Source: Escherichia coli (GTDB lineage: Bacteria; Pseudomonadota; Gammaproteobacteria; Enterobacterales; Enterobacteriaceae). Taken from it: DNA of 64,000 nt. Under the pieces are notes generated by a model. The model worked only from the letters and a program-made list of their open reading frames with translations, was not told where the DNA came from and did no database searches. How positions within the stretch are numbered: the first letter of the stretch is position 1; each line of letters opens with the position of its first letter. The DNA lies in the NCBI RefSeq assembly GCF_051903065.1, contig NZ_CP178438.1; one strand, given 5' to 3'. The translations under genes were made by a program, and so were the position numbers. Positions 1-64,000 of the stretch are shown here, one piece after another.

Positions 1-1
1 C

Positions 2-883
2 AATGATTTTGTTCGCGCCGCCAATATCATCCTGCACTGCGAAGGCAAAGTGGTGGTTTCGGGAATTGGCAAATCGGGCCACATTGGTAAGAAAATCGCC
101 GCAACGCTTGCCAGTACTGGCACACCGGCTTTTTTTGTCCATCCGGCAGAAGCACTACACGGCGATCTGGGGATGATCGAAAGCCGCGATGTGATGCTGT
201 TTATTTCTTACTCCGGTGGCGCGAAGGAACTGGATCTGATTATTCCGCGTCTGGAAGATAAATCTATCGCGCTGCTGGCGATGACCGGCAAACCGACGTC
301 ACCGCTGGGCCTGGCGGCGAAAGCGGTGCTGGATATCTCCGTAGAACGCGAAGCCTGCCCGATGCACCTTGCGCCGACCTCCAGCACCGTCAATACCCTG
401 ATGATGGGTGACGCGCTGGCGATGGCGGTCATGCAGGCGCGCGGATTTAATGAAGAAGATTTTGCCCGCTCCCACCCAGCCGGGGCACTGGGCGCTCGCT
501 TGCTGAATAAAGTGCATCATCTGATGCGCCGTGATGACGCTATCCCGCAGGTAGCGTTAACCGCCAGCGTGATGGATGCGATGCTGGAACTCAGCCGCAC
601 CGGTCTGGGGCTGGTGGCGGTATGTGACGCTCAACAACAGGTACAAGGCGTCTTTACCGACGGCGATTTACGTCGCTGGCTGGTTGGCGGCGGCGCACTC
701 ACCACGCCAGTTAATGAAGCGATGACGGTCGGCGGCACCACGTTGCAATCGCAAAGTCGCGCCATCGACGCCAAAGAGATCCTGATGAAGCGCAAAATCA
801 CTGCCGCACCGGTGGTAGATGAAAACGGCAAACTCGTCGGCGCAATTAACCTGCAGGATTTCTATCAGGCCGGGATTATTTAA
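2..883 (+). CDS. gutQ: D-arabinose 5-phosphate isomerase GutQ (SIS + CBS domains); 5' end lies outside the window
   Basis: Frame is open from position 2 ([26 protein letters not shown]...); SIS-domain motif VVSGIGKSG and C-terminal CBS pair; stop TAA 881-883; ORF track 50..883 is the internal-Met version. Confidence 0.85.
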
Positions 884-2394
884 TCCTTCAATCCCAGACG
901 TTTCGCCAGCCGATGCAGGTTGGCGACGTCGGTTTCCAGCATTCGCGCGCAGGCTGCCCAGTTGTGATGATTTTGTGCCAGTGCCTGACGAATAGTTTCA
1001 CGCTGGAACGCTTCTGTCGCTTCACGCAGGTTTTGCTTAACAACGGGCACCGCCGCCGCTTCTGGCGGCGGTAACGTCACCTCAGGAAAAGCAAAATGTT
1101 GCGCCTCAAGAATCACTTCATCGCCGCTGCGGGTGGCTCTCGCCAGCACTACCGCCCGATGAATAGCATGTTCCAGTTCGCGCACGTTCCCCGGAAAACG
1201 ATAGTGTTGCAGTAAATTTCGCGCTCCGGCACTTAATACCACGCGGGAGAGCCCCTGCCGCAAACGACACTGCTCGCAGAAATACCCCGCCAGCAGAATG
1301 ACATCATCGCCCCGCTCACGCAGCGGCGGCACCGAAAGTGGAAACACGCTCAGGCGGTGGAACAAGTCAGCGCGAAATCGCCCTGCCAGCACCTCTTCGC
1401 GTAAATCGCGGTTAGTCGCCGCCAGCACGCGCACATCGACCCGCAAACTACGGTCATCGCCAACGCGCTGAATATCGCCATACTGCAACACCCTCAGCAG
1501 CTTGGCCTGCAATGCCAACGACAACTCGCCGATCTCATCCAGAAACAGCGTGCCGTTATCCGCCATTTCAAACTTCCCACTGCGGTTACTGATTGCGCCA
1601 GTAAACGCTCCTTTCACATGCCCGAACAACTCACTTTCCGCCACACTTTCCGGCAGTGCGGCACAGTTGAGATAGACCAGCGGATTCACCGCCCGTGGCG
1701 AGGCCTCATGAATCGCTTTCGCCACCAGCTCCTTACCGGTTCCCGTCTCACCGCTGATCAGGACGTTGAGATCGGACGCCGCCACAATCTCAATCTCTTT
1801 TTTCAGTTGCGTCATGCCTGGCGACAGACCGATCATCTGCGTCTGTTTCACCGCTTCAAATGGAGCGGCATCGCCCGGCAGCATATTCTGGCTTTCCAGT
1901 TGCTCAATCAGCAACGCATTGCTTAACGCTCCCGCCGCCAGCGCGGCAATCAGGCGTAACTCTTCGTCACTGAAAACATCGAACTGATCGGGCTGCATTC
2001 CGTCGAGCGTCAATGCGCCGATCAGGTTTTGTCCGGCAAACAACGGCAGACCAACGCAGGCGTGGACCTTCAGACTCTCCTGTCCGGGAATCAAACCATC
2101 ATAGGGATCGGGCAATTCGCTGTCTGCGGGAAAGCGCACCACGTCCCCGGCGCGGGCAATCGCTTCCAGCCGTGGATGCCCTTCCAGCGCAAAGCGTCTA
2201 CCGAGTACATCCTTTGCCAGACCGTCGATGGCAAGCGGAATAAACTGCCGCGAATCGTAACGTAGCAACGCAGACGCATCGCACTCCAGCACCTGACGCA
2301 GCGTGGTGATCAGGCGCTGAAAACGATCCTGATGACCAATCCCACGCTGCAATTCGATGGCGATATTCGCCAGCACATCAACGGAAAAACTCAT
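880..2394 (-). CDS. norR: Sigma54-dependent NO-responsive transcriptional activator NorR (GAF + AAA+ + HTH)
   Basis: ORF 880..2469; start placed at [18 protein letters not shown] (ATG 2394); AAA+ motifs GETGTGKE and GAFTGA; divergent from norVW. Confidence 0.9.
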
Positions 2395-2406
2395 CTTTGC
2401 CTCACT

Positions 2407-2462
2407 GTCAATTTGACTATAGATATTGTCATATTGACCATTTGATTGATAGTCATTTTGAC
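2407..2462. promoter_or_regulatory. Three NorR enhancer sites of GT-N7-AC type
   Basis: GTCAATTTGAC (2407-2417), GTCATATTGAC (2428-2438), GTCATTTTGAC (2452-2462), upstream of the sigma54 promoter. Confidence 0.6.
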
Positions 2463-2517
2463 TACTCATTAATGAGCATAATTCTATTTATATAGTAAAA
2501 ACAATCAGATAAAAAAC

Positions 2518-2533
2518 TGGCACGCAATCTGCA
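2518..2533 (+). promoter_or_regulatory. Sigma54 (-24/-12) promoter of norVW
   Basis: TGGCAC-GCAAT-CTGCA, 48 nt upstream of norV ATG; AT-rich tract between it and the NorR sites. Confidence 0.65.
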
Positions 2534-2580
2534 ATTAGCAAGACATCTTTTTAGAACACGCTGAATAAATTGAGGTTGCT

Positions 2581-4020
2581 ATGTCTATTGTGGTGAAAAA
2601 TAACATTCATTGGGTGGGTCAACGTGACTGGGAAGTGCGTGATTTTCACGGTACAGAATATAAAACGCTGCGCGGCAGCAGCTACAACAGCTACCTCATC
2701 CGCGAAGAAAAAAACGTGCTGATCGACACCGTCGACCATAAATTCAGCCGCGAATTTGTGCAGAACCTGCGTAATGAAATCGATCTGGCGGATATCGATT
2801 ACATCGTGATTAACCATGCAGAAGAGGACCACGCCGGGGCGCTGACCGAACTGATGGCACAAATTCCCGATACGCCGATCTACTGTACAGCCAACGCTAT
2901 CGACTCGATAAATGGTCATCACCATCATCCGGAGTGGAATTTTAATGTGGTGAAAACTGGCGACACGCTGGATATCGGCAACGGCAAACAGCTCATTTTT
3001 GTCGAAACACCAATGCTGCACTGGCCGGACAGCATGATGACTTACCTGACAGGCGACGCGGTGCTGTTCAGTAACGATGCTTTCGGTCAGCACTACTGCG
3101 ACGAGCATCTGTTCAACGATGAAGTGGATCAGACGGAGCTTTTTGAGCAGTGCCAGCGTTACTACGCCAATATCCTTACGCCGTTCAGCCGCCTGGTAAC
3201 GCCGAAAATTACCGAGATCCTCGGCTTTAACTTACCAGTCGATATGATAGCGACCTCTCACGGCGTGGTATGGCGCGATAACCCGACGCAAATTGTCGAG
3301 CTGTACCTGAAATGGGCGGCTGATTATCAGGAAGACAGAATCACCATTTTCTACGACACCATGTCGAATAACACCCGCATGATGGCTGACGCTATCGCCC
3401 AGGGAATTGCGGAAACCGACCCACGCGTGGCGGTGAAAATTTTCAACGTCGCCCGAAGCGATAAAAACGAAATCCTGACCAATGTCTTCCGCTCAAAAGG
3501 CGTGCTGGTCGGCACTTCGACGATGAATAACGTGATGATGCCGAAAATCGCCGGGCTGGTGGAGGAGATGACCGGATTACGCTTCCGTAACAAACGCGCC
3601 AGTGCTTTCGGCTCTCACGGCTGGAGCGGCGGTGCGGTGGATCGTCTTTCCACGCGCCTGCAGGATGCGGGTTTCGAAATGTCGCTTAGCCTGAAAGCGA
3701 AATGGCGACCAGACCAGGACGCTCTGGAGTTATGCCGTGAACACGGTCGCGAAATCGCCCGTCAGTGGGCGCTCGCGCCGCTGCCGCAGAGCACGGTGAA
3801 TGCGGTAGTTAAAGAAGAAACCTCTGCCACCACGACGGCTGACCTCGGCCCACGGATGCAGTGCAGCGTCTGCCAGTGGATTTACGATCCGGCAAAAGGC
3901 GAGCCAATGCAGGACGTTGCGCCAGGAACGCCGTGGAGTGAAGTCCCGGATAACTTCCTCTGCCCAGAATGCTCCCTCGGCAAAGACGTCTTTGAAGAAC
4001 TGGCATCGGAGGCAAAATGA
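2581..4020 (+). CDS. norV: Anaerobic nitric oxide reductase flavorubredoxin NorV
   Basis: 479 aa; metallo-beta-lactamase-like N-terminus, flavodoxin-like middle, C-terminal rubredoxin CxxC...CxxC (CSVCQW...CPEC). Confidence 0.95.
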
Positions 4021-5150
4021 GTAACGGCATTGTGATCATCGGTTCGGGCTTCGCCGCCCGCCAACTGGTGAAAAATATTCGCAAACAGGACGCAACTATT
4101 CCATTAACCCTGATTGCCGCCGACAGCATGGATGAGTACAACAAACCTGACCTCAGCCATGTTATCAGTCAGGGGCAACGTGCCGATGACCTTACCCGCC
4201 AGACGGCGGGTGAATTTGCCGAGCAGTTTACTCTGCGCCTGTTTCCGCAAACCTGGGTGACGGATATCGATGCCGAAGCCCATGTGGTGAAAAGCCAGAA
4301 TAATCAGTGGCAATACGACAAGTTAGTGCTGGCAACCGGTGCCAGCGCCTTTGTCCCGCCTGTGCCTGGGCGTGAGTTAATGCTGACGTTAAATAGTCAG
4401 CAAGAGTATCGCGCCTGTGAAACGCAACTGCGGGATGCCCGACGCGTGTTGATTGTTGGCGGTGGTTTGATTGGTAGCGAACTGGCGATGGATTTTTGTC
4501 GTGCAGGCAAAGCGGTCACGCTCATCGACAACGCTGCCAGTATTCTGGCGTCGTTAATGCCACCGGAAGTAAGCAGCCGCTTGCAGCATCGGTTGACGGA
4601 GATGGGCGTTCATCTGCTGTTGAAATCTCAGTTGCAGGGGCTGGAAAAAACGGATTCTGGCATTCTGGCAACGCTGGACCGCCAGCGTAGTATCGAAGTG
4701 GATGCGGTAATTGCCGCCACCGGACTGCGCCCGGAAACCGCCCTGGCACGACGCGCCGGGCTGACGATTAATCGCGGCGTTTGCGTCGATAGTTATCTGC
4801 AAACCAGTAATGCCGATATTTACGCGCTGGGCGATTGCGCGGAAATTAACGGTCAGGTATTGCCGTTCCTCCAGCCGATTCAACTTAGCGCGATGGTGCT
4901 GGCAAAAAATCTTCTCGGCAATAACACGCCGCTGAAACTACCGGCGATGCTGGTGAAAATCAAAACGCCGGAATTACCGCTGCATCTGGCAGGCGAAACC
5001 CAGCGTCAGGATTTACGTTGGCAGATTAATACCGAACGCCAGGGAATGGTGGCGCGCGGCGTTGACGATGCTGACCAGCTTCGCGCCTTTGTGGTAAGTG
5101 AGGATCGGATGAAAGAGGCATTTGGATTGTTGAAAACGTTGCCGGTGTAG
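4017..5150 (+). CDS. norW: NADH:flavorubredoxin reductase NorW
   Basis: 377 aa; ATGA overlap with norV stop; FAD/NAD Rossmann motifs GSGFAA and GGGLIG. Confidence 0.93.
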
Positions 5151-5154
5151 GTGG

Positions 5155-5560
<406 letters not shown>

Positions 5561-5569
5561 CAACACGTT

Positions 5570-7822
5570 TTATCCGTTCTGGACTTCACCCGCTAACCAA
5601 CGCGCCGCAGCAATAACCCCCTGCCCCAGAGACAAACCGCCATCACCCGCCGGTAAACTCTGTGGAAAGAGCAATGTGAAATCAGCGAGATAATGCGCCA
5701 GACGTGCACGCAGCAAACGGTTATGAATAACCCCGCCGCTAAATACCAGCGTAGTGATACCACGCATCGTGGCCTGCTCACGCATCAACGCGGCAAAACC
5801 CTGCGCCAGCGCATCATGAAACGCCCACGCGCGTTGATTAACCGGTGCCTGCCAGTTCAGCCACTGCTGCCAGAAAGTGGCGAGATCCAGTTGATTGTCC
5901 ACCAGCGGCATTGTCACCGGATGCGTCACTCCGTGGCATGAGGCTGCGAGCGCCTCCAGAGCACAAGCCGCTTCACCTTCATAACTTAACGTGGCTGGCG
6001 CACAGCCCAGTGCCGCCGCCACTGCATCGAACACCCGCCCACACGATGACGCCAGCGGCGCGTTAATTCCACGCTCAATGGCCCGCGCCAGTACGCTCCA
6101 GTTTTGCTGTTGCACACTTGCCGTTTCAGGGTAATTCTGCCACTCCGGCACAAAGCGCAGGCACTGCGCCAGCAGGTTACGCCACGGCTGCTTCGCCGCC
6201 AAATCGCCACCCGGAAGCGCCACTGCAGGCAAGCCGCCCAGGTGCTCACATTCGCGATAGTTCACCCGCAGGCACTCGCCGCCCCACAAAGCGCCGTTCT
6301 CCCCCATACCGATACCGTCGAGCGTCAAAGCAATGACATCACCGCCATCCAGCGGCCAGTGATGTTCTGCCAGACACGCCGCTGCATGGGCATGATGATG
6401 CAGTACCGTTTGCGTCGGCAGATTCATTTCGCGCGCCCACTGGCTGGAGACATAGCCAGGATGTGCGTCATGCACAACGTATTGCGGGGTGAAATCGTAG
6501 ATGTTTTGCATCAGGCGTAACGCTTCGCGCCACTGCATCTGGATGCCATCGTCACTTAAATCGCCCAGATGCTGGCTCAACACCGCTTGTTCACCGCGCA
6601 CCAGGCAGAAGGTATTTTTCAGATCCGCGCCGAGACACAGCACAGGCGGAACATTTTTAAAGCCCGGAGGCAAAGACAGCGCGTCCGGTACATACCCTCG
6701 CGAACGGCGCAGCATTTCGCCGCTTTCGCGCACCACTGAATCATCCATCCGCTGCACGATGTCGCGGTTATGTAGCAAGAATCCGTCGGCAATGCCCTGC
6801 AAATCCGCCAGCGCCTGTTCGTTGCTGATAGCCGGTGGTTTACCGCTCAGGTTGCCAGAGGTCATCACCAGCGGGCATTGCAGTTCCTGTAACAGCAAAT
6901 GCTGGAGCGGGTTCGCAGGCAACATTACCCCGACTTCGTTAAGGCCAGGGGCGATATCATCACAAAGCTCAGGAACGTATTTTTTATCCACCAGCACAAT
7001 CGGCGCGGCGGGCGTGGTAAGCAACTGGCGCGCAGCGTCTGGTAAACCGTCAGCCACTGGCAACATGACCGCCAGCGGTTTCGCCGGGCGATGTTTGCGC
7101 GCCCGAAGTGTCGCCACCGCGTTACTGTTACGTGCATCGCAGGCAAGATGAAATCCGCCAATCCCTTTGATGGCGACAATGTTGCCCATTTTTAACTGTG
7201 CGATAGCCGCCTGTAATGCCGCCTCTTGTTCCGCATGTTCACCATGACTTACCCATTCAAGATGTGGGCCACACTCCGGGCAGGCCACCGGCTGGGCGTG
7301 GAAGCGACGATCGAGCGGGTCGCGGTACTCTTTATCACAGGCTGGACACAGAGGAAACGCCGCCATTACGGTAAACGGGCGGTCGTAAGGCATGGCGCGA
7401 ATAATGGTGAAACGCGGGCCGCAGTGGGTACAGTTGATAAACGGATAACGATAACGCCGTTCGCCTGGGGTATTCATTTCGGCAAGGCAAGCAGGGCAAG
7501 TGGCGGCATCGGGAACAATTTGCGTATTCATGGTGCCGCCTGTGCTCTGGCGGATGGTGAACTCGGTGGGCGGCTGTGACCAGATAAACGGCTCACGCTC
7601 GACGCTATCAATACGCGCCAGTGGCGGACAGTGCTGATGCAATTGAACAAGAAACGTTTCCGGGTCTTCCAGCAGCCGGACTTCTACGCCATCGCCGTCA
7701 TTACAGACATCGCCGTGAAGATTTAATTGCTGTGCCAGTTGCCAGACAAACGGACGAAAACCGACGCCCTGCACTTTGCCACGAATACGCAGTTGGACAC
7801 CGCAAGATGTGTTTTTTGCCAT
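5570..7822 (-). CDS. hypF: [NiFe]-hydrogenase maturation carbamoyltransferase HypF
   Basis: ORF 5570..7894; start placed at [25 protein letters not shown] (750 aa); acylphosphatase domain, two zinc-finger CxxC pairs, YrdC and Kae1-like domains. Confidence 0.9.
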
Positions 7823-7974
7823 TGAGTTATTCCCGCCATCATGAATTGCGTAACCCGCCCAGCCGGACATGACAGCGTCGTATCCGGCAGTCACAGGTCG
7901 GCGATACCGCCCGCTCCGTATTCTACGAATATTTCCGGGAATTCCTTTGATGCCAGAACAGTTCTGTAAGATTT

Positions 7975-8502
7975 TTAGAACATCAGCGCCGTACGGCGGC
8001 GTTTTTCTGCGCTCAGTTGTTCAAGTTTATTACGATCGACACAAATCAGCGCATGAGTTGGGCAAGCCGCCATACACGCCGGGCCGTCTTCACGATGGTT
8101 GCACAGGTCGCATTTATTTGCTTCGGCTTTGTCAGCCCGTACGTTAAGCCCTGCGCCGCTGTTGCGAATCACCGGACGTACCACCACTTCCATCGCACCA
8201 TACGGGCAAGCCACAACGCAGGTTTTGCAACCAATGCAACGTTCCTGCATCACATGAACAAACCCTTTATCACGGCTGATAGCACCATTCGGGCAGACGT
8301 TAGCGCACGGTGCATCTTCACACTGACGGCAAACTGTCGCCGTGGAAATGTTCACACCTTTAATGACATGGATACGCGGTAGAAATGTTTCCGGGGTCAG
8401 CGATGCACAGTCCTGATTTTCCTGATGAGAAACCACGCACGCCACTTCACAGGTACGGCAACCAATACATTTACTCGCGTCAGCAATGATGAAACGGTTC
8501 AT
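7975..8502 (-). CDS. hydN: Ferredoxin-like electron transport protein HydN (4Fe-4S clusters)
   Basis: ORF 7975..8517; start at [22 protein letters not shown] (ATG 8502); multiple CxxCxxCxxxCP motifs; upstream of hypF. Confidence 0.88.
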
Positions 8503-8651
8503 CAAATTCTCCAGCAATGACAGTTAATGCGCCGATACATTCACAAATCATGCCAGTTTTTAATTCACTGTTATTTAAGGAAATTAATTTCTGTAATGCA
8601 GGAAAAAAAGATGTCATCGACACTAGTGACGATGACATGTGATGACAATGT

Positions 8652-9662
8652 TTATCGCGAAAGAGCAATGAGTGAGTCGCGGCGGATCAGTTTTCCGCTG
8701 AAGGTTTTCGGCGGTGAGAAATCCCCACCATCGAGCATAAAAATCAGCCGTCCAATAATTTCCTGAATCATCTCAGTCACCGGAATTTTTACGCTGGAGA
8801 GCGCCGGAACGGTGTAGGGGGCAATAGCGATATCATCGAATCCGATAACTGACACCTGCTCTGGCACCGCTACGCCGCGCTCGTGTAACGCTTTCATCGC
8901 ACCTATCGCCATATCGTCGTTACTGGCAACTAACGCGCTAAATTTAGCCCCACGTTCGAGCAACGTTTCTACCCCTTCGGCCCCGCTGGCGGGCGTCCAT
9001 TTACCGTTAGCGATAAGTTTTTCATTGAGCGCAATACCATGCTGCACCAGCGCGTCTTTATACCCGGCAAGACGTTCAATGCTGGTGGGGGAATCCATCG
9101 AGCCGGTAAGGAAAGCAATCTCCTGATGCCCGGCGTTTATCAACTCTGCCACGGCGTTAAAGCTGGTCTGTTTATGATCGCACCAGACGCTATGGCTGCT
9201 ATTTTTGCGCAGGCGGCGATTAAGCACCATTATCGGCTGACTGTGCGCGTCAATAATGTCATCGATCTCATCCACGCTTAAAAAACGCGGGTAAATCATA
9301 ATGGCGTCGCAGCGCAAATCCAGCAGATACTGAATCGCCTGGCGCTCTTCTTCGGCGCTGTGTTTACCATCTGCCAATAGCAACTGCCGCCCTTTCTCTT
9401 CCGCCATTCGCGCGGCATGAAACAGTAATTCACTAAAATAAATGCCGTGGTAAAGCGTGTTGGTCACTACCAGCCCCAGCGTCTGAGTACTCTTCGCCGA
9501 CAGATTGCGCGCCAGCAAGTTTGGGCGGTAACCGCTCTCTTCTACCGCCTGAAACACGCGATCTTTAGTCTCCTGGCTGACGTAGCCATTACCTGAAAGC
9601 ACGCGGGAAACGGTCGCTTTTGAAACCCCGGCGCGCTTCGCCACTTCCAGCATCGTCGTCAT
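8652..9662 (-). CDS. ascG: LacI/GalR-family repressor of the asc operon
   Basis: ORF 8652..9728; start at MTTMLEVAKRAGVSKATVSRVL (HTH); periplasmic-binding-like effector domain; divergent from ascFB. Confidence 0.88.
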   Translation of the reverse strand: MTTMLEVAKRAGVSKATVSRVLSGNGYVSQETKDRVFQAVEESGYRPNLLARNLSAKSTQTLGLVVTNTLYHGIYFSELLFHAARMAEEKGRQLLLADGKHSAEEERQAIQYLLDLRCDAIMIYPRFLSVDEIDDIIDAHSQPIMVLNRRLRKNSSHSVWCDHKQTSFNAVAELINAGHQEIAFLTGSMDSPTSIERLAGYKDALVQHGIALNEKLIANGKWTPASGAEGVETLLERGAKFSALVASNDDMAIGAMKALHERGVAVPEQVSVIGFDDIAIAPYTVPALSSVKIPVTEMIQEIIGRLIFMLDGGDFSPPKTFSGKLIRRDSLIALSR

Positions 9663-9747
9663 CATTTTCATCCCTTTACACGCAATCAACGCAGTGTACT
9701 GCACCGTTTGCCGATTGTCCTTGCGCAATCGGCGGGAAAAATATTCA

Positions 9748-9837
9748 GGTGACCGGTTTCACAAATATAAAAAATGAACAATTCACTCTCTTGCTTATTC
9801 AGTGACAACTATTCATGATTTTGTGAAACCGGTTTCT
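9748..9837. promoter_or_regulatory. Paired operator-like palindromes in the ascG<>ascF intergenic region
   Basis: GTGACCGGTTTCACA (9748-9763) and TGTGAAACCGGTTTC (9823-9837), both centred on AAACCGGTTT; typical LacI-family operator geometry. Confidence 0.4.
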
Positions 9838-9921
9838 TAATTCCGTTTCAGCATCGGCATTTTTCCGTCACGTCGACTGATAACAACCACATCTACCCTA
9901 CTGATAACAGGATAAACTCCG

Positions 9922-12812
<2,891 letters not shown>

Positions 12813-12820
12813 GCAACCGT

Positions 12821-12900
12821 GCCGGATGCGGCGTGAACGCCTTATCCGGCCTACATAGTTCGTGCGACATGTAGGCCCGATAAGCGCAGCGCATCGGGCA
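12821..12900. repeat. REP/BIME pair between convergent ascB and hycI
   Basis: GCCGGATGCGGCGTGAACGCCTTATCCGGCCTACA followed by an inverted copy TGTAGGCCCGATAAGCGCAGCGCATCGGGCA. Confidence 0.75.
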
Positions 12901-12970
12901 ATTTAGCATTTGGCATCAGAGCTGGTTCACCCCATCAAGAACATCCCTGTCCTGATTCCTTATTGAAAAA

Positions 12971-13441
12971 CTACTCTTCTTCCACCGCTAACTGCGCGAA
13001 GCCGCCGTTCCCTTCCCAGCCTTCCAGTCGTTGATAAACGGTTTCTACCGCATCTTTAATCGGCTGAGTCATCGGGTAGTAAAAGCCGACGATATCCGGC
13101 TGGATGCCGAGGAAAATCACTTCGCCAATGTCTTCTTTTAACTGGTCGATAAGGTAGTTCAACGGCATGTTATGGGTAGTCATCATAAACATCTCGGCGA
13201 TATCATCCGGGTCGATGATGCGGATTTCGCCGGGGTTTAGCCCCATATCCGTGGCGTCGACAATCAGCAGTCGTGTCGGGCGCAGTTCACGGATAGCGAC
13301 GATGTCGTTTTCCGGTGCGCTACCGCCGTCAATCACCACCCAGTTACCTTTCGGCGCGGCGGCGCACTTTTCCGCCAGCAGCGGACCTGCGCCATCATCG
13401 CCCATCATGCTATTGCCAACACAGAGTAAAACGTCAGTCAC
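12971..13441 (-). CDS. hycI: Hydrogenase 3 large-subunit maturation endopeptidase HycI
   Basis: 156 aa; position at distal end of hyc operon; family recognised from translation. Confidence 0.92.
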   Translation of the reverse strand: MTDVLLCVGNSMMGDDGAGPLLAEKCAAAPKGNWVVIDGGSAPENDIVAIRELRPTRLLIVDATDMGLNPGEIRIIDPDDIAEMFMMTTHNMPLNYLIDQLKEDIGEVIFLGIQPDIVGFYYPMTQPIKDAVETVYQRLEGWEGNGGFAQLAVEEE

Positions 13442-13844
13442 GCAGTCTCCTCACCATCAAATAGATGGCGTTTTCCTGATGAATATCATGCAGCATACTT
13501 AACAGCATTGTACTCCATTCCTGCTGCTGCGAAGTTTGCGCTGCCCGGGCTTTATCGAATGCATTGGCCAGCATCGGCACATGGTTAATGTCGATGACGA
13601 TCTCACCATATTTCGGCACACCTTCCATTTTGCGGCGGGCTTCGCTGCCCGCCTCCAGAGTGGCAATCCATGCCAGATATTCATCCCACGGGCAGGTGAG
13701 CGCCGCTTCCAGGCAATCGATAACCCCAAGGTGGTGACCAATCGCCAGGCTGTAATAGACCACCTGCTGCGCCTCGGCGGGCGTGGCATCGTTCTCATCA
13801 ATAAATTTACGGCTCAGTTGACTCAACACCACCTTTTCACTCAT
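13434..13844 (-). CDS. hycH: Formate hydrogenlyase maturation protein HycH
   Basis: 136 aa; 8-nt overlap with hycI. Confidence 0.9.
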
Positions 13845-14608
13845 CGGATACGCGCCTCTTCTACAACATGATTCAGATGGCTGACAATCTCGTTCAGACG
13901 CGGATCGTTTTCCGCTTCCAGCCAGCGTGCAACCTGTTCTTCGCCCTGCCCTAACTGTGTAAGGTAATCATCGGCAATCTGACGACCGTAACGATAACCC
14001 GCCAGTCGACGTGCTTCGCGATCCACTTTCACACGCAGCGGCTGCACCATATCGCCATGCAGAATTTCTGCCGGTTGTTCATCCTGCTCACCCGGCCCAC
14101 GGGCGTGAATTTTCTGCTCCAGCAGGCCGAGCGCCATTGCAAAGCCGTACAGCGTGGCGGCAGGCGTTGGCGGGCAGCCAGGGATATAAACATCCACCGG
14201 GACGATTTTATCCGTACCGCCCCACACGCAGTAGAGATCGTGGAAGATCCCGCCGCTGTTACCGCAGGCACCGTAGGAGATACAAATTTTCGGGTCCGGC
14301 GCGGACTGCCACGCACGCAGCGCAGGGGATCGCATTGCACGGGTGACCGCGCCGGTAAACAGTAAAATATCCGCATGACGCGGTGAAGGAACGACTTTAA
14401 TGCCGAAGCGTTCTGCATCAAACAGCGGCGAAAGCGTGGCGAAAATTTCGATTTCGCAGCCGTTGCAGCCGCCGCAGTCCACGCGGTAAACGTAGGCAGA
14501 GCGTTTGATTTTTTTCAGTAACGACGCCTTCATACTGGCGATGGATTCATCCACCGTCATCGGGACCGGAATGCCGTTGGCGTCACGGGGGCCTAATAAA
14601 TTGCTCAT
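13841..14608 (-). CDS. hycG: Formate hydrogenlyase (hydrogenase 3) small subunit HycG
   Basis: 255 aa; NuoB-like cysteine motifs ([12 protein letters not shown]). Confidence 0.93.
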
Positions 14609-15150
14609 CAGATGGCCTCTTTCATATGGCGAGTCAGTTCAATACGGTCGGACGGCACCAGGCATTTCTGGCGCTTACATTCCGGGCAAGTCTCAAAGCT
14701 TTCGCGGTGGTTTTCCGCGCGGCTGTCGCCGTTGTGCTTAAGCAGCGCAATGGCGTAGTCGATCTCTTTCTGGACGGCGAAAGGACGATTGCAGACGCGA
14801 CAGTTGCACAGCGCGAAGCGGGACTGTTGCAGGAAGTCTTCTTTCTTCCACACCGCCAGTTCGTACTCTTGCGACAGCTTAATCGCCGCCGTCGGGCAAA
14901 CTTCTTCGCAGCGTCCACAGAAGATGCAACGCCCGAGATTAAACTCCCACGCAAGCTCTCCTGTGGCGAGGTCAGTTTCAACCGTTAAGGCGTTTGACGG
15001 GCAGGCATTGACGCAGGCCGCGCAGCCGATGCACTGCTGCGGGTTCTGCTCTGGCTTACCACGGAAGTTTTTATCAACCGCAATCGGCTCCAGCGGATAA
15101 GACGAGGTCGCCGTGCCGGTTTTGATGACTTTTTTGATAAAGGTAAACAT
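14608..15150 (-). CDS. hycF: Formate hydrogenlyase iron-sulfur subunit HycF
   Basis: 180 aa; two CxxCxxCxxxCP ferredoxin motifs. Confidence 0.93.
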
Positions 15151-15159
15151 GGCGATTCC

Positions 15160-16869
15160 TTATTTCAGCGGCGAGTTTTTACGCTCAATGCTGTAACGCT
15201 CGAGTTCTTTGTACGGCACCACTTTGCTCTTCTTCTTACGCACATCGACCACGGTCATGCGGTCGGTACAGGAGTAGCAAGGGTCGAGGCTACCGATAAT
15301 CAGCGGCGCATCGGAAACGGTATTGCCACGCAGCATGTAGCGCAGGGTCGGCCAGTTCGCGTAAGTCGCGGCACGGCAGCGCCAGCGGTACAGCTTCTGG
15401 TTGTCGCCGGTCATGCTCCAGTGGATATCATCGCCGCGCGGCGCTTCGGCAAAGCCCAGCGCAAAGCGGTGCGGAATGTAGGTAAAGCCTTCCACCATCA
15501 GTGGGCCACCCGGCAGGTTATCCAGACCGTAGTCGATCATGTTCAGCGCGGTATAGACTTCGTTGATACGCACTTTCAGACGGGAAATAACGTCGCAGCC
15601 CTGCTCGCTGTGGACTTCCATTGGCAGCAGGCCATAACCAACAAACGGGTGATCGGCGCGAGTATCGCGAGCGTGACCGCTGGCACGGACCATCGGGCCG
15701 ACGTTACTGAAGTCGCGAGCGATTTCCGGGTCCAGACGACCAATGCCGACAGTGCGTTGTTCCATGTTCGGTGTGCTCAACAGCACATCCACCAGCTCCT
15801 GCACTTCACGACGCATCTGTTGCGCCAGTTGGCGGGTCTGGATCATGTCATCTTTCAGCAGATCGCGACGAATCCCGCCGATCAGGTTCAGGCCGTAGGT
15901 TTTACGCGCACCGGTAAGGATCTCTGCCATTTTCATGGAGGTTTCACGCACGCGGAAGAACTGCATAAAGCCGGAGTCAAAGCCGGTAAAGTGGCAGGCA
16001 AGACCGAGGTTGAGCAGATGCGAGTGCAGGCGTTCCACCTCCAGCAGAATGGCGCGGATCATCTGCGCACGTTCTGGCACCTGAATACCCATCGCGTTTT
16101 CCACCGACGTGGTGTAGGCGGTGCTGTGAGCAAAGCCGCAGATCCCGCACACACGGTCAGAGAGGAAGGTCACTTCGTTGTAACCCATGCGGGTTTCCGC
16201 CAGTTTTTCCATGCCGCGATGGACGTAGAACAGACGGTAGTCGGCGTCGATAATGTTTTCGCCATCGACGAACAGACGGAAGTGACCCGGTTCGTCGGAA
16301 GTGACGTGCAACGGACCAATCGGCACGACGTTGTTTTTCTTGTCGCCCAGTTCGTTGATGAACTCGTAGGTTTCAGCATCAGTAGTTGGTGCCGGACGCT
16401 GACGGTAATCCATGCTGTCTTTACGCAGCGGATAAAGTTCATCCGGCCAGTCATCCGGCAGCACCAGACGACGTTCATCCGGCAGACCAACCGGAATCAA
16501 ACCGTACATATCGCGCACTTCGCGCTCGCCCCACACCGCCGCCGGAACGCGCGGCGTCACGGACGGATACTCCGGTTTGTTGGCATCAACTTCGACGCGC
16601 ACCGTAATCCAGCACTTGGTACCCTTCTCCATCGACAGCACGTAATAAACGGCGTAATGACCATTCAGTTTGCGTTCGTCGTTACCAAAAAGCACCGACA
16701 GCCAGCCCCCCTGCTTGTAGTAGAGAAACTCCACCACTTCCGGCAGATAGTTCACCTTTACGGTAACAGTCAGCTGATCTTTGGTCTGCCAGGCGTGGTC
16801 CAGCACGACGCCCGGAAATGCCTCATTCAGCGCGGCGAGATAATGTTGACCTAATTTTTCTTCAGACAT
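15160..16869 (-). CDS. hycE: Hydrogenase 3 [NiFe] large subunit HycE
   Basis: ORF 15160..16890; start at MSEEKLGQHYLAALNEAF (ATG 16869, 569 aa); N-terminal RVCGICG and C-terminal DPCYSCTDR Ni-binding motifs. Confidence 0.93.
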   Translation of the reverse strand: MSEEKLGQHYLAALNEAFPGVVLDHAWQTKDQLTVTVKVNYLPEVVEFLYYKQGGWLSVLFGNDERKLNGHYAVYYVLSMEKGTKCWITVRVEVDANKPEYPSVTPRVPAAVWGEREVRDMYGLIPVGLPDERRLVLPDDWPDELYPLRKDSMDYRQRPAPTTDAETYEFINELGDKKNNVVPIGPLHVTSDEPGHFRLFVDGENIIDADYRLFYVHRGMEKLAETRMGYNEVTFLSDRVCGICGFAHSTAYTTSVENAMGIQVPERAQMIRAILLEVERLHSHLLNLGLACHFTGFDSGFMQFFRVRETSMKMAEILTGARKTYGLNLIGGIRRDLLKDDMIQTRQLAQQMRREVQELVDVLLSTPNMEQRTVGIGRLDPEIARDFSNVGPMVRASGHARDTRADHPFVGYGLLPMEVHSEQGCDVISRLKVRINEVYTALNMIDYGLDNLPGGPLMVEGFTYIPHRFALGFAEAPRGDDIHWSMTGDNQKLYRWRCRAATYANWPTLRYMLRGNTVSDAPLIIGSLDPCYSCTDRMTVVDVRKKKSKVVPYKELERYSIERKNSPLK

Positions 16870-16886
16870 GCTCAAACTCTCTTTAA

Positions 16887-17810
16887 TCACGCCGCCAGCA
16901 AGGAGACGAACGCTAAAAATGCAAAGCCAAACCCAGCCCAGGTAATGCGCGGAGTAATATCAAGACGCAGACGGGCCATGCTGTTTTCGAACAGCGCGAT
17001 AACCAGGACGCCGACGACCAGTTTGACGATGGCAATCACCAGCGCCAGCAGCAGCCCACCGACGGTGAAGGTTTCCATTTGTCCCCACGGAATAAACACC
17101 CCGACGAACATCTGCAGCACCACCAGCTGTTTCAGGCTGATACCCCATTTCATGACGCCAAAGCCGCTGCCGCTATACTCAGAGAGCGGACCTTCCTGCA
17201 ACTCCTGCTCGGCTTCCGCCAGGTCGAACGGCAGTTTGCCCATTTCGATAAAAGTGGCGAACGCACAGGCACAAAGCGCCAGCACCAGCGGGATGCTCTG
17301 GCTCAGCGGCCAGTGATAAACGGTGTCGGTGATGTTGCTGATGTTGGTGGAACCGGCAACCTGTGCGGCAACCCACAGACCAAGCAGCAGCATCGGTTCG
17401 ACCAGCACGCCAAGCATCGCTTCACGGCTCGCGCCGATAGCGGTAAACGGGCTACCGGTATCCAGACCAGAAATGGCAAAGAAGAAACGCGCGATGGCAA
17501 AGAGATACAGTAAGGTGATCAAATCACCCAGTTGCGGCAGCGGAGAACCGACGGTCACCACCGGCAGCGCAGTAGCGATAGTCAGCATGACGCCCACCAT
17601 CACATACGGCGTCAGGCGGAACACCCAGCCGGAGGCATCCGGGCCAACGCTCTGGCGGCCCAGCAGTTTGAAAATGTCACGATACTCCTGCAACACACCC
17701 GGCCCACGACGGTTATGCAGACGGGCGCGCGCCACGCGGGTAATACCGGAGAGCAGCGGCGCAACGGCAAATAACACCAGCGCCTGAATTAACGGATATA
17801 AAACACTCAT
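16887..17810 (-). CDS. hycD: Formate hydrogenlyase membrane subunit HycD (NuoH-like)
   Basis: 307 aa, polytopic membrane protein. Confidence 0.92.
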   Translation of the reverse strand: MSVLYPLIQALVLFAVAPLLSGITRVARARLHNRRGPGVLQEYRDIFKLLGRQSVGPDASGWVFRLTPYVMVGVMLTIATALPVVTVGSPLPQLGDLITLLYLFAIARFFFAISGLDTGSPFTAIGASREAMLGVLVEPMLLLGLWVAAQVAGSTNISNITDTVYHWPLSQSIPLVLALCACAFATFIEMGKLPFDLAEAEQELQEGPLSEYSGSGFGVMKWGISLKQLVVLQMFVGVFIPWGQMETFTVGGLLLALVIAIVKLVVGVLVIALFENSMARLRLDITPRITWAGFGFAFLAFVSLLAA

Positions 17811-17812
17811 TC

Positions 17813-19639
17813 TCAGGCTCCTCGTGAAACAATAATCACCACCAGTACCGCCAGTTCAACCAGCGCCATCCGGCGGAACAGCAACGCACTCCCCTCGCAC
17901 TGCCAGCCCGGCACCAGAGACACCGGATTCAGCCATTTGCGTAGTTTCAGCACCGGCGCAAACGCCTGTTTCACCGGCATGGCAAAACCGTGAGCGGTAA
18001 TCACCATTGATTTTTCGTGGTCGTAGCCGCACACCCAGGCCGCGCCGCGGGAACGCGATGGCAAACGATCGCCTTTGCAAATCGCCATAATGATGAATGG
18101 CAGCAGCGGGCAGGCAATCAGCAGCAACGTGATCATCGGTTGAGAAACGGTGGTGTTAGCAGGCTCCAGCGGCAGAGGTACAGCAGCAGACAGCATCGGC
18201 AGCAGCCACGGCGCAGCAACACCGCCAATTACGCAGCAAATCGCCAGTGCCACTACGCTTACGCTCATCAGGAGCGGCGCACAGGTGGCGTTTTCGGCTT
18301 CTTTGGTACGCGGCGCGCCGAGGAACGTGACGCCATAGACTTTCGCCATACACATCACCGCCAGCGCACCGGTAATTGCCAGACCCACAGCGAGCAGCGG
18401 CCCCAGCAGACGGGCAATAAACGCGCCACTATTGCTCAGTTTGAAGAAGGATTGATAGATAACCCATTCCCCGGCAAAACCGTTCAGCGGCGGCAGTGCA
18501 GCCATTGCCATCAGCCCGACTAACATAGCGATGGAGATAACCGGCATTTTCTTGCCAATACCACCGAGTTTTTCGATATCGCGATGACCGGTACGGAACC
18601 AGACGCTCCCCGCCCCGAGGAACAGTACGCTTTTGAACAGGCTATGGTTAAGCAGATGGTACAGACCACCGACCAGGCCAAGAGCAATCAGCGCCGGTTG
18701 TTCGAGCGCGATACCCGTTACGCCAGCGCCCAGCCCCAGCAGGATAATGCCGATATTTTCCAGGGTGTGGTAAGCCAGTAGACGCTGGATGTTATGCTCC
18801 ATCAGCGCATACAGACCACCGACGAACGCGGTGATCATACCGAGCACCAGCAGCGCGATCCCCCACCACAGCGGTGCATTACCGCCCAGCAGTGACAGGG
18901 TTAAAATGCCCAGCAGGCCAATTTTCATGACTACCGTAGAAAACAACGCGGCAGCTGGCGCAGAGGCGTTCGCATGTGCCTGCGGCACCCAGCCGTGCAG
19001 CGGAATAATCCCGGCCAGCAGGCCAAAGCCAATCACACCGAGCAGCCAGATATCGGAACCGAGCGGCAGCTGTTGCATACGCATATCCAGCAGGCGCAGA
19101 TCCAGCGTGCCGTAACGCTGCCACAGCAGCCAGCAAGCAATCGCCAGCAGCAGAGTGCCAAGACGCCCCAGCGCAAACCACAGTTTGCCCTCTTTGCTGT
19201 TGTTGGTGAGGAACACCGCACACAAGGCCATGACTTCAGCCATTACCACGAACATGCCGAGGTTGCTGGCGATGACGGCGCAGACGGCGGCAGCCATCAA
19301 CATATTGATCTGCAAGCCGTTGCACTTCACCTGCGCGTGGCGATGCCAGTCAATGTTGTAGAGGCTGACAAACAGACCGCACAGACCGAGCGTAATCAGC
19401 CAAATCGCGTTAAGCGGAGAGATTTGCACATCGTAGCTTACCAGCGACAGCGCACCGCTCACGCCAACCGCGCCAGTCAGTACAGTGAAGCCCGCGGCTG
19501 CCGTATACAGACTACCAACAACGCCGCCAATTCCGGCTATCCAGCCGCTTAGCGCCTTTTGAAAAGAAAAGAGAAATGCCAGAACAGCGGCGGCGACAAA
19601 CCACGCCACGCCGCTATTGATCAGGGAAATTGCGCTCAT
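17813..19639 (-). CDS. hycC: Formate hydrogenlyase membrane subunit HycC (NuoL/antiporter-like)
   Basis: 608 aa, polytopic membrane protein. Confidence 0.92.
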   Translation of the reverse strand: MSAISLINSGVAWFVAAAVLAFLFSFQKALSGWIAGIGGVVGSLYTAAAGFTVLTGAVGVSGALSLVSYDVQISPLNAIWLITLGLCGLFVSLYNIDWHRHAQVKCNGLQINMLMAAAVCAVIASNLGMFVVMAEVMALCAVFLTNNSKEGKLWFALGRLGTLLLAIACWLLWQRYGTLDLRLLDMRMQQLPLGSDIWLLGVIGFGLLAGIIPLHGWVPQAHANASAPAAALFSTVVMKIGLLGILTLSLLGGNAPLWWGIALLVLGMITAFVGGLYALMEHNIQRLLAYHTLENIGIILLGLGAGVTGIALEQPALIALGLVGGLYHLLNHSLFKSVLFLGAGSVWFRTGHRDIEKLGGIGKKMPVISIAMLVGLMAMAALPPLNGFAGEWVIYQSFFKLSNSGAFIARLLGPLLAVGLAITGALAVMCMAKVYGVTFLGAPRTKEAENATCAPLLMSVSVVALAICCVIGGVAAPWLLPMLSAAVPLPLEPANTTVSQPMITLLLIACPLLPFIIMAICKGDRLPSRSRGAAWVCGYDHEKSMVITAHGFAMPVKQAFAPVLKLRKWLNPVSLVPGWQCEGSALLFRRMALVELAVLVVIIVSRGA

Positions 19640-20247
19640 TTAACCTCTCCACTTTGAGCCTGCTGAAACAAGGTGAGATCGCCAAAGTCCGTGTTAAAGG
19701 TCAGCTCACGCTTACGTTTGCTGACGCGGGCGATATCGGTGTTATCCACCAGATGCAGGGCTTTAGTCGGGCACATCCGCACGCAGGCCGGACCTTGTTC
19801 ATCAAAGCTACAAAGGTCACATTTGACGGCGATCGCGCGAATACCTGGCACCCAGTCAAGCAATGTGCTGACACGCGCCGGAGCAGGCGGTGCCGGTGGC
19901 GCTTTCGGGGTATTGGCGTTTGCCGGAATATCCAGCGGACGGCTGCCGGAAAATTCAATTGCGCCAAACGGGCAGGCGATGCCGCACAGTTTGCAGCTTA
20001 CGCACAGGCTTTCATTCAACTGCACGGCCCCATCAACGCGGGTGATGGCGTTAACCGGGCAGACCACCGCGCAGGGTGCATCTTCACAGTGGTGACAGAG
20101 CTGCGGCGCAGATTCTTTTTCATTTAGCATCACTCTCAGGCGCGGCATTGATTGCAGGCCGTGCTGGCGATGCGTCTCTGAACAGGCGGCCTCACAAGTG
20201 TGGCAGCCGATACAGAGCGTGGAGTCAGCAATTACAAAACGATTCAC
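19636..20247 (-). CDS. hycB: Formate hydrogenlyase iron-sulfur subunit HycB
   Basis: 203 aa; four ferredoxin-type Cys clusters. Confidence 0.92.
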   Translation of the reverse strand: MNRFVIADSTLCIGCHTCEAACSETHRQHGLQSMPRLRVMLNEKESAPQLCHHCEDAPCAVVCPVNAITRVDGAVQLNESLCVSCKLCGIACPFGAIEFSGSRPLDIPANANTPKAPPAPPAPARVSTLLDWVPGIRAIAVKCDLCSFDEQGPACVRMCPTKALHLVDNTDIARVSKRKRELTFNTDFGDLTLFQQAQSGEVK

Positions 20248-20371
20248 CAGGCATTCCTCAGGTGATTGTCATTTTTGACGAAAACATGCCGATGAAATGT
20301 CATTTTCGACACTCATCGACACGCCCATCCCCAAACAGGCGTAACGCCTGCAAAACGGGCAAAGCCTCAGC

Positions 20372-20833
20372 TCATGCTGCCGGGCTTTGTCCCTTTACCA
20401 GTTGGCTTAAATTCACCGGCACATTGTTTTCAATAGCGGTGTATAAGCTGTCGTAAACGCCAGCGATTTTTTCGAGATAGTGTTCCAGAACCTGTTCGCG
20501 ATCGCGGATGTTGACCTTGCCATCAATCATGCCGTCAATGCTCAGTTGTGCCTGCGCAATCCGCTGTTTGTCTTCGCCATCTTTTGTTTCGACGTAATAC
20601 TCGATGGTGTGGCTGTTAAAGCCATCCGCCAGGGTGACGTAAATACGAAAATGTTCAAAAAGGACGAAACAGAGTTCTTTGTCCGGCGCGCAGCTCATGG
20701 CGTGATGCAGGCGAGCTTTCGATAACGTGATCCCCTGAACCAGCGAATTGCAGTAGATGTGCCACTGGTCCTGTAGGCGACGATGCCGCTGTGCGATGTA
20801 ATCGGCTTTCTCGCTTATTTCCCAAATAGTCAT
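20372..20833 (-). CDS. hycA: Formate hydrogenlyase regulatory protein HycA
   Basis: 153 aa; first gene of hyc operon, divergent from hypA. Confidence 0.9.
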   Translation of the reverse strand: MTIWEISEKADYIAQRHRRLQDQWHIYCNSLVQGITLSKARLHHAMSCAPDKELCFVLFEHFRIYVTLADGFNSHTIEYYVETKDGEDKQRIAQAQLSIDGMIDGKVNIRDREQVLEHYLEKIAGVYDSLYTAIENNVPVNLSQLVKGQSPAA

Positions 20834-20870
20834 TGTCAGGTTACCCGTTTAACAGAGATGCCAGCTTTAA

Positions 20871-20886
20871 GCATTTTTTGTGCCAA
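20871..20886 (-). promoter_or_regulatory. Candidate sigma54 promoter of the hyc operon
   Basis: Minus strand reads TTGGCAC-AAAAA-ATGC with GG-N10-GC spacing, about 35 nt upstream of hycA ATG. Confidence 0.5.
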
Positions 20887-20940
20887 CTTTTAATTTATTG
20901 TTATTAAAGCGATTTTTAAGATTTTGGTGAATTTCGTCGC

Positions 20941-20975
20941 CGTGTCGACGTGTCATTTCGACATCATCGACATTA
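20941..20975. promoter_or_regulatory. Cluster of TCGAC(A) motifs, candidate FhlA enhancer between hycA and hypA
   Basis: GTCGAC (20944-20949), TTCGACA (20957-20963), TCGACA (20967-20972) lying between the two divergent sigma54 promoters; assignment to FhlA is inference. Confidence 0.3.
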
Positions 20976-20998
20976 TTCACTGCAGGGATAATCAACAC

Positions 20999-21013
20999 TG
21001 GCACAATTATTGC
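20999..21013 (+). promoter_or_regulatory. Candidate sigma54 promoter of the hyp operon
   Basis: TGGCAC-AATTA-TTGC, 32 nt upstream of hypA ATG. Confidence 0.55.
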
Positions 21014-21044
21014 CTGTAGCTGGCAATAGTTAATGGGAGGCGAT

Positions 21045-21395
21045 ATGCACGAAATAACCCTCTGCCAACGGGCACTGGAATTGATCGAACAGCAGGCCGC
21101 AAAACACGGCGCAAAACGCGTAACTGGGGTCTGGCTCAAAATTGGCGCATTTTCTTGTGTCGAAACCAGCTCTCTTGCCTTTTGTTTTGATCTGGTTTGC
21201 CGCGGCAGCGTGGCGGAAGGTTGTAAACTGCACCTCGAAGAACAAGAGGCCGAATGCTGGTGTGAAACATGCCAACAGTATGTGACGCTACTGACCCAGC
21301 GCGTCCGCCGCTGTCCACAGTGTCATGGTGACATGCTACAGATTGTGGCAGACGACGGTTTACAGATTCGGCGGATAGAAATAGACCAGGAGTGA
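21045..21395 (+). CDS. hypA: Hydrogenase nickel incorporation protein HypA
   Basis: ORF 21033..21395; start at MHEITLCQRA with GGGAGG RBS; zinc motifs CWCETC and CPQC. Confidence 0.92.
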   Translation: MHEITLCQRALELIEQQAAKHGAKRVTGVWLKIGAFSCVETSSLAFCFDLVCRGSVAEGCKLHLEEQEAECWCETCQQYVTLLTQRVRRCPQCHGDMLQIVADDGLQIRRIEIDQE

Positions 21396-21398
21396 GCG

Positions 21399-22271
21399 AT
21401 GTGTACAACATGCGGTTGCGGTGAAGGCAACCTGTATATCGAGGGTGATGAACATAACCCTCATTCCGCGTTTCGTAGCGCGCCATTTGCCCCGGCGGCA
21501 CGCCCGAAGATGAAAATCACCGGCATTAAAGCGCCTGAATTTACCCCCAGCCAGACTGAAGAAGGCGACCTGCATTACGGTCATGGCGAAGCGGGCACTC
21601 ACGCACCGGGCATGAGCCAGCGCCGGATGCTGGAAGTCGAAATTGACGTGCTGGACAAAAACAACCGTCTGGCTGAACGCAACCGCGCGCGCTTTGCTGC
21701 CCGCAAGCAACTGGTGCTCAACCTGGTTTCCAGCCCTGGTTCCGGTAAAACCACCCTGCTGACGGAAACCTTAATGCGCCTGAAAGACAGCGTTCCGTGC
21801 GCGGTTATTGAAGGCGATCAGCAAACCGTGAACGATGCCGCACGCATTCGCGCTACCGGCACACCAGCGATTCAGGTGAATACCGGTAAAGGCTGCCATC
21901 TTGACGCACAGATGATTGCTGACGCCGCACCGCGCCTGCCACTGGACGATAACGGTATTCTGTTTATCGAAAACGTTGGCAACCTCGTATGCCCGGCCAG
22001 CTTCGATCTCGGTGAAAAACACAAAGTGGCGGTGCTTTCCGTTACCGAAGGTGAAGACAAACCGCTGAAATATCCGCATATGTTTGCCGCCGCCTCGCTG
22101 ATGCTGCTCAACAAAGTTGACCTGTTGCCGTATCTCAACTTTGACGTTGAGAAGTGCATCGCCTGCGCCCGCGAAGTCAATCCAGAAATTGAAATCATCC
22201 TTATTTCCGCCACCAGCGGCGAAGGGATGGACCAGTGGCTGAACTGGCTGGAGACACAGCGATGTGCATAG
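21399..22271 (+). CDS. hypB: Hydrogenase nickel-binding GTPase HypB
   Basis: 290 aa; N-terminal [10 protein letters not shown] metal-binding motif and GSPGSGKT P-loop. Confidence 0.93.
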
Positions 22272-22534
22272 GCGTTCCCGGCCAGATCCGCACCATTGAC
22301 GGCAACCAGGCGAAAGTCGACGTCTGCGGCATTCAGCGCGATGTCGATTTAACGTTAGTCGGCAGCTGCGATGAAAACGGTCAGCCGCGCGTGGGCCAGT
22401 GGGTACTGGTACACGTTGGCTTTGCCATGAGCGTAATTAATGAAGCCGAAGCACGCGACACTCTCGACGCCTTACAAAACATGTTTGACGTTGAGCCGGA
22501 TGTCGGCGCGCTGTTGTATGGCGAGGAAAAATAA
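22262..22534 (+). CDS. hypC: Hydrogenase maturation chaperone HypC
   Basis: ORF 22235..22534; start at MCIGVPGQI (90 aa), overlapping hypB stop. Confidence 0.9.
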
Positions 22535-23655
22535 TGCGTTTTGTTGATGAATATCGCGCGCCGGAACAGGTGATGCAGTTAATTGAGCATCTGCGCGAAC
22601 GTGCTTCACATCTCTCTTACACCGCCGAACGCCCTCTGCGGATTATGGAAGTGTGCGGTGGTCATACCCACGCCATTTTTAAATTCGGCCTCGACCAGTT
22701 ACTGCCTGAAAACGTTGAGTTTATCCACGGTCCGGGTTGCCCGGTGTGCGTACTGCCGATGGGCAGAATCGACACCTGCGTGGAGATTGCCAGCCATCCG
22801 GAAGTCATCTTCTGTACCTTTGGCGACGCCATGCGCGTGCCGGGGAAACAGGGATCGCTGTTGCAGGCAAAAGCACGCGGTGCCGATGTGCGCATCGTCT
22901 ATTCGCCGATGGATGCGTTGAAACTGGCGCAGGAGAATCCAACCCGCAAAGTGGTGTTCTTCGGCTTAGGTTTTGAAACCACCATGCCGACCACCGCCAT
23001 CACTCTGCAACAGGCGAAAGCGCGTGATGTGCAGAATTTTTACTTCTTCTGCCAGCACATTACGCTTATCCCGACGCTTCGCAGTTTGCTGGAACAGCCG
23101 GATAACGGTATCGACGCGTTCCTCGCGCCGGGCCACGTTAGTATGGTTATCGGCACTGATGCCTATAATTTTATCGCCAGCGATTTTCAGCGTCCGCTGG
23201 TGGTCGCTGGTTTCGAACCCCTTGATCTACTGCAAGGCGTGGTGATGCTGGTGGAGCAGAAAATAGCGGCCCACAGCAAGGTAGAGAATCAGTATCGTCG
23301 GGTGGTACCGGATGCCGGTAACCTGTTGGCGCAACAGGCGATTGCCGATGTGTTCTGTGTCAACGGCGACAGCGAATGGCGCGGCTTAGGCGTGATTGAA
23401 TCTTCTGGCGTGCACCTGACGCCGGATTATCAACGATTCGATGCCGAAGCACATTTCCGCCCGGCACCGCAGCAGGTCTGCGATGACCCGCGCGCGCGTT
23501 GTGGCGAAGTCTTGACGGGCAAATGTAAGCCGCATCAATGCCCGCTGTTTGGTAACACCTGTAATCCTCAAACCGCGTTTGGTGCGCTGATGGTTTCCTC
23601 CGAAGGAGCGTGCGCCGCGTGGTATCAGTATCGTCAGCAGGAGAGTGAAGCGTGA
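22534..23655 (+). CDS. hypD: Hydrogenase maturation Fe-S protein HypD
   Basis: 373 aa; conserved CGGHTH and GPGCPVC motifs. Confidence 0.93.
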   Translation: MRFVDEYRAPEQVMQLIEHLRERASHLSYTAERPLRIMEVCGGHTHAIFKFGLDQLLPENVEFIHGPGCPVCVLPMGRIDTCVEIASHPEVIFCTFGDAMRVPGKQGSLLQAKARGADVRIVYSPMDALKLAQENPTRKVVFFGLGFETTMPTTAITLQQAKARDVQNFYFFCQHITLIPTLRSLLEQPDNGIDAFLAPGHVSMVIGTDAYNFIASDFQRPLVVAGFEPLDLLQGVVMLVEQKIAAHSKVENQYRRVVPDAGNLLAQQAIADVFCVNGDSEWRGLGVIESSGVHLTPDYQRFDAEAHFRPAPQQVCDDPRARCGEVLTGKCKPHQCPLFGNTCNPQTAFGALMVSSEGACAAWYQYRQQESEA

Positions 23656-24662
23656 ATAATATCCAACTCGCCCACGGTAGCGGCGGCCAGGCGATGCAGC
23701 AATTAATCAACAGCCTGTTTATGGAAGCCTTTGCCAACCCGTGGCTGGCAGAGCAGGAAGATCAGGCACGTCTTGATCTGGCGCAGCTGGTAGCGGAAGG
23801 CGACCGTCTGGCGTTCTCCACCGACAGTTACGTTATTGACCCGCTGTTCTTCCCTGGCGGTAATATCGGCAAGCTGGCGATTTGCGGCACCGCCAATGAC
23901 GTTGCGGTCAGTGGCGCTATTCCGCGCTATCTCTCCTGTGGCTTTATCCTCGAAGAAGGATTGCCGATGGAGACACTGAAAGCCGTAGTGACCAGCATGG
24001 CAGAAACCGCCCGCACGGCAGGCATTGCCATCGTTACTGGCGATACTAAAGTGGTGCAGCGCGGCGCGGCAGATAAACTGTTTATCAACACCGCGGGCAT
24101 GGGCGCAATTCCGGCGAATATTCACTGGGGCGCACAGACGCTAACCGCAGGCGATGTATTGCTGGTTAGCGGTACACTCGGCGACCACGGGGCGACTATC
24201 CTTAACCTGCGTGAGCAGCTGGGGCTGGATGGCGAACTGGTCAGCGACTGCGCGGTGCTGACGCCGCTTATTCAGACGCTGCGTGACATTCCCGGCGTGA
24301 AAGCGCTGCGTGATGCCACCCGTGGTGGTGTAAACGCGGTGGTTCATGAGTTCGCGGCAGCCTGCGGTTGCGGTATTGAAATTTCTGAATCAGCGCTGCC
24401 GGTTAAACCTGCCGTGCGCGGCGTTTGCGAATTGCTGGGACTGGACGCCCTGAACTTTGCCAACGAAGGCAAACTGGTGATCGCCGTTGAACGCAACGCG
24501 GCAGAGCAAGTGCTGGCAGCGTTACATTCCCATCCACTGGGGAAAGACGCGGCGCTGATTGGTGAAGTGGTGGAACGTAAAGGTGTTCGTCTTGCCGGTC
24601 TGTATGGCGTGAAACGAACCCTCGATTTACCACACGCCGAACCGCTTCCGCGTATATGCTAA
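23652..24662 (+). CDS. hypE: Hydrogenase maturation carbamoyl dehydratase HypE
   Basis: 336 aa; PurM-like fold; C-terminal ...PRIC. Confidence 0.93.
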   Translation: MNNIQLAHGSGGQAMQQLINSLFMEAFANPWLAEQEDQARLDLAQLVAEGDRLAFSTDSYVIDPLFFPGGNIGKLAICGTANDVAVSGAIPRYLSCGFILEEGLPMETLKAVVTSMAETARTAGIAIVTGDTKVVQRGAADKLFINTAGMGAIPANIHWGAQTLTAGDVLLVSGTLGDHGATILNLREQLGLDGELVSDCAVLTPLIQTLRDIPGVKALRDATRGGVNAVVHEFAAACGCGIEISESALPVKPAVRGVCELLGLDALNFANEGKLVIAVERNAAEQVLAALHSHPLGKDAALIGEVVERKGVRLAGLYGVKRTLDLPHAEPLPRIC

Positions 24663-24735
24663 TAAAATTCTAAATCTCCTATAGTTAGTCAATGACCTTT
24701 TGCACCGCTTTGCGGTGCTTTCCTGGAAGAACAAA

Positions 24736-26814
24736 ATGTCATATACACCGATGAGTGATCTCGGACAGCAAGGGTTGTTCGACATCACTCGGACACTATT
24801 GCAGCAGCCCGATCTGGCCTCGCTGTGTGAGGCTCTTTCGCAACTGGTAAAGCGTTCTGCGCTCGCCGACAACGCGGCTATTGTGTTGTGGCAAGCGCAG
24901 ACTCAACGTGCGTCTTATTACGCATCGCGTGAAAAAGACACCCCCATTAAATATGAAGACGAAACTGTTCTGGCACACGGTCCGGTACGCAGCATTTTGT
25001 CGCGCCCTGATACGCTGCATTGCAGTTACGAAGAATTTTGTGAAACCTGGCCGCAGCTGGCCGCAGGTGGGCTATACCCAAAATTTGGTCACTATTGCCT
25101 GATGCCACTGGCGGCGGAAGGGCATATTTTTGGTGGCTGTGAATTTATTCGTTATGACGATCGCCCCTGGAGCGAAAAAGAGTTCAATCGTCTGCAAACA
25201 TTTACGCAGATCGTTTCTGTCGTCACCGAACAAATCCAGAGTCGCGTCGTTAACAATGTCGACTATGAGTTGTTATGCCGGGAACGAGATAACTTCCGCA
25301 TCCTGGTCGCCATCACCAACGCGGTGCTTTCCCGCCTGGATATGGACGAACTGGTCAGCGAAGTCGCCAAAGAAATCCATTACTATTTCGATATTGACGA
25401 TATCAGTATCGTCTTACGCAGCCACCGTAAAAACAAACTCAACATCTACTCCACTCACTATCTTGATAAACAGCATCCCGCCCACGAACAGAGCGAAGTC
25501 GATGAAGCCGGAACCCTCACCGAACGCGTGTTCAAAAGTAAAGAGATGCTGCTGATTAATCTCCACGAGCGGGATGATTTAGCCCCCTATGAACGCATGT
25601 TGTTCGACACCTGGGGCAACCAGATTCAAACCTTGTGCCTGTTACCGCTGATGTCTGGCGACACCATGCTGGGCGTGCTGAAACTGGCGCAATGTGAAGA
25701 GAAAGTGTTTACCACTACCAATCTGAATTTACTGCGCCAGATTGCCGAACGTGTGGCAATCGCTGTCGATAACGCCCTCGCCTATCAGGAAATCCATCGT
25801 CTGAAAGAACGGCTGGTTGATGAAAACCTCGCCCTGACCGAGCAGCTCAACAATGTTGATAGTGAATTTGGCGAGATTATTGGCCGCAGCGAAGCCATGT
25901 ACAGCGTGCTTAAACAAGTTGAAATGGTGGCGCAAAGTGACAGTACCGTGCTGATCCTCGGTGAAACTGGCACGGGTAAAGAGCTGATTGCCCGTGCTAT
26001 CCATAATCTCAGTGGGCGTAATAATCGCCGCATGGTCAAAATGAACTGCGCGGCGATGCCTGCCGGATTGCTGGAGAGCGATCTGTTTGGTCATGAGCGT
26101 GGGGCTTTTACTGGTGCCAGCGCCCAGCGCATTGGTCGTTTTGAACTGGCGGATAAAAGCTCCCTGTTCCTCGACGAAGTGGGCGATATGCCACTGGAGT
26201 TACAGCCGAAGTTGCTGCGTGTATTGCAGGAACAGGAGTTTGAACGCCTCGGCAGCAACAAAATCATTCAGACGGACGTGCGTCTAATCGCCGCGACTAA
26301 CCGCGATCTGAAAAAAATGGTCGCCGACCGTGAGTTCCGTAGCGATCTCTATTACCGCCTGAACGTATTCCCGATTCACCTTCCGCCACTACGCGAGCGT
26401 CCGGAAGATATTCCGCTGCTGGCGAAAGCCTTTACCTTCAAAATTGCCCGTCGTCTGGGGCGCAATATCGACAGCATTCCTGCCGAGACGTTGCGCACCT
26501 TGAGTAATATGGAGTGGCCGGGTAACGTACGCGAACTGGAAAACGTCATTGAGCGCGCGGTATTGCTAACACGCGGCAACGTGCTGCAGCTGTCATTGCC
26601 AGATATTGCTTTACCGGAGCCTGAAACGCCGCCTGCCGCAACGGTTGTCGCCCAGGAGGGCGAAGATGAATATCAGTTGATTGTTCGCGTGCTGAAAGAA
26701 ACTAACGGCGTGGTTGCCGGGCCTAAAGGCGCTGCGCAACGTCTGGGGCTGAAACGCACGACCCTGCTGTCACGGATGAAGCGACTGGGAATTGATAAAT
26801 CGGCATTGATTTAA
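24736..26814 (+). CDS. fhlA: Sigma54-dependent formate hydrogenlyase transcriptional activator FhlA
   Basis: ORF 24700..26814; start at MSYTPMSDLGQQ (692 aa); two GAF-like domains, AAA+ ([14 protein letters not shown]), C-terminal HTH. Confidence 0.93.
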   Translation: MSYTPMSDLGQQGLFDITRTLLQQPDLASLCEALSQLVKRSALADNAAIVLWQAQTQRASYYASREKDTPIKYEDETVLAHGPVRSILSRPDTLHCSYEEFCETWPQLAAGGLYPKFGHYCLMPLAAEGHIFGGCEFIRYDDRPWSEKEFNRLQTFTQIVSVVTEQIQSRVVNNVDYELLCRERDNFRILVAITNAVLSRLDMDELVSEVAKEIHYYFDIDDISIVLRSHRKNKLNIYSTHYLDKQHPAHEQSEVDEAGTLTERVFKSKEMLLINLHERDDLAPYERMLFDTWGNQIQTLCLLPLMSGDTMLGVLKLAQCEEKVFTTTNLNLLRQIAERVAIAVDNALAYQEIHRLKERLVDENLALTEQLNNVDSEFGEIIGRSEAMYSVLKQVEMVAQSDSTVLILGETGTGKELIARAIHNLSGRNNRRMVKMNCAAMPAGLLESDLFGHERGAFTGASAQRIGRFELADKSSLFLDEVGDMPLELQPKLLRVLQEQEFERLGSNKIIQTDVRLIAATNRDLKKMVADREFRSDLYYRLNVFPIHLPPLRERPEDIPLLAKAFTFKIARRLGRNIDSIPAETLRTLSNMEWPGNVRELENVIERAVLLTRGNVLQLSLPDIALPEPETPPAATVVAQEGEDEYQLIVRVLKETNGVVAGPKGAAQRLGLKRTTLLSRMKRLGIDKSALI

Positions 26815-26858
26815 CAGATGTGGTTATACTCGATCAACATTCAATGAAAGGAGGCAGT

Positions 26859-27287
26859 ATGGCAGTTTCAGCAAGAAATCAATTAACCGGAACAGTTAGC
26901 GCAGTAGCAATGGGCGCGGTGAATGACGAAGTAGAACTGACGCTGGCAGGTGGTGCAAAGCTGGTGGCAATTGTGACTCACAGCAGCCAGCAGGCTCTGG
27001 GTCTGGCGAAAGGGAAAGAAGCGATTGCCCTGATTAAAGCCCCGTGGGTAACGCTGGCAACGGAAGACTGTGGACTGAAATTCTCTGCTCGCAACCAGTT
27101 TGCTGGCAGCGTGTCGACAATCACCGAAGGCGCAGTGAACGCCACTGTCCATATCAAAACGGATGCGGGTTTTGAAATTGTGGCAGTGGTAACAAATGAA
27201 AGTCAGGATGAAATGAAACTCACCACTGGCTCACGCGTTATTGCATTGATCAAAGCATCAGCCATCCTGATTGCCACCAAAGCGTAA
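26859..27287 (+). CDS. Tandem Mop/TOBE-domain molybdate-binding protein (two ~70-aa repeats)
   Basis: ORF 26820..27287; start chosen at ATG 26859 after AGGAGG RBS (MAVSARNQLTGTV...); internal duplication SARNQLTGTVSAV / SARNQFAGSVSTI typical of Mop repeats; 45 nt downstream of fhlA stop. Confidence 0.75.
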   Translation: MAVSARNQLTGTVSAVAMGAVNDEVELTLAGGAKLVAIVTHSSQQALGLAKGKEAIALIKAPWVTLATEDCGLKFSARNQFAGSVSTITEGAVNATVHIKTDAGFEIVAVVTNESQDEMKLTTGSRVIALIKASAILIATKA

Positions 27288-27298
27288 ACGCCTTATTT

Positions 27299-27321
27299 GC
27301 CGGAGAGTATGGCTCTCCGGC
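27299..27321 (+). terminator. Stem-loop terminator after the Mop gene
   Basis: GCCGGAGAG-tatgg-CTCTCCGGC, perfect 9-bp stem followed by a T-rich tract on the + strand. Confidence 0.6.
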
Positions 27322-27325
27322 AGAT

Positions 27326-27670
27326 TTATTTCTTTGGACGATATTTTTCTGGCAACTCCGGCACCGGACGCTTGTCATCGATGAGATGACGCACGGTTAA
27401 GATCGGATGACGCCACAGCATTCTCGGCCCGGCCCAACGCATAATCTGTTTCATCTCTTCACGCTTTGCAGGCTGGTAACAGTGCACCGGACACTGCTTA
27501 CAGGCTGGTTTCTCTTCGCCGAACACACATTTATCCAGCCGCTTTTGCGCGTAAGCAAACAACGCCTCGTAATGCTCCGGCTCCGCTGACGCCTGCGGGC
27601 ATTTCGCTTGATAAAGATCGATCATTTTTTTAATCGTCAGTTTTTCACGAGAGATACGCTTGCCGGACAT
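27326..27670 (-). CDS. ygbA: Cys-rich protein YgbA (function unknown; nitrosative-stress regulon member)
   Basis: 114 aa with conserved cysteines (CPQ...CKQCPVHC); divergent from mutS; upstream inverted repeat TTAAGATGCATTT...ATCTTAA at 27686-27718 resembles an NsrR-type operator. Confidence 0.8.
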   Translation of the reverse strand: MSGKRISREKLTIKKMIDLYQAKCPQASAEPEHYEALFAYAQKRLDKCVFGEEKPACKQCPVHCYQPAKREEMKQIMRWAGPRMLWRHPILTVRHLIDDKRPVPELPEKYRPKK

Positions 27671-27956
27671 GCTGCCTCCATCTCATTAAGATGCATTTAT
27701 ATTACAACTTAATCTTAAAGGGCACTATGACTCTAAAGAAGAAGGGTTCGCCAACCGATACAATTTTGCGTACTTGCTTCATAAGCATCACGCAAAAGCT
27801 GCAAAACAGCATCTTTCCCGGAACCAGCATCAAGAACTCGCCGTTCGCTTCTTCCCCTGAAATGATTAACTCCGGTATCATGTGCGCCTTATGTGATTAC
27901 AACGAAAATAAAAACCATCACACCCCATTTAATATCAGGGAACCGGACATAACCCC

Positions 27957-30518
27957 ATGAGTGCAATAGAAAATTTCGACGCCCATACGCCCATGATGCA
28001 GCAGTATCTCAAGCTGAAAGCCCAGCATCCCGAGATCCTGCTGTTTTACCGGATGGGTGATTTTTATGAACTGTTTTATGACGACGCAAAACGCGCGTCG
28101 CAACTGCTGGATATTTCACTGACCAAACGAGGTGCTTCAGCGGGAGAGCCGATCCCGATGGCGGGGATCCCCTACCATGCGGTGGAAAACTACCTCGCCA
28201 AACTGGTGAATCAGGGCGAGTCCGTTGCCATCTGCGAACAAATTGGCGATCCGGCGACCAGCAAAGGTCCGGTTGAGCGCAAAGTTGTGCGTATCGTTAC
28301 GCCAGGCACCATCAGCGATGAAGCCCTGTTGCAGGAGCGTCAGGACAACCTGCTGGCGGCTATCTGGCAGGACAGCAAAGGTTTCGGCTACGCGACGCTG
28401 GATATCAGTTCCGGGCGTTTTCGCCTGAGCGAACCGGCTGACCGGGAAACGATGGCGGCAGAACTGCAACGCACTAATCCTGCGGAACTGCTGTATGCAG
28501 AAGATTTTGCTGAAATGTCGTTAATTGAAGGCCGTCGCGGCCTGCGCCGTCGCCCGCTGTGGGAGTTTGAAATCGACACCGCGCGCCAGCAGTTGAATCT
28601 GCAATTTGGCACTCGCGATCTGGTCGGTTTTGGCGTCGAGAACGCGCCGCGCGGACTTTGTGCTGCCGGTTGTCTGTTGCAGTATGCGAAAGATACCCAA
28701 CGTACGACTCTGCCGCATATTCGTTCCATCACCATGGAACGTGAGCAGGACAGCATCATTATGGATGCCGCGACGCGTCGTAATCTGGAAATCACCCAGA
28801 ACCTGGCGGGTGGTGCGGAAAATACGCTGGCTTCTGTGCTCGACTGCACCGTCACGCCGATGGGCAGCCGTATGCTGAAACGCTGGCTGCATATGCCAGT
28901 GCGCGATACCCGCGTGTTGCTTGAGCGCCAGCAAACTATTGGCGCATTGCAGGATTTCACCGCCGGGCTACAGCCGGTACTGCGTCAGGTCGGCGACCTG
29001 GAACGTATTCTGGCACGTCTGGCTTTACGAACTGCTCGCCCACGCGATCTGGCCCGTATGCGCCACGCTTTCCAGCAACTGCCGGAGCTGCGTGCGCAGT
29101 TAGAAACTGTCGATAGTGCACCGGTACAGGCGCTACGTGAGAAGATGGGCGAGTTTGCCGAGCTGCGCGATCTGCTGGAGCGAGCAATCATCGACACACC
29201 GCCGGTGCTGGTACGCGACGGTGGTGTTATCGCATCGGGCTATAACGAAGAGCTGGATGAGTGGCGCGCGCTGGCTGACGGCGCGACCGATTATCTGGAG
29301 CGTCTGGAAGTCCGCGAGCGTGAACGTACCGGCCTGGACACGCTGAAAGTTGGCTTTAATGCGGTGCACGGCTACTACATTCAAATCAGCCGTGGGCAAA
29401 GCCATCTGGCACCCATCAACTACATGCGTCGCCAGACGCTGAAAAACGCCGAGCGCTACATCATTCCAGAGCTAAAAGAGTACGAAGATAAAGTTCTCAC
29501 CTCAAAAGGCAAAGCACTGGCACTGGAAAAACAGCTTTATGAAGAGTTGTTCGACCTGCTGTTGCCGCATCTGGAAGCGTTGCAACAGAGCGCGAGCGCG
29601 CTGGCGGAACTCGACGTGCTGGTGAACCTGGCGGAACGGGCCTATACCCTGAACTACACCTGCCCGACCTTTATTGATAAACCGGGCATTCGCATTACCG
29701 AAGGCCGCCATCCGGTGGTTGAACAGGTGCTGAACGAGCCATTTATCGCCAACCCGCTGAACCTGTCGCCACAGCGTCGCATGTTGATCATTACCGGTCC
29801 GAATATGGGCGGTAAAAGTACCTATATGCGCCAGACCGCACTGATTGCGCTGATGGCCTACATCGGCAGCTATGTACCGGCACAAAAAGTTGAGATTGGA
29901 CCTATCGATCGCATCTTTACCCGCGTAGGGGCAGCGGATGATCTGGCATCCGGGCGTTCAACCTTTATGGTGGAAATGACCGAAACCGCCAATATTTTAC
30001 ATAACGCCACCGAGTACAGTCTGGTACTGATGGATGAGATTGGGCGCGGAACTTCCACTTACGATGGTCTGTCGCTGGCGTGGGCGTGCGCGGAAAATCT
30101 GGCGAATAAGATTAAAGCATTGACGTTGTTTGCTACCCACTATTTCGAGCTGACCCAGTTACCGGAGAAAATGGAAGGCGTCGCCAACGTGCATCTCGAT
30201 GCACTGGAGCACGGCGACACCATTGCCTTTATGCATAGCGTGCAGAATGGCGCGGCGAGCAAAAGCTACGGCCTCGCGGTTGCAGCTCTGGCCGGCGTGC
30301 CAAAAGAGGTTATTAAGCGCGCACGGCAAAAACTGCGTGAGCTGGAAAGCATTTCGCCGAACGCCGCCGCTACGCAAGTGGATGGTACACAAATGTCTTT
30401 GCTGTCCGTACCGGAAGAAACCTCGCCTGCGGTCGAGGCACTGGAAAACCTCGATCCAGATTCACTCACCCCGCGTCAGGCGCTGGAATGGATTTATCGC
30501 CTGAAGAGTCTGGTGTAA
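27957..30518 (+). CDS. mutS: DNA mismatch repair protein MutS
   Basis: 853 aa; Walker [10 protein letters not shown]; full length and intact. Confidence 0.96.
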
Positions 30519-30623
30519 TAATAATTCCCGATAGTCTTTTGCTATCGGGAATATTAACGATAACTGACGAATCAAATAAAAATACCCTGTATAATAGGAA
30601 AGCTTATTTTACAGGGTAAAACC

Positions 30624-31280
30624 ATGCCATCTACACGCTATCAAAAAATCAATGCCCATCACTATCGCCATATATGGGTCGTTGGTGATATTCATGGTGA
30701 ATATCAGTTATTACAATCCCGCTTAAATCAACTCTCTTTTTTCCCCGAAACCGACTTACTTATTTCTGTCGGTGATAATATTGATCGTGGGCCGGAGAGT
30801 CTTAACGTCCTGCGCCTGCTAAACCAGCCCTGGTTTATCTCCGTTAAAGGCAACCACGAAGCAATGGCGCTGGATGCGTTCGCGACCGGCGATGGCAATA
30901 TGTGGCGTGCCAGCGGTGGTGACTGGTTTTTCGATTTAAATGATTCAGAGCAACAAGAGGCAATAGATCTGTTGCTGAAATTCCATCACCTTCCACATAT
31001 TATTGAAATCACTAACGACAACATAAAATATGTCATCGCACATGCAGATTATCCGGGGAGTGAATATCTCTTTGGTAAAGAAATAGCGGAGAGCGAATTA
31101 CTCTGGCCTGTTGATCGTGTGCAGAAATCACTTAATGGCGAGTTACAACAAATAAACGGCGCTGATTATTTTATATTTGGACATATGATGTTTGATAACA
31201 TTCAGACGTTCGCTAACCAGATTTATATTGATACCGGATCGCCGAAAAGCGGGCGGCTGTCATTTTATAAAATAAAGTAA
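30624..31280 (+). CDS. pphB: Serine/threonine protein phosphatase 2 (PP2B-like metallophosphatase)
   Basis: 218 aa; metallophosphatase motifs GDIHG, GDNIDRG, GNHE. Confidence 0.9.
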   Translation: MPSTRYQKINAHHYRHIWVVGDIHGEYQLLQSRLNQLSFFPETDLLISVGDNIDRGPESLNVLRLLNQPWFISVKGNHEAMALDAFATGDGNMWRASGGDWFFDLNDSEQQEAIDLLLKFHHLPHIIEITNDNIKYVIAHADYPGSEYLFGKEIAESELLWPVDRVQKSLNGELQQINGADYFIFGHMMFDNIQTFANQIYIDTGSPKSGRLSFYKIK

Positions 31281-31284
31281 TGAG

Positions 31285-31319
31285 GCCGGGTAAAGCAAAG
31301 CCACTACCCGGCACTTTTT
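31285..31319 (+). terminator. Rho-independent terminator after pphB
   Basis: GCCGGGTA-(12 nt loop)-TACCCGGC followed by ACTTTTTA. Confidence 0.6.
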
Positions 31320-31320
31320 A

Positions 31321-31557
31321 TTAGCGCTTACCTTCCGCCAGCAGCGGCGGGATGCTCGGCACCATTGGCGCGTCATCAATATCTTTCTGCGTCATGCGGA
31401 ACGCTTCGGGATAATGTTCGCGGCTGGTACGGCGCAGCGGTTCGGTATCGCGCCAGGTATAAAGGCAATGCTGGCACTGATATACCGTCCAGACATCTTT
31501 CACCGGCGATTTCGCCATCACTTCAATCTGTTCATCGGCACAACGTGGACAAATCAT
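31321..31557 (-). CDS. ecdD: Small zinc-ribbon subunit D of a UbiX/UbiD-type aromatic acid decarboxylase (BsdD/VdcD/KpdD family)
   Basis: 78 aa with CxxC...CxxC (MICPRCADEQ...CQHC); immediately downstream of the UbiD-like gene; symbol follows my recollection of E. coli O157 naming and needs confirmation. Confidence 0.7.
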   Translation of the reverse strand: MICPRCADEQIEVMAKSPVKDVWTVYQCQHCLYTWRDTEPLRRTSREHYPEAFRMTQKDIDDAPMVPSIPPLLAEGKR

Positions 31558-31567
31558 CTTGTTCTCC

Positions 31568-32995
31568 TTATTTACGTGCAGCCAGCATAGCGGTCAGTTT
31601 TTCAGCCCAGGCTTTGGTTTCCGGCAAATCCACCACCGGCTGGCTGTAGTGACCACGGTTGTCCGGGGCGACAGGCGTGGTGGCGTCGATAATCAGCTTG
31701 TCGGTGATCCCCGCCGGGCTTGAGCCAGGGTCGAGTTCCAGCACGGACATATTCGGCAACTGCACCAAATCCCCTGCCGGATTTACTTTCGAGGAGAGCG
31801 CCCACATCACCTGCGGCAGGTTGAACGGGTCAACGTCTTCATCGACCATAATCACCATCTTTACGTAGCCCAGACCGTGCGGCGTGGTCATCGCACGCAG
31901 GCCCACCGCGCGGGCAAAGCCGCCGTAGCGTTTTTTGGTGGAGATAATCGCCAGCAGGCCGTGGGTGTACATGGCGTTTACCGCCTGCACTTCCGGGAAC
32001 TCGGCTTTCAGTTGTTGATACAGCGGTACGCAGGTGGCTGGCCCCATCAGGTAGTCGATTTCGGTCCACGGCATGCCGAGGTACAGCGATTCGAAAATCG
32101 GCCTGGTGCGGTAAGAGACTTTATCGATGCGCACCACGGTCATGTTACGCCCGCCGGAGTAGTGTCCGGTAAACTCACCGAACGGCCCCTCGATTTCGCG
32201 TTTACGGCTTTCGATGACCCCTTCGAGGATCACTTCTGAACCCCACGGCACATCAAAACCGGTCAGCGGGGCGGTGGCGATCGGGTACGAGCTTTCACGC
32301 AGCGCGCCTGCCATTTCATACTCAGACTGATCGTATTTCAGCGGCGTGGCCCCCATCAGCGTGATGATCGGATCGTTACCGAGCGTGATGGCAATCGGCA
32401 GATCTTCACCGCGCTCTTCTGCTTTATGCAGATGCAGGGCGATATCGTGCATCGGCACCGGTTGCAGGCCGAGCTTACGCTTGCCCTTCACTTCCATGCG
32501 GTAGATGCCGACGTTCTGCTTGCCGAAGTTATCTGGGTCGAGCGGATCGCGGGAAACCACGCACGCTTTGTCGAGATAGAAACCGCCATCACCGTCGTTT
32601 AAACGAAACAGCGGCAGGATATCGAACAGATTAATCTCGTCACCATCGACGGTGTTCTGCGCCCAGGCTGGATTGGCGCGGCGCTCCGGGGCGATCGGGA
32701 AGTTATCCCAGCGGCGGATAAACTCATCAATCTGTTTTTTAACCGGGGTGTTTGGCGGCAGGCCCAAGGAAATCGCGTGGTTCTGCCAGGAACCGATGGT
32801 ATTCATCGCCACGCGGGCATCGGTAAAACCGCGAATATTATCAAACCACAGCGCCGGTGCACCATCGCCGATACGCCCGGTGGCGTTGGCAGCGGCAGCC
32901 AGATCCGGTTCCGCGTTCACCTCTTCGCTGATTTTCAGTAACTGGCCGTGGTCATCAAGCGCCTGTAAAAAGCTGCGTAAATCATCAAATGCCAT
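31568..32995 (-). CDS. ecdC: UbiD-family (prFMN-dependent) aromatic acid decarboxylase, subunit C
   Basis: 475 aa UbiD-like translation; operon order B-C-D on minus strand. Confidence 0.8.
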   Translation of the reverse strand: MAFDDLRSFLQALDDHGQLLKISEEVNAEPDLAAAANATGRIGDGAPALWFDNIRGFTDARVAMNTIGSWQNHAISLGLPPNTPVKKQIDEFIRRWDNFPIAPERRANPAWAQNTVDGDEINLFDILPLFRLNDGDGGFYLDKACVVSRDPLDPDNFGKQNVGIYRMEVKGKRKLGLQPVPMHDIALHLHKAEERGEDLPIAITLGNDPIITLMGATPLKYDQSEYEMAGALRESSYPIATAPLTGFDVPWGSEVILEGVIESRKREIEGPFGEFTGHYSGGRNMTVVRIDKVSYRTRPIFESLYLGMPWTEIDYLMGPATCVPLYQQLKAEFPEVQAVNAMYTHGLLAIISTKKRYGGFARAVGLRAMTTPHGLGYVKMVIMVDEDVDPFNLPQVMWALSSKVNPAGDLVQLPNMSVLELDPGSSPAGITDKLIIDATTPVAPDNRGHYSQPVVDLPETKAWAEKLTAMLAARK

Positions 32996-33588
32996 TATTC
33001 ATTCTCCTGAGAAAAATTCCGGGCCTGCGGCAATCCTTGCCAGCGCCTGGCGTGGGGATGTTCGAGGCCAAATTGATCCAGCACGCGGGCTACTACATGG
33101 TGGACAATGTCATCTACCGTTTCGGGATGGTTATAAAAGGCAGGCATCGGCGGCACCATCGCCACGCCCATGCGTGAAAGTGCGAGCATATTTTCGAGAT
33201 GGATGGTGCTAAGCGGCATTTCACGCGGCACCAGCACCAGTTTGCGGCCTTCTTTGAGCACGACGTCCGCCGCGCGCCCTACCAGGCCATCAGCGTAACC
33301 AGCGCGGATACCGGCGAGCGTTTTCATACTGCACGGAATAACGATCATGCCGTCGGTACGAAAGGAACCTGAGGAGATGGTCGCCGCCTGATCCGCCGGG
33401 TTATGGCTGAAGTCAGCGAGGGCAGCAACATCGCGGGCGCTGTAAGGCGTTTCCAGTTCAATGGTGGTTTTCGCCCACTTCGACATCACCAGATGAGTCT
33501 CGACATTCGGCATCTCCCGCAGCGCTTGCAGTAATGCCACACCAAGAGGCGCACCGGTAGCCCCTGTCATCCCGACGATCAGTTTCAT
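32995..33588 (-). CDS. ecdB: UbiX/Pad1-family flavin prenyltransferase, subunit B
   Basis: 197 aa; N-terminal MKLIVGMTGATGA flavoprotein motif typical of UbiX. Confidence 0.8.
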   Translation of the reverse strand: MKLIVGMTGATGAPLGVALLQALREMPNVETHLVMSKWAKTTIELETPYSARDVAALADFSHNPADQAATISSGSFRTDGMIVIPCSMKTLAGIRAGYADGLVGRAADVVLKEGRKLVLVPREMPLSTIHLENMLALSRMGVAMVPPMPAFYNHPETVDDIVHHVVARVLDQFGLEHPHARRWQGLPQARNFSQENE

Positions 33589-33605
33589 TGCTTATTCTCT
33601 TAATT

Positions 33606-33619
33606 GTTCGTATACGAAC
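33606..33619. promoter_or_regulatory. Perfect 14-bp palindrome, candidate MarR-type operator
   Basis: GTTCGTATACGAAC, 18 nt upstream of the ecdB start codon in the divergent intergenic region. Confidence 0.35.
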
Positions 33620-33734
33620 GTTATTATTAAAATACGCCTCTGTTCTCATCGCGGCAAGCACTGAAAAGTAACAACATCCCCTTCGTCACTGAAAAACCGC
33701 TATGATAGCGGCAGAGAATTAGCCCGGAGTTTAC

Positions 33735-34142
33735 ATGGCGTTACGAAATAAAGCGTTCCATCAGTTACGACAGCTTTTTCAGCAGCACACATCTCGCTGG
33801 CAGCATGAGCTACCTGGCCTGACCAAACCGCAGTACGCGGTGATGCGCGCCATTGCTGATAAGCCTGGTATCGAACAGGTTGCGCTGATGGAAGCAGCAG
33901 TCAGCACCAAAGCAACGCTGGCAGAAATGCTGGCAAGAATGGAGAATCGTGGCTTAGTCAGACGTGATCATGATGCCGCTGACAAGCGGCGTCGCTTTGT
34001 CTGGCTGACTGCCGAAGGAGAAAAGATACTTGCTGCGGCGATACCGATTGGTGACAGCGTGGATGAGGAATTTTTGGGGCGTTTGAGTGCAGAAGAGCAG
34101 GAGCTGTTTGTGCAGCTGGTGCGCAAGATGATGAACACATAG
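33735..34142 (+). CDS. MarR/SlyA-family winged-helix transcriptional regulator
   Basis: 135 aa; MarR-type wHTH (LTKPQYAVMRAI...GLVRR); divergent from the decarboxylase cassette. Confidence 0.8.
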   Translation: MALRNKAFHQLRQLFQQHTSRWQHELPGLTKPQYAVMRAIADKPGIEQVALMEAAVSTKATLAEMLARMENRGLVRRDHDAADKRRRFVWLTAEGEKILAAAIPIGDSVDEEFLGRLSAEEQELFVQLVRKMMNT

Positions 34143-34204
34143 GATGCAAATTGCCGGGTAGGACGCTGACGTGTCTTATCCAGGCGACAAAAACACAAGC
34201 TTCC

Positions 34205-34250
34205 CAAACAAAAGAAAAAGGCCAGCCTCGCTTGAGACTGGCCTTTCTGA
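34205..34250 (-). terminator. rpoS terminator (also serves the convergent MarR gene)
   Basis: GGCCAGCCTCGCTTGAGACTGGCC hairpin flanked by an A-run on + and a T-run on the minus strand. Confidence 0.65.
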
Positions 34251-34261
34251 CAGATGCTTAC

Positions 34262-35254
34262 TTACTCGCGGAACAGCGCTTCGATATTCAGCCCCTGCGT
34301 TTGCAGGATTTCGCGCAAACGGCGCAGGCCTTCAACCTGAATCTGGCGAACACGTTCACGGGTGAGGCCAATTTCACGACCTACATCTTCCAGTGTTGCC
34401 GCTTCGTACCCCAGCAAACCGAATCGACGTGCCAGTACTTCACGCTGTTTGGCGTTCAGCTCGAACAGCCATTTGACGATGCTCTGCTTCATATCGTCAT
34501 CTTGCGTGGTATCTTCCGGACCGTTCTCTTTTTCATCGGCCAGGATGTCCAGCAACGCTTTTTCGGAATCACCACCCAGCGGGGTGTCTACCGAGGTAAT
34601 GCGCTCGTTAAGACGAAGCATACGGCTGACGTCATCAACTGGCTTATCCAGTTGCTCTGCGATCTCTTCCGCACTTGGTTCATGGTCCAGCTTATGGGAC
34701 AACTCACGTGCGGTTCGCAGGTAAACGTTCAGCTCCTTTACGATGTGAATCGGCAAACGAATAGTACGGGTTTGGTTCATAATCGCCCGTTCAATCGTCT
34801 GGCGAATCCACCAGGTTGCGTATGTTGAGAAGCGGAAACCACGTTCCGGGTCAAACTTCTCTACCGCGCGGATCAGCCCCAGGTTGCCCTCTTCGATAAG
34901 GTCCAGCAACGCCAGACCACGATTGCCATAACGGCGGGCAATTTTTACCACCAGACGCAAGTTACTCTCGATCATCCGGCGGCGAGAGGCGACATCTCCA
35001 CGCAGTGCGCGACGCGCAAAATAAACTTCTTCTTCGGCCGTTAACAGTGGTGAATAACCAATCTCACCAAGGTAAAGCTGAGTCGCGTCCAACACACGCT
35101 GTGTGGCTCCCTGCGATAACAGTTCCTCTTCGGCCAAATCGTTATCACTGGGTTCCTCTTCTACTAAGGCCTTTTCGTCAAAAACCTCAACTCCGTTCTC
35201 ATCAAATTCCGCATCTTCATTTAAATCATGAACTTTCAGCGTATTCTGACTCAT
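34262..35254 (-). CDS. rpoS: Stationary-phase sigma factor RpoS (sigma-38)
   Basis: ORF 34262..35290; start at [21 protein letters not shown] (330 aa); intact with no premature stop; codon 33 is GAG. Confidence 0.96.
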
Positions 35255-35316
35255 AAGGTGGCTCCTACCCGTGATCCCTTGACGGAACATTCAAGCAAAA
35301 GCCTGGTTCCGCCGAT

Positions 35317-36456
35317 TTATCGCTGCGGCAAATAACGCAGCGGGTTTACGGATTTCCCCTTGTAACGAATTTCAAAATGCAAGCGTGTTGAACTGGTTCC
35401 GGTGCTACCCATGGTTGCTATTTTTTGCCCCGCCTTCACTTCTTGTTGTTCCCGGACCAGCATTGTGTCGTTATGGGCGTAGGCACTCAGGTAATCATCA
35501 TTATGTTTGATGATAATCAGATTACCGTAGCCGCGCAGCGCGTTACCGGCATAAACAACGCGGCCATCTGCGGTCGCGATAATTGCCTGTCCTTTGCTGC
35601 CTGCGATATCAATCCCCTTGTTGCCCCCCTCAGAAGCGCCAAAGGTTTCGATCACTTTGCCCTCAGTCGGCCAGCGCCAGGTGGAGATAGGCGTACTGGT
35701 TGATGTACTGCTGACAGTCGGCTCGGTTGTGCTTGCTGTTGGTACCGTTACAGGCGCTGTGACCGTGGTCGCAGTTGGCTTGTTGTTCGGCAACATTTTG
35801 TTAGCACTCTGTTCACCCGAAGACTCAGAATACGTAATTGTCGGTTGCGACGCAACAGCAACGGTGGAATTTTGTGCAGGCTTGATCACAACTCCTTGCT
35901 CTGCTGCGTCGGCCTGGGTAATGGCATTTCCGCCAGTGATTGGCGTACCGGAAGCATTCCCCACCTGTAAGGTCTGACCAACGTTCAGCGCGTATGGTGC
36001 CTGAATATTGTTGCGCTGAGCAAGGTCACGGAAATCGTTGCCAGTAATCCAGGCGATATAGAAAAGTGTGTCGCCTTTTTTCACGGTGTATGTACTGCCG
36101 CTATAACTGCCTTTCGGAATGTTCCCATACTGACGGTTATAGACGATGCGTCCGTTTTCCATCTGTACCGGCTGCTGAGCTACTGGCTGCACTGGCTGGA
36201 TTTGCGGTTGTTGAGTAGCCTGAATTTGTGGCTGCTGTACCGGCTGAATTTGCGGTTGCTGCGCTGTAGACGTCGTCCCCATTTTCGGCGGCGGCGTAAT
36301 CAACATACCAGAATTGGTATTTGCAGGCGCATTGCCATTGACGGAACTGACCGGTGCCGGTGGATTTGAAGTGTCAGAACAGCCTGCCAGCCATAGCGAA
36401 ACCAGTGACAAAGCCGCAATGCGGCGAACGGTGAATTTTGGGCTTCCCGCGCTCAT
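35317..36456 (-). CDS. nlpD: Lipoprotein NlpD (LysM + M23 peptidase-like; amidase activator)
   Basis: 379 aa; lipobox LAGCS; proline/glutamine-rich repeat ([13 protein letters not shown]...). Confidence 0.93.
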
Positions 36457-36595
36457 TTATCCCCCAGGAAAAATTGGTTAATAACCAGTGACATAATTAC
36501 CGTGCAAGGCACCATACTGAACACTGGAAAAGATGTTCACGATACGCTGACCTGCGGCAAAATAACCAGGAAAAATCCAGGTATTTCCTCACGTT

Positions 36596-37957
<1,362 letters not shown>

Positions 37958-37977
<20 letters not shown>

Positions 37978-39007
37978 AATCACCTGTTGTGTTGATAAGT
38001 TCCCTGACAACGCTGGTTGCAAAACTACCCGCCGGAAGCCAGAAACGGATCTCTACGGTGACGTCATCCCACCAGTTCCAGCTTAATTGTTGCGGATACA
38101 GCAGCATCGCTCTGCGCGCGGCTTCAACTTTTTCGCGCACCAGTAAGGTTTGTAATTCAGTTTCTGCGGCGACCGCTGCTTGTTCGAATGCCAACGCTTC
38201 ACGCTGAGTTCCCCATTCGCCACTGCCCGGCAATGCGGCGGTTATCATCAGCTCTTTATCGTTGACGCGACGCTGTAATTCCGCCAGTTCTTCGGTGGTT
38301 GCTACAAACCAGCTACCACGTCCGGCTAATTGTAGCGCATCGCCGTCAACAACTTGATTAACGTCTGCTTTTTTGAGGCGCTCAGCAACAATCTGATTAA
38401 ACAACGCACTGCGGGCTGCCGACAACCAAAAACTCCGTTTATTGCGATCGCGCACCGGAGTATTGGTTTGCGCCCAGCGCAGCGCGCCCTGCAAGTTGCT
38501 ACCGCCAATCCCAAAACGTTGGGCACCGAAGTAGTTCGGTACACCTTTTACGCAAATATCGATCAGACGTTGTTCAACGTCATCGCGATTGCTCACTTCG
38601 CGCAGAACCAGGGTAAAGGCGTTACCTTTCAGCGCCCCTAAACGCAGCTTGCGCTTGTGCCGCGCATACTCCAGCACTTGGCAGCCTTCCAATTGAAAGG
38701 CGCTCAGATCGGGCATTTCCTTGCCCGGCACGCGAGCACATAACCACTGTTCCGTTACAGCATGTTTGTCTTTTTGCCCAGCGAAGCTGACTTCACGGGC
38801 ATGAATTTTCAGGAATTTCGCCAGTGCATCCGCCACAAAACGGGTATTGCAGCCGTTTTTGAGGATTCTAACCAGAATATGCTCACCTTCACCATCAGGC
38901 TCAAAGCCCAAATCTTCCACCACCACAAAGTCTTCCGGATTGGCTTTCAGCAGCCCGGTGCCTTGCGGTTTACCGTGGAGGTAAGTGAGATTATCAAACT
39001 CAATCAT
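37958..39007 (-). CDS. truD: tRNA pseudouridine(13) synthase TruD
   Basis: 349 aa; position between ispF and surE. Confidence 0.9.
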
Positions 39008-39483
39008 TTTGTTGCCTTAATGAGTAGCGCCACCGCTTCACAGGCTATCCCTTCCCCACGTCCGGTAAATCCAAGTTTTTCCGTAGTAGTGGCTTTCACG
39101 TTAACATCATCCATATGGCAGCCGAGATCTTCGGCAATAAACACGCGCATTTGTGGAATGTGCGGCAACATCTTCGGTGCCTGAGCGATGATAGTGACAT
39201 CGACGTTGCCAAGGGTATAACCCTTCGCCTGAATACGACGCCAGGCTTCGCGTAGCAGCTCGCGGCTATCGGCACCTTTAAATGCCGGATCGGTATCCGG
39301 GAACAGCTTGCCGATATCCCCCAGCGCCGCCGCGCCAAGCAATGCATCGGTCAACGCATGGAGCGCCACGTCGCCATCAGAATGCGCCAGCAATCCTTTT
39401 TCGTAAGGAATGCGTACGCCACCAATGATAATTGGGCCTTCACCGCCAAAGGCGTGTACGTCAAAACCGTGTCCAATTCGCAT
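39004..39483 (-). CDS. ispF: 2-C-methyl-D-erythritol 2,4-cyclodiphosphate synthase
   Basis: 159 aa; [15 protein letters not shown]-terminus. Confidence 0.95.
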
Positions 39484-40193
39484 TATGTATTCTCCTGATG
39501 GATGGTTCGGGTGAGGTAAAACTCGGCCAGTGCCAAATCCTCCGGGCGCGTGACTTTAATGTTATCCGCACGGCCTTCGACCAACTGAGGATGGAATCCG
39601 CAATATTCCAGCGCCGAGGCTTCGTCGGTAATAGTCGCGCCTTCATTTAGAGCGCGCGTCAGACAGTCATGTAACAGCTCACGAGGGAAAAATTGCGGCG
39701 TCAGCGCGTGCCATAAGCCGTTGCGATCAACGGTATGAGCAATGGCATTTTTGCCCGGTTCGGCACGTTTCATAGTATCGCGCACTGGTGCTGCTAGGAT
39801 CCCTCCCGTGCGGCTGGTTTCGCTCAACGCCAACAATCGCGCGAGGTCATCCTGATGCAGACAAGGACGAGCGGCGTCATGCACCAATACCCACTGCGCG
39901 TCGCCAGCGGCTTTCAAACCTGCCAGCACGGAATCGGCACGCTCATCACCGCCATCTACAACGGTGATTTGCGGATGATTCGCCAGAGGAAGTTGTGCAA
40001 AACGGCTATCGCCAGGACTTATGGCAATGACGACACGTTTCACCCGGGGATGCGCCAGCAGCGCATGCACCGAGTGTTCAAGAATGGTTTGATTACCGAT
40101 TGAGAGATATTGCTTAGGACATTCCGTTTGCATTCGACGGCCAAATCCGGCCGCCGGAACCACGGCGCAAACATCCAAATGAGTGGTTGCCAT
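39483..40193 (-). CDS. ispD: 2-C-methyl-D-erythritol 4-phosphate cytidylyltransferase
   Basis: 236 aa; [11 protein letters not shown] motif. Confidence 0.95.
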
Positions 40194-40211
40194 GTTAATT
40201 CCCGGGCTGAT

Positions 40212-40523
40212 TTATCGATTGTTTTGCCCCGCAGACTGTGCGCGCTTCGACGCGTCAGGTACCAGACGATAAAAAGTTTCGCCCGGCCTGGTCATGCTGA
40301 GTTCATTACGCGCACGCTCTTCGAGCGCCTCCTGGCCGCCATTGAGATCGTCAATTTCGGCAAAAAGTTGATCGTTTCGCGCTTTAAGTTTCGCGTTTGT
40401 AGCTTGCTGTGCCGCCACATCATCATTGACGCGGGTATAGTCATGTATACCGTTCTTACCGAACCACAGCGAATACTGTAGCCAGACCAGAATAGCCAGC
40501 AACAGCAGCGTTAGTTTACCCAT
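40212..40523 (-). CDS. ftsB: Cell division protein FtsB
   Basis: 103 aa; N-terminal transmembrane segment then coiled coil. Confidence 0.92.
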
Positions 40524-40716
40524 CCTGCCCCCTGAAAAACGGCATCATCATCCCATGCATCCGAAGACGACTCTACATCCTCTGTTGGGGATACCGCGAC
40601 AACGCGGGCAAATGTACCACATTTGTCCATTGTTACGTATACCCAGGGCGTGCAGAACATAATCTCATTATTAGTTACGGTTTGAATTATGAACAGAGGA
40701 GACGAGAAAGTACAAA

Positions 40717-41040
40717 TTAGCCCAGTAGCCACATAAACAGTGCGCCAAACATAATGCCTACTGTCACCAGGGTGAAAACAATACTGTAGCGTAGCTTTCC
40801 GTCCATCAATGAATGCAGCGCAATCCCCACCACTACCGCGACGGGCATCAGCGCCAGAAAGAAAGGCCAGGTGTAGATAAAGAAGAACAGCGTGTTAGAG
40901 CCATAAATCAACATCGGCATCGCCAGCGCAAATAACCAGGAGATAAAACCGACCACGGCACCAGGCAGTGACCATGTGGTTTCTTCATCCTCAGTAAGGC
41001 TGTCGTTATTTGTTAGTGTAATGTTATGGCTATTACGCAT
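40717..41040 (-). CDS. ygbE: Small inner-membrane protein YgbE
   Basis: 107 aa, predicted multi-pass hydrophobic protein. Confidence 0.8.
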   Translation of the reverse strand: MRNSHNITLTNNDSLTEDEETTWSLPGAVVGFISWLFALAMPMLIYGSNTLFFFIYTWPFFLALMPVAVVVGIALHSLMDGKLRYSIVFTLVTVGIMFGALFMWLLG

Positions 41041-41089
41041 ATTTGATCCTGTTACTTTGACGAACCGGGCATGGAAACCCGGTGGTGTC

Positions 41090-41695
41090 TCAGGATCTGA
41101 TAATATCGTTCTGTCTCAACAGATCTAATAATTGCTGTACCAAATTTGTTACTAATTGTTCACCATTGAGATGAATTTCTGCCGATTCAGGCGCTTCGTA
41201 AACGGAATCTATTCCCGTAAAGTTGCGCAGTTCACCGGCACGCGCTTTCTTATATAAGCCTTTGGGATCGCGGGCTTCGCAAATCGCCAGCGGCGTATCG
41301 ACAAACACTTCGATAAAGCGCCCTTCTCCTACGCGTTCGCGAACCATCTGGCGTTCGGCGCGGTGTGGCGAGATAAATGCGGTCAGCACCACCAGTCCGG
41401 CTTCAACCATCAAATTCGCCACTTCACCGACGCGACGGATATTCTCTTTACGATCGGCATCGCTAAAACCGAGATCGCTGCATAATCCGTGGCGAACATT
41501 ATCGCCATCCAGCAGATACGTACTGACGCCGAGTTTATGTAACGCCTCCTCCAGCGCCCCGGCAACCGTTGATTTACCGGACCCGGAGAGGCCGGTAAAC
41601 CACAGCACTACACCACGATGACCGTGGTGTAGCTCGCGTTGTTGCACAGTGACCGGATGGCTATGCCAGACGACGTTTTCGTCATGCAGCGCCAT
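41090..41695 (-). CDS. cysC: Adenylyl-sulfate (APS) kinase
   Basis: 201 aa; P-loop GLSGSGKST. Confidence 0.95.
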
Positions 41696-43122
41696 TATTT
41701 ATCCCCCAGCAAATCGCGCGCGCCCCAGTGTGGAAAGTGGCGGCGAACCAGGGCATTCAATTCCAGTTCGAATGCACTAAATTCAGATGGCGCAGCAGTT
41801 GCCTGGCTAACTGGCTCCTGCACCATACCGGCACCTACGGTCACATTGCTCAGGCGATCGATAAAAATCAGCCCACCGGTAACCGGGTTTTGCTGATAAC
41901 GATCTAACACCAGTGGCTCGTCAAAAGTGAGATCCACCAGGCCGATGCCGTTCAGCGGCAGGTTTTCAACTTCGCGTTGGGTAAGGTTATTAATATCAAC
42001 CTGATAACGAATGCCATCAACACGAGCACGCGTCTTCTTACCGGCAATTTTGATGTCATAACTCTGGCCCGGGGAAAGCGGCTGTTCCGCCATCCATACC
42101 ACATCCACCGACGCGCTCTGCACAGCTGGTAACGCTTCGTCTGCCGCCAGCAGCAGATCGCCACGGCTGATGTCGATCTCATCCGTCAGCACCAGGGTGA
42201 TCGCTTCTCCGGCAAAGGCTTCTTCGCGATCACCATCAAAAGTCACGATCCGCGCGACGTTTGATTCCACACCAGAGGGCAGCACTTTTACACGTTGCCC
42301 GACTTCCACGCGACCGGATGCCAGCGTTCCGGCGTAGCCACGAAAATCGAGATTTGGGCGGTTAACGTACTGCACCGGGAAGCGCATTGGCTGGGCATCC
42401 ACCACTCGCTGGATCTCCACGGTTTCCAGCACTTCGAGCAGTGTCGGACCGCTGTACCACGGCATACTTTCACTTTGCGAAGCCACGTTGTCACCTTCCA
42501 GTGCGGAGAGCGGCACAAAGCGGATATCCAGATTACCCGGCAGCTGCCCGGCAAAGGTCAGATAATCTTCACGAATACGGGTGAACGTCTCTTCACTGTA
42601 ATCCACCAGATCCATTTTGTTGATCGCCACGACCAGATGTTTGATCCCCAGCAGCGTGGAGATAAAACTGTGACGACGGGTTTGATCGAGTACGCCTTTA
42701 CGGGCATCGATCAGTAAGATCGCTAGTTCGCATGTCGATGCGCCAGTCGCCATATTGCGGGTGTACTGCTCGTGCCCTGGGGTGTCGGCGATAATAAATT
42801 TACGCTTCTCGGTAGAGAAATAGCGGTAGGCCACATCAATAGTGATGCCCTGTTCGCGCTCAGCTTGCAGGCCGTCCACCAGCAGAGCCAGATCCAGCTT
42901 TTCGCCCTGGGTGCCGTGACGCTTACTGTCGTTATGCAGCGATGAGAGCTGATCTTCATAGATTTGGCGGGTATCGTGCAGCAGACGACCAATCAGGGTA
43001 CTTTTGCCGTCATCGACGCTACCACAGGTCAGAAAACGCAGCAGGCTTTTATGTTGTTGCGCAATCATCCAGGCTTCGACGCCGCCTTCATTGGCGATTT
43101 GTTGTGCAAGTGCGGTGTTCAT
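41695..43122 (-). CDS. cysN: Sulfate adenylyltransferase subunit 1 (GTPase)
   Basis: 475 aa; GTPase motifs GSVDDGKST and DTPGH. Confidence 0.95.
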
Positions 43123-43123
43123 C

Positions 43124-44032
43124 TTAAAAATACCCCTGACGTTTTTTCAGCTCCATGGATCCCGCCTGGTCGCGGTCAATCACGCGGCCCTGACGTTCAC
43201 TGGTGGTGGAAACCAGCATCTCTTCGATGATTTCCGGCAGTGTTTGTGCATTTGACTCCACCGCACCGGTCAGCGGCCAGCAGCCCAGCGTACGGAAACG
43301 CACCATCCGTTTTTTGATCACTTCGCCCGGTTGCAGGTCGATACGGTTGTCATCAATCATCATCAACATACCGTCGCGTTCCAGAACCGGACGTTCCGCA
43401 GCGAGATACAGCGGCACAATGTCGATATTTTCCAGCCAGATGTATTGCCAGATATCCTGCTCGGTCCAGTTAGAGAGCGGGAAGACGCGGATGCTTTCGC
43501 CTTTGTTAATTTGCCCGTTGTAGTTGTGCCACAGCTCCGGGCGCTGATTTTTCGGATCCCAGCGATGGAAGCGGTCACGGAAAGAATAGATTCGCTCTTT
43601 AGCACGGGATTTCTCTTCGTCACGGCGCGCACCACCGAAGGCGGCATCAAAACCGTATTTGTTCAGTGCCTGTTTCAGACCTTCAGTTTTCATAATATCG
43701 GTATGTTTCGCGCTGCCGTGCACGAATGGATTAATCCCCATCGCCACGCCTTCCGGGTTTTTATGCACCAGCAGCTCGCAGCCGTAGGCTTTCGCCGTAC
43801 GATCGCGGAACTCATACATCTCGCGGAATTTCCAGCCGGTATCAACATGCAGCAACGGGAAAGGCAGCGTACCTGGATAAAACGCCTTGCGCGCCAGATG
43901 CAGCATGACGCTGGAATCTTTACCGATAGAGTAGAGCATCACCGGATTTGAAAATTCTGCCGCCACCTCGCGAATAATGTGGATGCTTTCCGCCTCCAGT
44001 TGCCGCAGGTGAGTAAGTCGTTTTTGATCCAT
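43124..44032 (-). CDS. cysD: Sulfate adenylyltransferase subunit 2
   Basis: 302 aa; PAPS-reductase-like fold. Confidence 0.95.
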
Positions 44033-44283
44033 AACCGTTCCTTTGCAATACCGCTATTTTCTTGCCATCAGATGTTTCGACTATAGGGAGCGTAAGAGAA
44101 CGAATGAAATTACCAATTAGAATGAGTAGTTCCTTAACGGAATAACGATTTGGCAAAGCTAATATCAAAAAGTGCTTAAGGCACCGGATTTCGGGCGTTT
44201 AGGAAGATTTGAAATTGTTTTAGCGCAGCGGCAGTTTCATACTATGGCGGTAAAAAAATTTGCATGGTATTTAAGGACTCACT

Positions 44284-45321
44284 ATGTTTTCCGCATTGCG
44301 CCACCGTACCGCTGCCTTGGCGCTCGGCGTATGCTTTATTCTCCCCGTACACGCCTCGTCACCTAAACCTGGCGATTTTGCTAATACTCAGGCACGACAT
44401 ATTGCTACTTTCTTTCCGGGACGCATGACCGGAACTCCTGCAGAAATGTTATCTGCCGATTATATTCGCCAACAGTTTCAGCAAATGGGTTATCGCAGTG
44501 ATATTCGGACATTTAATAGTCGGTATATTTATACCGCCCGCGATAATCGTAAGAGCTGGCATAACGTGACGGGAAGTACGGTGATTGCCGCTCATGAAGG
44601 CAAAGCCCCGCAGCAGATCATCATTATGGCGCATCTGGATACTTACGCCCCGCTGAGCGATGCTGACGCCGATGCCAATCTCGGCGGGCTGACGTTACAA
44701 GGAATGGATGATAACGCCGCAGGTTTAGGTGTCATGCTGGAATTGGCAGAACGCCTGAAAAATACGCCTACCGAGTATGGTATTCGATTTGTGGCGACCA
44801 GCGGCGAAGAGGAAGGGAAATTAGGCGCTGAGAATTTACTCAAGCGGATGAGTGACACCGAAAAGAAAAATACGCTGCTGGTGATTAATCTCGATAACTT
44901 AATTGTTGGCGATAAATTGTATTTCAACAGCGGTGTAAAAACCCCTGAAGCAGTAAGGAAATTAACGCGCGACAGGGCGCTGGCAATTGCGCGTAGTCAT
45001 GGAATTGCCGCAACGACCAATCCGGGTTTGAATAAAAATTATCCGAAAGGCACTGGGTGTTGTAATGACGCAGAAATATTCGACAAAGCGGGCATTGCTG
45101 TACTTTCGGTGGAAGCGACTAACTGGAATCTTGGGAATAAGGATGGTTATCAGCAACGCGCAAAAACACCTGCCTTCCCGGCGGGAAATAGCTGGCATGA
45201 CGTAAGACTGGATAATCAACAACATATTGATAAGGCACTTCCTGGAAGAATAGAACGTCGCTGCCGTGATGTTATGCGGATAATGCTACCGTTGGTGAAG
45301 GAGCTGGCGAAGGCGTCTTGA
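44284..45321 (+). CDS. iap: Alkaline phosphatase isozyme conversion aminopeptidase
   Basis: 345 aa; signal peptide then M28-type peptidase domain; stop TGA 45319-45321 directly precedes the CRISPR array. Confidence 0.92.
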   Translation: MFSALRHRTAALALGVCFILPVHASSPKPGDFANTQARHIATFFPGRMTGTPAEMLSADYIRQQFQQMGYRSDIRTFNSRYIYTARDNRKSWHNVTGSTVIAAHEGKAPQQIIIMAHLDTYAPLSDADADANLGGLTLQGMDDNAAGLGVMLELAERLKNTPTEYGIRFVATSGEEEGKLGAENLLKRMSDTEKKNTLLVINLDNLIVGDKLYFNSGVKTPEAVRKLTRDRALAIARSHGIAATTNPGLNKNYPKGTGCCNDAEIFDKAGIAVLSVEATNWNLGNKDGYQQRAKTPAFPAGNSWHDVRLDNQQHIDKALPGRIERRCRDVMRIMLPLVKELAKAS

Positions 45322-45341
45322 TGGGTTGGAAAATGGGAGCT

Positions 45342-45858
45342 GGGTGTTCTACCGCAGGGGCGGGGAATTCTCAGTGATATCCATCATCGCATCCAGTGCG
45401 CCCGGTTTATCCCCGCTGGCGCGGGGAACACGTGTGGCACTCTGCGTCTGGTATTAAATCATTCGGTTTATCCCCGCTGGCGCGGGGAACACCCGCCACG
45501 CCGTGCGCATCAACAGATATACGCAGGTTTATCCCCGCTGGCGCGGGGAACACAAACCGAAACACACGATCAATCCGAATATGAGCGGTTTATCCCCGCT
45601 GGCGCGGGGAACACCGAAAAGGCACCGTGCCGGTGACGTTCAATTCCGGTTTATCCCCGCTGGCGCGGGGAACACCGTTTTCACTCACTGGCAATCTCCG
45701 AGCAGAGCGGTTTATCCCCGCTGGCGCGGGGAACACGTGCGAATACCGTGTAAAAAATTAGTGTTATTCGGTTTATCCCCGCTGGCGCGGGGAACACTCA
45801 CGGTAGCGCCACTGCGCGTCGGTGACGGGCGGTTTATCCCCGCTGGCGCGGGGAACAC
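45342..45858 (-). CRISPR. Type I-E CRISPR array: 8 canonical 29-bp repeats plus one degenerate terminal repeat, 8 spacers
   Basis: Repeat on + strand CGGTTTATCCCCGCTGGCGCGGGGAACAC at 45403, 45464, 45525 (first base A), 45586, 45647, 45708, 45769, 45830; 61-bp period; degenerate iap-proximal repeat 45342-45370 matches 19/29; spacers 32 bp; leader at the high-coordinate end, so crRNA is read from the minus strand. Confidence 0.97.
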
Positions 45859-45954
45859 ACTAAGCATACATATCTGTTTTTAAACAAATTTATTCCACAT
45901 CAACAATCTACCAACTAAATTCAAACATTTCCTTATTTTTAAAGAACACATAAC
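45859..45954 (-). promoter_or_regulatory. CRISPR leader (AT-rich, carries the array promoter)
   Basis: 96-bp AT-rich segment between cas2 stop and the leader-proximal repeat. Confidence 0.8.
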
Positions 45955-47164
<1,210 letters not shown>

Positions 47165-47168
<4 letters not shown>

Positions 47169-47815
47169 ACCTCTGCTCCGGGTTTGATCAGCATCAGACC
47201 ACAGCCGAACGCGCGGCTTTTGCCATACCCCTGACTGAGACGTTGCAGAAATAACCCGGGATCGGTGACCGTAAGCATCCCCGTATAATCCACGCTACTG
47301 AACTGGATCAGTTGCCGGGAGTTTTCCCGCCGCAGTTGCTGTTGTCGGTAGGCATCAACCGAGGTATCCAGCAGTGTAAAACCGCTTCTCTCCCCCTGCG
47401 CTGCCAGCCAGTCCAGCGCCGCCTGTTGTTGATGCAACCAGACATCACGCCCTTCCGCCTGTCCCCTCACCTGCCGTTTCGCCTCCATCAGCAGATCGTG
47501 GCGCTTGCCCGCTTTACAAATTGTGGGATTCGCCCGCAGGTTGAAACAAAGGGATTGTCCGGTACGCAGCTCCGGAGCAAATGACCGGCATTCGATAGTG
47601 AAAGTTTCACTTTCCGCCGGGCGTTCCTGCGAGAGGACAAAAAAGCGAAACGCACCCTGAAGTTCCTCCCGACGATAAAGAAATTGCCTTTCTTTGCCGC
47701 CAGGGAAGAGATCCCACAGCCACTGATGCATCACATATTCACCGCGATCCACCAGATGCAGCAACTGCGCAGGCAAAAGCTGAGCGGTATGTAAGGTTAT
47801 TCTTGAGAGGTACAT
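47165..47815 (-). CDS. casE: Cas6e (CasE) crRNA endoribonuclease
   Basis: ORF 47165..47953; start placed at MYLSRITL (ATG 47815, AGGAGG RBS), 216 aa; C-terminal glycine-rich segment GYGKSRAFGCGLM. Confidence 0.88.
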
Positions 47816-48543
47816 GGTTCCTCCTTGCTGAGCCACGGCCCCTGATTGACGGTGCGTTCCCCAAACAGCCACTGCTGGCGATTTAAAGGAACATCCCGGC
47901 GGCGTAATATTTTGCTCACGACCAGGCCGTCGTGCTCCCCTTCCCACCAGCATTCATCCTGAAGTTTCGGGAGTGAGACTTTCAGGTCGTGGAAATGATC
48001 CTGATACTGTTGGTATGCGTTACGTAAAACATCAGACGCGTTGCCTTCGAGCAGTAACGGCGCAAGTGGTAATGCCAGCGGATGACTTTTTCGCCCCAGA
48101 TAAAGAGGAAAAACTGGATGGCGTAAACCGCCCTGCAACTGTTCGAGGCTGTAAGGCGCATCGGCTGTTGTTGCCACCGCCACCATCCACCAGGCGTCGG
48201 TGTAGTAGTCGCGCCGGGAGATAATCGCGCTCAGAAGATCAGAGTCGCTCAACTCTTCGCGACGGCTGAAATAACGCGCTTTGCGCACCTCTTTTGGCAT
48301 CTGGATCGTGTGATAATCCCGTGCCCAGCGCGGGTTACGGCTGGCGCAAACCACCAGTGAATAGTGGCGATTAAACGCGTTTAAGCGTTCGGTATCATCA
48401 CGCCGAATCCCTACCCCGGCAGCCAGCAGACCCAGCAATGCTGAGCGCGAAGGCAGTTCATGGGTATGACGCACTTCGCCGGGGGCATCGACGCCCCAGG
48501 ATGCCATTGGCCCATGAAGCTGAAAAATCAGATATTGGCTCAT
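47797..48543 (-). CDS. casD: Cas5e (CasD) Cascade subunit
   Basis: 248 aa; N-terminus MSQYLIFQLHGPMASWG. Confidence 0.88.
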   Translation of the reverse strand: MSQYLIFQLHGPMASWGVDAPGEVRHTHELPSRSALLGLLAAGVGIRRDDTERLNAFNRHYSLVVCASRNPRWARDYHTIQMPKEVRKARYFSRREELSDSDLLSAIISRRDYYTDAWWMVAVATTADAPYSLEQLQGGLRHPVFPLYLGRKSHPLALPLAPLLLEGNASDVLRNAYQQYQDHFHDLKVSLPKLQDECWWEGEHDGLVVSKILRRRDVPLNRQQWLFGERTVNQGPWLSKEEPCTSQE

Positions 48544-48553
48544 AAGCCGCCCC

Positions 48554-49609
48554 TTACGCGCAGATAAAGTCCAGTACGTCCTTCATGCTTCCCTGTTTGT
48601 TCATCACGTCAAAACTTGCGCATTCAGTCTTCTGTTCGTAGACCGTATTCATGTTTTCGCGAAGCGTTGTAATACGCTGCACCGCCACATCTAACTGACG
48701 GGTACCATTAATGGGTTCATAGAAAGCCGCCGCCAGAGAACGCGGTTGATCAGTGCCTTTTTCCGCCAGCGCCCAGGAGGCGTAGGCACGGCTGGCAAAG
48801 CTATTTTGTTTACCGGTTGGGGAAACTTTAAGCGCGGCTTCCGTAAAAGCGCGTATGGTCTGATTAGCTAACGCTTCGTCACCGCCGAGGTTTTCTACCA
48901 GCAGATCTTTATCAATGCAGATATAGGTGTAGAAAAGTGCTGAACCGAATCCGGTTTCTCCGAGATGCCCGGCACCGGCATCTTCAGAGGCCTGGCGCAA
49001 ATCATCAACGGCGGTGAAAAAATCATCTTCGACAATCGTTTCACTGACACCAAACGCATGCGCGACCTGGCAGGCGGCTTCAACATTAAACTCAGGTTTA
49101 TTCGCCAGCATACGACCAAACATAGCGATATCTACCGCTATACGGTCTTTACGTAACAACGCGAGATCTTCCTCTTTTGGCGCGCGCTTTTCTTCTGCCA
49201 GTTGATGGGCCAGCGCTTTTACGGCGTCAAATTCTGCCGGGCTGATATGAACTAATTGTTCAGTTTCGGCGTTAGTGAGCGGATCTTTTGGTTTTTTGTC
49301 GTTTTTAGCTTTCCCAAGATAATCTGCAATTTTTGCCGCCCATTCGATGGCTTTTTTCTCTTCGATTCCTTTCTCAATCAGGATAGTTGCCGCCTCACGC
49401 GCAATTCGCCCACTGCGAATACCAATATGGCCCGCCAGTGCCTGTTCAAAAAGTGCAGAAGTGCGCCACGCACGTTTCAGACTTTGTGAGGAAACGCGCA
49501 GACGCGTTGCACCACCCAGTACCACAGTTTTTGGCGCACCAGTATCATCACGGTTAAGGTTGGCAGCAGGGTAAGCGGTTAACAAATGAAGCTGAATAAA
49601 TGTTGTCAT
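48554..49609 (-). CDS. casC: Cas7e (CasC) Cascade backbone subunit
   Basis: 351 aa; N-terminus MTTFIQLHLLTAYPAANLNRDD. Confidence 0.9.
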   Translation of the reverse strand: MTTFIQLHLLTAYPAANLNRDDTGAPKTVVLGGATRLRVSSQSLKRAWRTSALFEQALAGHIGIRSGRIAREAATILIEKGIEEKKAIEWAAKIADYLGKAKNDKKPKDPLTNAETEQLVHISPAEFDAVKALAHQLAEEKRAPKEEDLALLRKDRIAVDIAMFGRMLANKPEFNVEAACQVAHAFGVSETIVEDDFFTAVDDLRQASEDAGAGHLGETGFGSALFYTYICIDKDLLVENLGGDEALANQTIRAFTEAALKVSPTGKQNSFASRAYASWALAEKGTDQPRSLAAAFYEPINGTRQLDVAVQRITTLRENMNTVYEQKTECASFDVMNKQGSMKDVLDFICA

Positions 49610-49620
49610 GAGATAGTCCT

Positions 49621-50160
49621 TTATTGATTTTGTTCGTTATCGGCGTCGCCAGCCTGGTAATATTCCAGCGCCCAGCGGATACGGATAAATTCGGTTGGCC
49701 GCTGCTGGCGGCGGTGATGATTGAGCAGGTCGTCGCTCTCCTGACACCAGCGGAAAATATCGTCTGCCAAAGAGATAAGATTGACGGAACCGTTTAATAA
49801 TTTGACTGCGCGTCGTAACTGGCGCAGTAATTCATCCGGCGTTTTTACTGCCGACAGGCAAGTAAAACGCCCCTCTGACATTACCGCCGCCAGCTGTGCG
49901 GCAAAAGGCTGCCGTTCATCAATGGCTTTAACATTGGCGGCAACGGCGGCGACCAGTGCCAGTGCGGTAAAACGCCACTCTTGTGCTTCAATTTTCCACA
50001 AAGTGTGGGTCTGCATCAGCAGAGAACGAAACCCTTCTGACAAGCAAACATCATTAACCGTTGTGCTACGCCGCAGACTGGCACGATTGCCGCGTTTAGC
50101 CTGCAACTCTTCGTGCCATTTACGCAGCGTGGCTTTGTGCCCGTCTTTTACAATACTCAT
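49621..50160 (-). CDS. casB: Cse2 (CasB) Cascade small subunit
   Basis: 179 aa; position between cse1 and cas7; 4-nt overlap with cse1 stop. Confidence 0.85.
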   Translation of the reverse strand: MSIVKDGHKATLRKWHEELQAKRGNRASLRRSTTVNDVCLSEGFRSLLMQTHTLWKIEAQEWRFTALALVAAVAANVKAIDERQPFAAQLAAVMSEGRFTCLSAVKTPDELLRQLRRAVKLLNGSVNLISLADDIFRWCQESDDLLNHHRRQQRPTEFIRIRWALEYYQAGDADNEQNQ

Positions 50161-51719
50161 TCAGCAGCCTCCTGCTTTTTCTCCCTGGCGGCTTTAGCAC
50201 TTTGCTTCTCCGCCGATGTTGTAAAATATTTTTTGCGCGCGGTCATGACGCGTTTTAAATCAACGGGCTCATAAGGATTGGTGAATACACGCTCGTCAAA
50301 ATCCTGACGCGAGAATAACCAAATCTCCTTATTCCATTTGCTGAGTAATTCATCCGCATCCTGACCTTCTTCAATTTGGCGCACTAACCTCAGGAAGCGA
50401 TGCTGAGTTTTGTTCCAGAAGTCGATATCCACAAAACTGAAATCACCCCGTGCACCTTTTGGATCGGAGAACCATGCTTCTTTCAATGCACTCCGTAACA
50501 GACTTAGAATGCGTGAAGCCGTTTGCGCAGCCAGCCGCAGTTTCGGTATCTGGCCTTCTTTTTTATTGAGCAGCAGCGGGAAACGGTGTTCGTACCAACA
50601 GCGGGCTTTCATGTTGTCGAAATCATAGCCAAATCCCCATAGGCCTACTTTTGCCTGCTTGAGACTGCTGGCATTAAAGAGTTTCACCACCAGAGCGGGA
50701 AGTTCCGTATTGTTTTCTGACTTACCCGTTTCGATAAGGCCTAACCAGTCGCGCCAAATTAAACCGCCTGGTTGTGGTTTAACTGAGTAAAACTCGCCAC
50801 CCTCTTTAAGTGGTACACGGTAAGGCGTTAATGGATGCTGCCACATGGCATAATTCGCACCGTAATTTTTGGTCGTCATCAGGCTCAGAAGCGCGTCGTC
50901 CTGCTCACCGCAAATATCGCAGTTGCCGACTGTCGTGGTATTAAAATCAATACGAATACGCCGCGGCATTCCCCAGTACGCCTGGAGTTTATTGACCTGA
51001 TCATCGGTTACCACCGCACCGGCCAGTTCGCTGGTACGCGTCGGGCCAAGCCAGGGGAAAACCAGATCGTCAAATTTTTTGGGTAGCGGTAAGTCGGCTT
51101 CATCCTGCGGCATCACGTTGAGCCACAGTTTGCGCCACAAGGGGGCTTGTTGATTGCCCTGATACTCCTGCAATTCAATCAGAGTCGTCATCGGCCCACC
51201 GCCGCGTAAACCGGTTCGGTAGCCTTTGCCGCCTGACGGTGCATTTAACTGTAGGGAGAACAGAGCTAACGCGGAACAATGAGGGCATACGTGTTCAGTC
51301 ACGCCACGCTTAATAAAGTGGTCTTTATTAAACTTCGTTGTTTGAGCGCCGGGAATCTCAGGCAGTAATGAAGCAACCTGAACTTTATCTCCCGTGAGCG
51401 CCTCGAAATCCTGCATAAATGAAGGGGAATCTGGCCCAAACTGGAAAGCATGTTCTAAAGACAGCAATGCTTCCCGTAGCTTTTCGGCTTCCAGTCCGTC
51501 TTGCCAGATATCATCCCAACGACCATGATTTTTGGGCGCGAAACTGGTTTGTAGTAGCCCCAGTAAAAACTGCCATGCTGCTCCCTGGAGATCTGCTCGT
51601 GGCGCAGCGATATCGACAACATTTTCATCAGCCAGATCGACTGGCGCCAGTTTGCCTGTCGTTCCGTCTTTAAAACGAACGGGCAACCACGGGGTTGTCA
51701 GAAGTGAAAACGAGTTCAT
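50157..51719 (-). CDS. casA: Cse1 (CasA) Cascade large subunit
   Basis: ORF 50157..51725; start preferred at MNSFSLLTTPWLPV (ATG 51719, 6-nt spacing from GAGAGG); 520 aa. Confidence 0.88.
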   Translation of the reverse strand: MNSFSLLTTPWLPVRFKDGTTGKLAPVDLADENVVDIAAPRADLQGAAWQFLLGLLQTSFAPKNHGRWDDIWQDGLEAEKLREALLSLEHAFQFGPDSPSFMQDFEALTGDKVQVASLLPEIPGAQTTKFNKDHFIKRGVTEHVCPHCSALALFSLQLNAPSGGKGYRTGLRGGGPMTTLIELQEYQGNQQAPLWRKLWLNVMPQDEADLPLPKKFDDLVFPWLGPTRTSELAGAVVTDDQVNKLQAYWGMPRRIRIDFNTTTVGNCDICGEQDDALLSLMTTKNYGANYAMWQHPLTPYRVPLKEGGEFYSVKPQPGGLIWRDWLGLIETGKSENNTELPALVVKLFNASSLKQAKVGLWGFGYDFDNMKARCWYEHRFPLLLNKKEGQIPKLRLAAQTASRILSLLRSALKEAWFSDPKGARGDFSFVDIDFWNKTQHRFLRLVRQIEEGQDADELLSKWNKEIWLFSRQDFDERVFTNPYEPVDLKRVMTARKKYFTTSAEKQSAKAAREKKQEAAE

Positions 51720-52115
51720 ACGCATCCTCTCGTAGAAAAGACCATCCCTGGTCGGTTGTCCATCACCATATTTTCAGATTTAGTTGGAGACTTAATCTGA
51801 GTCGGATAAAAGAAAAGACGTTGAATGTGATACGAAAATCGAACTTAGTTTGTCGTTTTGAAAGCAGACTTAGCACAAGTTGAAGCAAAAAAATCGACAA
51901 CATCGTAGTCCTCTTCACCGCAGCTTTTCACCGGTCACGAAAATACGCCTTGTAACGGTGTGACTCAACTCCGGATCCGGACATTATTTAAAATCTTTGT
52001 TTCTCATTAACTCATAGCAATTACCCATCTATCATAATCACAATAGCATTGATAAAATAAATCCATTCCCTGATTCTAGGGATTAACCAAGTTAGTGAGA
52101 TACAAAAATTGGTTC

Positions 52116-52144
52116 CTGTTCCCCGCGTCAGCGGGGATAAGCCC
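52116..52144 (+). repeat. Solitary CRISPR-repeat-like element in the cas3-cse1 intergenic region
   Basis: + strand CTGTTCCCCGCGTCAGCGGGGATAAGCCC matches the crRNA-sense repeat GTGTTCCCCGCGCCAGCGGGGATAAACCG at 25/29 with the stem intact; orientation is opposite to the array; followed by a perfect 10-bp hairpin at 52142-52165 that abuts the cas3 stop. Confidence 0.8.
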
Positions 52145-52169
52145 TGGCGTCATCCGACGCCAGGGCATC

Positions 52170-54869
52170 TCAATCAACCTTGCCAATCAATCCTTCCGTA
52201 GCCGAATACCCGCAGCTTTCGTCATCGGTGACTAAAATCACGTTTGCCATCTCCGGATCTTGCCGTTGTTCAATGCACCACTGCCTGAACGCTTCCCCTT
52301 CCAGTAAAGAAAATTCATCCCGATGTTTTTTCCACCAGCTTCGACGCACTCTGGCAACGCTCATTTCCCATGCGTGAGCACCGCTGGCATAAGGCTTCAC
52401 CACACCGTCAATACAGGTAGCCAGCCACAGGGAAACAGACTCTTCAGCCAGACGTGTCGACAGCTTTTCCGGGAGGTAATCGTTGATATTGGCGGCATAG
52501 CCGGGCCTGAAGTTCAGCATAAACTTTTTAGCCATTGCGCGATCGCAGTAATATTTGCCCACTTGCTCCTGCTCGCTGCGGGCAAATCCTTCCGGCATTA
52601 CCACGTCCTCACCGTAGACGGATTCAATAAGAAGCCGGGCTGCGTGTGGCATCTGAATAGCGCCTTGCTCACGCAATACTCGCTGCGTCAGCCAGATTCG
52701 CCCATGATCGGGGTAGACATATGCGCTGTTACGCATCGCACTACCAAACCATTCGTCACCCGGAGAGTCGTCCCAGACGGGGGCCAGAATCAGCAATTCA
52801 GGAGGGGAACGCTCGTCTTTTCCATCACGTTTTAACTGACCATTAATATCACGAATATGCCGTTGTAATCGCCCCGCTCGCTGGATCAGCAAATCAATGG
52901 GGGCCAGGTCGGAGATCATTTCGTCCAGGTCAATATCCACACTTTGCTCAATTACTTGTGTACAAACAATGACTTGAGATGATCTTTTTAAACTACAATT
53001 TTTACCAAAGCGTGCCAGCGTTTCCGTTTCAATTCGCTGGCGATCGCTAAAAGCAAAGCGGCTATGAAAAAGTGAAAGGCTGGAAGCAGGAATGACGCCG
53101 CGGGCAAGTAACTGACGATAAACCTTAATAGCGTCATCGACAGAATTCCGGATCCAGGCGATGCATTTCCCCTGACTTACCGCTGATTCGATACGCGCAA
53201 TACATTCTTGTTCGCTATGAAGCCAACCCACGCTCACGCTACGCTCAACGTCTTTGCGCGTCGCTACCCGGTGCGAATGCACATCGGATTTCGTGACATG
53301 CGTCAGCCAGGGGTAATCATCCTTTTCTAGGAACGGAGCTTCTTGCTGGCCCTCTGTGCCACGCGCAAAGGCGGCGACAAGTTTGTCGCGCTGCTGTTGA
53401 GATAACGTAGCAGAAAGCAAAATGACGCTGTTTCCGCCACGCACCTGTCGCTCAATCAACCCTTCAAGAATGTACGACATGTAAGCGTCACAGGCGTGGA
53501 TCTCATCAGCCAGCAGGATTTTGTTACTCAACCCCAGAAGCCGCAGATTATTATGTTTAAACGGCATCACTGCCATCATCGCCTGATCCAGCGTGCCGAC
53601 GCCAATTTCAGCCAGTAAAGCCTTCTTGTTACTGTCGGCAAACCAGGCTGCACATCCTTGACTGAACGCTTGTTCATCCGGTTCTTCTGACCCGACTAAA
53701 TCACCGGACCAGAGTGATTCATTAAAGCGTTCCATTAATGTACGGGCGCTGTGTGCCAGCACCAGGCTGGGGCGGGATTCTGGCGAAAAGAAAGCAAGCC
53801 AGGTTTTGACCAGCCGATCGTACATGGCATTGGCCGTTGCCATTGTTGGCAGGCCAAAAAACAAACCCTGAGCTTTATTCTCAGCCATCAACCTGTGCGC
53901 CAGGATAAGCGCCGCTTCTGTTTTACCTGCGCCAGTCACATCTTCCAGAATAAATAACTGTGGCCCTGGCTGGCTGATATCCAGATCCAGTACCTTTTGC
54001 TGTAATGGTGTCGGGTGCTCAATAAAAGGAAACAGCGTATTAATTCCGGTGAAAGGTGCGGTTTCTGCTTTTGGAGGAAAGACGGTTAAGGCGTTTTGAG
54101 CCTGAACTAAAGTTTTCTGCCAGTAATCTTTAATATTCATTGTCTGTGCGACGCGTGGAAAAAATCGCGTTGACGAACCCGTCCAGTCTGCGAGTACGAC
54201 TGTTGCAGAGATATACCAGGAAAGTTGTTTTAAAAGTTCAACGCCCTCGTCATCATCCCAGAATGTGGGAATCTCTATGAGCGGAAACAGTGACTTGATT
54301 TCAAGGAGAAAATCTCGTGCGGCAGCTTTGTCTTCAGGCAGGAAATTATCCAGTTCATCAATACGGTCAGGGGGCCGACCATGATGCCCGGTAGTCATGG
54401 GCATCCACATCGCTATTACACGTTTAAGTTTGCGAGTAGAGAGTGAAGAGGCAGGAAGCAATTCTTCGCATTCACTTAAATAATGATGCCACAACCAGTA
54501 GCCCAGCGTTGAATGAGAGATCTTTTCGTAATTCTTTCTTGCGCCTTCCGGAACCTTGAGTTGTGGGTGCAGGTAAAGTTGCTGAAATGAGCGGGCAAAT
54601 TTTCCAATATCGTGCCAGCACAACAACCAGGCGAAAAATTGAGCCGCCTGTTCCTTGTCAGAAATCCCTAATTGACGAAAATAATCAGCCAGCCCGAAGC
54701 AATTTCTTTTAACCATTAAATAGCCCATCGCGGCCACATCCAGCGAATGCCAGCAAAGAAGGTGATAGTCGTCACCCCCTTCTTTCTCGTCGCGTCGGGT
54801 TTTTCCCCAGAAATCAAAGAAAGTCACAATATTTTTATCCTTCAGTAAACTTAAAGGATATTTACGCAT
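52170..54869 (-). CDS. cas3: Cas3 HD nuclease / SF2 helicase (type I-E)
   Basis: 899 aa; N-terminal HD motifs (LLCWHSLDV, WHDIGKF), helicase Walker A GAGKTEAAL and DEIHA box; highly AT-rich upstream region. Confidence 0.92.
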   Translation of the reverse strand: MRKYPLSLLKDKNIVTFFDFWGKTRRDEKEGGDDYHLLCWHSLDVAAMGYLMVKRNCFGLADYFRQLGISDKEQAAQFFAWLLCWHDIGKFARSFQQLYLHPQLKVPEGARKNYEKISHSTLGYWLWHHYLSECEELLPASSLSTRKLKRVIAMWMPMTTGHHGRPPDRIDELDNFLPEDKAAARDFLLEIKSLFPLIEIPTFWDDDEGVELLKQLSWYISATVVLADWTGSSTRFFPRVAQTMNIKDYWQKTLVQAQNALTVFPPKAETAPFTGINTLFPFIEHPTPLQQKVLDLDISQPGPQLFILEDVTGAGKTEAALILAHRLMAENKAQGLFFGLPTMATANAMYDRLVKTWLAFFSPESRPSLVLAHSARTLMERFNESLWSGDLVGSEEPDEQAFSQGCAAWFADSNKKALLAEIGVGTLDQAMMAVMPFKHNNLRLLGLSNKILLADEIHACDAYMSYILEGLIERQVRGGNSVILLSATLSQQQRDKLVAAFARGTEGQQEAPFLEKDDYPWLTHVTKSDVHSHRVATRKDVERSVSVGWLHSEQECIARIESAVSQGKCIAWIRNSVDDAIKVYRQLLARGVIPASSLSLFHSRFAFSDRQRIETETLARFGKNCSLKRSSQVIVCTQVIEQSVDIDLDEMISDLAPIDLLIQRAGRLQRHIRDINGQLKRDGKDERSPPELLILAPVWDDSPGDEWFGSAMRNSAYVYPDHGRIWLTQRVLREQGAIQMPHAARLLIESVYGEDVVMPEGFARSEQEQVGKYYCDRAMAKKFMLNFRPGYAANINDYLPEKLSTRLAEESVSLWLATCIDGVVKPYASGAHAWEMSVARVRRSWWKKHRDEFSLLEGEAFRQWCIEQRQDPEMANVILVTDDESCGYSATEGLIGKVD

Positions 54870-55061
54870 ATTTTAAAAATTATCTGTGATATATATCAGC
54901 CAATAAAACATTTATATTGTGAATAAATTTATGATTTTCATTTGAAATTCATAATAATAAATAGAGACAATATATTCACATAAAAAATATAAATTTAAAA
55001 AAGGGTGCAGGAGACCAAACCATCACAATTCAATACGCGGGGTTTTACCCCCGCGTGGTGG

Positions 55062-55214
55062 CTACTTCTTCGATTCGTAAGCGAGAACAGCCTTAAACTC
55101 CATACCACGTTCTCTGATACTCAACTCACACAACGAGTCACCTACCATCAGCGTGAATCCCAGTACTGTACAACACAGTACGATGATTGCCACAAGGGCA
55201 TATTTTGTCAGCAT
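55062..55214 (-). CDS. Hok/Gef-family type I toxin (50 aa), HokE-like
   Basis: Not in ORF track (too short). ATG 55214 after GGGAGG; translation [50 protein letters not shown] with the Hok signature SLCE..R.G.E..A.LAYES.K; stem-loop GCGGGGGTAAAACCCCGC just downstream (55036-55055). Confidence 0.7.
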
Positions 55215-55478
55215 GTCTTGCCTCCCTGCAAAGAAGAGACTAACATTCGAATTGCTTAGGTTCGAACGCTGGCCTCAGGTTGATAGAAATATCGCCTGGG
55301 GCTTTTGTCCATCTGGAACCTCGCGAATGCTTAACGCCAGACAGCCTCAAGCACCCAACACCATTCTATACCTGTTAATTCTTCCAGCGGCGTTCACGTT
55401 TAAAATCAGGAATGCTGCTCGCAAAATAAAAACGCCCCCATCATTTCTGACAGAGGCGTTTAATTTATCCGGCAATAT

Positions 55479-56213
55479 TTACCCTTCGTGTAACCCACAT
55501 TCCCTTTTTAAGCCAAAGAAACGCGTTTCTTCTTCAGCCATGCCGGGTTCCCATTTACGGGTTGTATGGGTATCACCAACCGATAAATATCCTTCATCCC
55601 ATAATGGGTGATATTTAAGGCCATGTTTTTGCAGGTACTGATAAATAGTTCGGTTATCCCAGTCGATAATCGGCAGCACTTTAAATACGCCACGCTGAAT
55701 TGCCAGCACCGGTAAATTGGCGCGGCTGCCGGATTGTTCGCGGCGCAGGCCAGCAAACCACGTTTGCGCGTTAAGTTCTTTCAGCGCCCGGTTCATCGGT
55801 TCGACTTTGTTGATGTCATTGTACTTTTCAATGCCTTCAACGCCCTGTTCCCACAGTTTTCCGTAGCGTGCTTCCTGCCAGGCTGCGCTTTCGGTAGCAC
55901 GGTACACTTTCAGGTTGAGCTTGAGTTTGTCCGTTAACTCGTCAATAAAGCGGTAGGTTTCCGGGAACAAGTAACCGGTATCGGTGAGGATCACTGGAAT
56001 ATCCGGGCGAATCTGATTCACCAGATGCAGGCTCACCGCCGCCTGAATGCCGAAGCTGGAAGAAAGCACATATTCACCGGGCAGATTATCCAGCGCCCAG
56101 GCTACGCGGCCTTCAGCGTCCAGTTTTTCCAGTTGGGCGTTAGTTTCTGCCAGCGCCAGAATGCGATCTACCTTCGGCAGTTCGTTCAGGGCGTTTAGAT
56201 CGAGTTTGGGCAT
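55479..56213 (-). CDS. cysH: Phosphoadenosine phosphosulfate (PAPS) reductase
   Basis: ORF 55479..56366; start at [14 protein letters not shown] (ATG 56213, 244 aa); C-terminal ECGLH motif. Confidence 0.93.
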
Positions 56214-56234
56214 AGATTCCTCACTGTTTGCCTT

Positions 56235-56272
56235 GCCTGATGCGACGCTCACGCGTCTTATCAGGCCTACAA
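56235..56272. repeat. REP element between cysI and cysH
   Basis: GCCTGATGCGACGCTCACGCGTCTTATCAGGCCTACAAG. Confidence 0.7.
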
Positions 56273-56286
56273 GACCGGGCTGATGG

Positions 56287-57999
56287 TTAATCCCACAAAT
56301 CGCGCGCCGGATCGAGCACCGGGCGAATGATGCCCGCACGCACCGTAAAGTCGCCGAAGCCTTCACCCGCTTCGCGCTCTTTCGCCCAGCGCCCTATCAG
56401 TTCATCAAGCGACGCCAGGATTTCCGGCTCGGTGATGTTTTCTTTATACATCCGTGGGATACGTGTCCCAATACGGTTGCCGCCAAGATGCAGGTTGTAG
56501 CGACCCGGCGCTTTACCCACCAGGCCCACTTCCGCCAGCATCGCGCGACCACAACCGTTCGGGCAGCCTGTTACACGCATCACGATATGCTCATCGCTAA
56601 CACCATGTTTCGCCATTAAATTATCGATGTTGTCGATAAAAGACGGTAGGAAACGCTCCGCTTCCGCCATCGCCAGCGGGCAAGTCGGGAACGAGACGCA
56701 GGCCATTGAGTTTTCACGCTGCGGCGTGACGGCATTCATTAACCCGCTCTCTTTGGCGATCTTCTCGATCTTCGCTTTCTCGCTTTCCGGCACACCGGCG
56801 ATGATCAGATTCTGGTTCGCCGTAATGCGGAAATCACCTTTGTGGATCTTCGCGATCTCCAGCAGGCCGGTTTTCAGCGGACGCCCCGGATAATCAAGGA
56901 TGCGACCATTTTCGATAAACAGCGTCAGGTGCCAGTTATCATCAATGCCCTTAACCCAGCCAATACGATCTCCGCGTCCGGTGAACTCATACGGACGGAT
57001 CGGTTCAAATTTGATCCCCGCGCGACGCTCCACTTCCGCTTTAAACGTCTCAACCCCCACGCGCTCCAGCGTGTATTTGGTTTTGGCATTTTTACGATCG
57101 GTTCGGTTACCCCAGTCACGCTGAGTTGTCACGACGGCTTCCGCCACCGCTAGCGTATGCTCTAGCGGCAGATAGCCAAACTCACTCGCGGTGCGGGCGT
57201 AGGTTTTCTTGTTGCCGTGTTCGATGGAAAGCCCACCGCCCACCAACAGGTTAAAGCCCACCAGCTTGCCGTTTTCGGCGATCGCCACGAAGTTCATGTC
57301 GTTGGCGTGCAGATCGATATCGTTCTGTGGCGGGATCACTACCGTGGTTTTGAATTTACGCGGCAGGTAGGTCTGGCCGAGGATCGGTTCTTCATCAGTG
57401 GTGGCGACTTTTTCCTGATCGAGCCAGATCTCCGCATACGCGCGGGTACGCGGCAGCAGATGTTCAGAGATTTTCTTCGCCCATTCATACGCTTCCGCGT
57501 GTAGCTGCGACTCGTAAGGGTTCGAGGTGCAGAGTACGTTACGGTTCATGTCGTTAGCGGTCGCCAGCGCATCAAGACCAACCGAGTGCAGCATCTGGTG
57601 CACCGGTTTGACGTTCTTTTTCAGAATGCCGTGGAACTGAAACGTCTGGCGGTTGGTCAGGCGAATGCTGCCATAGATGGTGTTTTCACCGGCAAATTTG
57701 TCTATCGCCTGCCACTGTTTAGTGGTAATCACCCCACCCGGCAGACGGCAGCGCAACAGCATCGCGTGGCGCGGCTCCAGCTTCTGTTCAGCACGTTCGG
57801 CGCGGATGTCGCGGTCATCCTGCTGATACATGCCGTGGAAGCGGATCAGCAGGAAGTTGTCGCCCTTAAAGCCGCCGGTCAGACCGTCGTTTAAATCTTC
57901 CGCAATGGTGCCGCGCAGGTAGTTGCTTTCAAGCTTCATGCGCTCGGCGTCTGTCAGTTTTCCTTCGACCACTAAAGGCCCTGGATGTTTTTCGCTCAT
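56287..57999 (-). CDS. cysI: Sulfite reductase hemoprotein subunit
   Basis: 570 aa; siroheme/Fe-S motifs CPNGCGR and CVSFPTC. Confidence 0.95.
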
Positions 58000-59798
58000 T
58001 AGTAGACATCTCGCTGATAACGGCGCTCTACGCGCAGCTCACTTAAAAATTCATCCGCCGCTTCGGTGTCCATACCACCAAATTCGGCAATCACTTCCAG
58101 AAGTGCCTGCTCAACGTCTTTCGCCATGCGATTAGCGTCGCCGCAGACATAAATGTGGGCACCGTCATTGATCCAGCGCCACAGCTCCGCGCCCTGTTCG
58201 CGTAGTTTGTCTTGTACGTAAACTTTTTCTTTTTGATCGCGCGACCAGGCGAGATCGATACGTGTCAGCACACCCTCTTTGACGTAGCGCTGCCACTCCA
58301 CCTGGTAGAGGAAATCTTCCGTAAAATGCGGGTTGCCAAAGAACAGCCAGTTTTTACCCGGTGCTTCATCGGCAGCACGTTGCTGCATAAAGGCGCGGAA
58401 CGGCGCGATACCGGTGCCTGGGCCAATCATAATCACCGGGGTTTCTGGATTGGCTGGTAGGCGGAAGTTATCGTTATGTTCGATAAATACGCGGAGTTCG
58501 CCCTCTTCTTCCACGCGGTCCGCAAGGAAGCTGGAGGCCCCCCCGGCACGGGCGCGGCCTTCCACGTCGTAACGCACCACACCAACGGTGACGTGTACTT
58601 CGTTCTCGACTTCCGCCTGCGAGGAGGCAATGGAATAGAGACGCGGCGTCAGCGGGCGCAGCAGATTAATTAGCGCTTCGGCATCAAGCTGTGCCGGGGA
58701 GAAACGCACCATGTCAACAATCGGCGTCGTCGCGGCGTAATGCTGTAACTTCGCTTTATCGCCCACCAGCGGCAGCAGTGTTTCACTGCGGGTAAGCGTG
58801 GCGTAATTCTCAACAATGTTGGCGGTGTTGACGGTCAGTTCGAAGTGCCACTGTAGCGCTTCGTTCAGAGGCAACGTTTTGCCCTCGACGGTGACAGGTT
58901 CATCGCCTTTCAGCCACAGCAGTTCGACAAGTTCTTTCACCAGTGCCGGATCGTTCTGATACCAGACACCCAGCGCGTCACCCGGCTGGTAACGCAGGCC
59001 CGAGTCACCTAAGTCAATTTCGATATGGCGAACGTCTTTTTCAGAGTTACGCCCGGTAATTTTCTGGTTAACAGAGAGGCTCGCCACCAGCGGCGAGTCT
59101 TTGCTGTACGGGCTGGTGTGGATTTCATTTACCGCGCCAGTAGCGACGGATTGCGAAGGTGCCGCGACAGGCGCACGCGATTTAAGCGCATCAACCACGC
59201 GAGCGCGCCACTCGCTGGCAGCGGTCTGGTATTCAACGTCGGCATCGACACGGTCGAGCAGGCGTTCACCGCCCAGTTCCGCCAGCTTGCTGTCAAAATC
59301 TTTCCCGGACTGGCAGAAAAATTCATAAGAGCTATCGCCGAGGCTAAACACGGCAAATGCGGTGTTTTCCAGCTTCGGCGCTTTTTTGGAGAACAGGAAC
59401 TTATGCAGCGCGACGGCTTCTTCCGGCGGTTCCCCTTCTCCTTGCGTTGACGTCACCACGATAAGCAGTTTTTCGCTGGCGATTTGTTTGAATTTATAGT
59501 CGCCCGCGTTCACCAGCTTAACGTTCAGTTTTGCCGTCAATAAATCATCGCGTAATGCTTCAGCAACCCGGCGCGCATTGCCGGTTTGCGAGGCGGAGAT
59601 AATAGTTATACCCGGCATTTCTGCGGCTGGCGCTGGCGTTGCTGCAAGCGCAGCAGGCTGCTGATTGAGCACGCCCCAGAAATAGCCAGAAACCCAGGCA
59701 AGCTGGGTGGGAGTTAAATCGGTCGTGGCCGCCTGAAGGCGTGCCAGTTGCTCCGGGTTCAACGGAAGCAACGCGGAAGGTGGGACCTGTGTCGTCAT
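57999..59798 (-). CDS. cysJ: Sulfite reductase flavoprotein subunit
   Basis: 599 aa; flavodoxin-like then FAD/NADPH-binding domains. Confidence 0.95.
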
Positions 59799-60113
59799 GC
59801 GTCGTTATGTTCCAGTAAGCAAAGCTGTTTCTGCGCCCTGTCAGCGCCCATAAAACAGAAGAAAAGGTAAGGTTAACGGGGTGAACGGTGTGGATTAAAG
59901 ACGGGATAGCGATAACTAATAACCAAATCGACTAACCTGTTTTAGCAATAGTCTTTAACAACAAAATAGATTAACCAACCTAATGAAAAACAAATGAATT
60001 TAGCCAATCATTAAGATAAATCAGCGATTTTGCGCAACAAAGTCGTTTTAGATAATGCGAAAAAACAGCCTTTCCGGTACTCTACGGCGGTTTTATCGTC
60101 CTGTAGAGAAATT

Positions 60114-60479
60114 ATGATGTCCACCACGTTATTTAAAGATTTCACCTTCGAAGCCGCTCACCGCTTACCACACGTCCCGGAAGGGCATAAATGTGGTCGC
60201 CTGCACGGGCATTCCTTTATGGTGCGACTGGAAATTACCGGGGAAGTCGATCCGCATACGGGCTGGATTATCGATTTCGCTGAACTGAAAGCGGCGTTTA
60301 AGCCAACTTATGAGCGCCTCGATCACCATTATCTCAATGATATTCCAGGTCTGGAAAACCCGACCAGCGAAGTTTTAGCAAAATGGATTTGGGATCAGGT
60401 TAAACCCGTTGTGCCGCTGTTAAGTGCGGTGATGGTAAAAGAAACCTGCACCGCTGGTTGTATCTATCGCGGCGAATGA
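60114..60479 (+). CDS. queD: 6-carboxy-5,6,7,8-tetrahydropterin synthase (queuosine biosynthesis)
   Basis: ORF 60030..60479 begins with TTG; start placed at ATG 60114 ([18 protein letters not shown]), 121 aa; zinc motif HGH. Confidence 0.9.
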
Positions 60480-60556
60480 TAAGAGTGTGTCGGCGGTCAA
60501 TTTCCCTTAAGTAACGCTATGTTAGGGTGTTGTGTTCAGGATATCTGGGGCATGAC

Positions 60557-61828
60557 ATGGAAGACGACTGCGACATTATTATTATTGGTGCCGGTATTGC
60601 AGGCACCGCTTGCGCGTTACGCTGCGCGCGAGCGGGTTTATCCGTTTTGTTACTGGAACGCGCTGAAATCCCCGGCAGCAAAAATCTTTCCGGCGGGCGG
60701 TTATATACCCATGCACTCGCGGAACTCCTCCCTCAGTTTCATCTGACCGCGCCTCTTGAACGACGCATCACTCACGAAAGCCTTTCCCTGTTAACGCCGG
60801 ATGGCGCAACGACGTTTTCCAGCTTACAGCCCGGCGGTGAATCCTGGAGTGTATTACGTGCACGGTTCGATCCGTGGCTGGTTGCCGAAGCCGAAAAAGA
60901 AGGTGTCGAATGTATCCCCGGAGCGACGGTGGATGCACTGTATGAAGAAAACGGCAGAGTGTGTGGTGTCATTTGTGGTGACGATATTCTCCGCGCCCGT
61001 TATGTGGTGCTGGCAGAAGGTGCCAACAGCGTCCTGGCTGAACGTCACGGATTAGTGACTCGTCCTGCTGGCGAAGCGATGGCGTTGGGGATCAAAGAAG
61101 TGCTGTCGCTGGAAACATCCGCTATTGAAGAACGTTTTCATCTGGAGAATAACGAAGGCGCAGCGTTGCTGTTCAGCGGCGGAATCTGTGATGACTTACC
61201 CGGCGGCGCATTTCTTTATACTAATCAACAAACGCTCTCGTTAGGGATTGTTTGCCCGCTCTCTTCCCTTACGCAAAGTCGTGTTCCGGCAAGCGAGCTG
61301 CTGGCTCGCTTTAAAACGCATCCGGCAGTTCGCCCGCTTATCAAAAACACGGAATCACTGGAGTATGGTGCGCATCTGGTGCCAGAAGGTGGCTTGCACA
61401 GTATGCCGGTGCAATACGCCGGTAACGGCTGGCTGCTGGTGGGCGATGCGTTGCGCAGTTGCGTCAATACCGGAATTTCTGTGCGCGGCATGGATACGGC
61501 GCTAACTGGCGCGCAGGCGGCGGCACAAACACTGATAAGCGCCTGCCAGCACTGCGAGCCGCAAAATCTGTTTCCGCTTTATCATCACAACGTAGAGCGC
61601 AGCCTGCTGTGGGATGTTCTACAGCGTTATCAGCATGTTCCGGCGCTTTTGCAACGCCCGGGATGGTACCGTACGTGGCCTGCGTTAATGCAGGATATTT
61701 CCCGCGATTTATGGGATCAGGGTGATAAACCTGTTCCACCGCTGCGCCAGTTACTCTGGCGTCATTTACGTCGTCATGGCTTGTGGCATCTGGCGGGCGA
61801 TGTTATCAGGAGTCTGCGATGTCTGTAG
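60557..61828 (+). CDS. ygcN: FAD-dependent oxidoreductase, FixC/ETF-QO-like
   Basis: ORF 60527..61828; start at MEDDCDIIIIGAGIAG (Rossmann GxGxxG), 423 aa. Confidence 0.82.
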   Translation: MEDDCDIIIIGAGIAGTACALRCARAGLSVLLLERAEIPGSKNLSGGRLYTHALAELLPQFHLTAPLERRITHESLSLLTPDGATTFSSLQPGGESWSVLRARFDPWLVAEAEKEGVECIPGATVDALYEENGRVCGVICGDDILRARYVVLAEGANSVLAERHGLVTRPAGEAMALGIKEVLSLETSAIEERFHLENNEGAALLFSGGICDDLPGGAFLYTNQQTLSLGIVCPLSSLTQSRVPASELLARFKTHPAVRPLIKNTESLEYGAHLVPEGGLHSMPVQYAGNGWLLVGDALRSCVNTGISVRGMDTALTGAQAAAQTLISACQHCEPQNLFPLYHHNVERSLLWDVLQRYQHVPALLQRPGWYRTWPALMQDISRDLWDQGDKPVPPLRQLLWRHLRRHGLWHLAGDVIRSLRCL

Positions 61829-62079
61829 CCCGTAATCTCTGGCGCGCTGCTGATGCGCCGCACATTGTTCCGGCTGACTCCGTTGAGCGCCAGACGGTAC
61901 AACGGTTGATTAACGCTTGTCCGGCTGGTCTTTTTTCGCTCACACCGGGAGGTGACTTACGCGTTGATTATCACGGCTGCCTGGAGTGTGGCACCTGCCG
62001 TTTGCTGTGCGACGAATCAACACTACAACAGTGGCGCTATCCGCCTTCCGGATTCGGCATCACCTACCGTTTTGGATAA
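61819..62079 (+). CDS. ygcO: FixX-like ferredoxin
   Basis: ORF 61783..62079; start at MSVARNL (86 aa); Cys motif CLECGTCRLLC; overlaps ygcN end. Confidence 0.78.
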   Translation: MSVARNLWRAADAPHIVPADSVERQTVQRLINACPAGLFSLTPGGDLRVDYHGCLECGTCRLLCDESTLQQWRYPPSGFGITYRFG

Positions 62080-62095
62080 ATAATAAGGATAATTT

Positions 62096-62671
62096 ATGCC
62101 CCTCTTACACCTGCTCCGCCAGAATCCGGTGATTGCTGCCGTTAAAGATAATGCCAGCCTGCAACTGGCAATCGATTCTGAATGCCAATTTATTTCCGTG
62201 TTGTACGGCAATATCTGCACCATCAGTAATATCGTTAAAAAGATTAAGAACGCCGGGAAATATGCTTTTATTCATGTTGATTTGCTGGAAGGCGCGTCAA
62301 ATAAAGAAGTCGTTATTCAGTTTTTGAAACTGGTGACCGAGGCGGACGGCATTATCAGTACCAAAGCCTCAATGTTGAAAGCGGCAAGAGCGGAAGGTTT
62401 TTTCTGTATTCATCGCCTGTTTATTGTTGATTCGATTTCGTTTCACAACATTGATAAGCAAGTTGCGCAATCGAATCCGGATTGTATTGAGATCCTGCCA
62501 GGCTGCATGCCCAAAGTGCTGGGCTGGGTGACGGAAAAAATCCGCCAACCGCTGATTGCTGGCGGGCTGGTATGCGATGAAGAAGATGCGCGTAATGCGA
62601 TTAACGCGGGTGTCGTGGCGCTTTCCACCACGAATACTGGGGTCTGGACGTTAGCGAAAAAATTGCTTTGA
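62096..62671 (+). CDS. ygcP: GlpP-like antiterminator-family protein
   Basis: 191 aa; position downstream of ygcO. Confidence 0.75.
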   Translation: MPLLHLLRQNPVIAAVKDNASLQLAIDSECQFISVLYGNICTISNIVKKIKNAGKYAFIHVDLLEGASNKEVVIQFLKLVTEADGIISTKASMLKAARAEGFFCIHRLFIVDSISFHNIDKQVAQSNPDCIEILPGCMPKVLGWVTEKIRQPLIAGGLVCDEEDARNAINAGVVALSTTNTGVWTLAKKLL

Positions 62672-62706
62672 CGGAATAATCGTAACGAATTGAATTTGTG
62701 TCATTT

Positions 62707-62790
62707 GTAGGCTGCACGCCACATCCGACATTCAGCGCCTGATGCGACGCTTGACGCGTCTTATCAGGCCTACAAGTCCCCAGGCCAGAA
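62707..62790. repeat. REP/BIME elements between convergent ygcP and ygcQ
   Basis: GCCTGATGCGACGCTTGACGCGTCTTATCAGGCCTACAAG plus flanking partial copies. Confidence 0.7.
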
Positions 62791-62817
62791 CCGTAGGCAG
62801 GATCATCCGGCAACACG

Positions 62818-63678
62818 TTATTGGCAATCTGCGTGAATGTTTGTCACCAGTGCCTCCAGCACCACTTTCCAGTCATCAACCACGCCAACATCTGCCTGTG
62901 AAAATACCGCTGCGCTGGCGTCATGATTAATCGCCACCACAAACTTGCTATTGCATACGCCCGCCATTAACGCTGCTGCGCCAGAAGCGCCAACAACAAT
63001 ACACACCTCAGGTGCCAGCAGATGTCCGGAAATACCAATCACTTTTTCAGCATCAACGCCACCGTTCATCACTCGCGCCCGACTGTAGCCCACTTCGGCT
63101 CCCAGCTTTTCTGCCAGCATAGCGATTTCCTGGTTATCTGCCACTCCGCCCTGCCCCACCACCAGCACCCATCTGGCCTCAGCTAATGGGTCGCGAGTAA
63201 CATTTTTCAGATCCTCTGTGCTAACCAGCCAGTCGGGAAGCGCACCTGGGACTATGTTCAGTTGCTGCATACCAGAGGGCAACGTGGCATTTTTATCTGT
63301 TCCCGCCTGGCGCGCCAGGGAAAGACATAGCGGGCGTTTTTCTGTTTGCAGCGTCGCCGTTAGCGCATTTCCCCAGTGGGATTTGCGCACGCTTACGGTT
63401 GGAATATCTAACGAAGTCACCTGGCAGATGCTTGCACCATGTAAACGCCAGGCCAGCCGGGTCGACAGTTCATCGCCAAACGTTCCCGGCGGAAAGAGAA
63501 CAACGTTCGCAGGCGTTCGCTGCCACTGTTCCACCAGCGCATCCAGCACCTGTTCCACCACTACGGGCTGTGGTTCTATTTGCCAGTGCGCCAGGGTACA
63601 ACCGCTGAAATCCTGCGCCGCCAGCCAGCCCGCTAATGCGGCATTATCCTGATTTATTGTCACAATTGCGATATTCAT
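62818..63678 (-). CDS. ygcQ: Electron transfer flavoprotein alpha-subunit-like (FixB-like)
   Basis: ORF 62818..63711; start at MNIAIVTINQ (286 aa). Confidence 0.8.
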   Translation of the reverse strand: MNIAIVTINQDNAALAGWLAAQDFSGCTLAHWQIEPQPVVVEQVLDALVEQWQRTPANVVLFPPGTFGDELSTRLAWRLHGASICQVTSLDIPTVSVRKSHWGNALTATLQTEKRPLCLSLARQAGTDKNATLPSGMQQLNIVPGALPDWLVSTEDLKNVTRDPLAEARWVLVVGQGGVADNQEIAMLAEKLGAEVGYSRARVMNGGVDAEKVIGISGHLLAPEVCIVVGASGAAALMAGVCNSKFVVAINHDASAAVFSQADVGVVDDWKVVLEALVTNIHADCQ

Positions 63679-64000
63679 GGCTGCATCCTTTGGCGTAAAT
63701 AGTCCTGCCATAGCTTTTGCGCTTTTTCTGCTACCGTTTGCCCATCAATCAGCGTCGCTCCGCGTCGTTGCTCTGCTCTTGCCAGTTGCAGACACTGCAT
63801 CGCTGGCAATTCGGCAGCAACAGTTTTACGGATAATTTCCGCTTTCCCCGCAGCCATTCGCTGGCGCATTCCCGGTACTGGCAAGGCCACTTCACCGCAC
63901 TGGCGCACGGCAATCACCGCAGGCAAGCGAATCCGACAACAGCGCAGCCCATGTTCAGTACGCTGTTCGAGGGTGATAAACGGCGCGTCGAGAGTGAAAC
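63675..64000 (-). CDS. ygcR: Electron transfer flavoprotein beta-subunit-like (FixA-like); C-terminal part only, start outside window
   Basis: Stop at 63675 overlaps ygcQ start; ORF-track start at 63926 is a TTG, so the real N-terminus is beyond position 64000. Confidence 0.7.
   Translation of the reverse strand, partial: FTLDAPFITLEQRTEHGLRCCRIRLPAVIAVRQCGEVALPVPGMRQRMAAGKAEIIRKTVAAELPAMQCLQLARAEQRRGATLIDGQTVAEKAQKLWQDYLRQRMQP

Follow-up and report, generated by a model that had tools for sequence, protein, structure and literature searches.

A probable O157-type CRISPR array beside iap in Escherichia coli, with seven spacers matching three families of temperate phages

The window analyzed here, a 64,000-nt (64-kb) stretch of E. 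coli DNA, contains an iap-proximal type I-E CRISPR array at positions 45342–45858, which consists of eight repeats of 29 nt, one degenerate terminal repeat, and eight unique spacers of 32 nt each that together span positions 45371–45829 (Table 1). The repeat, CGGTTTATCCCCGCTGGCGCGGGGAACAC, occurs eight times with an exact period of 61 nt, a periodicity that cannot be attributed to chance, and seven of the eight copies are perfect, the exception carrying A in place of C as its first base on the plus strand. These data confirm the eight-spacer CRISPR array described in an initial annotation of this DNA: the repeats are real and the spacers agree letter for letter with those listed there. That annotation had also proposed that either the third repeat starts with A or spacer S2 is 33 bp long, and this ambiguity holds, as the two options are descriptions of one thing; we found that the repeat at 45525 starts with A and that S2 is 32 nt. 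Folding of the repeat RNA, GUGUUCCCCGCGCCAGCGGGGAUAAACCG, predicted a 7-bp GC stem of the type bound by Cas6e (−15.2 kcal/mol, z = −3.2), while the terminal repeat keeps a stem of only 4 bp (−5.3 versus −15.2 kcal/mol for the intact repeat). Tandem Repeats Finder reported no array in positions 40000–64000 because only 29 of each 61 bases repeat, which falls under its threshold, and repeat finding combined with a fuzzy search was used instead. A search of Rfam (E ≤ 0.1) likewise placed no CRISPR-DR family on the array, its sole match being sok near cas3. Elsewhere in the 64 kb there is only one further repeat-like match, an orphan copy at 52116–52144.

The leader is located on the cas2 side, between the last repeat and cas2e, and S7 is therefore the leader-proximal spacer, in agreement with the initial annotation. 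The type I-E cas set is complete from cas3 to cas2, with all eight genes present as intact ORFs scoring above NCBIfam cut-offs. The first 40 bases of the leader match those of O157:H7 EDL933 exactly and differ from those of K-12, and the cas operon shows 95.2% identity to that of EDL933 over 96% of 9.2 kb; the K-12-specific models for Cse1 and Cas3 score far under their cut-offs here. In addition, the repeat ends in ...AACAC rather than the ...AACTC of K-12 MG1655 (type T), and the leader begins with ACT. According to the definitions of repeat and leader types A and T given by Diez-Villasenor et al. 2013 (PMC3737337), the array is very likely CRISPR2.1 (iap-cas) of the O157-type variant, with a type-A repeat, leader-A, and cas-EO.

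Table 1. Coordinates of the array, its leader and the neighboring genes in the 64,000-nt window.
Feature	Positions	Strand	Description
iap (aminopeptidase), trailer-side gene	44284..45321	+	NCBIfam NF007568, 704 bits; RefSeq annotation of identical genomes agrees
Degenerate terminal (trailer) repeat	45342..45370	-	19/29 identical to repeat; identical sequence precedes S0 in O157:H7 array
S0, species-wide trailer spacer	45371..45402	-	No protospacer found
Repeat 1	45403..45431	-	Perfect copy
S1	45432..45463	-	31/32, mismatch at position 15, L003 20001-20032, PAM ATG
Repeat 2	45464..45492	-	Perfect copy
S2	45493..45524	-	31/32, mismatch at position 28, L003 20520-20551, flank GAT
Repeat 3, variant	45525..45553	-	Plus-strand first base A; crRNA-sense repeat end ...AAACCT; hairpin unaffected
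S3	45554..45585	-	30/32, mismatches at 24 and 27, PAM ATG, phage vB_EcoM-569R10 (L001) and EC958 prophage (L019)
Repeat 4	45586..45614	-	Perfect copy
S4	45615..45646	-	31/32, mismatch at position 18, IMG/VR contig 3300011584_000016 (L006 11707-11738), PAM AAG
Repeat 5	45647..45675	-	Perfect copy
S5	45676..45707	-	31/32, mismatch at position 23, L003 3459-3490, PAM ATG
Repeat 6	45708..45736	-	Perfect copy
S6	45737..45768	-	27/32, mismatches at 2-6, PAM ATG, L001 and L019
Repeat 7	45769..45797	-	Perfect copy
S7, leader-proximal	45798..45829	-	30/32, mismatches at 9 and 13, L006 9721-9752, PAM ATG
Repeat 8, leader-adjacent	45830..45858	-	Perfect copy; 7-bp hairpin, -15.2 kcal/mol
Leader, type A (plus strand starts ACTAAGC...)	45859..45954	-	96 bp, 25% G+C
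cas2e	45955-46248	-	Nearest gene beyond leader
cas2e, cas1e, cas6e, cas5e, cas7e, cse2, cse1	45955..51725	-	All ORFs score above their NCBIfam type I-E cut-offs
cas3 (899 aa; HD and helicase domains)	52170..54869	-	TIGR01587 and TIGR01596 above cut-off

The orphan repeat belongs to a CreR-like regulatory mini-array at 52061–52144, between cas3 and cse1, in which a spacer-like guide lies between two repeat-like sequences. This guide, AGTTAGTGAGATACAAAAATTGGTTC, pairs with ATG+AGTTAaTGAGAaACAAAgATT at 51992–52015, whereas none of 2,000 shuffled guides do so, and guide and target covary across four loci, the three further ones carrying different but matching pairs. A promoter-like site overlaps the target, where Cascade-dependent repression is putative. 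The allele was found in only ~6–9 of 5,426 complete E. coli genomes, and a contig scan for the orphan repeat returned a Klebsiella spallanzanii locus, which is informative, and one ordinary Enterobacter array repeat, which is irrelevant. That the copy at 52116 is simply a terminator for cas3 was considered but not retained: it lacks a downstream T-run, and it pairs with another degenerate repeat and with a target that matches. The mini-array is the more useful lead from this locus and would make Cas autoregulation accessible to testing in a native E. coli setting.

Seven of the eight spacers proved to have near-identical protospacers (27 to 31 of 32 positions) in three unrelated temperate-phage families, among which we found no DNA similarity. 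The flanking trinucleotide is ATG for five of these protospacers, AAG for one (S4), and GAT for one (S2), and the chance probability of at least six AWG flanks among seven is 6e-9. Arrays of the leader-A/cas-EO kind are known to use CWT (=AWG), with CAT (=ATG) as the commonest natural PAM (PMC3737337), and the ATG bias observed here is the published signature of the O157-type variant. Given the shortness of the sequences, the matches might in principle be chance, or the spacers might be self-targeting regulators of host genes. However, when the spacers were reversed as a control, nothing matched at E ≤ 10 in a 28-Gb collection in which the real spacers match 1,017 records, and the AWG enrichment likewise speaks against chance. 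As to self-targeting, no second copy of any spacer occurs in the window at up to nine mismatches, S1–S7 are each found at one place per record in the three genomes that carry the array, and S0 is found once in each genome that has it; we consider both ideas practically negligible. The BLAST search with inspection for AAG/ATG-type PAMs that the initial annotation had proposed therefore gave clear positives for seven of eight spacers, and the accompanying check for self-targets found none. A perfect (32/32) protospacer outside arrays was not encountered for any spacer, and the matched phages are relatives of the donors and not the donors themselves.

Further analysis of the matches showed how they are divided among the three families. 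S1, S2, and S5 each match one STEC384 lambdoid prophage at ttcA (L003; group A), all on one strand. The S1 protospacer lies in the nin region, within a small hypothetical gene, with that of S2 519 bp away, while the S5 protospacer lies in the head-tail joining genes and has a second match (30/32 with ATG) in a related IMG/VR contig (L012). S3 and S6 point to a lambda-head, contractile-tail prophage family beside yecA (group B), in which their protospacers lie on opposite strands. S3 matches within the gpE-like major capsid gene, and this spacer occurs in O157:H7 arrays too. The S6 protospacer begins where the ATG start codon of the tail-sheath gene ends; the best match reaches 29/32 (L018), and the seed positions differ in all known copies. 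In more than 400 E. coli genomes, the site is represented by only the PAM-distal 26–27 nt. Neither the exact donor site predicted for S6, ATG+AATAACACTAATTTTTTACACGGTATTCGCAC (ATG followed by AATAAC...), nor a codon-degenerate pattern for MNNTNFLHGIR was found in IMG/VR or metagenomes. S4 and S7 match a P2-family phage (group C), on one strand of contig L006 and 2 kb apart, with the S7 protospacer in a tail gene; this contig had been retrieved via S4, not S7. It is 86–91% identical to the P2-family prophage of E. coli N1420 (L013), which provides a second S4 match (29/32 with AAG) and retains ATG at the site homologous to that of S7. An exact-pattern scan of IMG/VR (N at every sixth position) returned nothing for S7, S6, or S0. 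We also considered, and rejected, a single mosaic phage bearing all of the protospacers: the three groups show no similarity to each other at the DNA level, and S4 and S7 are missing from the group-A tail region (L012).

The eighth spacer, S0, is of a different kind. It is present as a single copy, and never as a second copy, in each of 4,241 of 5,426 complete E. coli genomes and occupies the first spacer position of the K-12 and O157:H7 arrays, among others. No protospacer was found for S0 in phages, in plasmids outside arrays, or in IMG/VR. Plasmid matches to S0, considered as protospacers, all turned out to fall in iap-cas arrays; one such location was confirmed on an IncHI2 plasmid, and three are in 4.8–4.9-Mb records filed as plasmids. 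Two weak Deinococcus matches (E = 4) were dismissed as noise. S0 is a fixed, ancient trailer spacer common to most E. coli.

The odd base of the third repeat can be examined together with S2. The S2 protospacer is flanked as caGAT|GCGTAT, with ATG at positions −2 to +1, i.e., displaced by one base, and the T at −1 corresponds to the odd base of the repeat at 45525 (A on the plus strand). In type I-E systems, the inserted unit is 33 bp, its first residue being the last base of the PAM and of the repeat, and slippage has been documented (Shmakov et al. 2014, PMC4027179); most non-canonical acquisitions are −1 and +1 slips (Stringer et al. 2020, bioRxiv 10.1101/2020.02.10.942821). Read against these rules, S2 appears to be a −1 slipped spacer, in which the PAM is displaced by one base, the spacer is still 32 nt, and the terminal base of the repeat is the −1 base of the protospacer. 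A cut slipped one base upstream of ATG would give a fragment whose first base is T, so that the neighboring repeat would begin with A on the plus strand. Canonical acquisition followed by a single-base change in the repeat (plus-strand C to A) would give the same letters, and single-base repeat variants do occur at other positions in such arrays (e.g., CTGATG, CTGACG, and CCCTGC). We regard it as very improbable, however: the sole known S2 protospacer has the variant base T at −1 with ATG one base downstream, the variant is strictly tied to S2 in four arrays, as it is inherited together with this spacer in three other arrays (L007, L008, and L009), and the same repeat position varies beside other spacers elsewhere (TGG, AGG, and GGG), as expected for a base derived from the protospacer.

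Next, we consider how the array is distributed. The exact array was found in only 3 of 5,426 complete E. coli genomes; strains bearing it include 23CRST027, 23CRST031, and ECNB21-M121. S4 and S5 are confined to these three, and the six other spacers recur in arrays of other lineages, where the block S0-S1-S2-S3 as well as S6 and S7 were found. S7 had been called the newest spacer in the initial annotation; this stands with regard to position only, not recency, since S7 sits mid-array in other strains (L005 and L008), followed by 3–10 further spacers. By this distribution, S7 is an old spacer common to several lineages and does not testify to recent acquisition, and the array is inherited, not a fresh record. 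Along the array, the phage groups follow each other in the interleaved order A, A, B, C, A, B, C; related arrays have been reshaped by internal deletions, and the order of spacers is therefore not a clean record. Six spacer strings searched for in PMC and bioRxiv full text were absent.

The best overall explanation, to which we assign a probability of roughly 0.87, combines phage-derived spacers S1–S7, a slipped S2, and an ancient S0 in an O157-type type I-E system. S1–S7 would represent 33-bp fragments cut by Cas1-Cas2 from three temperate phage families beside AWG (mostly ATG) and inserted successively at the leader end, with the first base of each fragment becoming the last base of the repeat. 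Transcription of the minus strand would start from the leader, Cas6e would cleave each repeat hairpin, and Cascade loaded with crRNA would bind phage DNA that has the motif and a matching seed, which Cas3 would then degrade. Predictions of interference refer to currently known relatives of the donors and apply rules for seed and PAM derived from measurements in the K-12 variant. By these rules, S4, S1, S5, and S3 should still interfere and S7 probably would, whereas the GAT flank, for which conflicting results are reported in the K-12 variant (PMC6568314), makes interference by S2 doubtful, and S6 should not interfere because positions 2–6 are mismatched.

Whether the system is active at present is a separate question from the phage origin of its spacers, with which a silent locus is compatible. 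The locus may be a relic that has ceased to take up spacers and to interfere, with a content shaped by vertical descent, deletion, and recombination, and we put this at slightly below even odds. Arrays of other lineages contain six of the eight spacers, in other contexts, and S7 is followed by 3–10 more spacers elsewhere; no perfect protospacer is known; the S3/S6 prophage family is abundant, as seen from the number of genomes with the S6 site; and a simple sigma-70 scan of the leader found no promoter site. A relic fits less well with the intact state of all eight cas genes, with the three array-bearing genomes having no prophage that matches any spacer over ~22 nt or more, and with the conserved CreR-like mini-array, which would be sensible only if Cascade is made. 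The K-12 type I-E system, for its part, is reportedly silenced by H-NS, a 2010 result attributed to Pul et al. At the other extreme, the type I-E system of this rare lineage could be naturally expressed and self-tuned by the CreR-like guide between cas3 and cse1, with the two to three matches per prophage family and the divergence of the S6 seed as footprints of an arms race. The abundant yecA prophages differ from S6 precisely in the seed (positions 2–6) and keep the other 26 nt. We consider this reading quite improbable; if true, it would contradict the prevailing view that E. coli type I-E systems are silent and their spacers immunologically irrelevant.

With regard to how the spacers accumulated, primed adaptation, in which a first imperfect spacer per phage leads to Cas3-dependent uptake of more spacers from the same phage genome, would account for the two to three spacers per phage family and for the shared strand and proximity of protospacers within the lambdoid (S1, S2, and S5, with S1 and S2 519 bp apart) and P2-family (S4 and S7, 2 kb apart) groups, and slipped spacers are typical by-products of adaptation. 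Since S3 and S6 lie on opposite strands and the spacers of the three phages are interleaved, a simple history of single priming events is nevertheless unsupported. Moreover, the deletions in related arrays blur the order, and repeated naive uptake from common prophages would look identical; on balance, priming seems rather unlikely.

Taken together, the array finding is real, and its biology is already known: the spacers are neither self-targeting nor exotic but derive from common temperate E. coli phages, with a PAM pattern published for this cas variant. S2 provides a natural, inherited case of a one-base slip that accounts for a repeat "mutation," and S7 illustrates that, in E. coli arrays, a leader-proximal position is no sign of recent acquisition. 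The spacer-to-phage assignments in Table 1 can be used for lineage typing or for testing immunity.

Among known systems, CRISPR2.1 of O157:H7 EDL933 resembles the present array in its iap-array-leader-cas2e locus, 29-nt repeat, trailer spacer S0, S3, and CWT PAM with CAT predominant; it differs in its spacer set and in the gap between cas3 and cse1, which is 97 bp there compared with 444 bp plus the mini-array here. CRISPR I of K-12 (type-T repeat, leader-T, and cas-EK) shares the chromosomal position, the trailer spacer S0, the Cascade/Cas3 architecture, and the 61-bp unit with a 32-nt spacer plus one PAM-derived base, but has a different repeat end, leader, and Cse1/Cas3 type. In K-12, Cas1-Cas2 uses AAG almost exclusively and ATG was never observed, whereas 5–6 of the 7 flanks here are ATG-type. 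The slipped spacers obtained in the laboratory (PMC4027179; 10.1101/2020.02.10.942821) show the same one-base displacement of the PAM, 33-bp unit, and correspondence between the terminal repeat base and the −1 base as S2; those were acquired with AAG and the Cas1-Cas2 of K-12, in contrast to the ATG and the natural cas-EO array of S2, which is stably inherited in several lineages. Finally, the mini-array resembles the CreR mini-arrays (Liu et al. 2023, bioRxiv 10.1101/2023.03.10.532045; Shmakov et al. 2023, bioRxiv 10.1101/2023.03.03.530964) in its cas3-cse1 position, its two repeat-like sequences, and a guide that matches, over its 5′ part, a site within that intergenic region with an AWG PAM and mismatches at every sixth position. 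It differs from them in that the guide is 26 nt long, the PAM is ATG, and the target lies upstream of the mini-array by ~50 bp and on the opposite strand.

The array comprises eight copies of the repeat CGGTTTATCCCCGCTGGCGCGGGGAACAC with an exact period of 61 nt, seven of them perfect and one (at 45525) with A as its first base, together with a ninth, degenerate copy that is identical at 19 of 29 positions. Its eight spacers (S0 to S7), all 32 nt in length, have the same sequences as those listed in the initial annotation. Tandem Repeats Finder did not report the array, because the repeated part accounts for 29 of every 61 bases. The plus strand carries the reverse complement of the crRNA-sense repeat, GTGTTCCCCGCGCCAGCGGGGATAAACCG, which folds into a 7-bp hairpin (−15.2 kcal/mol), and the 96 bp separating the last repeat from cas2 has a G+C content of 25%. 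These two features indicate that the array is transcribed from the minus strand, that the cas2-side 96 bp is the leader and that S7 is leader-proximal, as originally proposed, while a simple promoter scan of the leader found no site. Beyond cas2e the gene order is cas1e, cas6e, cas5e, cas7e, cse2, cse1, and cas3, and every ORF from cas2e through cas3 exceeds the NCBIfam cut-off of its type I-E model.

Positions of the array, the cas3-cse1 mini-array, and neighboring features
Feature	Position	Strand or reading	Remark
iap	44284-45321		trailer-side neighbor of the array
Degenerate ninth repeat	45342-45370		
Spacers S0 to S7	45371-45829		S0 trailer end, S7 leader end
Eight repeats	45403-45858		
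Variant base of third repeat	45525		A for C
S6	45737-45768		
Leader (predicted)	45859-45954	minus	
cas2e	45955-46248		leader-side neighbor of the array
Mini-array guide target	51987-52012	minus	PAM ATG 52013-52015; paired site ATG+AGTTAaTGAGAaACAAAgATT 51992-52015; ~50 bp from the mini-array
Mini-array degenerate repeat	about 52061-52089	plus	
Mini-array guide, AGTTAGTGAGATACAAAAATTGGTTC	52090-52115	plus	26 nt
Mini-array well-conserved repeat	52116-52144	plus	
Hairpin, GCCCTGGCGTC-GGAT-GACGCCAGGGC	52145-52170	minus	
sok antitoxin RNA	55199-55356	minus	Rfam RF01794, 111.7 bits

The repeat ends in AACAC, in contrast to AACTC in K-12, and the leader begins with ACTAAGC and is identical to that of O157:H7 EDL933 over its first 40 bases, whereas the K-12 leader differs. 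The EDL933 cas operon and that of the window share 95.2% identity, and K-12-specific Cse1 and Cas3 models score far under their cut-offs on the window proteins. The array is, therefore, the type-A repeat/leader-A/cas-EO variant defined by Diez-Villasenor et al. 2013 (PMC3737337). At least a partial match to the array region was present in all but one of 5,426 complete E. coli genomes, and three of them (23CRST027, 23CRST031, and ECNB21-M121) carry the exact array.

The spacers, which the initial annotation had left uncharacterized, were concatenated via N-linkers to query three collections (50,697 phage records, 72,556 plasmid records, and the 5,426 genomes), and IMG/VR was additionally scanned with exact patterns. 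Seven of the eight were traced to phages or prophages, falling into three groups with no DNA similarity to one another. Group A (S1, S2, and S5) matches a lambdoid prophage at ttcA in strain STEC384, with a second S5 match (30/32, ATG) in a related IMG/VR contig (L012). Group B (S3 and S6) matches phage vB_EcoM-569R10, and both sites also occur in a prophage adjoining yecA in the ST131 strain EC958. Group C (S4 and S7) matches an IMG/VR contig with 86-91% identity to a P2-family prophage adjoining yecA in strain N1420, in which the S4 site (29/32) has AAG and the S7 site retains ATG.

Best protospacer match of each traced spacer
Spacer	Match	Source	Mismatched positions	Flank	Site
S1	31/32	STEC384 prophage (L003)	15	ATG	small nin-region gene
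S2	31/32	STEC384 prophage (L003)	28	GAT	S1 strand, 519 bp away
S5	31/32	STEC384 prophage (L003)	23	ATG	head-tail joining genes; strand as S1 and S2
S3	30/32	vB_EcoM-569R10 (L001)	24, 27	ATG	major capsid gene
S6	27/32	vB_EcoM-569R10 (L001)	2-6	ATG	immediately 3′ of tail-sheath start codon; strand opposite S3
S4	31/32	IMG/VR contig 3300011584_000016 (L006)	18	AAG	gene of unknown function
S7	30/32	IMG/VR contig 3300011584_000016 (L006)	9, 13	ATG	tail gene; S4 strand, 2 kb away

Although the sequences of groups B and C are unrelated, both are integrated beside yecA (L001, vB_EcoM-569R10, 19200-19865; L013, the N1420 prophage, 15841-16506; L019, the EC958 prophage, 1378-2043). The deposited vB_EcoM-569R10 genome (19.9 kb) looks like a prophage fragment rather than a complete phage, since it contains host yecA and lacks replication and lysogeny modules. 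S0 had no match in phage records or IMG/VR, and its plasmid matches all lie at iap-cas arrays. Three of the PLSDB records concerned (4.8-4.9 Mb) are complete E. coli chromosomes entered as plasmids, and the S0 positions in them are consistent with the chromosomal CRISPR array. The conjugative IncHI2 plasmid pIOMTU792 (L002, NZ_LC542972.1; 293 kb) bears iap, a CRISPR array, cas2e, cas1e, cas6e, cas5e, and further genes, with a diverged S0 (28/32) as the trailer spacer and repeats with a CTGACG loop variant; this segment is a chromosomal type I-E locus mobilized onto a plasmid.

Against the 28-Gb E. coli collection, in which the real spacers matched 1,017 records, reversed spacers yielded nothing at E ≤ 10. 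The S7 site turned up 2 kb away from that of S4 on a contig fetched by S4 alone. An AWG flank is present at six of the seven protospacers (chance P = 6e-9), namely ATG at five and AAG at one, with GAT at that of S2. For leader-A arrays, 55 putative protospacers were reported, 34 with CAT and 9 with CTT, and the O157:H7 Cas1-Cas2 proteins acquire both, whereas those of K-12 were never seen to acquire CAT (PMC3737337). The excess of ATG over AAG is the published signature of the leader-A/cas-EO variant.

The initial annotation noted A instead of C at the start of the third repeat, or else a 33-bp S2; the A is present, S2 is 32 nt, and the A is matched by the −1 base of the S2 protospacer. In type I-E systems the inserted fragment is 33 bp long and its first residue is the last PAM base (PMC4027179), so the plus-strand base with which each repeat "begins" comes from the protospacer. 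The S2 protospacer reads caGAT/GCGTAT; its −1 base, T, is complementary to the A at 45525, and one base further inward sits an ATG, relative to which S2 is thus a −1 slip. One-base slips are the chief source of non-canonical acquisitions (bioRxiv 10.1101/2020.02.10.942821). Arrays of three other strains carry S2 and the A together, and the same position is T, A, or G beside other spacers in other arrays, which makes a later point mutation unlikely. In the arrays L005, L008, L009, and L011 of other strains, T, A, or G replaces C beside several other spacers, and 27-nt and 33-nt spacers are also present, as would be expected if natural cas-EO arrays contain more slipped or otherwise non-canonical acquisitions. 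The variant base leaves the repeat hairpin unaffected. In K-12, a GAT flank was "stable" in plasmid assays, yet protective in a lambda screen (PMC6568314).

Array anatomy, cas complement, phage origin of the spacers, and PAM pattern are matters of observation; the action of individual spacers is a prediction. In type I-E systems, Cas6e processes the transcript, Cascade binding needs a PAM and seed positions 1-5 and 7-8, every sixth crRNA position is unpaired, and Cas3 degrades the target. Against the known phages, S4, S1, S5, and S3 should support interference (the S4 site has an AAG flank and mismatches only at unpaired position 18), S7 would probably do so, and S2 doubtfully, while S6 should at best support priming. 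The PAM-distal 26-27 nt of S6 occur in the tail-sheath gene of >400 genomes, and its first five or six nt in none of these. The variable part of the site corresponds to tail-sheath codons 2-3, i.e., the crRNA seed, and is the sole variation among the >400 prophage copies; the PAM is the gene's own start codon. Escape selection is a possible, unproven cause of this variation. The S6 donor was not found in IMG/VR or metagenomes. The queE-side array of strain F1267 (L011) has a spacer, AGCGTGCGAATACCGTGTAAAAAATTAGTGCT, from the same tail-sheath start region, offset by 3 nt; its site is a one-codon-shorter tail-sheath variant in which the ATG start codon again forms the PAM. Same-strand spacer pairs suggest that spacers were acquired by priming, but neither S3 and S6, on opposite strands, nor the interleaving of spacers of different phages in the array supports this.

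S0 is found in a single copy in each of 4,241 of the 5,426 genomes, including K-12, and is probably not processed normally, since the repeat bordering it has lost the hairpin. The S0-S1-S2-S3 block is common to strains D8 and 48 and partly present in others, S3 also occurs in O157:H7 arrays, and S6 also in D8, while only the three exact-array genomes contain S4 and S5. As the spacers other than S4 and S5 recur in other strains, the array is an inherited mosaic. S7, described earlier as the newest spacer, is so by position but not by age, lying mid-array in WCHEC020031 (followed by 3 more spacers) and in strain 48 (followed by 10). In D8 (L007, 2151-2445), cas2e is annotated as frameshifted, so this strain can probably no longer acquire spacers. 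There are no self-targets: the window holds no second copy of any spacer with up to nine mismatches, S1-S7 occur at one place only in the three exact-array genomes (sensitivity ~22 contiguous bases), and S0 has no second site, occurring at one place per genome everywhere.

Between cas3 and cse1 the window has 444 bp of intergenic sequence, unrelated to its K-12 counterpart; in EDL933 this region measures 97 bp. Only 6 of 5,426 complete E. coli genomes contain all of the additional 398-bp segment, in which the mini-array lies in inverted orientation, and typical O157-type loci have the 97-bp region without the mini-array. The guide of this mini-array matches its target, which coincides in part with a promoter-like site, at positions 1-21 save exactly 6, 12, and 18 (attained by 0 of 2,000 shuffled guides). 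In three other loci (L017 in Klebsiella spallanzanii; L020 and L021 in the E. coli strains 135 and N3) the guide is a different one, and in every case a target that matches it is present beside an AWG PAM (AAG in N3). Strain 135 has a changed guide position 15, and its target carries the identical change. Directly 3′ of the cas3 stop, a perfect 11-bp hairpin, which may be an RNA end or a stability element, abuts the well-conserved repeat of the mini-array, with no T-run after it; in K. spallanzanii (L017 2165-2192) the stem sequence differs and pairing is kept, which indicates compensatory changes. The sok RNA and a Hok/Gef-family gene sit together just past cas3, an arrangement shared with other E. 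coli; in K-12 this position is occupied by sokX.

Taken as a whole, the array is an ordinary E. coli CRISPR2.1, correctly described in the initial annotation, and its spacer biology is already known. The mini-array is built like CreR and the regulatory mini-arrays known from type I-E systems (bioRxiv 10.1101/2023.03.10.532045; 10.1101/2023.03.03.530964) and is a putative CreR-like Cas-autoregulatory element, new as an allele but of a known type.

Follow-up and report, generated by a model that had tools for sequence, protein, structure and literature searches.

We consider it probable that in a rare E. coli allele the Cascade operon is controlled from the region between cas3 and casA at positions 51720-52169 of the window (the whole stretch of Escherichia coli DNA that was analysed, 64,000 nucleotides long) and that this region works as an autorepression circuit of the CreR type. 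In such a circuit a short RNA would be transcribed on the plus strand, antisense to the cas genes, most likely from a conserved extended -10 element at 52049-52058, and would be cut by Cas6e at the hairpin of a degenerate repeat (PsiR1) and at a second, intact repeat (R2). The product, a crRNA-like guide with a 26-nt pseudo-spacer (PsiS), would then be loaded into Cascade, and the Cascade-guide complex would bind an ATG-flanked site at 52015-51987, with the antisense promoter on one side of it and the likely casA promoter (51968-51940) on the other. Pairing would be partial, comprising positions 1-21 minus every sixth, and, following the published CreA/CreR work, Cascade would be expected to bind without licensing cleavage by Cas3. 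Binding would lower transcription from casA through cas2, and repression would be lifted when ordinary crRNAs draw Cascade away or an anti-CRISPR inhibits it. Of this scheme, the layout of the element, the PAM-flanked match and the covariation of guide and target are seen directly in the sequences; the promoter positions and the steps from transcription through processing and loading to repression are inferred from them.

Positions 51700-52200 are 100% identical to the chromosome of E. coli strain 23CRST027, and the gene names used here are those of its RefSeq record. According to the annotation of this identical record the genes on the minus strand are, in order, cas2, cas1, cas6e, cas5, cas7, casB, casA, cas3, a hok/gef gene, cysH, cysI and cysJ. 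The whole spacer between cas3 and casA comprises 450 bp with 42% GC, and given its place in a type I-E locus of E. coli the Cascade promoter must be located in it. An earlier note on this DNA had described the interval 51720-52115 as markedly AT-rich, and this is borne out: its GC content is 38.4%, as compared to 53.2% for the window, 49.9% for casA and 49.3% for cas3. Among all 396-bp windows of the 64 kb, 0.54% are as poor in GC and just one stretch, upstream of cas3 (54651-55046, 33.6%), is poorer, so that the interval ranks second in AT-richness. The composition is uneven within the spacer, ranging from 52% GC at 51900-51949 to 30-34% at 52000-52099. Since intergenic DNA is usually low in GC, AT-richness alone does not point to a specific regulator. 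The interval corresponds to the spacer minus its last 54 bases, and its right edge falls one base short of the near-perfect CRISPR repeat at 52116-52144, which is part of the same feature. Tandem Repeats Finder reported nothing between 40 and 64 kb and missed the real CRISPR array too, because the spacers of the array differ. An Rfam scan of 51500-52400 returned no matching family and just one chance snoRNA-like match, and the central 236 bp of the spacer matched nothing among plasmids or phages.

The plus strand of the spacer, antisense to the cas genes, holds a repeat-spacer-repeat mini-array, which lies inside the cas locus and apart from the main array on the other strand (Table 1). Scored against the main-array repeat GTGTTCCCCGCGCCAGCGGGGATAAACCG as reference, R2 is identical at 25 of 29 positions, with no such match expected by chance, and its stem is intact, the single substitution within the stem-loop being located in the loop. 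PsiR1 is identical to the array repeat at 16 of 29 positions and keeps a 6-bp hairpin; it is the sole match in the window outside the array to the skeleton TTCCC-N5-11-GGGATWAACC, where none is expected. Its end, ATTAACCA, agrees with the crRNA 5' handle ATAAACCG at six of eight positions. Hence the upstream repeat retains handle nucleotides and the downstream repeat retains the Cas6 hairpin and the 3' handle, which is the arrangement characteristic of the CreR class. Because PsiR1 is strongly degenerate and its handle departs from AUAAACCG at two of the eight positions, cleavage by Cas6e and loading into Cascade are uncertain. The RNA from 52042 to 52175 (134 nt) is predicted to fold into the PsiR1, R2 and terminal hairpins with -54.1 kcal/mol (z=-7.45). 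The terminal hairpin at 52141-52166 is GC-rich, lacks a U-tract on either strand, and is possibly a 3'-end or stability element for the cas3 mRNA and/or for creR.

Table 1. Features of the cas3-casA spacer and of the neighbouring cas locus (positions in the window)
Feature	Position	Strand	Description
Main CRISPR array	45402-45858	-	8 repeats, 61-nt period; crRNA-sense repeat GTGTTCCCCGCGCCAGCGGGGATAAACCG; downstream of cas2
casA	50157-51719	-	type I-E Cse1/CasA, 520 aa, according to the 100% identical RefSeq record; PF09481 in homologues; start at 51719
Small hairpin	51740-51753	-	GACCAGGGATGGTC followed by TTTTCT, ~20 nt upstream of the casA start codon; flagged as terminator-like
Candidate small ORF	51763-51903	-	46 aa from ATG (51 aa from GTG at 51918), MLSIFLLQLVLSLLSKRQTKFDFRITFNVFSFIRLRLSLQLNLKIW; Shine-Dalgarno-like GAAGAGGA; speculative
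Candidate casA promoter	51940-51968	-	putative -35 TTGAGT (51968-51963), 17-nt spacer, -10 TATTTT (51945-51940)
Predicted CreR target	51987-52015	-	PAM ATG (52015-52013) and protospacer (52012-51987), AGTTAaTGAGAaACAAAgATTttaaa
Alternative creR promoter, sigma-70-like	52007-52035	+	TTAACT-17-TATCAT, 9 of 12 consensus positions; overlaps target and PAM
Candidate creR promoter, extended -10	52049-52058	+	TTGATAAAAT (TG-n-TAAAAT), 7-9 nt upstream of PsiR1; predicted start ~52065
PsiR1, degenerate repeat	52062-52089	+	hairpin 52067-52082 (UCCCUG-AUUC-UAGGGA); handle-like AUUAACCA at 52082-52089
PsiS, pseudo-spacer	52090-52115	+	26 nt, AGTTAGTGAGATACAAAAATTGGTTC
R2, near-perfect CRISPR repeat	52116-52144	+	CTGTTCCCCGCGTCAGCGGGGATAAGCCC; orientation opposite to that of the main array; stem formed by 52120-52126 and 52131-52137
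GC-rich hairpin	52141-52166		11 bp, from RNA folding; between R2 and the cas3 stop codon
cas3	52170-54869	-	ORF and RefSeq annotation; stop codon begins at 52170

PsiS has its match within the same intergenic spacer, at a site flanked by ATG, one of the interference-proficient PAMs of type I-E. Positions 1-5, 7-11, 13-17 and 19-21 match, the mismatches within this stretch occur just at positions 6, 12 and 18, and pairing ends after position 21 of 26. These sixth positions are flipped out and unread in Cascade R-loops (textbook knowledge; PMC10120712). Once every sixth position is ignored, the match extends over 18 contiguous pairs with a perfect seed (7/7). None of 1000 shuffled spacers did as well within the spacer region, and the target is unique in the 64 kb, no other site exceeding 8 such contiguous pairs. 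The copy of PsiS in the mini-array itself is flanked by the repeat-derived CCA and not by a PAM. The likeness between PsiS and its target could in part reflect common descent, that is, an old self-derived spacer, but the covariation between the two argues against it.

This covariation is apparent from five related alleles: those of the window, E. coli strain 135, N3, the Logan contig L147 and the Salmonella enterica locus L045. The AGTTA seed is common to all five and they differ downstream of it, and yet in each allele the resident PsiS matches the resident AAG- or ATG-flanked site, located ~50-60 bp upstream of PsiR1. Positions 8, 9, 10, 14, 15, 16, 17 and 19 covary, each occurring in two or three matched states, whereas position 6 is matched in none of the five alleles and position 12 in just one. 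Ranking by the longest uninterrupted match missed the N3 target, which was recovered by scoring with every sixth position ignored. The window and strain 135 differ by 15 substitutions and their sole indel within 51975-52131, as compared to one substitution in the other ~345 aligned bases, and position 15 of PsiS and position 15 of the target change together from A to T. The hairpins behave alike: a C:G pair of the R2 stem is replaced by U:A (T:A in the DNA) in strain 135 and in Atlantibacter, and a G:U pair of PsiR1 by G:C in strain 135. When R2 and the terminal hairpin were compared over ten loci, 89% of cells were paired as opposed to 32-58% with slid partners, and the terminal hairpin shows compensatory changes in five pairs.

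The more distant loci of Klebsiella spallanzanii, L151, Atlantibacter, Chimaeribacter and K-12 have the same architecture, with a PAM-flanked seed match and mismatches at positions 6 and 12, K-12 having the weakest match between PsiS and target among them. In these loci the seed matches appear solely when the first position of PsiS is set directly behind the 8-nt handle, as for instance in K. spallanzanii. The length of the pseudo-spacer varies over the loci (32, 26, 20 and 19 nt). A step of 6 nt in crRNA length corresponds to one Cas7 unit, as is familiar from work on crRNAs of altered length, and the pseudo-spacer lengths would thus lie near steps of one such unit.

Could the mini-array nevertheless be an orphan repeat or what is left of an old array in decay, with R2 and the GC-rich hairpin representing merely the 3' end or terminator of cas3? 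R2 and this hairpin do adjoin the cas3 stop codon, the element is absent from most E. coli, and stand-alone repeats are known to arise sporadically in I-E loci (PMC10120712). A fossil, however, would neither retain a PAM-flanked and seed-perfect match to a nearby site nor co-vary with its target across alleles and genera, and both repeat hairpins have been kept through compensatory changes. As for a terminator, no U-tract follows either hairpin on the cas3 strand and a terminator scan called neither R2 nor the GC-rich hairpin an intrinsic terminator, although by the same token no alternative role is proven for them either. On balance we think it very improbable that the mini-array is such a remnant. 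The element comprises two repeats and a spacer, with handle and hairpin kept, a PAM-flanked seed match, incomplete pairing and joint maintenance of its parts; as these are all the sequence-level characteristics of the CreR or regulatory mini-array class, we assign it to this known class.

For transcription of the element, the best candidate would be the extended -10 sequence at 52049-52058, as the distance between the motif TTG(A/G)TAnnn(T/A) and TTCC(C/T) is constant over the five alleles, that of Salmonella L045 included. The antisense promoter that the earlier note had mentioned for this region is thereby given a plausible, conserved plus-strand candidate. The hexamers and the spacing of the candidate casA promoter are kept in the window, strain 135, N3 and L147, even though the spacers of the window and N3 are just ~63% identical. 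This candidate agrees with the consensus at 8 of 12 positions and is hence absent from the output of the promoter-consensus scan, which had a threshold of 9. The scan returned 2 sites in the region, among them the alternative creR promoter at 52007-52035, as compared to 0.9 expected from shuffles; this is not above chance and thus no evidence on its own. Folding of the putative casA 5' leader (51935-51700) is unremarkable (z=0.07). If both conserved assignments are correct, the target would sit between two divergent promoters, ~50-80 bp upstream of each start, which resembles the position predicted for the K-12 target just upstream of Pcas (PMC10120712). Then again, this geometry also provides a point against the circuit, since the target would be located about 55-80 bp upstream of the presumed casA core promoter and not on it.

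The earlier note had read the region as a silenced cas promoter on the model of K-12, that is, as a Cascade promoter silenced by H-NS and activated by LeuO together with an antisense promoter; if this were all, the repeat-like sequences would have no regulatory part. AT-rich DNA is generally bound by H-NS, this being the general binding preference of the protein, and at 38-42% GC the spacer is AT-rich relative to its flanks. Its position moreover equals that of the K-12 region which contains Pcas and anti-Pcas, both of which are repressed by H-NS (PMC10011333, PMC7074321). As regards location this reading is reasonable: the region is the AT-rich cas3-cse1 intergenic region of a type I-E system, it precedes the Cascade operon and it has plausible divergent promoters, one of them antisense, and in these respects it resembles the region of K-12 Pcas (Pcas8e). 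The K-12-style mechanism, on the other hand, has no support in the sequence, and the mini-array with its target, which makes up the main content of the region, went unrecognised in the note. The best local alignment between the two spacers has E=1.9, so that nothing significant links them, and with 450 bp and 42% GC the window spacer is also much less AT-rich than that of K-12 (414 bp, 29.5% GC). Homology therefore gives no ground for transferring any of the K-12 assignments, whether of promoters (Pcas and anti-Pcas) or of binding sites for H-NS, LeuO and CRP, to this region. Searches for the motifs gave nothing specific to the spacer. The H-NS high-affinity motif TCGATAAATT has one match in the spacer, with 2 mismatches, at 52049-52058, which is the chance level; similar matches are frequent throughout the window (77 found, ~55 expected by chance). 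A scan for CRP motifs, itself at chance level, found no CRP-like site in the spacer. Silencing by H-NS would leave unexplained why PsiS matches a site next to a PAM, why the mismatches fall at positions 6, 12 and 18, and why guide and target covary. We therefore regard it as unlikely that the region is simply a K-12-like silenced promoter. H-NS silencing and CreR-type autorepression are, however, compatible rather than mutually exclusive, and H-NS may act in addition.

But might the circuit control something besides the cas genes? A candidate 46-aa ORF with a hydrophobic N-terminus is located between the target and candidate promoter on one side and casA on the other, being followed by the small casA-proximal hairpin. 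This would allow for a guard resembling CreTA, in which Cascade-CreR represses a promoter driving, in first place, a small toxic membrane peptide (ORF 51903-51763), so that loss or inhibition of Cascade kills or arrests the cell. The ORF has a Shine-Dalgarno-like sequence and is suitably placed before casA. The segment that carries it (~51760-51920, ~150 bp) is found in none but the six genomes with the window allele, and it is invariant between two alleles that are ~10% different in the adjacent mini-array region. An enrichment of toxin genes in the interval from mini-array to cas genes has also been reported (PMC10120712). Against this, neither the 46-aa nor the 51-aa form of the ORF has a Pfam or PADLOC match, and no homologue was found by word-indexed and exhaustive searches of 5.8 billion proteins or 1.84 billion representatives. 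The ORF is absent from the N3, L147 and Salmonella alleles, which bear the same mini-array, and a comparison by HMM detected no relation to the family of small ORFs that Klebsiella and Atlantibacter have before casA (E=24). Besides, AT-rich DNA easily yields short hydrophobic ORFs. A toxin guard of this kind is thus highly doubtful, and we would attach very little weight to the idea that ~51760-51920 encodes a 46-aa hydrophobic peptide which, under a promoter controlled by Cascade-CreR, serves as a CreTA-like addiction module or anti-anti-CRISPR guard of E. coli type I-E.

Two further elements near casA deserve mention. The different small ORF just mentioned (core KRLFCRLMIRLGNKLSVSFQLSVR) is located just upstream of casA, and its conservation in K. 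spallanzanii, K. indica, L151 and Atlantibacter is accompanied by numerous synonymous differences at third positions; it is at most a remote possibility that this ORF represents a second, unrecognised protein component of such circuits. The casA-proximal hairpin is conserved in the loci of E. coli, Salmonella, Klebsiella, Atlantibacter and Chimaeribacter, its core CCA-NGGA-TGG being kept in all long spacer alleles and in those of 89-97 bp, that is, in all alleles with a spacer of at least 89 bp, while the outer stem varies.

The allele is rare in E. coli; strains 23CRST027, ECNB21-M121, 48 and 135 are among the carriers of the element. A megablast search with 51700-52200 against 5426 complete E. 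coli genomes gave matches in 2436, and in just 6 was more than 80% of the query matched. The window-type long spacer is accordingly present in 6 of the 5426 genomes and the N3-type long spacer (429 bp, ~63% identical to that of the window) in 3, which brings the long spacers with a mini-array to 9 complete E. coli genomes in all. In about 2400 other E. coli genomes of the same cas type, cas3 and casA are separated by just 97 bp and the mini-array is missing, which shows that the element is dispensable. The corresponding spacer of E. albertii has 89 bp. Other long-spacer loci were gathered via relatives of Cse1. Typical Salmonella enterica, Citrobacter youngae and Phytobacter were considered as carriers and rejected, as their gap of 11 bp between cas3 and cse1 leaves no room for the element. 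A metagenome scan for GGGATWAACCRAGTTAGT yielded 100 stretches, just one of which is a genuine mini-array (L123, identical to the N3 type) and two of which are ordinary arrays, the rest being chance matches.

Among known systems the closest counterpart of the proposed CreR circuit is found in S. enterica, where a creR mini-CRISPR in the cas3-casA spacer of a type I-E locus was shown to act through E. coli Cascade and to repress PcasA 8.6-fold (Liu et al. 2023, bioRxiv 10.1101/2023.03.10.532045), the repression being relieved by excess crRNA or by AcrIE8 (bioRxiv 10.1101/2023.03.10.532045). Like the element of S. enterica ATCC 51960, that of the window is a degenerate mini-CRISPR in the cas3-casA spacer, in which PsiR1 keeps part of the 5' handle, the downstream repeat (PsiR2 in S. 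enterica) keeps the hairpin and 3' handle, and a site next to a PAM, located upstream of casA, is matched in part by the pseudo-spacer. The two differ in several respects. The PAM is ATG here and AAG there; pairing here is 5+5+5+3, broken at every sixth position, as opposed to 15 consecutive nucleotides; and the target is located ~270-295 bp upstream of casA here and ~140 bp there. The published PsiS begins with TAG and thus belongs to a different allele. The element of Salmonella L045, by comparison, is homologous to that of the window, with a 26-nt PsiS that starts with AGTTAGT and a target that starts with AGTTAAT.

Mini-arrays between cas3 and cas8 have been predicted in ~19% of bacterial I-E loci, including those of E. 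coli (Shmakov et al. 2023, PMC10120712), with AAG-flanked promoter targets and sixth-position mismatches, and the predicted target of the K-12 mini-array lies just upstream of Pcas (PMC10120712). The AAG-flanked seed match in the K-12 spacer was also found in our analysis (L004, 8357-8388). The K-12 mini-array shares with that of the window its location at the cas3-proximal end of the cas3-casA spacer, its antisense orientation and its repeat-spacer-repeat plan. Outside the repeat-derived parts, however, the two spacers are not homologous. In K-12 the downstream repeat agrees with the array repeat at 14 of 29 positions and overlaps the cas3 stop codon, whereas R2 of the window agrees at 25 of 29 and lies outside cas3; PsiS has 32 nt in K-12 and 26 nt in the window; and the K-12 match comprises 7 contiguous pairs, a level that was reached by 178 of 1000 shuffles. 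More remotely, CreTA of the type I-B system of Haloarcula hispanica (Li et al. 2021) controls a toxin, as described in bioRxiv 10.1101/2023.03.10.532045. According to this description Cascade is directed by a degenerate RNA resembling a crRNA to a promoter site that the RNA matches in part, and the site is not cleaved, as we propose for the window. CreTA so described differs in subtype and host and in that it has a toxin to control, whereas the window offers just the unsupported 46-aa ORF.

What, then, would the mini-array mean for the regulation of type I-E systems? Such regulation is known mostly from K-12, and the E. coli control region described here is not homologous to that of K-12, which implies that the K-12 promoter and H-NS/LeuO maps are not to be applied by analogy. 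Reviews (PMC10011333, PMC7074321) still list no known role for the anti-Pcas transcript of K-12, for which they cite Pul et al. 2010; reading the region as a mini-array would give this transcript a function. Moreover, since E. coli is naturally polymorphic for the mini-array (9 versus ~2400 genomes), the cost and benefit of Cascade autorepression are testable in near-isogenic natural backgrounds. We suggest that the CreR autorepression circuit occurs naturally in E. coli in the form of this allele, and the evidence for this at the level of the DNA is unusually clear.

Divergence between the window allele and that of E. coli strain 135 is almost confined to the part of the cas3-casA spacer that carries the putative CreR guide and its predicted target. 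All 15 substitutions and one indel lie in 51975-52131 (about 155 bp), a stretch which covers the predicted target, a candidate promoter, the degenerate repeat PsiR1, the pseudo-spacer PsiS and the near-perfect repeat R2, and outside of which a single change is found in about 345 aligned bases. This concentration of changes suggests either local recombination or that guide and target co-evolve rapidly. A self-complementary 12-mer, TCCGGATCCGGA, separates the target from the candidate -35 element; its counterpart in strain 135 is TCCGGAACCGGA, and in N3, the second long-spacer E. coli allele type, it has decayed. This palindrome may be a site of protein binding.

Features described in the text
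Feature	Location	Strand	Details
Palindrome TCCGGATCCGGA	window 51971-51982		between target and candidate -35 element
Candidate small ORF, hydrophobic	window 51763-51903; alternative GTG start 51918	-	46/51 aa; Shine-Dalgarno-like GAAGAGGA
Small hairpin, core CCA-NGGA-TGG	window 51740-51753	-	about 20-30 nt upstream of casA start
hok/gef-family toxin gene	window 55062-55214	-	in AT-rich stretch upstream of cas3
K-12 mini-array	L004 (K-12) 8485-8575		PsiR1 with exact ATAAACCG handle; PsiS of 32 nt
Conserved small ORF, core KRLFCRLMIRLGNKLSVSFQLSVR	L009 2504-2608; L026 3869-3943; L151 990-1148; L012 3824-3940	casA-sense	directly upstream of casA

The K-12 PsiR2 matches the repeat at 14 of 29 positions and overlaps the cas3 stop codon, so that a decayed repeat makes up the final codons of this gene. 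In the allele of two Logan contigs (L147 and L148; SRR33471270 and SRR33471223) mini-array and casA are intact, but where cas3 would be expected upstream of R2 there is a terminator-like hairpin together with GATCATGTTCAGC motifs in several copies; cas3 thus appears to have been replaced or displaced.

The candidate small ORF of the window, flanked by casA and the predicted CreR target, sits in a segment of about 150 bp that is restricted to the six E. coli genomes carrying the window allele; it had no homologue among 5.8 billion proteins or among 1.84 billion representatives, and no family match in Pfam or PADLOC. A different, conserved small ORF, which contains two ACTGTCAGT palindromes, is carried by Klebsiella spallanzanii, K. 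indica, one Logan contig and Atlantibacter; its sole annotation, in one genome, is as a hypothetical protein. Its numerous synonymous third-position differences across these loci are a protein-coding signature.

The hairpin preceding casA recurs at the equivalent position in L002, L003, L005-L007, L009, L011-L013, L026, L045 (Salmonella enterica) and L147, even where the spacer measures 89-97 bp and lacks a mini-array. Across the loci compared its core is conserved and its outer stem variable; the E. coli copies have a T-run directly after the hairpin.

The earlier note had described the AT-rich region 51720-52115 as consistent with an H-NS-silenced cas promoter. The lowest GC content of the window (33.6%) is found upstream of cas3, at 54651-55214, an interval corresponding to the K-12 sokX region, and this stretch is a better candidate than 51720-52115 for classic H-NS-type silencing, namely of cas3.

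Follow-up and report, generated by a model that had tools for sequence, protein, structure and literature searches.

What is the repeat-like hairpin that lies between cas3 and casA in a type I-E CRISPR-Cas locus of Escherichia coli, on the strand opposite to that of the cas genes, and does it have a function? We examined it in a window of 64,000 nucleotides, by which we mean the whole stretch of DNA that was analyzed. [quoted passage not shown] The observation holds up and is of biological significance; a sequence-only reading of the same DNA saw only the distal repeat of the creR mini-array.

The cas locus and its canonical CRISPR array

The source of the window is E. coli, and its cas3–casA IGR is 100% identical to that of strain 23CRST027. 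The genes follow the order iap, CRISPR array, cas2-cas1-cas6e-cas5e-cas7e-casB-casA, a 444-nt IGR, cas3, hok/sok and cysH. The cas genes are all intact and represent a non-K-12 variant of type I-E.

45403–45858, minus strand: canonical CRISPR array with eight repeats
50157–51725, minus strand: casA (cse1)
52170–54869, minus strand: cas3, convergent with creR, with its stop codon at 52170–52172

In the crRNA sense, which is read from the minus strand, the array repeat is GTGTTCCCCGCGCCAGCGGGGATAAACCG. A degenerate ninth repeat with 10 mismatches lies at the iap-proximal end of the array (45342–45370, minus strand) and is the usual decayed terminal repeat. The hok/sok type I toxin-antitoxin system between cas3 and cysH (55199–55356, minus strand; Rfam sok, 111.7 bits; Hok/Gef coding sequence nearby) is present in all examined non-K-12 E. 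coli loci that retain cas3. In E. coli O157:H7 strain 1130, cas3 is a 75-nt pseudogene remnant adjoining cysH (4092–4166 of locus L005), casA–cas2 are kept, and the cas3–casA spacer is short and carries no mini-array.

Two degenerate repeats enclose a spacer-like guide

Alignment to the array repeat reproduced the 25/29 match with a preserved stem that had been noticed at 52116–52144. The crRNA sense of this element is on the plus strand, opposite to the array and the cas genes, as had been claimed, since the array sense reads on the minus strand. The mismatches fall at repeat positions 1, 13 (in the loop), 26 and 29, and the stem is therefore intact. No other non-array sequence in the 64 kb lies within four mismatches of the repeat, and 30 shuffled windows contained none. 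The element had been called solitary. A second degenerate repeat, psiR1, is nevertheless found 26 nt upstream, which makes psiR2 the distal repeat of a two-repeat mini-array with the following anatomy.

52063–52089, plus strand: psiR1, degenerate proximal repeat, ccaTTCCCTGATTCTAGGGATTAACCA, read from the sequence
52067–52082, plus strand: psiR1 hairpin with a 6-bp stem, present in the MFE and centroid folds
52082–52089, plus strand: 8-nt 5′ handle of psiR1, ATTAACCA, versus the canonical ATAAACCG
52090–52115, plus strand: psiS, spacer-like guide of 26 nt (32 minus 6), AGTTAGTGAGATACAAAAATTGGTTC
52116–52144, plus strand: psiR2, distal repeat, CTGTTCCCCGCGTCAGCGGGGATAAGCCC
52120–52126/52131–52137, plus strand: 7-bp stem of psiR2, from the sequence and the predicted fold
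52141–52166, strand-neutral: hairpin 2, an 11-bp GC-rich stem with an ATCC loop, GCCCTGGCGTC-ATCC-GACGCCAGGGC

The stem of psiR1 is degenerate, and its handle agrees with the canonical one at six of eight positions and deviates at two; the AACC within it is invariant across the loci compared below. In the predicted fold, the handle and the start of psiS (AACCAA, 52084–52089, plus strand) pair with the psiS 3′ end (UUGGUU, 52109–52114), a pairing that may be incidental or may affect the accessibility of the guide before loading.

The second hairpin had been described as a perfect 10-bp structure abutting the cas3 stop codon. The hairpin itself stands, its stem having 11 bp rather than 10 and its end lying 3 nt before the stop codon. 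The MFE fold of the plus-strand RNA contains both the psiR2 hairpin and hairpin 2 (z = −6.3).

We rejected the identification of the mini-array as a canonical CRISPR array: the two repeats are degenerate and unlike each other, and the guide matches its own IGR. No K-12-type leader was seen beside it. A search of the mini-array with Rfam covariance models gave no relevant match at the gathering threshold, nor at E ≤ 10. The layout corresponds to that of type I-E creR, in which two repeats enclose one spacer-like sequence within a cas locus, psiR1 keeps the 5′ handle and psiR2 keeps the Cas6e hairpin, the psiR2 stem here being identical to that of the repeat. The long IGR (444 nt) and the orientation opposite to cas3 are likewise those of type I-E creR.

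The guide pairs with a PAM-flanked site upstream of casA

The guide has a partial match within its own IGR, and candidate promoters lie under this match and upstream of psiR1.

51987–52015, minus strand: psiS target, consisting of an ATG PAM (52015–52013) and a protospacer (52012→51987), from sequence pairing
51983–52010, minus strand: candidate casA promoter under the target, TTAATG-16-AATAAT, a weak σ70-like consensus match with a predicted start at about 51976
52050–52058, plus strand: candidate creR promoter with an extended −10 element, TGATAAAAT, conserved in position, with a predicted start at about 52065

E. coli type I-E accepts ATG as a functional PAM. The guide pairs with the target at positions 1–5, 7–11, 13–17 and 19–21 (18 of 21), leaving positions 6, 12, 18 and 22–26 unpaired. 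The first 21 positions thus contain mismatches only at 6, 12 and 18, where Cascade flips the base out of the duplex. All 15 scored positions of psiS are matched; of 2000 shuffled spacers, none had an equally good PAM-flanked site in the IGR. The target is located 263–287 nt upstream of casA, so that the window shares with type I-E creR a seed-proximal partial complementarity of psiS to a site with a cognate PAM upstream of casA.

The window, BEC1 and N3 alleles all retain a −10-like hexamer (nACAAT/AATAAT) at the PAM-distal protospacer edge. Scans for consensus promoters gave weak matches over the target that did not agree between loci, and the assignment of the casA promoter is therefore tentative. 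On the other strand, the extended −10 motif TGnTAnnnT occurs 28–34 nt upstream of psiS in 10 of 13 loci, with a chance expectation of 0.055 per locus, as calculated from the TGnTAnnnT density in these IGRs, and N3 carries TGATATAAA at the same place. The predicted creR start falls at the 5′ edge of the psiR1 hairpin. This conserved motif is the strongest in-sequence argument for a rightward transcript, which remains a prediction.

The mini-array is conserved and co-varies across Enterobacterales

We compared the cas3–casA spacers of five E. coli loci (window, N3, TUM14771, BEC1 and K-12) with those of S. enterica, C. rodentium, K. aerogenes, K. spallanzanii, Raoultella ornithinolytica, Atlantibacter, Cronobacter sakazakii and a Pantoea. 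The psiR1-psiS-psiR2 layout abuts the 3′ end of cas3 in all 13 of these divergent loci, though the IGRs are largely unalignable, and each locus has a TTCCCT...AGGGAT(A/T/C)AACC(A/G) element homologous to psiR1. Conservation in related genomes, which had been proposed as a check, is therefore borne out for the layout and, beyond shuffled-spacer chance, for the self-target in 12 of the 13 loci. In these 12 the target has an AAG or ATG PAM, is located in the same IGR 214–315 nt upstream of casA, and pairs at 13–15 of the 15 scored seed-proximal positions, a score that none of the 1000–2000 shuffled spacers reached in any of them. The best Cronobacter target matches at 13 of 15 positions next to a non-canonical ATC PAM, and 3 of 1000 shuffles reach it.

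Guide and target vary together. In the BEC1 allele, which is 96% identical to that of the window, position 15 of psiS is changed from A to T and the target is changed likewise. Salmonella and the window have guide positions 1–7 in common; positions 8–19 differ in both guide and target, each guide fitting its own target. The guide is 26 nt long in the window and in the Salmonella homologue and 32 nt in E. coli N3. A strict rule by which psiS length equals 32 minus a multiple of six holds for the window and Salmonella but is not cleanly followed in Atlantibacter, Pantoea and Cronobacter, whose repeat boundaries are fuzzy, and is for this reason not claimed.

A structure alignment of psiR2 and hairpin 2 from eight sequences showed that 92% of the alignment cells pair, compared to 33–58% when the partners are slid by one to three columns. 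Both partners have changed in five pairs, of which one belongs to psiR2 and four to hairpin 2, and the covariation score exceeds those of all 500 shuffles. The psiR2 stem is 98% paired across the eight sequences and displays a compensatory C-G to U-A change in BEC1 and Atlantibacter. Three U-G pairs, in psiR2 of K. aerogenes and C. rodentium and in hairpin 2 of Atlantibacter, are valid only in the plus-strand RNA. Furthermore, the order of handle, seed and PAM is meaningful on the plus strand only. Together with the extended −10 element, these properties uphold the earlier suggestion that the plus strand is the meaningful sense and that a rightward RNA would carry a Cas6e-type hairpin. In anatomy, PAM/seed pairing, conservation and covariation alike, the window element displays every sequence-level feature of the creR, or crRNA-like mini-array, family.

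A proposed model for CreR-Cascade autoregulation

Transcription, processing, Cascade loading and repression are what we infer for this strain, and we propose the following model. A short plus-strand RNA would start at about 52065 from the extended −10 promoter. Cas6e cuts type I-E repeats at the 3′ base of the stem. By this rule it would bind the psiR2 hairpin and cut after G52136, and the psiR1 side would give the 8-nt handle AUUAACCA. Cleavage after G52081 and G52136 would thus leave a CreR of 55 nt.

52082–52136, plus strand: predicted mature CreR of 55 nt (8-nt handle, 26-nt psiS and 21-nt 3′ hairpin), from the cleavage position of type I-E Cas6e

This crRNA-like RNA of about 55 nt would be loaded into Cascade and direct it to 51987–52015, an ATG-flanked site at which 18 bases would be paired, the flipped-out positions 6, 12 and 18 unpaired and the PAM-distal end mismatched. 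The PAM-distal mismatch should block formation of the complete R-loop that licenses Cas3 recruitment. With the R-loop incomplete, Cascade would repress the casA promoter rather than promote self-cleavage. A functional role for a 26-nt guide in this setting is a prediction. The result would be negative autoregulation, relieved when canonical crRNAs or anti-CRISPRs titrate Cascade, as with the Salmonella homologue; the canonical array at 45403–45858 would be the source of the crRNAs that compete with CreR.

Hairpin 2 would be an accessory structured 3′ module of creR that probably terminates the convergent creR and cas3 transcripts or insulates them from each other.

Small open reading frames and a hairpin in the casA leader

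The casA leader downstream of the CreR target contains a small open reading frame (ORF).

51763–51918, minus strand: ORF of 51 codons with a GTG start, in the casA leader downstream of the CreR target

A 46-codon version of this ORF starts from an ATG at 51903 preceded by a GAAGAGGA Shine-Dalgarno sequence and has a hydrophobic N-terminus, MLSIFLLQLVLSLLS. The BEC1 allele carries an identical ORF; across window-type loci the ORF is not conserved, and a comparison of its 51-codon form to NCBIfam gave no match. A different, 32-codon ORF, which is MEEKSNRCKRLFCRLMIRLGNKLSVSFQLSVR-like and has a Shine-Dalgarno-like sequence, is found at 5644–5742 (minus strand) of locus L003, with equivalents in L042, L043, L025, L047 and L024. 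It is absent from the window. In six genera it lies between the CreR target and casA and ends about 50 nt upstream of casA. Its differences distribute over the three codon positions as 172/93/259, which is coding-like. A search of 1.84 billion representative proteins gave just five matches to it (E ≤ 0.001), and it belongs to no NCBIfam family. A leader peptide and a CreT-like partner are both possible roles.

These ORFs bring up the possibility that the CreR-controlled promoter drives more than casA, its first product being a small ORF that is part of a CreTA-like peptide-toxin module or of a leader-peptide control of Cascade; we consider this unlikely. Its toxin form, in which creR is the antitoxin half of an addiction module, CreR-Cascade represses a small toxic ORF or RNA in the casA leader, and loss of Cascade kills or arrests the cell, is quite unlikely. 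The position of the window ORF downstream of the target, its Shine-Dalgarno sequence and hydrophobic N-terminus, and the coding-like substitution pattern of the 32-codon ORF conserved in the same position of sister loci are all consistent with such a module, and CRISPR-repressed protein toxins are known (10.1101/2024.01.05.574328). However, a search of 5.8 billion clustered proteins gave no homologue of the window ORF, its reading frame could not be aligned with that of the 32-codon ORF, N3 and Salmonella locus L040 have no comparable ORF, and no toxin partner of the Salmonella I-E creR was seen by Liu et al. (10.1101/2023.03.10.532045). If the small-ORF reading were true, hairpin 2 would be a dedicated, conserved 3′ module of the antitoxin RNA.

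Closer to casA, 15–30 nt upstream of its start codon, the minus strand carries a small hairpin, GACCAGGGATGGTC, followed by UUUUCU (51740–51753). All variants examined have this hairpin, even the 97-nt short spacer of strain M8. Whereas its AGGGAUGG core is conserved, its stem is variable (gcgccagggatggcgc in Klebsiella). The hairpin may represent a 5′-UTR structure or an attenuator.

The hairpins and the 3′ end of cas3

It is highly improbable that psiR2 and hairpin 2 function exclusively on the cas3 mRNA strand, whether as terminator or 3′ stabilizer, and that their likeness to the repeat is incidental. In every locus that has hairpin 2, it lies 3–4 nt after the cas3 stop codon, and the minus-strand RNA folds equally well (z = −6.0), as would be expected of such a role. 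Against it, no U-tract follows the hairpins on either strand, the tails being AUCUCAAU (plus) and UUAUCCCC (minus), and a terminator scan called neither the psiR2 hairpin nor hairpin 2 on either strand. Furthermore, the three plus-strand U-G pairs described above would become A-C mismatches in RNA of the cas3 sense, and the mini-array is kept without hairpin 2 in K-12, Raoultella and Pantoea. An action on the cas3 strand also leaves psiR1, its handle and the PAM/seed match unexplained. The two hairpins may possibly serve the 3′ end of cas3 in addition to creR. Hairpin 2 was also considered as a canonical intrinsic (Rho-independent) terminator, a candidate that was rejected because there is no U-tract.

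Distribution of the mini-array

The window type of psiR2 with hairpin 2 is rare, being found in 16 of 5426 complete E. coli genomes; the K-12-type mini-array is found in 1123 of them. The commonest non-K-12 E. coli loci have a 97-nt cas3–casA spacer without a mini-array, and many Salmonella and C. freundii have one of 11 nt. Most E. coli and many Salmonella and Citrobacter freundii of the same cas type thus have a spacer of 11 to 97 nt without a mini-array, and the mini-array is therefore dispensable. Its patchy presence was remarked upon by Shmakov et al. 2023 (PMC10120712).

When 100,044 genomes were scanned for exact matches to a pattern of the psiR2 core, most of the matches were C-to-T variant repeats within ordinary arrays; the few informative matches were in K. 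spallanzanii, Pantoea and Atlantibacter. In a search for phage mimics of the window guide, BLAST against 50,697 phage records matched arrays only, and a degenerate handle-plus-seed pattern matched only coding sequences, by chance, in IMG/VR. Elsewhere, E. coli E69 (L014, 1100–1260) and E. whittamii (L017) carry a K-12-type leader followed by a single or terminal repeat with the GTCAGC loop variant of psiR2. The array end of E69 is a degenerate repeat-spacer-repeat, attccttgtaaaaacagggataaaccg – 32 nt – GTTCCCCGCGTCAGCGGGGATAAACC, and is a candidate for an ordinary decayed terminal repeat.

Degenerate repeats, absence from most E. coli of the same cas type and from many Salmonella and C. freundii, and a mosaic of IGR variants of which the window variant is a rare one are what a non-functional relic would also display, be it a decaying fragment of an ancestral inverted array or the scar of a cas-cassette recombination that the sequence-only reading had entertained, but we hold a relic without a present role to be very improbable: such a relic would not retain its PAM-flanked self-target in 12 of the 13 divergent loci, confine mismatches to flipped-out positions, keep guide and target co-varying, or show compensatory stem changes and a positionally fixed extended −10 element, and the architecture, the spacer-target pairing and both stems, the latter by compensatory change, are maintained across genera.

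Comparison with known systems

CreR-type mini-arrays let a CRISPR system sense its own load, in that Cascade represses its own operon until crRNAs or anti-CRISPRs soak it up. The earlier reading treated the element as possibly undescribed; the E. coli I-E mini-array is nevertheless in PMC10120712 and the Salmonella I-E creR in 10.1101/2023.03.10.532045. Since both the principle and its I-E examples from E. coli and Salmonella have already been published, the window adds no new kind of element. The 13-locus comparative series, which shows guide-target co-evolution and mismatches at flipped-out positions, is modestly useful. The conserved extended −10 element and the conserved 3′ hairpin seem not to have been discussed as parts of the enterobacterial creR unit, and we did not find the leader ORFs discussed in the papers cited here either. 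The E. coli locus exists in three states (K-12-type creR, rare Salmonella-type creR and no creR), a set that could test the benefit of autoregulation to the cell.

Shmakov et al. 2023 (PMC10120712) found repeat-like sequences in excess beside cas3 in I-E loci and mini-arrays in long cas3–cas8 spacers that are transcribed opposite to cas3. Their prediction for the E. coli I-E mini-array between cas3 and cas8e has an AAG-flanked partial target overlapping an H-NS site by Pcas, with mismatches in sixth position. Liu et al. 2023 (bioRxiv 10.1101/2023.03.10.532045) introduced the name creR and showed that S. enterica I-E CreR, together with E. coli Cascade, represses PcasA about 8.6-fold, that a seed mutation abolishes this repression, and that over-expression of a CRISPR array or crRNA relieves it. 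Subsequent work described different CreR alleles in the I-E loci of Salmonella, along with a phage mimic that has a 24-nt psiS and is processed in a Cas-dependent manner (10.1101/2024.10.29.618823).

Salmonella I-E CreR is like the window element in its cas type, its cas3–casA position, the 5′ handle of psiR1, the 3′ hairpin of psiR2 and the partial match of psiS to a PAM-flanked site upstream of casA. The S. enterica locus L040 has a 26-nt psiS whose first 7 nt are common with those of the window, and the same hairpin 2. The two differ in guide and target beyond position 7 and in the PAM, which is ATG in the window and AAG in Salmonella. Compared by description, the target lies about 265 nt from casA in the window and about 140 nt from it in S. 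enterica ATCC 51960.

The K-12 mini-array shares with that of the window the species, the intergenic position and the orientation opposite to cas3. Its target, AAG-flanked and partial, is in the Pcas region and has a mismatch at position 6. K-12 differs from the window in its cas variant, in an unrelated IGR sequence, in having the target on the other strand and in a 32-nt psiS. Its psiR1 is the better-preserved repeat, whereas its psiR2 is badly degraded and overlaps the cas3 stop codon; hairpin 2 is absent. The K-12 anti-Pcas promoter gives an RNA of 150–200 nt that runs into the 3′ end of cas3 (PMC7074321, PMC10011333), and we checked in the sequence that the region of this RNA contains the K-12 mini-array. 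The K-12 mini-array transcript is probably the anti-Pcas transcript of Pul et al. 2010, an account of which is given in PMC7074321. As support for creR transcription in the window, this is only an analogy.

Other systems are related more distantly. CreA of the CreTA module (Haloarcula hispanica I-B), as it is cited in 10.1101/2023.03.10.532045, is likewise a degenerate mini-CRISPR with partial complementarity that uses Cascade as a repressor. By that account it mainly silences an adjacent toxin RNA gene, whereas no convincing toxin partner was found in the window. The tracr-L and scaRNA of type II, as outlined in PMC10120712, are also repeat-derived RNAs that reprogram an effector to repress through a short, imperfect match; they differ in the effector, which is Cas9, in RNA architecture and in processing. 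Finally, phage Cracr and Racr RNAs resemble the window element in being repeat-like hairpins and mini-arrays that load into Cas proteins. They are borne by phages or plasmids and directed against the host, whereas the window element is chromosomal and resides inside the cas locus.

Follow-up and report, generated by a model that had tools for sequence, protein, structure and literature searches.

The short intergenic region between cas3 and cysH in E. coli raises the question of whether the small ORF that it harbours is a genuine toxin gene with its own antisense regulator, and what, if anything, such a module has to do with the CRISPR-Cas genes next door. The region was analysed within a 64,000-nucleotide stretch of E. 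coli DNA (hereafter the window), in which it corresponds exactly to positions 54870-55478 (609 bp), bounded by the cas3 ATG at 54869 and the cysH stop codon at 55479. The small ORF is a real and intact Hok-family gene accompanied by an antisense Sok RNA, and together they are the known hokX (HokG)/sokX locus. We put the probability at about 0.9 that the window carries the complete chromosomal form of this type I toxin-antitoxin system (hokX, or HokG in Swiss-Prot, with sokX), a sister of hokE/sokE with a mechanism like that of the R1 system.

The identity of the locus follows from existing annotation. The window region is 100% identical to that of E. coli strain 23CRST027, where RefSeq places the ORF between a type I-E cas3 of the non-K-12 variant and cysH and names it 'Hok/Gef family protein' (WP_000956458.1); the accession recurs in the annotation of O157:H7 and of further strains. 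The exact 50-aa sequence occurs on at least 1000 contigs in a large protein collection, and one source name in its cluster is that of the Swiss-Prot entry 'Putative protein HokG' (HOKG_ECO57). The upstream boundary of the module is marked by the cysH intrinsic terminator (55430-55461, minus strand), which a terminator scan describes as a 14-pair stem followed by a T-run. Two sub-threshold Rfam matches at 55421-55521, ctRNA_p42d (24.9 bits against a threshold of 50) and Spot_42 (19.7 against 80), reflect the shape of this terminator and do not represent separate RNAs. In the mechanical ORF list, cysH itself spans 55479-56366 and starts at a GTG (295 aa), compared with 244 aa (735 bp) in RefSeq; the excess length is an artefact, because ORFs are listed from the first possible start codon.

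The toxin CDS occupies 55062-55214 on the minus strand, as judged from the ORF list, Pfam, protein alignment and RefSeq. A sequence-only reading of this DNA had proposed a 50-aa ORF with a strong ribosome-binding site, a Hok/Gef signature and a close resemblance to HokE. These points are borne out. By sequence reading, a Shine-Dalgarno motif, GGGAGG (55221-55226, minus strand), lies 6 nt upstream of the ATG, and the frame is intact and covers the whole Pfam HOK_GEF model (PF01848, model positions 1-42 of 42, E 6.3e-10). In alignments the peptide is 78% identical to K-12 HokE, with lower identities to HokA (48%), HokC (37%), R1 Hok (34%) and HokB (33%). When six Hok proteins are aligned (the ORF, HokA, HokB, HokC, HokE and R1 Hok), residues C14, T16, L28, E30, E39 and A45 do not vary, a cysteine at position 29 is common to all of them except HokB, and the peptide has the Hok/Gef layout, hydrophobic in its N-terminal segment and polar in its C-terminal tail. 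An in-frame N-terminal extension can be dismissed, as the stretch from the preceding in-frame stop codon to the hok ATG contains no possible start (ATG, GTG or TTG).

An ORF of merely 50 codons could in principle be a chance open frame in intergenic DNA, with no gene behind it, and the NCBIfam HokA and Hok-family models do score below their curated cut-offs (53 vs 89 and 39.5 vs 73, with E-values of 2.6e-14 and 3.6e-10, respectively), so that family membership rests on Pfam, alignment and Rfam. The full-length Pfam match and the 78% identity to HokE speak against a fortuitous frame, as do the 111.7-bit Rfam match to the flanking leader and the pattern of variation, which is skewed towards synonymous sites. 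Among seven alleles of the hok CDS, a small sample, there are nine synonymous variable sites and one non-synonymous site, and this ratio argues that the peptide is under purifying selection. Taken together, a chance origin of the frame is extremely improbable.

The RNA context of the gene is equally well defined. The hok mRNA leader, a stretch of 158 nt, matches Rfam family RF01794 on the minus strand at 55199-55356 over the full model (1-157), with 111.7 bits against a gathering threshold of 59 (E 3e-26), and in a scan of the whole 64-kb window this is the only family to reach its gathering threshold; a match to IsrM (12.4 bits vs 376) is noise. RF01794, described as 'sok antitoxin', matches the sense strand of the hok mRNA, its consensus beginning at the mRNA 5' end and ending in the AUG. 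Annotation based on RF01794 will thus assign sok the wrong strand and the wrong length (157 nt instead of 59 nt), and the K-12 sokX sits on the opposite strand.

The full-length hok mRNA is predicted to be 360 nt long (54997-55356, minus strand), running from GGGUGCUUGAGG to the U-run that follows the 3' fold-back element described below. Its 5' end was placed by the start of the Rfam model and by homology to the 5' ends of hokB, hokC, hokE and R1 hok, and its 3' end at the point where homology between strains with the cas-E1 genes and strains lacking cas genes stops. A putative -10 element, TAGAAT (55363-55368, minus strand), is read from the sequence 6 nt before the presumed start site, with no good -35 element; its position is conserved in eight aligned loci. 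Both this promoter and that of sok escaped a consensus promoter scan with a cut-off of 9 of 12 positions, and the two were placed, as inferred elements, by homology and sequence reading. The hok promoter of R1 is weak, and a weak hok promoter would fit here as well.

On the plus strand, the sequence-only reading had expected an antisense Sok RNA of approximately 60 nt somewhere around 55230-55330. The sokX RNA of K-12 (b4701) maps to 55254-55312, well within this range, and defines a 59-nt Sok with a 5' tail, a terminator-like hairpin and a U-tract. Only two of the 59 positions differ between the window and K-12, and the core (GGTTGATAGAAATATC...GGGGC) is shared with sokE, sokC and sokB. The predicted Sok fold has a free energy of -22.7 kcal/mol (z = -3.6). 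Its putative promoter (55218-55246, plus strand) consists of TTGCCT (55218-55223) and TAACAT (55241-55246) separated by 17 bp, ends 7 nt before the Sok start and agrees with the consensus at 8 of 12 positions; the -35 box overlaps the hok Shine-Dalgarno motif on the opposite strand.

The sequence-only reading had placed sokX at this site in K-12, possibly with no functional hok, and this is correct: NC_000913.3 annotates the ncRNA sokX (b4701) between cas3 and cysH. From the cysH stop codon to the hok ATG, K-12 and the window align gaplessly with six substitutions, and homology breaks off right after the ATG. What K-12 retains is thus the promoter, the leader and sokX; the hok coding sequence is gone. 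In K-12 (positions 5220-5312 of the compared locus, L003; window equivalent 55212 and below), the cas3 ATG lies on the same strand about 90 nt past the end of homology, so that what remains of hok, its promoter and the leader with the overlapping sokX, points straight into cas3.

A hallmark of hok mRNAs is the communication between their ends, and the window transcript is predicted to engage in it. The sequence-only reading had named RNA folding as a way of checking the assignment, and the folds are in agreement with it: the predicted 360-nt mRNA reaches -130.6 kcal/mol in its minimum free energy (MFE) structure, with z = -4.21 relative to shuffled sequences, and closure of the 5' end with the 3' end is predicted. 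The tac element, nt 1-14 of the mRNA (GGGUGCUUGAGGCU; 55343-55356, minus strand), pairs in both the full-length MFE and centroid folds with a predicted fold-back inhibition (fbi) element at 55003-55016 on the same strand, which comprises GGUCUC (55011-55016) and GCACCC (55003-55008) and is followed by six U residues (54997-55002). The predicted interaction amounts to 12 bp, in which nt 1-6 and 9-14 pair with nt 349-354 and 341-346: GGGUGC pairs with GCACCC and GAGGCU with GGUCUC. RNAduplex assigns -21.8 kcal/mol to the pairing of fbi with the mRNA 5' end. Comparison between alleles indicates that the pairing is kept where the sequence changes, since GUACCC in the O157 allele yields a G-U pair and GGCCUC in the L012 allele a G-C pair. 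Equivalent complementarity between the 5' and 3' ends, different in sequence, is found in hokB and R1-type hok.

A GC-rich hairpin (55035-55056, minus strand) follows the hok reading frame and is present in every predicted fold. Its 55036-55055 stem-loop (ACGCGGGG/CCCCGCGU, 8 bp) had been read as standing at the expected position of the fold-back element; the stem-loop is real, but the fbi element is situated roughly 30-50 nt beyond it in the 3' direction, at 55003-55016. In R1 hok mRNA, 3' trimming stops at the GC hairpin just 3' of hok, and the hairpin at 55035-55056 should be the corresponding stop of 3' exonucleolytic trimming, as expected from the analogy. Immediately beyond it, a dcb-like box (UUGAAUUGU; 55025-55033, minus strand) is predicted to pair with nt 102-110 of the mRNA (55247-55255) in the full-length MFE and centroid folds, and this pairing would sequester the region of the Sok target and the AUG in the full-length transcript. 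When the mRNA is truncated in silico back to the GC hairpin, at nt 322-326, both the tac-fbi pairing and that between 55025-55033 and 55247-55255 are lost, and the 5' end adopts a local hairpin. The same truncated folds form a predicted Sok-target hairpin (GAGGCCAGCGUUCGAA-loop-UUCGAAUGUUAGUCUC; 55236-55276, minus strand), which likewise appears in the Rfam consensus and whose loop and upper stem are the polymorphic part of the locus.

The 3' hairpin has also been a target of insertion. E. coli B carries an IS186/IS421 element within the GC hairpin 3' of hokX (about 2500-2525 of the BL21-AI locus, L013; window equivalent about 55040), and the BL21 junction, GGGG..CCC followed by ATAAGCGCTAACTTAAGGG, matches the IS186 junctions in K-12 hokC (L005) and hokE (L004). 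Three paralogous hok loci have thus been struck at the same hairpin, each losing its fbi end.

The arrangement is best explained by a canonical hok/sok-type type I toxin-antitoxin module, whose mechanism is drawn here by homology with R1 hok/sok; the transcript ends, the processing, the action of Sok and the toxicity are all inferred on this basis. Transcription from a weak promoter would yield a stable hok transcript, about 360 nt long (55356 to 54997), whose 5' end (tac, 55343-55356) would pair with its 3' end (fbi, 55003-55016), while the box just 3' of the GC hairpin would pair with the region around the Sok target. By virtue of these two pairings, the full-length mRNA would be closed to ribosomes and to Sok alike. 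Slow 3' exonucleolytic trimming to the GC hairpin (55035-55056) would strip off both boxes, upon which the 5' end would refold locally and the target hairpin (55236-55276) would form. The processed RNA would then either be bound by the unstable 59-nt Sok (55254-55312, plus strand) and destroyed, or be translated into the 50-aa Hok, presumably a single-pass inner-membrane peptide that collapses the membrane potential. Against this, Pedersen and Gerdes (1999) reportedly saw no stabilisation of plasmids by chromosomal hok loci that were intact.

The least canonical part of the locus concerns mok. The intergenic region up to the cysH terminator had been thought to leave room for a mok frame and an antisense Sok; the Sok could be mapped, but the mok-like frame turns out to be interrupted by a TAA. 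Alignment with the known hok loci, another check that had been proposed, likewise gave a mixed answer: tac-fbi complementarity is present as in hokB and R1, but a search for an AUG at the canonical mok position, about 10 nt after GAGG (here 55273-55276) as in R1, hokB and hokC, found none. Instead, three-frame translation reveals a mok-like frame (55256-55312, minus strand) that starts with an AUG at 55312, is preceded by GAGG with 6-nt spacing and runs for 18 codons before it ends at TAA (55258-55256). The frame is open in the K-12, L012 and BL21 alleles, where its 36 codons end at a TGA overlapping the hok start (AUGCUGA), an arrangement classic for coupling; an independent TAG together with a 1-nt deletion interrupts it in the O157-type allele. 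The equivalent upstream frame of hokE is open and in frame with hok. A second candidate, a 12-codon ORF at 55208-55246 (minus strand) with no obvious Shine-Dalgarno motif, has a TGA stop that overlaps hok codons 2-3 (AUGCUGA). It is found in all seven hok-bearing loci compared, with TAA as the stop in O157, and is possibly an ORF for translational coupling.

The stop-bearing alleles are common. Counted as exact matches to leader alleles of roughly 80 nt (79 nt for the window) in 5426 complete E. coli genomes, the window allele with its TAA is found in 572 genomes and the O157-type allele (TAG, 1-nt deletion) in 1008; the open alleles account for 2289 (BL21 type) and 811 genomes (K-12/L012 type). 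The two independent stop alleles are located at the same codon, and the site lies in the loop of the Sok-target hairpin (55256-55262). The variable positions of the mok-like frame fall in the loop and upper stem of this hairpin and coincide with the 5' tail of Sok.

The interruption of the mok-like frame means that Hok translation in the window may be weaker than in other strains, or may depend on the 12-codon ORF that overlaps the hok AUG. As both upstream frames are candidates for mok, an intact hok frame is not by itself proof of a translatable toxin. One could go further and regard the locus as a translationally silent relic, in which the hok frame is intact, the toxin is not made on account of the stop in the mok-like frame, and the gene is kept by linkage or for a role of the RNA alone. 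The TAA at 55258-55256 does cut a frame that in other strains reaches the hok AUG, the two independent stop alleles are frequent (572 and 1008 genomes), strains of the K-12 type retain the leader and sokX after losing the hok CDS, and in E. coli B the 3' hairpin is interrupted by an IS. Yet the peptide appears to be under purifying selection (nine synonymous vs one non-synonymous site), the identical protein is encoded by alleles with and without the stop, and the tac-fbi pairing, the hok Shine-Dalgarno motif and the 12-codon ORF are kept in all alleles examined; moreover, the frame starting at 55312 is only a candidate for a functional mok. On balance, a silent relic appears unlikely, albeit worth keeping in mind, and a complete type I toxin-antitoxin locus remains the preferred reading.

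The distribution of the locus speaks to its relationship with CRISPR-Cas. The hok CDS and 3' UTR (54997-55214) are present in 4215 of the 5426 complete E. coli genomes at a minimum of 90% identity and 80% coverage, and the segment with the leader and Sok in about 5395. hokX occurs alongside cas-E1 genes (the window and loci L009-L011) as well as in strains devoid of cas genes, where the order is iap-hok-cysH; in E. coli B (BL21), which retains hokX, the stretch from iap to hok contains no more than an IS and a CRISPR remnant; and hokX is absent exactly where the K-12 cas-E2 variant sits. The occurrence of hokX with cas-E1, with a cas remnant or with no cas genes at all implies that cas genes have been lost or swapped regardless of hok. 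Between the U-run of hok and the cas3 ATG lies a very AT-rich spacer of 127 bp (54870-54996), which is limited to cas-E1 strains, as homology with strains lacking cas genes stops at the U-run. A promoter-like sequence (CTGATA-18-TAAAAT) ends directly before the cas3 ATG.

Published surveys are in keeping with this picture. Almendros et al. (2014, PMC3903273) list a 'hok sok system' as one defining element of CRISPR-I arrangements and state that only strains with the K-12 (E2) cas variant lack it. An extra hok gene in the cysH-iap region has been described as a homologue of E. coli B hokX (PMC7232551). Among 237 uropathogenic strains, hok and sokX adjoin cysH in 90%, and the remainder have sokX alone, like K-12 (PMC12736100). 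The homologous Rfam region of EHEC EDL933 has been tabulated with RNA-seq and Ribo-seq counts (PMC5331693). A literature search for the original description of hokX or HokG returned secondary mentions only, the primary source of the name not being located, and the search found no experiment on hokX toxicity or regulation.

The adjacency to cas3 had invited the suggestion that the toxin-antitoxin pair contributes to the maintenance of the CRISPR-Cas locus, whether by addiction, by preventing deletion or through regulation that would maintain or control the neighbouring type I-E system. What favours such a role is adjacency only, hok preceding cas3 by 127 bp in the same orientation, along with the K-12 relic, whose hok promoter and leader are directed into cas3. 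The distribution argues otherwise, as hokX is tied to cysH rather than to cas: it is found in cas-less iap-hok-cysH strains, persists in E. coli B despite the IS and the CRISPR remnant, and is missing from strains with the K-12 cas-E2 variant. Furthermore, the closing helix and the U6 tract that follows it divide the hok mRNA from cas3. We consider a maintenance or control function highly improbable, and the suggestion finds no support in the comparison. Another kind of coupling to the neighbouring defence locus is conceivable, whereby hok mRNA read-through or processing together with SokX modulates cas3 expression, or whereby the toxin serves as an abortive-infection back-up; this, too, seems very unlikely, as no observation points to either version. 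If the back-up function were nevertheless true, the ease with which the toxin fires would be tuned by the stop alleles that recur in the mok-like frame.

The complete hokX/sokX module is best viewed as ordinary, since the locus is known and about 78% of complete E. coli genomes carry it. The sequence-only reading had considered an intact toxin frame at this site to be notable; with the CDS and 3' UTR in 4215 of 5426 genomes, a RefSeq annotation, a name (HokG) and published accounts (PMC3903273, PMC7232551, PMC12736100), it is not. Overall, that reading was right about Hok, Sok and the comparison with K-12, and wrong in its placement of fbi, its estimate of notability and its link to CRISPR. 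As a discovery, the locus carries little weight: it is already known, being annotated, named, surveyed and common in E. coli. Its value lies elsewhere. The RNA elements of hokX/sokX can be placed precisely, and the upstream coupling frame proves to be polymorphic for premature stops across E. coli, which cautions against equating an intact hok frame with a functional toxin by default.

Comparison with known systems places the locus more firmly. R1 hok/sok (parB), the paradigm of type I toxin-antitoxin systems, resides on a plasmid, whereas hokX is chromosomal, but the order of parts from the 5' tac to the 3' fbi is the same in both: tac, the Sok target, an antisense Sok whose -35 box lies over the hok Shine-Dalgarno motif, Hok, the GC hairpin and fbi. 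The two Hok peptides share only 34% identity, and the tac/fbi pairs differ (GGGUGC/GCACCC in hokX vs GGCGCUU/AAGCGCC in R1), even though both are complementary. In hokX nothing corresponds to the mok AUG that R1 has 10 nt after GAGG.

The closest paralogue is hokE/sokE of K-12, which resembles hokX in its leader architecture and in the Sok core. Neither hokE nor hokX has an AUG at the canonical mok position, and both have instead an upstream AUG frame that reaches the hok start, except for the stops in the window and O157 alleles. The hokE frame is in frame with hok, whereas that of hokX is out of frame and its stop overlaps the hok AUG. Moreover, hokE occupies a different chromosomal site (ybdK-entD), and the K-12 copy is cut by IS186 in its 3' hairpin.

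The locus itself is the same as that represented by E. coli B hokX, K-12 MG1655 sokX (b4701) and HOKG_ECO57, with the same cysH-adjoining site and the same protein as in the HokG cluster. The window allele is one of the two common alleles with a stop in the mok-like frame. In K-12 everything 3' of the hok ATG is missing, and in E. coli B an IS186/IS421 in the 3' hairpin removes fbi, whereas the window sequence is uninterrupted and represents the locus in its complete, ancestral form.

Follow-up and report, generated by a model that had tools for sequence, protein, structure and literature searches.

The AT-rich DNA that precedes cas3 in this strain of Escherichia coli is most likely the control region of that gene. 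Here, we analyzed positions 54870 to 55061 of a 64,000-nucleotide stretch of E. coli DNA, hereafter called the window. We consider it probable that this interval joins the 3′ untranslated region (UTR) of a hok mRNA to a class II CRP-type promoter for cas3, the latter combined with an AT-rich platform of the H-NS type. Specifically, the interval would comprise two unrelated elements joined end to end on the minus strand. The first, from 54997 to 55061, is the hok 3′ UTR with its hairpin, fold-back element, and U-run. The second, from 54828 to 54996, would be a cas3 regulatory region that moves as part of the type I-E cas cassette. The 75 bp nearest to cas3 are a candidate class II CRP-type sigma-70 promoter, and the distal ~96 bp (12–16% GC) would most likely serve as a platform for H-NS nucleation and spreading, or possibly as UP-element-like DNA. 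Transcription would start at ~54851, followed by a 24-nt leader carrying AAGGA and by translation from a GTG codon at 54827. The annotated ATG at 54869 would thus lie upstream of the transcript. The notion is that cas3 would be expressed only once silencing has been lifted and cAMP-CRP is present.

Locus and boundaries of the AT-rich tract

Read along the minus strand, the locus is ordered cysJ, cysI, cysH (55479–56213), hok, cas3, cse1 to cas2, a CRISPR array, and then iap. The annotated cas3 ORF spans 52170–54869 (minus strand, 899 aa). Its product carries HD nuclease, SF2 helicase, and Cas3 C-terminal domains (Pfam Cas3_HD, DEAD, and Cas3-like_C_2; RefSeq annotation), and cas ORFs and a CRISPR array lie downstream. 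By this domain set, and by its position at the head of the unit before cse1–cas2 and the array, the gene is a type I-E cas3. It is the non-K-12 variant, and its coding sequence occupies 52170–54827 (minus strand, 885 aa) when counted from the GTG. The N-terminus of the window Cas3 shares 28% identity with that of K-12 Cas3, and the Salmonella system is a close relative (64% identity). This gene corresponds to the second, commoner E. coli variant, and the window-type variant is found in 35% versus 11% of uropathogenic strains (PMC12736100). When the interval and its surroundings were searched as a 781-bp query, 5425 of 5426 complete E. coli genomes matched, one strain at 100% identity, and 2237 of the 5426 covered at least 80% of that query (54700–55480, comprising the cas3 5′ end, hok, and the end of cysH).

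The CRISPR array contains eight repeats (45402–45869; 61-bp period; core repeat GGTTTATCCCCGCTGGCGCGGGGAACAC). It came from a separate repeat search, TRF having reported no tandem repeats in the 40–64 kb region. An AT-rich leader (~26% GC) separates the array from cas2, and array and leader together span 45402–45985. A further AT dip, of 27.6% GC at 51983–52109, lies in the ~444-bp spacer between cas3 and cse1 (51726–52169), which is the positional equivalent of the K-12 region with the H-NS/LeuO-controlled Pcas. These two dips are the other expected promoter regions of the cas locus, and the dip upstream of cas3 is the deepest of the three by far.

The original prediction held that the whole of 54870–55061 is extremely AT-rich. 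The interval contains 27.6% GC compared with a window mean of 53.2% (z = −4.7), and a scan of the 64 kb found equally low GC in 0.16% of 192-bp windows. The claim stands for 54870–54996, the AT-rich tract proper, whose 15.0% GC is the minimum among all 127-bp windows in the 64 kb (z = −6.3). It does not stand for the rightmost 65 bp, 54997–55061, which at 52% GC lie outside the AT-rich tract and belong to the GC-normal hok 3′ UTR. The A/T strings quoted as examples lie at 54870–54899 and 54952–54978. On the other side, low GC extends leftward into the annotated cas3 ORF: 54828–55002 is 16.6% GC, and its seven A/T runs of at least four place it in the top 0.2% of the window. The predicted stretch dominated by A/T runs upstream of cas3 is real, as the base-composition scan gives the lowest GC of the window, and it lies, as proposed, directly upstream of the annotated cas3 ATG (54869, minus strand).

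The right end of the tract coincides with a genomic junction. In a cas-less E. coli strain, iap is located ~125 bp from hok, and homology to the window starts at ~54996, exactly at the end of the AT tract. Because cas-less strains lack the tract, we assign it to the cas cassette. In K-12, which carries the other cas variant, homology stops at the hok start codon, and the DNA upstream of cas3 is unrelated and 35% GC. Thus, the cas variants differ in their right-hand junction, which in K-12 falls at the hok start codon and in the window at the 3′ end of the hok mRNA. The hok ORF has been lost in K-12 (window 55212–55214 compared with 6310–6314 of L002).

The hok mRNA 3′ end

In its right 65 bp, the interval carries the 3′ end of a hok/sok type I toxin–antitoxin mRNA, and the earlier proposal that the interval overlaps the 3′ end of a hok-like locus is borne out by the annotation of its surroundings. 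The hok toxin gene (55062–55214, minus strand, 50 aa) matches Pfam HOK_GEF (PF01848, E = 5.7e-10) and is labeled "Hok/Gef family protein" in RefSeq. The hok mRNA leader and Sok target region (55199–55356, minus strand) match the Rfam sok model RF01794 at 111.7 bits, compared with a gathering score of 59, and the antisense SokX equivalent (~55254–55312, plus strand) was placed by transferring the K-12 sokX annotation through alignment. The 3′ UTR itself (54997–55061, minus strand) contains a hairpin at 55036–55055, an fbi-like element, GGTCTCCTGCACCC, at 55003–55016, and a T6 run at 54997–55002. In the predicted fold of 55360–54985 (minus strand), the 5′ segment GGGUGC..GAGGCU, near 55356, pairs with the 3′ segment GGUCUC..GCACCC at 55003–55016. 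This pairing is present in both the minimum-free-energy and the centroid folds (energy z = −3.2), and the U6 directly follows the paired element. Such a 5′–3′ fold-back, of tac with fbi, is the known architecture of hok mRNAs.

Like hok/sok of plasmid R1 and chromosomal hokX/sokX, the window locus possesses a Hok ORF, a Sok region, and an fbi-like 3′ element. Unlike the plasmid R1 system, the window copy is chromosomal and carries no separate terminator hairpin after fbi. The 3′ UTR segment is kept in cas-less E. coli, Pseudocitrobacter, Escherichia sp., and E. albertii. We rejected the idea that hok/sok functions as a cas-linked addiction module, as hok/sok adjoins cysH in cas-less strains too; hok/sokX was reported next to cysH in 90% of strains (PMC12736100).

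A scan for intrinsic terminators found none between hok and cas3; its matches lie only at 55461–55430 (minus strand), just downstream of cysH, and at 54761–54776 (plus strand), inside cas3. Local folding of the hok 3′ end yielded the hairpin and no stem abutting the U-run. With no canonical terminator at the U-run, transcription could read through from hok into cas3. This possibility lies at the core of a rival explanation, which we regard as improbable: that the AT tract has no regulatory role and is a drifting edge or scar of an acquired cas cassette, with cas3 expressed mainly by read-through. The co-orientation of hok and cas3, the lack of a hairpin-plus-U terminator at the hok 3′ end, and the identity of tract boundary and cassette boundary all fit that explanation. 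The proximal core of the region is strongly conserved, which argues against it.

Two further features of the hok 3′ end deserve mention. The 3′ hairpin, CGCGGGG-N6-CCCCGCG, is built from the same G/C arms as the CRISPR repeat stem (CCCCGC..GCGGGG), with the order reversed. This likeness is probably a coincidence since the hairpin is also present in cas-less strains. In an E. albertii locus (L015), the hok coding sequence (122–271) is located ~1.5 kb from its own 3′ UTR remnant (~1620–1832). The remnant still abuts the cas3 AT tract, an arrangement that suggests an insertion into the hok 3′ hairpin.

The cas3 start codon and its candidate promoter

Translation of cas3 most likely starts at the GTG at 54825–54827 (minus strand), residue 15 of the annotated ORF, and not at the annotated ATG at 54867–54869. 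If so, the annotated start is probably 14 codons too long. The case comes from relatives, indels, and the Pfam match. A protein-guided scan supplied 15 related loci from more than 10 enterobacterial genera, and in 13 of the 15 a start codon (GTG, TTG, or ATG) occupies the position aligned to codon 15; in 8 relatives the open frame offers no other candidate. E. coli L012, Pseudocitrobacter (L013), Escherichia sp. (L014), and E. coli strain 755 each carry a 1-nt insertion in the segment that separates the ATG from the GTG, so that the ATG no longer shares the reading frame of the gene. When the protein is counted from the GTG, the match to Pfam Cas3_HD starts at residue 7. Moreover, a Shine–Dalgarno-like AAGGA (54838–54842, minus strand) is located 10 nt upstream of the GTG, in a GG-rich column conserved in relatives. 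The annotated ATG has no Shine–Dalgarno sequence and is probably non-coding. Finally, the 42-nt segment from ATG to GTG is the most conserved block among the E. coli strains (0 differences in 42 positions), a degree of conservation that fits regulatory DNA better than coding sequence.

The start codon also bears on gene calling. In strain 755 (L009), cas3 is labeled "frameshifted" owing to the 1-nt insertion in the 42-nt segment, the portion of that gene that we examined. As the insertion is upstream of the likely true start, the label may be an annotation artefact.

Between the start codon and the distal tract lies a CRP-like palindrome that is the strongest sequence-specific feature of the tract and was missing from the original prediction. 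The site, at 54885–54900 (minus strand; sense GCTGA-TATATA-TCACA), matches TGTGA-N6-TCACA at 8 of 10 positions, and its center, 54892.5, is 65.5 bp upstream of GTG 54827. Within the window alone, the CRP core is not significant (22 matches with at most two mismatches versus 24 expected). We retain the site as a candidate because its register is conserved across genera. Specifically, in 9 of 13 quasi-independent relatives the motif scores 7/10 or better within a shared 5-bp register, counted from the start codon. The summed register score is 92, compared with 55.8 ± 3.7 in shuffles (z ~10) and 47–65 in other zones of the real sequences, bearing in mind that the motif was spotted before testing and that the compared sequences are homologous, so the shuffle P values overstate independence. 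The site is absent from three to four relatives (K. indica, C. youngae, Chimaeribacter, and E. coli L012), and its distal half is weak, reading GCTGA in the window and AACGA in the other E. coli allele.

A predicted −10 hexamer, AAATAT (54858–54863, minus strand), lies 21 nt downstream of the CRP-like site. It matches the consensus at 3 of 6 positions, including the key A2 and T6, and the offset is conserved: a hexamer with A2 and T6 occurs exactly 21 nt downstream of the site in 9 of 10 independent sequences, versus 0–5 at other offsets. An unguided MAFFT alignment marks the same elements. Conservation reaches at least 90% at G in the distal TGA, at TC in TCACA, and at A2 and T6 in the hexamer, and the GG-rich Shine–Dalgarno column and the start codon also stand out.

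In class II CRP promoters, the CRP site is centered near −41.5 and overlaps the −35 region; promoters of this class, such as galP1, are the subject of the Busby and Ebright model. If cas3 transcription starts 7 nt after the hexamer, the center of the window site falls at −41.5. We used this class II geometry to predict a transcription start at 54851 (± 2 nt, minus strand). Like galP1, the window site would be located at −41.5 with no recognizable −35 element; unlike typical members of the class, its distal half-site is degenerate and its −10 is weak.

A concrete precedent exists in K-12, where EMSA, footprinting, and reporter data establish that CRP activates the cas3 promoter at TATGA-N6-TCGAA (Yang et al. 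2020, PMC7019758). Downstream of this K-12 site, after exactly 21 nt, comes GATAAT, the spacing found in the window, and MAFFT places the K-12 site under the CRP-like site of the window. The K-12 promoter occupies the same slot, between the hok/sokX remnant and cas3, and its site-to-start-codon distance is 59.5 bp compared with 65.5 bp. The match to the CRP core is 7/10 in K-12 and 8/10 in the window. In other respects the two regions differ. They precede different cas3 variants, and their upstream DNA is otherwise not alignable. The K-12 region is 35% GC rather than 15% and has neither the ~96-bp extreme AT tract nor an intact hok. We considered and rejected homology between the K-12 cas3-upstream DNA and that of the window: the alignment fails beyond the hok start codon, and only the CRP/−10 architecture is common to both.

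The original prediction placed the cas3 promoter within 54870–55061. A conserved, promoter-like core does lie in the cas3-proximal part of that interval. The predicted −10 (54863–54858) and the predicted start (~54851) fall to its left, because the likely cas3 start is GTG 54827.

One alternative is a cas3 promoter that is not CRP-dependent, which we judge unlikely, though worth weighing. In this alternative, the −10 would be GATAAT (54884–54879) or TAAAAT (54875–54870), assisted by AT-rich DNA farther upstream in the role of an UP element, and TGA-N6-TCACA would serve either as the operator for a different regulator or as a site at which CRP overlaps the core promoter and represses it. Transcription would start at ~54872–54863, and an mRNA with almost no leader could be translated from ATG 54869. 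A consensus scan indeed reports CTGATA-N18-TAAAAT (54870–54899, minus strand; a 9/12 pattern match only), and the ATG is kept in all seven aligned E. coli strains. GATAAT (54879–54884, minus strand) abuts TCACA and is closer to the −10 consensus than is AAATAT. GATAAT or TATAAT also follows TCACA directly in Pseudocitrobacter, Escherichia sp., Phytobacter, and Pluralibacter, in two of these genera as TATAAT. Against this alternative, A2 and T6 of the adjacent −10 occur in at most 4 of 10 sequences at any one offset, versus 9 of 10 at 21 nt. The ATG lacks a Shine–Dalgarno sequence and, in the four indel-bearing loci, either has lost the frame or runs into a stop, and the K-12 CRP site, with identical spacing, activates cas3 (PMC7019758). 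Under the class II model that we prefer, CRP would occlude GATAAT; this hexamer may belong to a second promoter.

The distal tract, H-NS, and cas3 control across enterobacteria

Beyond the CRP-like site, the AT-rich DNA retains its composition and not its sequence. In the distal tract (54901–54996), the two E. coli alleles differ at 23 of 99 positions (23%), whereas divergence on either side, in cas3, hok, and the proximal core, is 0–5%. The GC content nevertheless remains 12.5–16.3% in all seven E. coli strains aligned. The distal tract is single-copy, restricted to the chromosome, and free of annotation, and it is present in 1770 of the 5426 genomes. One Escherichia sp. locus (L014) carries a 39-bp deletion (~54930–54970) that leaves the proximal core intact, consistent with a distal part that tolerates changes in length. 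Low GC upstream of cas3 is general among relatives: in 12 of the 15 related loci, the lowest-GC 100-bp window of the ~5.5-kb locus is found within 50–235 bp upstream of cas3. As hok neighbors cas3 only in the Escherichia and Pseudocitrobacter loci, this AT-richness is independent of hok. Conserved composition combined with free sequence is what a platform for an AT-preferring nucleoid protein would be expected to look like, and the distal tract is thus a candidate H-NS nucleation or spacer region.

The same observations bear on the drift and read-through explanation. The distal 96 bp evolve ~5 times faster than their flanks and accumulate indels, such as the 39-bp deletion, as an edge under drift would. 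Maintenance of 12–16% GC despite 23% divergence argues against free drift, as does AT-rich DNA upstream of cas3 in genera that have no hok. In addition, cas3 of S. Typhi is reported to form an independent transcription unit, silenced by H-NS (PMC8039139, citing Medina-Aparicio 2017). Judged by patterns of conservation, both the read-through and the non-CRP alternatives appear less well supported than the class II promoter model. We also weighed whether the tract might encode a small RNA or a small protein, or harbor a plus-strand promoter for an RNA antisense to the hok 3′ UTR, and we regard this as very improbable. Two plus-strand promoter-like matches at 54942–54976 point toward hok and are compatible with the idea. 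Both belong to the hypervariable portion, and neither is conserved from one allele to the other; the tract has no Rfam hit and no confined ORF of at least 30 aa, and nothing is annotated in it in RefSeq genomes.

H-NS is the nucleoid protein to which the literature on relatives points. In E. coli, Pcas and the CRISPR leader are reportedly silenced by H-NS (Pul 2010; Westra 2010), and the same is said of the cas3 and cas–CRISPR units of S. Typhi (Medina-Aparicio 2011, 2017). E. coli cas genes are repressed by H-NS (PMC4782391, PMC10013973), and in K. pneumoniae cas3 RNA is elevated in a Δhns mutant (PMC4987720). The window shares with these H-NS-silenced Enterobacteriaceae cas promoters an AT-rich promoter DNA that heads a mobile type I-E cas unit, with 15% GC over 127 bp compared with 53% for the window. 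It differs from them in that neither a significant nucleation motif nor phased curvature was detected. Specifically, a single 8/10 match to the H-NS nucleation motif (TCGATAAATT-like) is found in the tract, at 54920–54929. This match is not conserved in the other E. coli allele and is unremarkable given 77 matches window-wide versus 55 expected, so that the motif lends no specific support to H-NS nucleation here. Phased A-tract curvature, proposed earlier as a check on nucleoid-protein binding, fared no better: despite seven A/T runs in 175 bp, AA/TT dinucleotides show no excess power at 10–11 bp (P = 0.4–0.6, by a crude proxy for periodicity rather than a curvature model). Drawing on base composition and on the literature concerning relatives, we suggest that the variable AT tract fits H-NS-type silencing of cas3, with H-NS repressing and CRP activating the gene.

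What might such an arrangement mean? We tentatively propose, as an idea that could well prove wrong, that a class II CRP-type promoter (site at −41.5, ~60–65 bp upstream of the start codon) is ancestral to the type I-E cas3 genes of enterobacteria and conserved in them, whether of the K-12 or of the non-K-12/Salmonella-like variant. Through such a promoter, the amount of interference nuclease would follow cAMP status, beneath an AT tract that serves H-NS silencing. A bolder speculation is that read-through from a constitutively transcribed hok unit helps to open the silenced tract. In E. coli, the amount of Cas3 is limiting for type I-E interference (PMC4782391), and nearly all regulatory work has used the K-12 variant even though the variant in the window is commoner. 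The promoter model supplies testable targets (CRP site, −10, start, Shine–Dalgarno sequence, and GTG) for switching on the native system, and the GTG start would correct the gene model on which expression constructs and pseudogene calls are based. If the proposal is true, approximately two thousand RefSeq genomes place the cas3 start of the common E. coli variant 14 codons away from the real one, and the label "frameshifted" is an artefact in some cas3 calls. In other respects, the region is ordinary: AT-rich, H-NS-prone promoter DNA ahead of a horizontally acquired defense gene.

Finally, the cas3/hok region is a recurrent target of mobile elements. In E. coli PE164 (L005), an IS3-family element (1745–4543) interrupts cas3 in its 5′ part, with an integrase fragment between hok and cysH. 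In another locus (L004), IS421 copies and a hokE gene are found beside the locus.
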